A stretch of 23,496 nt of DNA, taken from contig JAYVCD010000267.1 in the NCBI GenBank assembly GCA_043750125.1, forward strand, positions 1 to 23,496, written 5' to 3'. A model generated the notes under the pieces. It saw nothing but the letters and a program-made list of their open reading frames with translations. It was not told where the DNA came from and ran no database searches. Positions within the stretch are counted from its first letter, which is position 1. The number at the start of each line of letters is the position of its first letter. Below, in pieces: positions 1-23,496 of the stretch. Made by a program: the position numbers and the translations under genes. This DNA is from Archangiaceae bacterium. GTDB lineage: Bacteria > Myxococcota > Myxococcia > Myxococcales > Myxococcaceae.

Positions 1-934
1 GCTGCGCACCGGAACCTCGGCCCAGTACGCCAAGGGCGAGAAGTTCGCGCAGAAGGGCTCGATTCCCGAAGAGCTCGTTCAGCTCGGCACGCCGAACAAT
101 CGGCCCAGCCGCCCGATTCAGCTCACCGACGAAGTGACGTACGAAGGCCAGCAGTGGGGGATGACGATCGACCTCGCCAGCTGCATCGGCTGCAACGCGT
201 GCGCGATCGCCTGCGTGGCCGAGAACAACATTCCTGCCGTGGGCCGCGAGCAGGTGCTGCTGGGCCGCGAGCTGCACTGGATTCGCATCGACCGCTATTT
301 CCAGGGCGACGTGAACGACCCCAAGGCCGCCCACCAACCGCTGCCCTGCATGCACTGCGAGAACGCGCCGTGTGAGCCGGTCTGCCCGGTGTCGGCGACG
401 GTACACGACGAAGAGGGGATCAACGCGATGGCGTACAACCGGTGCATCGGCACCCGGTACTGCGCCAACAACTGTCCCTTCAAGGTCCGGCGCTTCAACT
501 ACCTCGACTTCAGCACCACCGGAAACCTGGTCCCCGGGACCAACGGCGACCTGCTCGGGGTGGCGACCGGCGACAAGAAGAAGGTCGAGCGGATGAAGAC
601 GCTCAAGCTGCAGCGCAACCCGGACGTGACCGTTCGCTACCGCGGGGTGATGGAAAAGTGCACCTACTGCACCCAGCGGGTGGAGGAAGCGAAGATCGCC
701 GCCAAGCACGCGGGGAAAGATCGCAAGGCGCTGCCTGACGGAGCGGTGATTCCCGCGTGCGCCCAGGCGTGCCCCACCCAGGCGATCACCTTCGGCAACA
801 TCAATGACCCGCTATCGAAGGTCGCGAAGATGAAAGAGAGCGATCGCAACTACGAAATGTTGCAGGAGCTCAACCTTCGTCCGCGGACCACCTTCCTTGC
901 CCGGGTGAAGAACGAGAACCAGGAGCTGGCATGA
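1..934 (+). CDS. actB: Alternative complex III subunit ActB, C-terminal Fe-S domain (5'-truncated by window edge)
   Basis: Frame open from position 2. Four Fe-S Cys groups ([41 protein letters not shown]...CAQACP) plus WIRIDRYF and [19 protein letters not shown] overlap with an NrfD-family gene. Confidence 0.93.
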
Positions 935-2415
935 GCGCGGTAGCGATTCCCGACACCTCGAAGCACCGGGGCGACACCACGATCGTCGAGCCGACCCACG
1001 GCCGCGAGCCGTTGATTCGCGGAACTCACACGTTCCACGACATCACCGAGATCGTCTGCCGGGTGAACGAAGCCGAGATCAAGAAGACTCCGCGCCCCTT
1101 CGTCTTCATGATTCTGCTCGCGGGCTCGCTGTTCGCGATGTTCGGCGGCTACGTCAGCTACCTCATCTGGGAAGGCCCGGGCATCTGGGGCAACAACAAC
1201 CCGGTCGGCTGGGCGTGGGACATCGTCAACTTCGTCTTCTGGGTCGGCATCGGCCACGCCGGGACGTTGATCTCGGCAATTCTGTATCTGTTCCGCCAGA
1301 AGTGGCGCACGTCGATCAACCGGTACGCCGAGGCGATGACCATCTTCGCGGTGCTCGCAGCCAGCTCGTGCGTGGCGCTGCACACCGGCCGGGTGTGGAT
1401 GGACTACTACCTGTTCCCGCTGCCGAACCAGATGGGGCTGTGGCCCAACTTCCGCTCGCCGCTCGAGTGGGACGTGTTTGCAGTGAATACCTACCTCGTG
1501 GTCTCGACCCTGTTTTGGTACACTGGCTTGGTTCCCGACTTCGCCACGCTGCGAGATCGCGCGAAGGTCCGCTGGCGCCAGCTGTTCTACGGCGCGCTGT
1601 CCCTGGGTTGGCGCGGCTCGATGCGCCACTGGGTGACGTACGAAAAGGCCTACCAGATTCTGGCCGCGTTCTCGGCGCCGCTGGTGCTCTCGGTTCACAC
1701 CATCGTCAGCTTCGACTTCGCCGTCTCACAGCTGCCCGGCTGGCACACCACCATCTTCCCCCCGTACTTCGTCGCCGGCGCCATCTTCTCGGGCTTCGCG
1801 ATGGTGCTCACCTTGATGATTCCCGCCCGTGAGTGGCTGGGGCTCAAGGACATCGTCACGATCAAGCACATCGAGAACATGAACAAGATCATCCTGCTCA
1901 CGGGAAGCCTGGTCGGCTACGCGTACGGAATGGAGTTCTTCGTCGCGGCCTACTCGGGCAACGAATACGAAGGCTTCACGTTCATCAACCGCAGCTTCGG
2001 CCCCTACGCCTGGGCCTACTGGATCATGGTCAGCTGCAACGTCATCACTCCGCAGCTGTTCTGGTTCAAGAAGATCCGCACCAACGTCGCGGCGACCTTC
2101 GTGCTGTCGATCTTCGTCAACATCGGAATGTGGTTCGAGCGGTTCGTCATCACCGTCACCTCGCTGCACCGCGACGCGCTGCCGTCGAGCTGGGACTACT
2201 TCGTCCCGGTGACCGAGGTGTTCTTCCTCGTCGGAACCTTCGGGCTGTTCCTCACTTTGTTCCTGCTCTTCGTGCGCTTCTTCCCGGCGATCGCGATGTC
2301 GGAAGTGAAGTCGGTGATGCCGCAGGCCAACCCGCACTGGGAAGGCTACGGGAAGGGCCACTCGCCCAACGGCCACTCGCATGTCGTCGCAGCGGTCGCT
2401 GAAGGGGGGCACTGA
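931..2415 (+). CDS. actC: ACIII quinol-binding membrane subunit ActC (NrfD/PsrC family)
   Basis: Polytopic hydrophobic protein with [45 protein letters not shown] and GMWFERFVI. Confidence 0.95.
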
Positions 2416-2417
2416 AC

Positions 2418-2966
2418 ATGGCCTCTTTGGAAAAAGCGCGGCTGTGGGGCGTGCTGGCGCAGTACGAGAATCCGGCTGAGATTTTTCACGCCTGCGAGAA
2501 GGTGCGCGACAGCGGGTATTCGAAGTGGGACGCCTGCGTTCCGTTTCCGGTGCACGGGCTGGACAAGGCGATGGGTGTGCCGCCCAGCCGTCTGCCGTGG
2601 ATCGTGCTGAGCGTTGGCTTGTTCGGCAGCGCCTTCATGCTGTTCTTCGAGAATTGGACGATGAGCGTCGCCTACCCGATCATCGTCGGCGGCAAGCCGC
2701 TGTTCTCGCTGCCCGCGTTCGTTCCGATCTGGTACGAAATTACGGTCTTGAGCAGCTGCCTCACCGCGTTCTTCGCCAACTGGGTGCTCAGCGGGCTGCC
2801 CCGGCCGCACCACCCGGCGTTCAATTCGAAGGCCTTCGAGCGCGCCACCGACGACAAGTTCTTCATCATGGTGGAAGCGACGGACCCGAAGTTCGACCTC
2901 GAGAGGACCAAGTCGCTCTTGAGCGATGCGGGCGCCTCTTCCGTCGAAGAGCTGGAGAACACATGA
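2418..2966 (+). CDS. actD: ACIII subunit ActD (DUF3341)
   Basis: PFPVHGLDKAMG, YPIIVGGKP and F-x-RATDDKFF motifs; two TM segments; position after actC. Confidence 0.92.
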   Translation: MASLEKARLWGVLAQYENPAEIFHACEKVRDSGYSKWDACVPFPVHGLDKAMGVPPSRLPWIVLSVGLFGSAFMLFFENWTMSVAYPIIVGGKPLFSLPAFVPIWYEITVLSSCLTAFFANWVLSGLPRPHHPAFNSKAFERATDDKFFIMVEATDPKFDLERTKSLLSDAGASSVEELENT

Positions 2967-3871
2967 GAGCCGCGCTCTTCGTTTCGCTGCTGCTCTTCTC
3001 GTCCTTGCTGGGCTGTCGCGGCGGCGAGTCTGACAAGCCGCCGGTTCACTTGAACCCCAACATGGACACCCAGGAAAAAGGGCGTGCCTACCGGCGCGAC
3101 ACCAGCGGGCTGTTCGCCGACGGTCGGGTGATGCGGGTGCCGGTCGAGGGCACGGTCGCCATCGGTCAGCTCGACGAAGACGACACGCTCTACGAAGGCA
3201 CCGACGCCGACGGAGGCGTCAGCGCGAAGTTCCCCGCATCGGTGGCGTTCACCGAAGACGCGGTGAAGGTCCACGGCAAGCTGCGTTACGACATCTACTG
3301 CGCGGTGTGCCACGGGGTGCTGGGCGACGGCAAAGGCCCGGTGGCGCTGAAGGGCGGCCTGATGGTGCCCCCGGCGAACTTTCAGGACGCCCGGCTCAAA
3401 GGCCTGTGCGTCGGAAAAATCTACAACGCGATCAAATACGGGGTGAACAACGGCAACATGCCGTCCTACGCAGCGCAGATTCCTGTCGAAGACCGTTGGG
3501 CGATCATCGCGTACCTGCGGCAACTGCAAGGCGTCGAGCCTCCGGAAAATTGCGACGGAATGGTCGTCGTTCCGGCCGCCAAGGTCGCGTCCGCCGAGCA
3601 TGGAGCGCTTCTATACAAGGCCAAGGGCTGCAACGCCTGTCACACCCTCGACGGCAACAGGCTGGTCGGCCCGACGTGGAAGGGCGCTTACGGCCGCAAA
3701 GAGCAGCTCACCGACGGCACCGAAGTGACGATCGACGACGCGTACCTCAAAGAGTCGATTCTCAAGCCGATGGCAAAGATCGTGATGGGTTACCCGCCCG
3801 CCATGCCGGTGCTGCCGCTGAACGACATCGAAGTCGATAGCCTCATCCTCTTCATCAAGGCGCAGCAATGA
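2963..3871 (+). CDS. actE: ACIII cytochrome c lipoprotein ActE with an extra C-terminal cytochrome c domain (2 CXXCH)
   Basis: Real start is ATG 2963 (ATGA overlap with the actD stop), not 2525 as in the ORF track. Lipobox LLG-C18; PPVHLNPNMDTQ and MRVPVEGTV; hemes CAVCH (3299-3313) and CNACH (3629-3643). Confidence 0.9.
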   Translation: MRAALFVSLLLFSSLLGCRGGESDKPPVHLNPNMDTQEKGRAYRRDTSGLFADGRVMRVPVEGTVAIGQLDEDDTLYEGTDADGGVSAKFPASVAFTEDAVKVHGKLRYDIYCAVCHGVLGDGKGPVALKGGLMVPPANFQDARLKGLCVGKIYNAIKYGVNNGNMPSYAAQIPVEDRWAIIAYLRQLQGVEPPENCDGMVVVPAAKVASAEHGALLYKAKGCNACHTLDGNRLVGPTWKGAYGRKEQLTDGTEVTIDDAYLKESILKPMAKIVMGYPPAMPVLPLNDIEVDSLILFIKAQQ

Positions 3872-5106
3872 GCGAGCTTTCTCACACGGTCGCAAAGCCG
3901 GTCGACATCTCGATTCCGTCCAACAGCCTGTGGGCGAGGCTGCCGATGATCGGCGGAGTGATGGCCGCCATCGGCCTGGGCGCGACGCTCGCCGGAGCGA
4001 TGGGCGCCGGCCGCGACCGCGCGATGTTCAGCTACCTGTGGGCCTACGAGGTCGCGCTGTCGATTGCGCTGGGCGCGCTCGGTTGGGTGATGATCGACCA
4101 CATCAGCCGCACCGGCTGGTCGATTGTGATTCGACGCATCGCCGAGACGGCCGCGGTGACGCTGCCGGTGTTCGCGCTGTTGTTCATTCCGATCGCGACC
4201 CTGGGCTTCCACTCGCTCTACCCGTGGTCGCACGAGACCGACGAGATTCTGCTGCGCAAGCGGTGGTTCTTGAATGACGGGTTCTTCTTTGGTCGCGCGG
4301 TCGCGTACTTCATCATCTGGAGCAGCCTGTCGTGGTTCTTCTACAAGAGCTCGACCCGTCAGGACTCGATCACCGACGCTTCGGCGCGCGACAAAATCAC
4401 CCGCTCGATGTGGAAGATGGCGGCTCCGGGGTTGATCCTCTGGGCGTTCTCGCTGAGCTTTCAGGCGATCGACTGGCTGATGTCGCTTCAGCCGCACTGG
4501 TACTCGACCATCTTCGGCGTCTACTTTTTTGCCGGCGCAATCCTCTCGTTCTTCGCCTTCACCGTGCTGGTCTCGATGGGGTTGCAGCGCGCCGGAGTCT
4601 TGAAGGACGCGATTACCGCCGAGCACTTCCACGACCTGGGGAAGCTGGTCTTTGGGTACACAGTGTTCTGGGCGTACATCGCGTTCAGCCAGTTCATGCT
4701 CATCTGGTACGCGAACATTCCGGAAGAGACGATCTTCTATCTGGTGCGTCTGGACGGGGGCTGGAAGTGGGTCTCGTACCTGCTGCCGCTGCTGCACTTC
4801 GCGGTGCCGTTCTTCTTCCTGCTCTCGCGACAGATCAAGCGAAGCCGGGTGCTGTTGGCCACGGCGGCGATCTGGATCCTGGTGATCCACGCGGTGGATT
4901 TGTACTGGCTGATTCTTCCGAACTTTGGAACCCACGGCGAAGGCAGCCACCAGGGACACTTCGAGCCCAACTGGTCCGACGCCACCGCGCTGCTCGGGGT
5001 GGCCGGTGCCTTCCTCGCGGTGTTCGGCTACTTCCTCAAGCGCAACAAGGTCATCGCGATCAATGACCCCCGCCTGGAAGAGTCACTGGTTCACGAGAAC
5101 TACTGA
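3868..5106 (+). CDS. actF: ACIII membrane subunit ActF
   Basis: Polytopic protein with DWLMSLQPHWYSTIFG, HFHDLGKL and FSQFMLIWYANIPEET; ATGA overlap with actE. Confidence 0.92.
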   Translation: MSELSHTVAKPVDISIPSNSLWARLPMIGGVMAAIGLGATLAGAMGAGRDRAMFSYLWAYEVALSIALGALGWVMIDHISRTGWSIVIRRIAETAAVTLPVFALLFIPIATLGFHSLYPWSHETDEILLRKRWFLNDGFFFGRAVAYFIIWSSLSWFFYKSSTRQDSITDASARDKITRSMWKMAAPGLILWAFSLSFQAIDWLMSLQPHWYSTIFGVYFFAGAILSFFAFTVLVSMGLQRAGVLKDAITAEHFHDLGKLVFGYTVFWAYIAFSQFMLIWYANIPEETIFYLVRLDGGWKWVSYLLPLLHFAVPFFFLLSRQIKRSRVLLATAAIWILVIHAVDLYWLILPNFGTHGEGSHQGHFEPNWSDATALLGVAGAFLAVFGYFLKRNKVIAINDPRLEESLVHENY

Positions 5107-5478
5107 GCCGCTGAAAGGGCGGGCGCATCCTTGCGATGCACTCGAGTCTCTTCGAGCTCGAGCAGCGAAAAATCTACAGCTGCGGCGTGCGTCGCCTGCT
5201 TGCCTGGACAAGTGGCTGGGGTTTGCGGTGCAAGCCTGTCTGCCTAGGCCACAGACTCTTGCCGCTCTGGCACTGCGATGCCGGTCACCCTGTCGTCGGG
5301 CGGCTGCGCACGGATTTGCGCCAGGTAACGCGACCCCGGGGGTCACCTCCGCCAGAGAGCCGACCGAAGGGGCCCCGTTTCCGCGCTGCAACTTCCGCAT
5401 GGAGGAGATCTGAAATGGCCCTGGAGGCATGATCCGGCATCGGTTTGTGTTCCAGTAGAGATTGAAGACTCGTCCTCA

Positions 5479-6591
5479 ATGCCCCGTCCTGGCCCGGCCC
5501 TCATCTTCTTCCTGATGTTCTGCCCTCTGCTTGCGCGGGCAGCCGTCGATGCGGGCGCGGCCGCCATTCCGAACGAGTATGAGGCTGAAGAGGCCGAGGC
5601 CGATGAGCCGCTCGACAGCCTGGATCCCGAGTCCGAGGCGGCGAACGCGGGCAACGCTCCCGGAAGCTCAGATGGCGGCTCCCTCTACACCCAGGACTTG
5701 AGCGACGACGCGCTGATGAAACAGTTCGTCACCAACCTGCCGTCGCTGGGATCCATCTCGGTCGGCTATGCGGAAGCCGGTCGGCTGATCAACGGAGTGC
5801 AGCTGTCGGCCGGCGATTCCTGGAGCGTCGTGGATCCCAACGAAGCCTGGGGCACGCGCGAGACCGTCGTCTACCTGAGCCTCGTCGCGCGCACCGTGCA
5901 GGAACAGTTTCCCTATGTCGCTCCGCTTCGGGTGAATCACATCAGCAAGAGGGAAGGCGGCTACCTGCGCCCCCATCACAGCCACCAGTCGGGCCGCGAT
6001 GCGGATCTCGGCTTCTACTATCGGCCCGGAATGAACCCGCTCACCCTCAACTTCAAAGGGCCGCGCGAGAAGGCGATGGACCTTCCGGCCAACTGGGCCC
6101 TGGTCCGCGCTCTCGCCACGAAGACCGACCCCCAGGTCATCTTGCTCGACCGCCACGTCCAGAAGGTTCTCTACGACTATGCGCTGTCGATCGGCGAGGA
6201 CCGCGCCTGGCTCGACAGCCTCTTCAATGCCGGCCGCACATCGCTGTTCCAGCACGTGCGTCGGCACCGAGATCACTTTCACGTGCGGTTCTATTCGGCG
6301 CGCTCACAGGAGCTGGGCTGGCGAATTCAACCGTTGCTCGCCAAACGCGCGGACGAAAACTTCGTCGTTCACCGGGTGAAGTCCGGCGACACGCTGGGGC
6401 ACCTGGCGCTGCACTACGGCAGCGCGGTGACGCTCATCCAGCGCGCGAACGGGCTGACCAGCGTCAACCTTCGGTTGGGCCGCACCCTCAACATTCCGCT
6501 GCGGGGGCCCTGCAGCAAATGTCCGCAGCCTCCGCAGGTGGTGGTGCCGCTGCGAAGATTTCCCAGCGGAGGGCGCGACGGCGGCCCGTAG
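5479..6591 (+). CDS. Secreted penicillin-insensitive murein endopeptidase (MepA-like) with C-terminal LysM domain
   Basis: Signal peptide; SVGYAEAGRLING; zinc motifs SHQSGRDAD (HxxxxxxD) and HRDHFHVR (HxH); LysM HRVKSGDTLGHLALHYG...IQRANGL...LRLGRTLNIP. Confidence 0.85.
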   Translation: MPRPGPALIFFLMFCPLLARAAVDAGAAAIPNEYEAEEAEADEPLDSLDPESEAANAGNAPGSSDGGSLYTQDLSDDALMKQFVTNLPSLGSISVGYAEAGRLINGVQLSAGDSWSVVDPNEAWGTRETVVYLSLVARTVQEQFPYVAPLRVNHISKREGGYLRPHHSHQSGRDADLGFYYRPGMNPLTLNFKGPREKAMDLPANWALVRALATKTDPQVILLDRHVQKVLYDYALSIGEDRAWLDSLFNAGRTSLFQHVRRHRDHFHVRFYSARSQELGWRIQPLLAKRADENFVVHRVKSGDTLGHLALHYGSAVTLIQRANGLTSVNLRLGRTLNIPLRGPCSKCPQPPQVVVPLRRFPSGGRDGGP

Positions 6592-6616
6592 TTGCGAAGG
6601 GTTGTCGCGAGCGGGC

Positions 6617-6648
6617 CCCGTTCATTCCGAGAGCAGTCGAGGGACGGG
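6617..6648. repeat. Short REP-like palindromic unit
   Basis: cccgttc-attccgagagcagtcgag-ggacggg folds as an imperfect hairpin between convergent genes. Resembles, from memory, CCGTTC...GAG...GTCGA-type dispersed REP units. Only one copy in the window. Confidence 0.35.
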
Positions 6649-6686
6649 CGAGCGAGCGAGGGCCCTGACCGCTGAAGCAGGTGGGG

Positions 6687-6974
6687 TCAGAGTCCCTTCG
6701 CGGCCTGAAGCGCGAGCTCGAGTAGGTCCTCGACCCGAAAGTGTTTCGACCAGCGCCGTGCGTACTCGAGATCCAGCAAAGATTGCTTGAGCCGAAGGAT
6801 GCCGAGCACGTCAGCCCATTGGCGCTCCGAGACTTCACCGCCGAGGCGAAACCAGTGCAGCTTGAACACCACCGAAAGGCCACTTCCGTGGAAGGCACCC
6901 GCGAGTTGGCGCACAAGGCCTTCCGCGTGATGAGGAGCCAGCTCAGCCACGATGTCCGCATCGTTCGTCAGACG
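6687..6974 (-). pseudogene. Internally deleted nucleotidyltransferase-family remnant
   Basis: Frame reads RLTNDADIVAELAPHHAEGLVRQLAGAFH (DxD motif), then almost directly KLHWFRLGGEVSERQWADVLGIL...LDLEYARRW. The N-terminal GGS region and central part expected for this family are missing. Confidence 0.6.
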
Positions 6975-7190
6975 CCACCGCGCTTCCGTACACCAACTCG
7001 ATGAAGGCGAACTTCAGCTCGATTGCAGTGAGCTCGGGATGCTGTCTGCGCAGTCCGCTCATCGACAGCCGGCGGCCCGCTTCGCTCAGTGAGGCGGCAG
7101 GGCGCAGACGGTGCGACGGGGTCATCGCACGCAACAACTCGAGCTGCCGAGCCGAGGCCGCGGGCGTTGCTCCCGTTGACCCGCGACGAA
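6943..7190 (-). CDS. Small helical protein of the kind found upstream of such nucleotidyltransferases (possibly decayed; start uncertain, ORF open to 7248)
   Basis: TPAASARQLELLRAMTPSHRL...LSEAGRRLSMSGLRRQHPEL...ELVYG pattern; its 3' end overlaps the NTase remnant in another frame. Confidence 0.55.
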
Positions 7191-7284
7191 ATGCCGCCCG
7201 AACGACGGCAGCCCCCTCACCGGCGAGGTTCTTTCCCCTCGCAGCCAACCTGGGCTACGCGGCTAGAGTTCACCCACCGCCACG

Positions 7285-8049
7285 ATGAGCACGATCGAGT
7301 TGGACATTCCCGCGCGGGTCTTCCTGCGGTTTCAGCGCATGGTCGGCTGGGCCACGTTCATGATCATCGGCCCGTGCTCGGTGTTCGTGATGCGGATCCT
7401 TCGCAAGAACCGCATCGAGGGGGTCGAAGAGGCGCGGAAAATCTACCGCGAAGCCCTGGCGTCCGGCCGGCCCACGCTCATCTGCTGCAACCACCTCACG
7501 ATGGTCGATTCGGCGTACCTCCACTGGGCGCTGGCTCCTTTGTGGGAGTACCTGCTGCACTTCCAGCGCTTCTCGTGGAACGTCGCGGCGATCGAGCACT
7601 TGAACAACAACATCTGGCTCAAGCCGATCGTCTTCCTCGGCAAGACGGTGCCAATTGATCGCGGCGGCGACGAAAAACACCGCAAGACCGTGCTCAACAA
7701 GATCCGTTGGCTCGTCTCTCGCGGGGAAGTCTGCACCCTGTTTCCCGAAGGCACCCGCAGCCGTTCCGGGCGCATCGACCCGTCCACCGTCACCTATGGC
7801 ATCGGGCAAATCCTCAAGGACCTCGACCGGCCCCAGGTCCTCTGCGCCTACTTGCGGGGGGCCCGACAGGACCAAATGAGCGCCGTCCCCCACTACGCCG
7901 ACACCCTGCTGCTGAAGGTCGAAGTCCTCGAGCCCACCACGGTCGAGGTGGGCCTCCGGGCGACCCGCGACCTGTCCCGCCAGGTCATCGCCCGCCTCAA
8001 GGCGATGGAAGACCACCGGCTGGGCGCCTCGCCGAACGCCGCCCCGTAA
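7285..8049 (+). CDS. Lysophospholipid/glycerolipid acyltransferase (PlsC superfamily)
   Basis: Catalytic NHLTMVD (HX4D), VPIDRG and LFPEGTRS blocks; N-terminal hydrophobic segment. Confidence 0.88.
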   Translation: MSTIELDIPARVFLRFQRMVGWATFMIIGPCSVFVMRILRKNRIEGVEEARKIYREALASGRPTLICCNHLTMVDSAYLHWALAPLWEYLLHFQRFSWNVAAIEHLNNNIWLKPIVFLGKTVPIDRGGDEKHRKTVLNKIRWLVSRGEVCTLFPEGTRSRSGRIDPSTVTYGIGQILKDLDRPQVLCAYLRGARQDQMSAVPHYADTLLLKVEVLEPTTVEVGLRATRDLSRQVIARLKAMEDHRLGASPNAAP

Positions 8050-8104
8050 CGCGTTTTGACGCGCTGAGTCGTGACCGTCTGTCACCGGGATTTGTGGTCA
8101 ACCC

Positions 8105-9064
8105 ATGACATTCGCGTGCTACTCGCGAGGAGCCGTGACCACCGCGATCGTCTTCCCCGGACAGGGCTCTCAGAAGCCCGGCATGGCCCGTGATTTCCAC
8201 ACGCGCTACGCCGCCTCACGCGAGGTGTTCGAAGAGGCCAGCCAAGCGGTGGGAATGGACCTGGCCGCGCTCTGTTTCGGCGAAGATTCGCGTCTGGATC
8301 AGACCGAGTTCACCCAGCCTGCCTTGCTCACCACCGAAGTGGCGATGCTCCGCGCCCTCGAGCGCGACCACGGGCTCACACCCACCTGCTTCGGCGGGCA
8401 CAGCCTGGGCGAGTACACCGCGCTGTGCGCCGCGGGCGTGATTCCCTTAGGCGTGGCGGTCAAGCTGGTTCGCACCCGAGGAGCCCTGATGCAGCACGCT
8501 GTTCCCGTCGGCACCGGCGCGATGGCCGCCGTCATCGCCGATGGCATCGCCGACCGCGACCTCTCGCAGGCGCTGGGCGACCTGGAAGTCGATGTCGCCA
8601 ACCGCAATTCCCCCAATCAGCTCGTCCTCTCGGGGTCCGCCTCGGCGGTCGAGCGCGCCTGCGTTCGCCTCGCCGAGCTGCTCTCGGGGCTCGAACACCA
8701 GCTGGTCCCGTTGAACGTCAGCGCGCCCTTCCATTCGCGAATGATGCGTTCGATCGAGCCCGCCTTTCGCGCCGAGCTCGAGGCGGTCGGCTCGAAGTTC
8801 GACCTCGCCCACGCGTCGAAGGTCACCTCCAACCTCACCGGCGCCTTTCACCAGCCCCAACTGGCCGCGCTGATCGACGCGTTGACCCGTCAAATCAGCG
8901 GCACCGTCGACTGGATCAGCAACATGCGGGTCCTCGCTGACGCGGCGACCCAAATTTACGAAGTCGGACCCAATCGACCGCTGCGTGGCTTTTTCAAGAC
9001 GCTCGGACGCGACGTCACTGCAATCCTCACGGTGAAAGCCGTGGAAAAGGGGCTGCGCTCATGA
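8105..9064 (+). CDS. fabD: Malonyl-CoA:ACP transacylase (alternative start GTG 8135)
   Basis: VFPGQGSQ, TQPALL, GHSLGEY (catalytic Ser), VSAPFHS, EVGP. Confidence 0.93.
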   Translation: MTFACYSRGAVTTAIVFPGQGSQKPGMARDFHTRYAASREVFEEASQAVGMDLAALCFGEDSRLDQTEFTQPALLTTEVAMLRALERDHGLTPTCFGGHSLGEYTALCAAGVIPLGVAVKLVRTRGALMQHAVPVGTGAMAAVIADGIADRDLSQALGDLEVDVANRNSPNQLVLSGSASAVERACVRLAELLSGLEHQLVPLNVSAPFHSRMMRSIEPAFRAELEAVGSKFDLAHASKVTSNLTGAFHQPQLAALIDALTRQISGTVDWISNMRVLADAATQIYEVGPNRPLRGFFKTLGRDVTAILTVKAVEKGLRS

Positions 9065-10002
9065 GCATCACGTTTGATCCAAACCACTGGGCGTTGATCC
9101 TCGGAGGCTCGAGCGGCTTCGGCCTGGCCTCCGCCCAGAAGCTCTCGCGCCACGGAATGAACGTCGCCCTCATCCACCGCGACCGCAAAGGCGCGATGGG
9201 GGCAATCGAGCCGAAGTTCGAAGAGCTGCGCCGCACCGGCGTCGGGTTCCTCGCCCTCAATCTCGACGCGCTTTCGCCCGAAGGCCGGAAGACTTCGCTC
9301 GACGCGCTGGCCACTGCGATGGGCCCGAAGGGCAGGGTGCGAATGCTGATGCACTCGATCGCGTTTGGAAATCTGAAGCCGTTGGCCCCCCCCGCCCCCA
9401 GCCGTGACGCCGCGACCACCTTGCTCGCCCAGCAGCTGAAGATCGATCGAACCGTCCTCGCCGCCGCCGTGCGCGCCGCGTTTTCGACCGGCGGGGCCGA
9501 CGCATTGGCCGGGCTGCTCGACATTCCGGTTTCCGATTCCGACGCGGTGCTCGAGGAAGAAGACTTCGCGCGCACCGTGCACAGCATGGGCACCAGCCTG
9601 GTGACGTGGACCCAGGATCTCTTCGCCCGGAAGCTGTTCGCCGAAGACGCGCGGGTGCTGGGGATGACCAGCGAAGGCAACGAAATCGCCTGGCGCGGCT
9701 ACGCGGCGGTGGCGGCGGCGAAGGTCGCGCTCGAGTCGGTCTCGCGCGCGATCGCCGTCGAGCTCGGCCCCTATGGGATTCGCTCCAACATCGTGCAGGC
9801 CGGGGTCACCGATACTCCCGCGCTGCGATTGATTCCCGGCAGCGATCGGATGAAGGCCGAAGCGCGGGCGAAGAATCCACTGGGTCGGCTGACGCTTCCT
9901 TCCGACGTGGCGGACTTCATCTGCCTGCTGTGCACCGACGAAGCGCACTGGTTGAACGGTGCCCTGTTGCGCTGTGACGGCGGCGAGCGAATCGCAGGAT
10001 GA
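9061..10002 (+). CDS. SDR, FabL/FabI-like enoyl-ACP reductase with an internal insertion
   Basis: LILGGSSGFG Rossmann motif; active site GYAAVAAAK is Y-x6-K (enoyl-reductase spacing), not YxxxK; DTPALRLIP and NPLGRLT. ATGA overlaps on both sides. Confidence 0.75.
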   Translation: MSITFDPNHWALILGGSSGFGLASAQKLSRHGMNVALIHRDRKGAMGAIEPKFEELRRTGVGFLALNLDALSPEGRKTSLDALATAMGPKGRVRMLMHSIAFGNLKPLAPPAPSRDAATTLLAQQLKIDRTVLAAAVRAAFSTGGADALAGLLDIPVSDSDAVLEEEDFARTVHSMGTSLVTWTQDLFARKLFAEDARVLGMTSEGNEIAWRGYAAVAAAKVALESVSRAIAVELGPYGIRSNIVQAGVTDTPALRLIPGSDRMKAEARAKNPLGRLTLPSDVADFICLLCTDEAHWLNGALLRCDGGERIAG

Positions 10003-10997
10003 GGCCGCTCTACCTTCACAGCGTCGGGCACTTTCACCCCGAGAACGTGATCGACAACTCGCTGCTCGAGGATCTCGACATCGGGACCAGCGACGAGTGG
10101 ATCGTCGAACGGGTCGGGATTCGCACCCGCCGCACCGTGCTGCCCATCGACTACATCCGCACCACCCGCAACGCAGACTTGCGCGCCGGGCAAGAGGCCG
10201 CGCTCTACACCAACGTCGAGACCGGAAGACGCGCGGGCCTGGCTGCGCTCGAGCGCGCGGGCCTCAAGCCCGAAGACATCGGAATGGTCGTCGCCGGGGG
10301 CTGCACCCCCGAGATGCAGATTCCTTCCGAGGCCTGTCGCATCGCCCACGCGCTCGGCATCGAGGCCCCCGCGCTGGACATCAACTCGGCGTGCTCCAGC
10401 TTCGGAGCCCAGCTTCACCTGCTGGGGATGATGAGCCCGCTGCCGAAATTCGTGATGGTGGTGAACCCCGAAAACACCACCCGGGTCGTCGACTATGCCG
10501 ACCGTTCGGCTGCGGTGTTGTGGGGCGATGCGACCACCGCGGCGATCGTCTCGACCGAGGTTCCGGCGCGACTGAAGATCGTCGCCACGATGCTCAACTC
10601 TTCTCCCACCGGGTGGGGCCAGGTCACCGTGCCGCGCTTCGGTCACTTCGCGCAGAACGGCAGCGCGGTGCAGCGCTTTGCAATCAAGACCACCCTGGTC
10701 TGTCTCAACCAGCTGCTTCCCGCCGCGCGCGAGCGGGCCGCTGCGACCGGTGGCCAGGTGAAATTCATCGGCCACCAGGCCAACGGCTTGATGCTCGATT
10801 CGGTGATTCGTCGTGCAGAAATTGCGCCGCACAATCACCTTCACAACGTCCTCGATTTTGGAAATACAGGAGCCGCGGGAGCGCCCAGCGTTTTGTCTGG
10901 CGCTTGGGACAAGCTCGTCGACGGCGACACGGTGGTGCTGGTGGTCGTGGGCTCGGGTCTGACCTGGGCGGGCATGCAGATCAACGTGGGAGCCTGA
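9999..10997 (+). CDS. fabH: 3-oxoacyl-ACP synthase III family protein
   Basis: TSDEWIVERVGIRTRR; Cys-His-Asn triad in DINSACSSF, GHQAN and FGNTGAA. Confidence 0.88.
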   Translation: MRPLYLHSVGHFHPENVIDNSLLEDLDIGTSDEWIVERVGIRTRRTVLPIDYIRTTRNADLRAGQEAALYTNVETGRRAGLAALERAGLKPEDIGMVVAGGCTPEMQIPSEACRIAHALGIEAPALDINSACSSFGAQLHLLGMMSPLPKFVMVVNPENTTRVVDYADRSAAVLWGDATTAAIVSTEVPARLKIVATMLNSSPTGWGQVTVPRFGHFAQNGSAVQRFAIKTTLVCLNQLLPAARERAAATGGQVKFIGHQANGLMLDSVIRRAEIAPHNHLHNVLDFGNTGAAGAPSVLSGAWDKLVDGDTVVLVVVGSGLTWAGMQINVGA

Positions 10998-11002
10998 AAA
11001 AA

Positions 11003-11599
11003 ATGAAGTACGCGGAATTCATCGAGCGTGGCAGCTACTCCCGAGAGGAGCTGTTCGGTCTGTCGCAGGGCAACCTGGTCGATGATCCTCCGGCCGAGTT
11101 CATTCGGTTGCCCGCGCCTCCGATGTTGATGGTCGATCGCGTCGTCGAACTGCAGCGCAACGGCGCGCGCGGAAAAATCGTCGGCGAGCAGGACATTCAC
11201 CTCACCGACTGGTTCTTCCAGTGTCACTTCCGCGGCGACCCGGTTCAGCCCGGCTGCCTCGGAGTCGATGCGGTGTGGCAGCTGGTCGGCCTCTACTGCG
11301 CCGCCGCCGGAGCTCCGGGTTCGGGCCGCGCGCTCGGCTGCAAAGAGGTCGAGTTCTCGGGGCAGATTCGCCCGTACAACAAGGTCGTTCGCTACGAAGT
11401 CGAGATCCGCCGGTTCTCGCAGCTCAAAGAATCGGGCTCGGCGGTCGCGGTCGGCACCGCGAAGGTGCTCGTCGACGGCGAGCTCATCTACCTGGTGAAG
11501 GACGCGAAGGTCGGAATGTTCCGGGGAATCAACTACCCCGACTACCCGAAGAAGTCGCAGAACAGCGTCGGCGGAATCATGGACCGGAGTCAGGGCTGA
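11003..11599 (+). CDS. fabA: 3-hydroxyacyl-ACP dehydratase/trans-2-cis-3 isomerase, FabA type
   Basis: Real start ATG 11003 inside track ORF 9959..11599. LPAPPMLMVDR, WFFQCHFRGDPVQPGCLGVDAVWQ (His plus FabA-type Asp), GRALG..EVEFSGQI. Confidence 0.88.
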   Translation: MKYAEFIERGSYSREELFGLSQGNLVDDPPAEFIRLPAPPMLMVDRVVELQRNGARGKIVGEQDIHLTDWFFQCHFRGDPVQPGCLGVDAVWQLVGLYCAAAGAPGSGRALGCKEVEFSGQIRPYNKVVRYEVEIRRFSQLKESGSAVAVGTAKVLVDGELIYLVKDAKVGMFRGINYPDYPKKSQNSVGGIMDRSQG

Positions 11600-12057
11600 T
11601 GCTGACTGCGCACGAAGTGCTCGAGCTGATTCCGCAGCAAAAGCCCTTTCGATTCATCGACGCGCTGGTCGAGCTCACCGATTCTCGCGCGGTCGGCGAG
11701 TACACCTACCGGCCCGACGAGTCTTTCTACCCCGGACACTTTCCCGGAAACCCGGTGACCCCCGGGGTGATCCTGATCGAGACGATGTGCCAGACCGGCC
11801 TCGTCGCGCTGGGCATCTACCTGCTGGGGCTCGAGCTGCCGAAATCCGAGGTCGCCAAAACGGTCACCCTCTTCACCGACTCGGAAGTCGAGTTCGAGCG
11901 GGTGGTGAAGCCGGGCGACAAGGTGCGGGTGACGGCCGAGAAGATTTTCTGGCGGCGGCGAAAGCTGAAGTCGAACGTGGTGCTGACGCTGGCCGATGGA
12001 ACGCCGGTCGCCAAGGGCACCGTTGCAGGCATGGGAGTCAGCCGTGACAACTTCTGA
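11599..12057 (+). CDS. fabZ: 3-hydroxyacyl-ACP dehydratase, FabZ-like
   Basis: ATG 11599 overlaps the fabA stop (TGATG). IPQQKPFRFID and GHFPGNPVTPGVILIETMCQ (His plus FabZ-type Glu). Confidence 0.85.
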   Translation: MLTAHEVLELIPQQKPFRFIDALVELTDSRAVGEYTYRPDESFYPGHFPGNPVTPGVILIETMCQTGLVALGIYLLGLELPKSEVAKTVTLFTDSEVEFERVVKPGDKVRVTAEKIFWRRRKLKSNVVLTLADGTPVAKGTVAGMGVSRDNF

Positions 12058-13321
12058 GCGGGTGGTGGTGACGGGCCTGGGGGTGTTGGCGCCCAACGGT
12101 CATGGGCTGCAGGCGTTCGCCGGCGCGCTGCGCGAAGGCAAAAGCGGGATCAAGTTCCACCAGCACCTGGCCGACGCGAACTTCGGCTGCCAGGTCGGCG
12201 GCATTCCCGAAGGCGTCGACGTCCTCGCCAAGACGTACCTCACCGACGAAGAGCTGCTCGCGATGAACCCGAACATGATCTACGCGGCGATCGCGGCGAT
12301 CGACGCGTATACCGACGCCGGGTTCAAGCGCGTGCCCGCCGACGTGGACGAGGTCGACTGGGACACCGGGGCGATCATCGGCACCGGCATCGGCGGCATC
12401 GACACCATCGCCGAGAAGCTGGGCCCGAAGACGGACCAGGGAAAAGTCAGCCGGCTGGGCAGCACGATGGTCGAGCAGATCATGTCCAGCGGCAACAGCG
12501 CGCGCGTCGCCGGGCTGCTGGGGCTGGGCAACCAGGTGAGTTCGAACTCGAGCGCGTGCAACACCGGCACCGAAGCGGTGGTCGACGCCTACTTCCGAAT
12601 TCGGGAAGGGCGCGCGAAGCGAATGCTCGCCGGCGGCTCGGAAGGCCACAGCAAGTACATCTGGGCCGGCTTCGACGCGATGAAGGTCCTGAACCGGACG
12701 AAGAACGCGACCCCGGCCGAAGCCTCGCGGCCGATGAGCGCCAGCGCGGCGGGCTTCATTCCCGGCTCGGGCGCCGGGGTGCTGATGCTCGAGAGCCTGT
12801 CCAGCGCGCAGGCCCGGGGGGCGCGGATCTACGCCGAGATTCTCAGCGGGTTCGTCAACTGCGGCGGGCATCGCATGGGGGGCAGCATGACCGCTCCGAA
12901 CCCGACCAGCGTGCAGCGCTGCATTCAGGGCGCGGTGGCGATGGCGAAGATTCGCCCCGAGCAGATTGGGGCGATCAACGGGCACCTCACCGCCACGTTT
13001 GCCGACCCGCACGAAGTAGACAACTGGCAGAAGGCGCTCGGCCTCGCGCCCGAGAAGATGCCGTTGATCCACTCGACCAAGTCGCTGATCGGCCACGCGC
13101 TCGGAGCGGCAGGCGGAATCGAGTGCGTCACCAGCATTCTCGAGCTGCACCATTCCTTCGTCCACGGCTCGATCAACTGCGAGGACCTGCACCCCGGGCT
13201 GACCGCGTTCGCCAGCCGGATTCCGCACCGCACCGTCGACGTCCCCGATTTGAAGATCGTCGCCAAGGCCAGCTTCGGGTTCGGCGACGTCAACGGGTGC
13301 GTCATTTTTCAAAAGTTCTAG
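12044..13321 (+). CDS. Beta-ketoacyl-ACP synthase (FabF/FabB family, divergent)
   Basis: GTG 12044 preceded by GGAG. RVVVTGLG; Cys-His-His triad in SSACNTG, INGHLTAT and KSLIGHALGAAG; C-terminal SFGFGDVN. Confidence 0.9.
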   Translation: MTTSERVVVTGLGVLAPNGHGLQAFAGALREGKSGIKFHQHLADANFGCQVGGIPEGVDVLAKTYLTDEELLAMNPNMIYAAIAAIDAYTDAGFKRVPADVDEVDWDTGAIIGTGIGGIDTIAEKLGPKTDQGKVSRLGSTMVEQIMSSGNSARVAGLLGLGNQVSSNSSACNTGTEAVVDAYFRIREGRAKRMLAGGSEGHSKYIWAGFDAMKVLNRTKNATPAEASRPMSASAAGFIPGSGAGVLMLESLSSAQARGARIYAEILSGFVNCGGHRMGGSMTAPNPTSVQRCIQGAVAMAKIRPEQIGAINGHLTATFADPHEVDNWQKALGLAPEKMPLIHSTKSLIGHALGAAGGIECVTSILELHHSFVHGSINCEDLHPGLTAFASRIPHRTVDVPDLKIVAKASFGFGDVNGCVIFQKF

Positions 13322-13351
13322 CCACAGCAACGCCACCACAACGAGGAAGTC

Positions 13352-13600
13352 ATGGAACAACAGGAAGTGATGGGCAAGGTCGTCGACATTCTGCGGCCGT
13401 TCGTGAAGAACCCGACCGCTCTCGCCGGAATCTCGATGGACACTTCGATCCTCAAGGACTTGAAGGTCAACTCGGCGCGGCTGGTCGACATCGTGCTCGA
13501 GATCGAAGACGCGTTTGGGATTGCGGTCACCGATGAAGCCGCAGACCAGGTGAAGACGGTCGGCGACGCGGTGTCGTTGATTCTCAAGACCAAGGTGTGA
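13352..13600 (+). CDS. Acyl carrier protein with atypical attachment motif
   Basis: 82 aa; GAGGA RBS; DLKVNS41ARLVDIVLEIEDAFGIAVTDEAADQVKTVGDAV matches the ACP helix II-IV pattern. Confidence 0.9.
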   Translation: MEQQEVMGKVVDILRPFVKNPTALAGISMDTSILKDLKVNSARLVDIVLEIEDAFGIAVTDEAADQVKTVGDAVSLILKTKV

Positions 13601-13607
13601 GCGAGGC

Positions 13608-14192
13608 TTGAGGCGGGTCGGCAACGACGTTGTGGATCTCGAGGACCCGGCGATCGCGCAAACGCACCTGCGCGAGCGGTTCGTCGCCCGGGTGTGCAGC
13701 GAATCCGAACGGGCGTTGCTGGCACGCTCTGCCGCGCCGAAGGTGTTGCTGTGGAGCCTGTTTGCCGCGAAGGAAGCGGCCTTCAAGGCGCTCTCGAAGT
13801 CCGGGCCGCTGGTCTTTGCCCATCGCCGGTTCGTCGTCTCTGCGGATCTGCGCTCTGTGAGCTACGACAAGCAGGTGCTCTGGGCGCGGGTGGATCTCGA
13901 CGGACCTTGTCTTCATGCGATTGCGTGGACCGACGATGAAATGCCGGTGTCTGGAGTCGAACAGATTTCTCCCGGGGTGGACGCGAGCGCCGCCGCCCGG
14001 GCGTTGCTGGTGCGAAGTCTGGGCGGCGGGGGGCTCACCGTCGAGCGCGCGCCGCTGCCGGGCAGCTGGAATGGATATGGACCTCCGAAGTTGTTTCGCG
14101 ATGGGCTCGAAGTGAGCCTCGACATCAGCCTCTCTCATGACGGTCGCTTCGTAGGGTTTGCTGCCGATTCGTCTGGCGCGGAGAAACGATGA
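13608..14192 (+). CDS. 4'-phosphopantetheinyl transferase
   Basis: VGNDVVD, WSLFAAKEAAFKA and DISLSHDG motifs; directly after the ACP; TTG start. Confidence 0.85.
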   Translation: MRRVGNDVVDLEDPAIAQTHLRERFVARVCSESERALLARSAAPKVLLWSLFAAKEAAFKALSKSGPLVFAHRRFVVSADLRSVSYDKQVLWARVDLDGPCLHAIAWTDDEMPVSGVEQISPGVDASAAARALLVRSLGGGGLTVERAPLPGSWNGYGPPKLFRDGLEVSLDISLSHDGRFVGFAADSSGAEKR

Positions 14193-15196
14193 AGAAAGTG
14201 CTGCTGGTCCTGATGGTGCTGGCTGTGCTCGCGGTGGGCGGCGGGTTCTTCTGGCTGGAAAGGTCGGTGGCTTCGCCGGTCGGGCCCTCGACCGCGCCCG
14301 ATTCAGAGTTCACCGTGGCCAGGGGCACCAGCGCCCGCGCGCTCGGGCCCGCGTTGGTTCAGCAGGGGCTGATTTCGAACGCCAACGTCTGGCGGTATTT
14401 CCTCTGGCGCCGCGGAAGCTTGAACGCGAAAGCCGGTCGCCACGCGGTCAGCCCGCGGCTGTCGATGGCCCAGCTCGCCACCGCGCTGGAAGGAGTTCCG
14501 ATTCCGGACGACGTTCCGTTCATCGTGATTGAAGGGTGGCGGCTGCGCGACATCGACAAGGCCCTGGTAGAGAGGGGGTGGGCGAAGCCGGGCGAGTACA
14601 TCAAGGCGGCCAGCGAGCCGCTGAAGTTCAAGGCGGTCTTTCCCCTCCCGCCGGGCACGCTCGAAGGCTACCTCTACCCCGAGACCTACCAGGTGCCGGT
14701 GGCCGGGGTGGATCTGCACACCTTGATTCAGCGGCAGCTCGACACTTTCGGTGAGCGGTTTTTCATTCCGAACAAGGAAGAGGTTCAGAAGTCGGGGCGC
14801 TCGCTGCATGAGCTGGTCACGATGGCGTCGATGCTCGAGCGCGAAGAGCCCACCCCGTCTCAGCGGCCGACCGTGGCTGGAATTCTGTGGAAGCGGTTCG
14901 ACAAGAAGACCGCGCTCGGGGTCGACGCCACCAGCCGCTACGAGCTCGAAGAGTGGAACGACAAGAAGGCATTTCTGGTCAAGCTGCGCGACAAAGACGA
15001 CCCCTGGAACTCGCGTTTCCGGGTCGGGTTGCCGCCCGGACCCCTGGGAGCGCCGACGGTCGCGTCGCTGCTCGCCGCCGCGCGGCCGGAAGTCAATCCG
15101 TTCTGGTACTACCTGCACGACGCGACGAAGAAGCTGCACCCCTCGAAGAACGCCGCCGAGCACGAAGCGCTTCGCGCGCAGTTCAACGTCTACTGA
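14189..15196 (+). CDS. mltG: Endolytic transglycosylase MltG (YceG family)
   Basis: N-terminal TM anchor, IEGWRL, LEGYLYPETY, ASMLERE (catalytic Glu), GLPPGP. Confidence 0.92.
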   Translation: MKKVLLVLMVLAVLAVGGGFFWLERSVASPVGPSTAPDSEFTVARGTSARALGPALVQQGLISNANVWRYFLWRRGSLNAKAGRHAVSPRLSMAQLATALEGVPIPDDVPFIVIEGWRLRDIDKALVERGWAKPGEYIKAASEPLKFKAVFPLPPGTLEGYLYPETYQVPVAGVDLHTLIQRQLDTFGERFFIPNKEEVQKSGRSLHELVTMASMLEREEPTPSQRPTVAGILWKRFDKKTALGVDATSRYELEEWNDKKAFLVKLRDKDDPWNSRFRVGLPPGPLGAPTVASLLAAARPEVNPFWYYLHDATKKLHPSKNAAEHEALRAQFNVY

Positions 15197-15217
15197 ACCC
15201 CACGACAGTGGGTTGAG

Positions 15218-15247
15218 TTGACGCGGACGTACATGCGTACGTACGTT
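15218..15247 (+). promoter_or_regulatory. Sigma70-type promoter with overlapping operator palindrome for the TA operon
   Basis: TTGACG (15218-15223), 18 nt, TACGTT (15242-15247). Inverted repeat ACGTAC-atgc-GTACGT (15227-15242) in the spacer. ATG lies 7 nt after the -10 with no SD, consistent with a leaderless mRNA. Confidence 0.65.
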
Positions 15248-15254
15248 TTGCGCC

Positions 15255-15494
15255 ATGAAGATGACCGCCACCCGACTGCGCAGCGAGCTCTACCGAATTC
15301 TCGATCGGGTGCTCGAGACCGGGGAATCGGTCGAGATCGTCCGCGCCCGGGGGACCGTGGTCCTCAAAGCTGCCGTGTCCCCGAGCGTGGGTCGAAAGAG
15401 TCGCAAACCCAAGAGCAATCCCGACCTGGTGGTGGGGGACCCTGACGAGCTGATCCACTTCGACTGGTCGAAGCATTGGAAGCCGTTCCTGTGA
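15255..15494 (+). CDS. Phd/YefM-family antitoxin
   Basis: MTATRLRSELYRILDRVLETGESVEIVRARG is a Phd-like N-terminus; GTGA overlap with the PIN gene. Confidence 0.8.
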   Translation: MKMTATRLRSELYRILDRVLETGESVEIVRARGTVVLKAAVSPSVGRKSRKPKSNPDLVVGDPDELIHFDWSKHWKPFL

Positions 15495-15868
15495 TTTTTC
15501 ACCTCGATACCCACGTCGCCGTCTGGTTGCGCATGGGCGATGTTCGAAGACTGCGCCCGATTCGAAAGCATTTGGTGAAGGCGCAGCTGCGGCTCTCGCC
15601 GTTCGTCGTCCTCGAGCTTCAAACCCTGTACGAGATTGGGCGGCTGCGCGAGACGGCGCGCTGGATCTTGGAAAGCCTGAGGTCCGATCATCGCGTCGAG
15701 GTGGACGGGGACGCGGTTGATGCCGCTGCCACCCGGGCGATCGACCTGAGTTTTACCCGAGATCCTTACGACCGGTTGATCGCCGCCCACGCCCTCTGCA
15801 CCGGAGCGACGCTGCTCACCGCGGACGGGAACATCCTCCAGCACGTCTCGTGCGCCCGCTGGGGTTGA
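15491..15868 (+). CDS. vapC: PIN-domain VapC-family toxin
   Basis: GTG 15491; LDTHV, S.FVVLE, RDPYDRLIAAHA and LLTAD acidic PIN residues. Confidence 0.85.
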   Translation: MIFHLDTHVAVWLRMGDVRRLRPIRKHLVKAQLRLSPFVVLELQTLYEIGRLRETARWILESLRSDHRVEVDGDAVDAAATRAIDLSFTRDPYDRLIAAHALCTGATLLTADGNILQHVSCARWG

Positions 15869-15872
15869 CGTC

Positions 15873-16814
15873 CTACTTGTGCTTCTTCGAGTCGCGGGCC
15901 GCGCTGTCCGCCGCCGGAGCCACCTTGGCCTTCAAGTCCTTCGCGCGCAGCAGTTCGATGACCGGCGCGAAGTCTCCCTCGACCGCGACGCCCCAGCCCT
16001 TGCAGCGAAACGCCTCGGCGAGCAGCTTCTGGCCGGCCTCGCTCTTTCCCATCCGGCCGAAGGCGCCGAGCACATCGTTCACCCGCGGGCTGGGAAAGTC
16101 GGACGAGGCGGCGATGACCTCGTTGGGCAGATTGCCAGTCGAGCCGACGACCCGAAAGTCCGTAATCGGCGGAGCGTCCGCGCACCCATCGGCCTTCGCC
16201 GCCGCACCCTCGCTGCCTCCCGCGGCGAAGGTCGCCGCTACGTCGGCCTTCCCCTCGCGCACCGCCTTGCAGGCGCCCGGGTGGTCTCCGGCGAAGGACT
16301 CCGAGACGAAGAACTTGTCCGGGTCGTAGTTTTCTTTTCGCAGCAGCTCGCGGGGAAACAGGTAGCCCGAGGCCGACAGCTTGTTCACCCACACCACCCG
16401 CTTGCCCTTCAGGTCGGCCAGGGTCTTCAAGGGCGAGTCGGCCTTCACCGCAAACACCGAACGGTAGGTCAGCCCCCCATCGCCGCTGCGCATCGCTTTC
16501 GACAGCGCCTGGACGTAGGCGTTTTTCTGCGACGCGCGCACGAAGGCCAGCGGAGTAATCCAGGCGAGGTCGACCGTTCCGCTCGCCAGCGCGTCCGACA
16601 GCTCTTCATACCCGGGCAGGACCACCACGGTGACGGGGCTGCCCAGGGCCGTCGTCAGGTACGGCTCGATCAGCGCCTTGGCGTTCTGCGCCTGCTCGGG
16701 CCCATACGCGGGCGAAATGCCGAGCTTGAGCGGCTTTTTTTCTGCCGGCGTCGCTGCGAGGCCAGTGCAGCTGAAGGCAAGGACGACGGCGAGCACGGCG
16801 CGGGCGGTAGACAT
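15873..16814 (-). CDS. PhnD-like phosphate/phosphite/phosphonate substrate-binding protein
   Basis: Signal peptide; VDLAWITPLAFV, YRSVFAV..DSPLKTLADLKGK, SASGYLFP, FAGDH, PNEVIAA. Confidence 0.82.
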   Translation of the reverse strand: MSTARAVLAVVLAFSCTGLAATPAEKKPLKLGISPAYGPEQAQNAKALIEPYLTTALGSPVTVVVLPGYEELSDALASGTVDLAWITPLAFVRASQKNAYVQALSKAMRSGDGGLTYRSVFAVKADSPLKTLADLKGKRVVWVNKLSASGYLFPRELLRKENYDPDKFFVSESFAGDHPGACKAVREGKADVAATFAAGGSEGAAAKADGCADAPPITDFRVVGSTGNLPNEVIAASSDFPSPRVNDVLGAFGRMGKSEAGQKLLAEAFRCKGWGVAVEGDFAPVIELLRAKDLKAKVAPAADSAARDSKKHK

Positions 16815-16826
16815 GGGGGGCCGTTT

Positions 16827-17696
16827 CTAGCGCAGCCCCTGCGGTCCCCCCGTCGTTTTCTTCCTCGGAAAAACCATCACACAGGCGTCGGGGTGCGGGC
16901 ACACCAGGACGGTCAGGCTCGTGCCGGAAAGCTTGAGCGCCGGCCGGAACCAGGGCTCCTTGCGCAGGTCGTCATCGTTCGAGGCGAGCTCGGGCACCAC
17001 CAGGTCGAGCTCCAGGTAGCCGCCATCGGTCACGTTCGAAAGCGCTGGTCCAAACGAGTACGGCTCGAAGCCTTCCAGCGGCGCCAGGTCGTTATGGAGC
17101 GCGCCGCCATACAGAATCAGCATCTTGTCCGGCAGACCGCCTTCCCCTTTCTCGCGCACCTCGAGCGCCTTCTCTTCGACCTTCTTTCGCACCAACAGCA
17201 GGCTCTTCTCGGCGTCGAGGCTGCCGTCTTTCTCGAGCATCGAACGGTACTCCTCGCAGTCGAGAATCAAGATGTGGTTCGCGATCCCCAGCGCGTACGT
17301 CGCGTCGAGCAGCGTGGTGATTTCGTCCTCGGTGGCCTTGGGCCTTTGGGTCACCTTCTTCACTGCGGTTACCGCGGCCTTCTCGATGTCTCCGCAGCGG
17401 CCATTGGTCATCCAGGTCTCGACCACCAGGGAAGTGGCCTTCCCTTTGAGCGCCGGGAGCAACTGCTGAGTGAAGCGGGACAGCGTGCTCTTCACTTTCG
17501 GCCCCCCTTCAAGCGGGTGGTACTCGCCGAGCGCCAGCACGACGGGCGCGCGCTCGAGGACGCGGTCGAACGCGGCGCGCGGAGTCTTGAACGCTTCACA
17601 CCCGACGGGGCCGCACCAGGGGCCTGCATCGGGCACCGCGCTTAGAAGGCTGAGCGTGATGGGGAAAAAGGAAAGGAACACGGTCTCGACGTACAT
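16827..17696 (-). CDS. Hypothetical, probably exported protein (start may be GTG 17681)
   Basis: Long ORF with GC3-biased codons, hydrophobic N-terminus, PDAGP linker, motifs LALGEYH, LVVETW..GRCG and YGGALHND; co-oriented with the PhnD-like gene (12 nt gap). Confidence 0.7.
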   Translation of the reverse strand: MYVETVFLSFFPITLSLLSAVPDAGPWCGPVGCEAFKTPRAAFDRVLERAPVVLALGEYHPLEGGPKVKSTLSRFTQQLLPALKGKATSLVVETWMTNGRCGDIEKAAVTAVKKVTQRPKATEDEITTLLDATYALGIANHILILDCEEYRSMLEKDGSLDAEKSLLLVRKKVEEKALEVREKGEGGLPDKMLILYGGALHNDLAPLEGFEPYSFGPALSNVTDGGYLELDLVVPELASNDDDLRKEPWFRPALKLSGTSLTVLVCPHPDACVMVFPRKKTTGGPQGLR

Positions 17697-17704
17697 TGCG
17701 CGAA

Positions 17705-18526
17705 ATGGAAAGCAAAGTGGTGGTCATCACCGGAGCGAGCTCAGGCATCGGCGCGGCCCTCGCGAGGCAACTGGGCAAAGAAGGGCACCGGCTGGTTCTG
17801 GCCGCGCGACGCGAGGGGCCTTTGAATGCAGTGGCGGCTGCGAGCGGGCAGGCGAAGGCGCTCGTCACCGACGTGACGGTGCGGGCGGACGTAGAGCAGC
17901 TGCGGGTCGAAGCGATCAAAGCCTTCGGGCAGATTGACGTCTGGGTGAACAACGCCGGGCGGGGCATCGGCAAGCGGGTCCTCGAGCTGAGCGACGATGA
18001 CTTCGATCAGATGATGTCGGTCAACGTGAAGTCCGCGCTGTATGGGATTCAGGCGGTGGTCCCCCACTTTCTGCATCGGGGGGAAGGGCACCTGATCAAC
18101 GTCTCGTCGTTCCTCGGGCGGGTGCCGCTGGCCAGCTACCGGTCGGCGTACAACGCGGCGAAGGCGGCGCTCAACTCGCTGACCGCGAACCTGCGCATGG
18201 ATCTCGCGGCGAGCCACCCCAATGTGCACGTGTCGATCGTGATGCCCGGGCCGGTCTCGACCGAATTTTCCGGCTCGTCGCTGCATGGAACGCCGCAGCT
18301 GTCGCCCGCGCGAATGGTGGCTTCGCAGACGGCCGAAGAGGTGGCCGAGGTGATCGCCGGTTTGATCGAACAGCCGAGACCTGAGGTGTTCACCTCGCCG
18401 ACGCTGAAGTCGATGGCGAAGAAGTACTACGAGGACATTCCGGGTTTCGAGGCGGGAATGGGGGCGTCGTCACTGAGCGCTCCGGATCTCGCCGGGCTGG
18501 CCGAACGAATGAAGAATCGGCAGTAG
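17705..18526 (+). CDS. Classical SDR oxidoreductase
   Basis: ITGASSGIG, VNNAG, NVSS and YNAAK (YxxxK); likely ATG 17705. Confidence 0.88.
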   Translation: MESKVVVITGASSGIGAALARQLGKEGHRLVLAARREGPLNAVAAASGQAKALVTDVTVRADVEQLRVEAIKAFGQIDVWVNNAGRGIGKRVLELSDDDFDQMMSVNVKSALYGIQAVVPHFLHRGEGHLINVSSFLGRVPLASYRSAYNAAKAALNSLTANLRMDLAASHPNVHVSIVMPGPVSTEFSGSSLHGTPQLSPARMVASQTAEEVAEVIAGLIEQPRPEVFTSPTLKSMAKKYYEDIPGFEAGMGASSLSAPDLAGLAERMKNRQ

Positions 18527-18579
18527 CCGCGCGAAGGTCAGCCCCTGCTGCTGTGGTGCGCGGGTCCAGGGGGGGACTG

Positions 18580-19548
18580 ATGAAAATCGACGAAGGGGTC
18601 AGGCGGAAGGCGAAGCGGCAGTACGGGCTCATCAGTCGAGCTCAAGCGGTGGAACTCGGCTGCTCGTCGTCGGCGATCGACCGACGGCTGGGGTCGGGCG
18701 AGTGGGAGAAGATTTTCCCGAACGTGTATCGACTGGCGGGAGTGCCCGATTCTGCGCACCAGCGCGCGTTCGGCGCCTGCCTGGCGTTGGGCTCCAGCGC
18801 GGTGGCTTCGCACTCGACAGCGGCGTTTCTGTGGGGGCTGGACGGAACGGGAGCGCGCTTTCCAGAGCCGATTGAAGTGTCGGCGTCGCGAACGGTGAGG
18901 CGGAAGCTCGAAGGGGTGGTGGTTCACTACCCGAGGGACCTGGCGGCGGCGGGCAGGTCGCGTCGGCTGGAAATCCCGACGACGCACCTGGCGAGGACAT
19001 TGGTGGATCTGGCGGCGCAGGGGGACGCGCGGCACGTCGAGCGGGCCTTTGATTCGGCGTGGCGCCTGCGACCGGGCCTTCCTCAGTGGATGGCGAAGTA
19101 CGTGGCCGAGGTGGGAGCCCGAGGGAGGTCTGGGGTTCATCTGTTGCTGGCGATCGCACGCCGCAGGCAGGCGCGGCCGACGGACAGCGCGCACGAGGCC
19201 GACGTGTTGAGCAAGATTCGGCAGGCGCGGCTACCGGGGCCGACGTTGCAGCACGAAATCAGTGACGAACAAGGCTTCGTGGCGCGGGTCGACTTCGCGT
19301 GGGTAGCGCAGCGGGTGGTCCTGTTTGCCGACGGCTGGGGTCACCACCAGGGGCGGGAGTCGTTCGATCACGATCATGAACAGCGCGAGAGGTTGGCGGC
19401 GTGTGGCTGGACGTCGGTCGAGGTGTCGCCGCGCCTGGTGGAGGGCGGAAGCTGGTTGGCGGCGCTGACTCGGCATCTGAAGTCGAAGGGGGACGCGCCG
19501 AAAGCGAACCGCCCGGAAGTCCACGAAGCCCAGCGTTGCGGGCATTGA
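18580..19548 (+). CDS. AbiEi-like wHTH domain + DUF559/Vsr-like endonuclease domain protein
   Basis: N-terminal AKRQYGLISRAQAVELG...WEKIFPNVY; middle ASHSTAAFLWGL and ARTLVDLA; C-terminal QHEI...FVARVDFAW...VLFADGWGHH...L...GW. ATG 18580 follows AGGGGGGG. Confidence 0.82.
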   Translation: MKIDEGVRRKAKRQYGLISRAQAVELGCSSSAIDRRLGSGEWEKIFPNVYRLAGVPDSAHQRAFGACLALGSSAVASHSTAAFLWGLDGTGARFPEPIEVSASRTVRRKLEGVVVHYPRDLAAAGRSRRLEIPTTHLARTLVDLAAQGDARHVERAFDSAWRLRPGLPQWMAKYVAEVGARGRSGVHLLLAIARRRQARPTDSAHEADVLSKIRQARLPGPTLQHEISDEQGFVARVDFAWVAQRVVLFADGWGHHQGRESFDHDHEQRERLAACGWTSVEVSPRLVEGGSWLAALTRHLKSKGDAPKANRPEVHEAQRCGH

Positions 19549-19708
19549 ACGGGGAAAGAACTGCGCACTGGTGAGAGTTGCCCCCAGTGGTGCGGGATAC
19601 CACCGGGGCGCGACGCTAAACGACACCAGTGGGGGTAACTCTCACCAGAACCCAGGAAAAGCCCTGTTCCCGCCAATGCCCAGGGGACAACAGAACCTTC
19701 GGCGACGC
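19535..19708. repeat. Structured palindromic repeat element, copy A
   Basis: 25-bp inverted repeat 19568-19592/19624-19648 (23/25 Watson-Crick) with 31-nt loop; outer arms GGGCATTG 19540-19547 and CAATGCCC 19674-19681; colinear homology with 22912-23167. Confidence 0.85.
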
Positions 19709-19796
19709 CTGTCCCAAGCTTCGCCGCGCGGCCAGACAAAAAGGTGACGACGCCCGCACCGAGTCGCACCCCGCCGTGGCCTGAAGCTCAGACGCG

Positions 19797-21293
<1,497 letters not shown>

Positions 21294-21333
21294 GGGCCGG
21301 GACATTACTCCTGCGGGTGTACGCTGCGCGTCC

Positions 21334-21666
21334 ATGAGCAATCCGGCGACGGGCGATGTGACGTTCGATACCGAAGTGGTGAAGCTGCTGCTGCAGGTCG
21401 CGTGGGCGGACGACGAAGTCAGCGCGCGCGAGCGAGCGATGATCTTCGGCCTGGCGCGCAGCTGGTTCGTGCCCGAGCCCGAGCTCAAAGTGTTGCTGCA
21501 GCGATTGGATCAAGGACAGCCGCTGCCGCAGCCGAACCTGAAGCTGCTGCGCACCCGCGTCGATGACGTGATGGAAGCGGTGCGGGGCGTGGTGCTCAGC
21601 GACGGCAAGGTCGCGGAGGAAGAGTCCGCGATGATTCAGCAGATTCTCGAGCTGCTCAAAGGCTGA
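21334..21666 (+). CDS. TerB-family protein
   Basis: Two TerB-type acidic motifs, VAWADDEVSARE and VLSDGKVAEEE; ATG 21334. Confidence 0.8.
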   Translation: MSNPATGDVTFDTEVVKLLLQVAWADDEVSARERAMIFGLARSWFVPEPELKVLLQRLDQGQPLPQPNLKLLRTRVDDVMEAVRGVVLSDGKVAEEESAMIQQILELLKG

Positions 21667-21668
21667 TT

Positions 21669-22679
21669 TTAGCTGCGCAGGACGGTCGCGAGGCCGAAGT
21701 GGGGGAACAGCTTCGGCTCGAGGAATGAGGTGATTTCGACGACCCGTCCTCCGACGCACTCGACGACCTGCAGCGCGTTGGGGCGGAACTCGCCGCCGGC
21801 CGAGTCTTTCTTGTAGATCGCAAAAGCGCCCTGGCCATTGGCGCGAATGGGCAGTGCTTTGTAGAGCCCCCTGGCCGCGGGGGTGAGGGCCACGGTGCCG
21901 AGGGCAGAGCCGATCGATTGGGCGCCTTTGAACCAGGCTTCGAAGGGCGGCATCGACATCACCGCGTCCTCGTGGAGCAGGGGAACCAGCGCGGGGACAT
22001 CGGTGCTTTCCCAGGCCTGCTGGTAGCGGGCGAGCAGCGCCTGGGTCGCTTCGTCTTCCATCGCGGCCGCCCGTTCTTTGCGCGACTTGTCGCCGCGGGA
22101 CAGGGTCTCTCTCGCGCGCTGAAGGGCGCTGGTGACGGCGGGCAAGGCCAGCTGCAGCAGGTCGGCGCAGTCCGCTGCGGCCCAACCGAGGACGTCTCTG
22201 AGAATGACTCCGGCGCGCTGCTTCGCCGGCAGTTGCTGAAGTGCGGCGAGGAACGACAGCGCGACGGATTCCCGAGCGGTGTACCGGGCGTCAGGCGAGC
22301 GGGCCGCCTCGACGAGGATGTCTTCCGGAGCGGGCTCGACCCACAGCGCCTCGGCGCGCGGGGTCAAGGGAGTTCCAGGCTCGGTGGGGCGGCCGAAGCC
22401 GACCGGCAGGGCGCGGGTCTTTCGTGAGTCGACGGCATCGAGACACGCCGAGGTCGTCACCTTGTAAAGCCAGACGCGCACGCTGGGCCCTTCGAAGGCA
22501 TTGATGCTCCGCCAGGCCTTGGCGAGGCTTCCCTGAAGCAGGTCTTCGGCGTCGCGAATCGAGCCCGACATCCGGTAGCAATGGGCCTTCAACTCACGAC
22601 GGTAAGGCTCGACCAGACGGTCGAATGCTGAGCGATCTCCAGCTCGTGCAGCCGCCACGCTTTCGGTTTCGGGAATCAT
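21669..22679 (-). CDS. ECF sigma-70 factor with C-terminal SnoaL-like domain (SigG/ECF56-like)
   Basis: Start MIPETE (22679). HCYRMSGSIRDAEDLLQ and WLYKVTT (sigma2); RESVALSFLAALQQLPAKQRAGVILRDVLGW (sigma4); LLHEDAVMSMPP and ANGQGAFAIY (SnoaL-like). Confidence 0.9.
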   Translation of the reverse strand: MIPETESVAAARAGDRSAFDRLVEPYRRELKAHCYRMSGSIRDAEDLLQGSLAKAWRSINAFEGPSVRVWLYKVTTSACLDAVDSRKTRALPVGFGRPTEPGTPLTPRAEALWVEPAPEDILVEAARSPDARYTARESVALSFLAALQQLPAKQRAGVILRDVLGWAAADCADLLQLALPAVTSALQRARETLSRGDKSRKERAAAMEDEATQALLARYQQAWESTDVPALVPLLHEDAVMSMPPFEAWFKGAQSIGSALGTVALTPAARGLYKALPIRANGQGAFAIYKKDSAGGEFRPNALQVVECVGGRVVEITSFLEPKLFPHFGLATVLRS

Positions 22680-22911
22680 TCGCGCACCTTTACCCCAAAA
22701 CTCAAACCCGGTCGGCCGCAGCCTTCGGTCGTCTCGCGTCGAGGATTCAGTAAACGGCTGCCGGCATCGGCGCCCCCCTTCCGGCTTTTCGCTGGTGGCC
22801 GCTGCTGGATCCAGGGGGGAAGTCCACCCGCATGCGGCATGGGACGCCCCCTTTCCCCCCTCGAAGGACGCAGCGCGGCTCGGCAGCAGGGGTAAGACGC
22901 CCTCGGTCGGA

Positions 22912-23167
22912 GTTGCGGGCACTGACGGGTTGGTAGGACCTTGGAATACGCCCTTTCGGGGCTGCGGCGGCGCGAACTGGTGAGAACTACCCCCAGTGGT
23001 GTGGATTACCACTGCATTTCGACGGTGGCTGACACCACCGGGGGTGGTTCTCACCAGTGAGGGAAGAGAAGGCAGCCTGAAGCGCACGCAGACCGAGGCT
23101 GAGGCACCCAGAGGGGACAGCCCTTTTTCCGCCAATGCCCAACGAAGATCCAAAAATTCGCCGACGC
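22912..23167. repeat. Structured palindromic repeat element, copy B (no adjacent nuclease gene)
   Basis: 27-bp inverted repeat 22976-23002/23032-23058 (25/27 Watson-Crick); same 81-nt core as copy A; shared flanking blocks at 22912-22929, 23119-23141 and 23157-23167. Confidence 0.85.
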
Positions 23168-23191
23168 TCGGCTTCGGCAGGAAACCTGGCT

Positions 23192-23496
23192 CTACGGCAG
23201 GTTCGACTTCAGGTCTTTGAGCACGCGCCTGCCCTCGACGAAGCCGTCCCACTTCGGGTCAACGCCTTTCCTCTTCGCAGTCGCAAGCCAGCGGGTGAGG
23301 GCGGGAATCAGCTGGGTCGAACCCGACACGGCGCAGGCCTCGAGCAGCAGGTCCCAATGGGCGACGCGGGGGGCCACGAGCAGGCGTTCGAGCACGGCGG
23401 CGGCGCGGGGGTCGGCACATTTGGCGAGCACGGCGAGGCCAATCTCGTCGTCCCACGAGCGACCGAGGTCGTCTTTCGCCGCCGCGCAGCGATCGA
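23192..23496 (-). CDS. C-terminal fragment of a hypothetical helical (HEAT-like?) protein, truncated by window edge
   Basis: Frame stays open to the window end (DRCAAAKDDLGRSWDDEIGLAVLAKCADPRAAAVLERLL...GSTQLIPALTRW); DPRA..L and ..LIPAL resemble HEAT repeats. Confidence 0.55.
   Translation of the reverse strand, partial: DRCAAAKDDLGRSWDDEIGLAVLAKCADPRAAAVLERLLVAPRVAHWDLLLEACAVSGSTQLIPALTRWLATAKRKGVDPKWDGFVEGRRVLKDLKSNLP

Follow-up and report, generated by a model that had tools for sequence, protein, structure and literature searches.

Two foldback elements on a myxobacterial contig are probable members of a lineage-restricted family of modular DNA repeats

We found that two nested-hairpin elements, A and B, on a 23,496-nucleotide contig of an Archangiaceae bacterium (the whole contig is referred to here as the window) probably belong to one lineage-restricted family of modular foldback DNA repeats, non-coding and of the general REPIN, MITE or BIME kind, a reading to which we give a probability of roughly 0.7. 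The elements are present in many copies, lie between genes, are assembled from modules, are absent from orthologous sites and carry no strand-specific RNA signatures. We infer that the repeats are or have been mobile, by a route proposed below. A dedicated RNA is the less likely interpretation. In enterobacteria and pseudomonads, palindromic repeats scattered through the genome have been studied in detail. A full-text search of the literature returned no dispersed palindromic repeats described for Myxococcota, and none tied to DUF559 or AbiEi genes.

The features of both elements and of the gene beside A are collected in Table 1. Four colinear blocks had been proposed for A and B by the first-pass annotation, and all four are where it placed them, with block 4 starting exactly 15 nt past block 3 in both copies. 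The spacers of B are longer than those of A, the first by 33 nt (47 versus 14 nt) and the second by 50 nt (61 versus 11 nt). The swapped base pairs are likewise as described, with GT/AC in A and AC/GT in B at columns 15-16 and 77-78. The outer stem between blocks 1 and 3 is less secure than first described: A has it in its minimum-energy fold, whereas B does not. The limits first given to A and B proved too narrow, since other copies show longer elements.

Table 1. Features of elements A and B and of the adjoining gene (positions in the window)
Feature	Position	Strand	Remarks
Gene for a 331-aa protein	18553..19548	+	AbiEi-like DNA-binding N-terminal part and Vsr/EDxHD-like (DUF559) nuclease domain, both predicted
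Gene and element A	18527..19796	.	Absent from the orthologous site in same-genus genome G004
Element A, first-pass limits	19535-19708		Extent about 19490-19714 by comparison with other copies
Outer left arm of A	19490..19534	+	Overlaps the last codons of the gene; common to copies on C207, C434 and C300
Block 1 of A	19535..19553	+	Left terminal motif GTTGCGGGCATTGAACGGG; inverted counterpart of block 3
Central hairpin H of A	19568..19648	+	81 nt; covariance model 86.1 bits
Right arm of A	19654..19714	+	Arm profile match E=2.6e-10; includes blocks 3 and 4
Block 3 of A	19660-19682		CCCGCCAATGCCC; inside the right arm
Block 4 of A	19698-19708		Inside the right arm
Element B, first-pass limits	22912-23167		Extent about 22897-23173 by comparison with other copies
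Left arm of B	22897..22971	+	Block 1 (22912-22929) and an L1 extension, absent from A
Central hairpin H of B	22977..23057	+	81 nt; covariance model 88.4 bits
Inner right spacer of B	23058..23111	+	GAAGCGCACGC module, absent from A
Right arm of B	23112..23173	+	Arm profile match E=2.4e-7; block 3 at 23119-23141, block 4 at 23157-23167

The likeness of A and B is beyond chance (E=1.2e-9 by nhmmer of A against B, over the whole genome). Their 81-nt cores are identical at 59 of 81 positions and their third blocks at 21 of 23. The core arms are inverted repeats of 32 nt with 84% complementarity and a 31-nt gap in A, and of 27 nt with 93% complementarity and a 29-nt gap in B. When folded as DNA the copies gave z-scores of -4.41 (A) and -2.65 (B), and none of 200 shuffles of either copy folded as well. 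In the DNA fold of A the outer left arm pairs with the block 4 region, and its hairpin carries a conserved, off-centre apical motif, ACC..CG..CGACG. Contigs from four DNA sequencing runs confirmed the assembly across both elements, and no element-less joint was observed. The flanks of A and B outside the borders in Table 1 are not repeated elsewhere in the genome at E<1e-3. A resemblance of the right flank of A to contigs C12 and C197, seen by eye, was unsupported at the same threshold.

Searches of the 6.17-Mb, 460-contig genome with nhmmer located the 81-nt hairpin at 16 loci, together with two half copies. A covariance model returned 32 matches, which are the same 16 loci read on both strands. 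At every one of these loci the arms are inverted, 25-32 nt long and separated by a spacer of about 30 nt. An arm profile built on the right arm, the flanking arm with CCAATGCCC, matched 19 places, seven of which have no hairpin. All copies lie between unrelated housekeeping genes, and all 16 hairpin loci are outside high-GC3 open reading frames. The 24 neighbouring open reading frames encode unrelated domains (G6PD, EutB, carboxylase, peptidases and others), with no transposase among them. This dispersal of 16 hairpin loci and 19 arm copies among unrelated intergenic neighbours supports the suggestion, also made in the first pass, of a REPIN- or MITE-like mobile unit.

The four blocks reduce more naturally to three modules (terminal inverted motif, central hairpin and distal arm) that are reused and combined differently in other copies. 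Subfamily 1 has the layout arm-H-arm and subfamily 2 the layout X-(Y)-H-arm', and the modules H (16 loci), right arm (19), L1, X (10) and Y (16) are found in varied combinations. Subfamily 1 carries the terminal inverted motif, as does a genome of another genus discussed below (G012), and subfamily 2 has it on one side only. The left arm of B aligns with C434, C207 and C453 (76% over 141 nt for C434), and its GAAGCGCACGC spacer is common to C415, C232, C396, C453, C135 and C272. On C59 both arms are present around a different centre. Copies in this genome differ in how far their likeness runs past the terminal inverted motif, and their ends are ragged and not sharp. Three copies are cut by contig ends, as would fit a mobile unit; these, on C434, C415 and C232, finish in a 90-nt stretch that is 100% identical in all of them, and C415 shares 88% identity with C232 over 252 nt, as recent copying would leave. 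A separate multi-copy insertion sequence, with termini that differ from those of the repeats, lies at 21 contig ends. The repeats and this insertion sequence explain many of the contig breaks in the assembly.

We compared the window with orthologous sites in same-genus genomes, which lack the inserts. In G004, window positions 17691-18526 align to positions 652-1487 of locus L149 and positions 19804-21659 to positions 1502-3368. Two stop codons are 5 nt apart there, at a place where our genome has 1270 nt. No target-site duplication was readable at the orthologous loci; for the A site against G004 the flanks are only about 80% identical. At site B, G003 has 170 nt and our genome 529 nt. The G003 site is not cleanly empty, and a degenerate right-arm-like stretch may be present.

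The family is narrowly distributed. BLAST with B gave no match in 40 relatives, and BLAST with a full 481-nt copy gave none in 200 family genomes. The covariance model matched four of 120 family genomes, among which the convincing matches, all diverged, are two copies in G054 and one in G001. An exact pattern retrieved a single record among GTDB representatives, which is G054. In metagenomes a strict pattern had no matches; a loose one had 98, and none of the 80 fetched and scored exceeded 22.2 bits. A covariance-model match in G022 (31 bits) was dropped since it lies in repetitive coding-like sequence, and one on contig C40 of G004 (35 bits) consists of a different unit repeated in tandem and was not counted as a member.

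The stems are compensated across genera. In the cross-genera alignment 84.5% of cells are paired versus 33-50% when the partner is slid, and both partners have changed in 18 of 35 stem pairs. Covariation scores 0.252, compared with 0.143 in shuffles, none of 500 of which scored as high. Within our genome alone covariation is modest (nine of 500 shuffles score at least as high), and pairs in which both partners have changed are no more numerous than in shuffles. An alignment mixing both strands of each copy was left out of these counts. The family exceeds two copies and covaries, and a gathering-score scan of the whole window against Rfam gave no matches; the first-pass reading had been open to refutation on each of these points. 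Its statement that fold is conserved more than sequence is true, but palindromic DNA with arms that correct each other would look alike.

A structured non-coding RNA family, which had been offered as an alternative, would consist of small RNAs or 3'-UTR elements transcribed in the + orientation, as set by the loop, and acting through their fold and the conserved apical CGACGG. We consider it unlikely. The very stable hairpin and its compensated stems would suit such an RNA, as would the asymmetric, sequence-conserved loop with its CGACGG motif in constant orientation relative to the right arm. The given strand also scores 9 to 31 bits above the opposite strand in own-genome copies, with a covariance model that was itself built on the given strand. 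However, stem mismatches comprise 28 G:U and 24 A:C, with no strand bias. The element follows a co-oriented gene in six of the 12 copies with a called left neighbour and an oppositely oriented one in the other six, as far as crude ORF calls can tell, and the neighbour genes are unrelated, with no common gene context. No promoter-like site was found beside A or B; a scan for intrinsic terminators gave nothing at the central hairpin of either element, and no U-tract follows it. E-value scans of both copies against Rfam returned no family; the best sub-threshold matches, to miRNA-type hairpins, reached 25 bits where the cut-offs are 70-104. Near-absence of the repeat family even within the same genus, and modules shuffled between copies, also argue against a dedicated RNA.

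Host use of the repeats as BIME-type cis elements, which as DNA or within mRNAs would stop transcription in both directions, stabilise mRNA 3' ends or bind nucleoid proteins and would be kept for this and not as selfish DNA, seems to us quite improbable. The mosaic make-up is BIME-like, A and the copies on C109, C272 and C337 lie between convergent genes, and in 11 of 14 copies the gene to the right points towards the element. This orientation bias is not significant (two-sided binomial p=0.057) and the ORF calls depend on the GC3 filter. Read on the minus strand, block 4 of B gives a hairpin and T-run that resemble a terminator and lie 20 nt past the stop of the neighbouring gene, but terminator-like sites in the region are as many as expected from shuffles (3 versus 3.0), and orthologous gene pairs of the same genus manage without the element. 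A long hairpin flanked by inverted repeats also recalls the msDNA genes of myxobacteria, which would make the elements retron-like msr/msd units or other hairpin DNA templated by a reverse transcriptase. We give this next to no weight, as it is contradicted by the absence of adjacent reverse transcriptase genes. RVT_1 was found at three loci (C167:12626-13267, C19 and C90), none within 5 kb of a hairpin copy and the nearest 5.9 kb away, on C167, and sixteen dispersed copies lacking a neighbouring reverse transcriptase gene are a poor fit.

Modular foldback DNA repeats are thus the reading we prefer, and the gene beside A may bear on how they spread. Its TGA stop (19546-19548) falls within the left terminal motif GGGCATTGA of A. 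Pfam assigns the 331-aa product to AbiEi_4 (1.2e-9), and DUF559 scored 20.4 bits, 0.2 under the cut-off of 20.6. The AlphaFold model has a pLDDT of 87, with the final 15 or so residues disordered. With this model Foldseek retrieved AbiEi (6y8q, E=6e-6) and Rv2827c (1zel, E=1e-4), as well as Vsr (1cw0, E=0.022) and I-Bth0305I (3r3p, E=0.04, TM 0.63 on the target). Probabilities for 1cw0, 3r3p and 1vsr were 0.99-1.00, and 1.00 for the first two of these. A profile of 15 homologues also matched 3r3p (E=0.029). S212, E215, P230, D247 and H265 are invariant in the 15 homologues and D274 is nearly so. The modelled C-terminal domain thus has the Vsr-like fold and the conserved acidic and histidine residues of an EDxHD/Vsr-type nuclease. 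An NCBIfam search and a direct PDB sequence search with the protein returned nothing. Published work assigns DUF559 to the same PD-(D/E)XK group as Vsr and a group I intron homing endonuclease (PMC3424549; PMC3239194). Genes combining AbiEi_4 and DUF559 occur in 27 of 61 genomes of the bacterial family, a tally that takes in one unpublished genome (G068), at one to seven copies each. The neighbours of the gene are an SDR gene and a DUF362 gene, and no AbiEii toxin gene is next to it.

We suggest, tentatively and as a possibility that we rate below even odds, that the foldback repeats and the AbiEi-like/Vsr-EDxHD-like nuclease genes may form an undescribed two-part selfish system, in which the nuclease, the best candidate partner, would be a free-standing homing-type enzyme that targets the dispersed elements and becomes copied into them or next to them, or else a helper that spreads them as RAYTs spread REPINs. 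The absence of both the gene and element A from the G004 site, with the stop codon inside the motif, counts toward such a partnership. A decayed copy of the same junction of gene end and element is present on C207 (76% identity over 150 nt), and a paralogue on C124 has a right-arm-like motif 17 nt past its stop. In G001, of the same genus, the arm motif lies at 28 nt and 125 nt in two of the three homologues that have downstream sequence.

In G012, a complete genome of another genus, six of six paralogues touch an analogous foldback family with termini GGCTTTGATTGGGG...CCCCAATCAAAGCC, whose arm query had at least 41 matches. Five non-self matches lie no more than about 500 nt from other paralogues, against an expectation of 0.04 to 0.18 (P 1e-9 to 1e-6). 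The stop codon of one paralogue is again within the terminal motif, and one gene, d, is flanked by a left and a right arm, in the position that the central hairpin takes in other copies. The terminal motif was not seen near homologues in 19 other genera, with one locus sampled in each, nor near 14 paralogues of G046 and G071. Long palindromes were present downstream at only eight of 48 loci, and a general link between the nuclease family and palindromes was not found beyond the two genera. A further point against the partnership is that the nuclease alone leaves spread to new sites unexplained. If the link is true, AbiEi_4 plus DUF559 genes of unknown function gain a testable role, and the pairing of nuclease and repeat is a new one.

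We propose that the unit combines a long central hairpin with inner arms that vary in length and with the terminal inverted motif, whose left form is GGGCATTGA/G...CGGG and whose right form is CCCGCCAATGCCC, and that such units would have been copied to many intergenic sites of the genome. The arms may stay complementary through a copying machinery that recognises hairpin or cruciform DNA, or through correction of the palindrome arms against each other. The adjacent nuclease gene family could contribute a homing-type nuclease acting on the elements, or a helper resembling RAYT. AbiEi proteins bind inverted repeats.

Parts of this arrangement resemble known systems. The N-terminal 200 or so residues of the protein match the AbiEi antitoxin of type IV toxin-antitoxin systems in fold and by Pfam AbiEi_4; unlike that antitoxin, the protein also has a predicted nuclease domain and no AbiEii toxin gene alongside. 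In the model its C-terminal domain matches I-Bth0305I and Vsr in fold. The gene differs in that it is free-standing and lies in no intron or intein, and in that its predicted nuclease is fused to an AbiEi-like DNA-binding part. Like enterobacterial BIMEs, the repeats are intergenic mosaics of several short modules, some palindromic and some not, but they have no sequence relation to BIMEs and their palindromes are much longer. IHF, gyrase and Pol I binding are BIME properties, none of which is known to us for these repeats.

Foldback MITEs of DDE insertion sequences share with the repeats their small size, lack of an open reading frame, ability to fold back and intergenic position; their terminal inverted motifs have a counterpart in subfamily 1 and in G012, and gene d of G012 would be a possible gene-carrying form with the same termini. 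Unlike MITEs, five cleanly bounded G012 copies have no target-site duplication. We found no autonomous element with matching termini in our genome, and no such insertion sequence in the 1.5 kb around any copy. No DDE transposase shares the termini; IS30-like genes inside two G012 copies have their own, different inverted repeats.

The repeats also resemble REPINs and their RAYT. Both kinds of repeat are non-coding, extragenic, present in tens of copies and lineage-restricted, and in both two inverted arms form a long hairpin with compensated stems and a protein gene is flanked by repeats. A search for Y1_Tnp (PF01797) that matched six of 14 control genomes had no matches in ours, whose 89.4% completeness leaves absence unproven. 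The repeat family shows a REPIN-like life style without a detectable RAYT. Relative to REPINs, the units here are larger (220-480 nt), nested and modular, and where RAYT is a single-copy Y1 transposase, the candidate partner is a multi-copy AbiEi-like and Vsr/EDxHD-like nuclease.

We found the four colinear blocks of copies A (19535-19708) and B (22912-23167) where the first-pass annotation had placed them. The 81-nt cores are identical at 59 of 81 positions, block 3 matches at 21/23 as had been stated, and blocks 3 and 4 lie 15 nt apart in both copies. The spacers of B exceed those of A by 33 and 50 nt (about 32 and 50 by the earlier count), and two adjacent stem pairs are, as described, exchanged between A and B with pairing retained. 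Each core is a long inverted repeat. The likeness between A and B was far above chance in a whole-genome nhmmer search (E=1.2e-9), and when folded as DNA they gave z-scores of -4.41 (A) and -2.65 (B), with 0/200 shuffles equally stable for each. A minus-strand gene ends at 23192; 20 nt past its stop, block 4 of B, read on that strand, makes a 5-bp hairpin of terminator type with a T-run.

The source genome assembly comprises 460 contigs (6.17 Mb, 89.4% complete), of which the window is C267. Iterated nhmmer searches of it revealed further copies, the hairpin being present at 16 loci together with two half copies, and a covariance model built from 14 hairpin copies recovered these 16 loci, each on both strands. 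Three copies, which have 90 identical nt in common, are truncated by contig ends and a fourth is interrupted by an unrelated insertion sequence. Two subfamilies can be told apart among the hairpin copies. Subfamily 1, with A and B among its 11 loci, is arranged as left arm, hairpin and right arm, and its left motif (GGGCATTGA/G.CGGG) corresponds to CCCGCCAATGCCC inverted; C453 and C396 are the longest copies, and in them a single imperfect palindrome spans the whole ~350-480 nt. Subfamily 2 (~520 nt per unit, 5 loci) combines module X, in some cases hairpin Y, the central hairpin of subfamily 1 and a single arm with CCACCCGTTCAATGCAAACGGGC. The right arm (CCCTTTTCCCGCCAATGCCC...GAACCTTCGCCGACGC) occurs 19 times, at 7 of them with the hairpin absent. 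Module X (10 occurrences) and hairpin Y (16 loci) are each also found away from the central hairpin, and C59 carries both arms of C396 around a different centre. Given this sharing of modules among copies, the blocks are therefore reusable modules, with A representing a short form of the element and B a longer form. In the solo left arm on C300 a reading frame terminates (...RCGH*) within the motif, just as happens in A and C207.

Coordinates of repeat modules and neighboring features
Feature	Position	Description
Hairpin Y	e.g. C43:9662-9714, C337:22821-22873, C319:7405-7456	Further repeat family; 57 nt, GACCTTG.CC...ACCACA...TGTGGT...CAAGGTC
Module X	e.g. C231:14385-14506	Further repeat family; 123 nt
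Solo left arm	C300:7442-7540 (source genome)	First 19 nt identical to block 1 of A, then the L1 extension (in B, not A); no hairpin
Terminator-like hairpin, copy B	window 23160-23172, minus strand	
Mid-stem mismatch	window 19591/19634	Alignment columns 25 and 68
Contig-end insertion sequence	e.g. C207:1-76, C3:1-98, C19:1-98	
IS30-like genes	G012:C1:4579765-4581919 (L243), 4083539-4086550 (L244)	HTH_38 + rve
Repeat-flanked paralogue	G071:C222:12424-14726 (L222)	
Tandem array	G004:C40, about 25700-26100 (L034)	~115-nt units

All hairpin copies lie clear of high-GC3 ORFs. In the 24 flanking ORFs that were examined, the domains were unrelated and of housekeeping type, and no transposase was found. 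By ORF calls from a crude GC3 filter, the left neighbor is co-oriented with the element in 6/12 copies, orientations being mixed, and the right neighbor converges on it in 11/14 (p=0.057). At the site of A, the flanking SDR and DUF362 genes of the same-genus genome G004 have stop codons 5 nt apart; their 1270-nt separation in the source genome consists of the AbiEi/DUF559 gene plus element A. The spacer holding B measures 529 nt, versus 170 nt in G003 (same genus), where a degenerate arm-like stretch may persist, so that the site is not cleanly empty. An unassembled multi-copy insertion sequence lies at 21 contig ends of the source genome, with two kinds of end, in each of which the 14-nt site GGTGGATCAGTTTC is doubled and the terminus reads ...CCGGATCA. 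The C207 hairpin is interrupted by one copy of this insertion sequence; its remaining ends lie in unrelated sequence, and the repeats are therefore seemingly not its target.

BLAST with B matched 0/40 relatives, and with a full 481-nt copy 0/200 family genomes. The covariance model gave matches in 4/120 other family genomes, of which inspection retained G054, with two copies scoring 60.6 and 45.8 bits, and G001 from the same genus (42 bits); G001 additionally has the CCAATGCCC arm. The G022 match was discarded, and that on G004:C40 was assigned to another repeat, a tandem array with a hairpin CCACTGGTGAC...GTCACCACTGGGG, similar to the core arms, in each unit. An exact-pattern scan of species representatives returned the G054 record only, and metagenome scans gave no convincing match.

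Both a REPIN/MITE-like mobile unit and a structured non-coding RNA had been offered as readings. In the alignment including the two G054 copies, 84.5% of cells are paired versus 33-50% with the partner slid, 18/35 pairs are altered on both sides, and stem covariation, as had been claimed, scored above 500/500 shuffles; within the source genome alone the signal is modest. No strand bias is seen among stem mismatches (28 G:U versus 24 A:C), a result that fits a DNA palindrome and is unlike an RNA under selection on one strand. No terminator tail was found. What keeps the RNA reading alive is the apical motif ACC..CG..CGACGG, conserved in both sequence and orientation, which also suggests a putative protein recognition site. 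A mid-stem mismatch is retained in 11/16 copies, mostly as C opposite C, as G opposite G in A, and paired in both G054 copies; a founder effect could account for it, as could a role in recognition. The Rfam search proposed in the first-pass annotation matched no family, and neither an Rfam entry nor, in full-text literature, a description was found. We conclude that A and B belong to a real, multi-copy, modular family of foldback repeats of the REPIN/MITE/BIME kind, confined to one lineage.

How this foldback family spreads is a matter of proposal, with the AbiEi/DUF559 nuclease gene upstream of A as a candidate partner; no Y1 transposase gene was found in the source genome, itself 89.4% complete. 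The stop codon of the nuclease gene falls within the left terminal motif of A, and C207 retains a decayed copy of this junction. An arm-like motif lies 17 nt past the stop of paralogue C124, and in G001 an arm motif is present at 2/3 homologues having downstream sequence. G012, a closed genome of another genus, contains analogous foldback elements (330-400 nt, termini GGCTTTGATTGGGG...CCCCAATCAAAGCC, variable centres). There, 6/6 AbiEi/DUF559 paralogues adjoin an arm, one with its stop codon within the terminal motif and one between left and right arms; 5 hits were observed versus 0.04-0.18 expected by chance. Two G012 foldback elements contain IS30-like transposase genes with their own inverted repeats GGTCATCGCAAC, a sequence that gene-less elements also have in their right arm. 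The gene-repeat link is not general. We found no terminal motif near homologues in 19 other genera or at the 14 paralogues of G046 and G071, and long palindromes lie downstream of homologues at just 8/48 loci. One G071 paralogue lies between 241-nt direct repeats (94% identity), each with a 44-nt palindrome.

Of the leads, the nuclease gene-repeat link is the most interesting. By Pfam, Foldseek and profile search, the gene product joins an AbiEi-like DNA-binding part to a Vsr/EDxHD-like nuclease domain. With the structure model (pLDDT 87, last ~15 residues disordered), Foldseek matched AbiEi 6y8q (E=6e-6) and both Vsr 1cw0 and I-Bth0305I 3r3p (probability 1.00 each); 3r3p was also matched by profile search against the PDB (E=0.029). 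I-Bth0305I is a homing endonuclease according to PMC3239194 and PMC9403480, and PMC3424549 places DUF559, Vsr and a homing endonuclease in one group.
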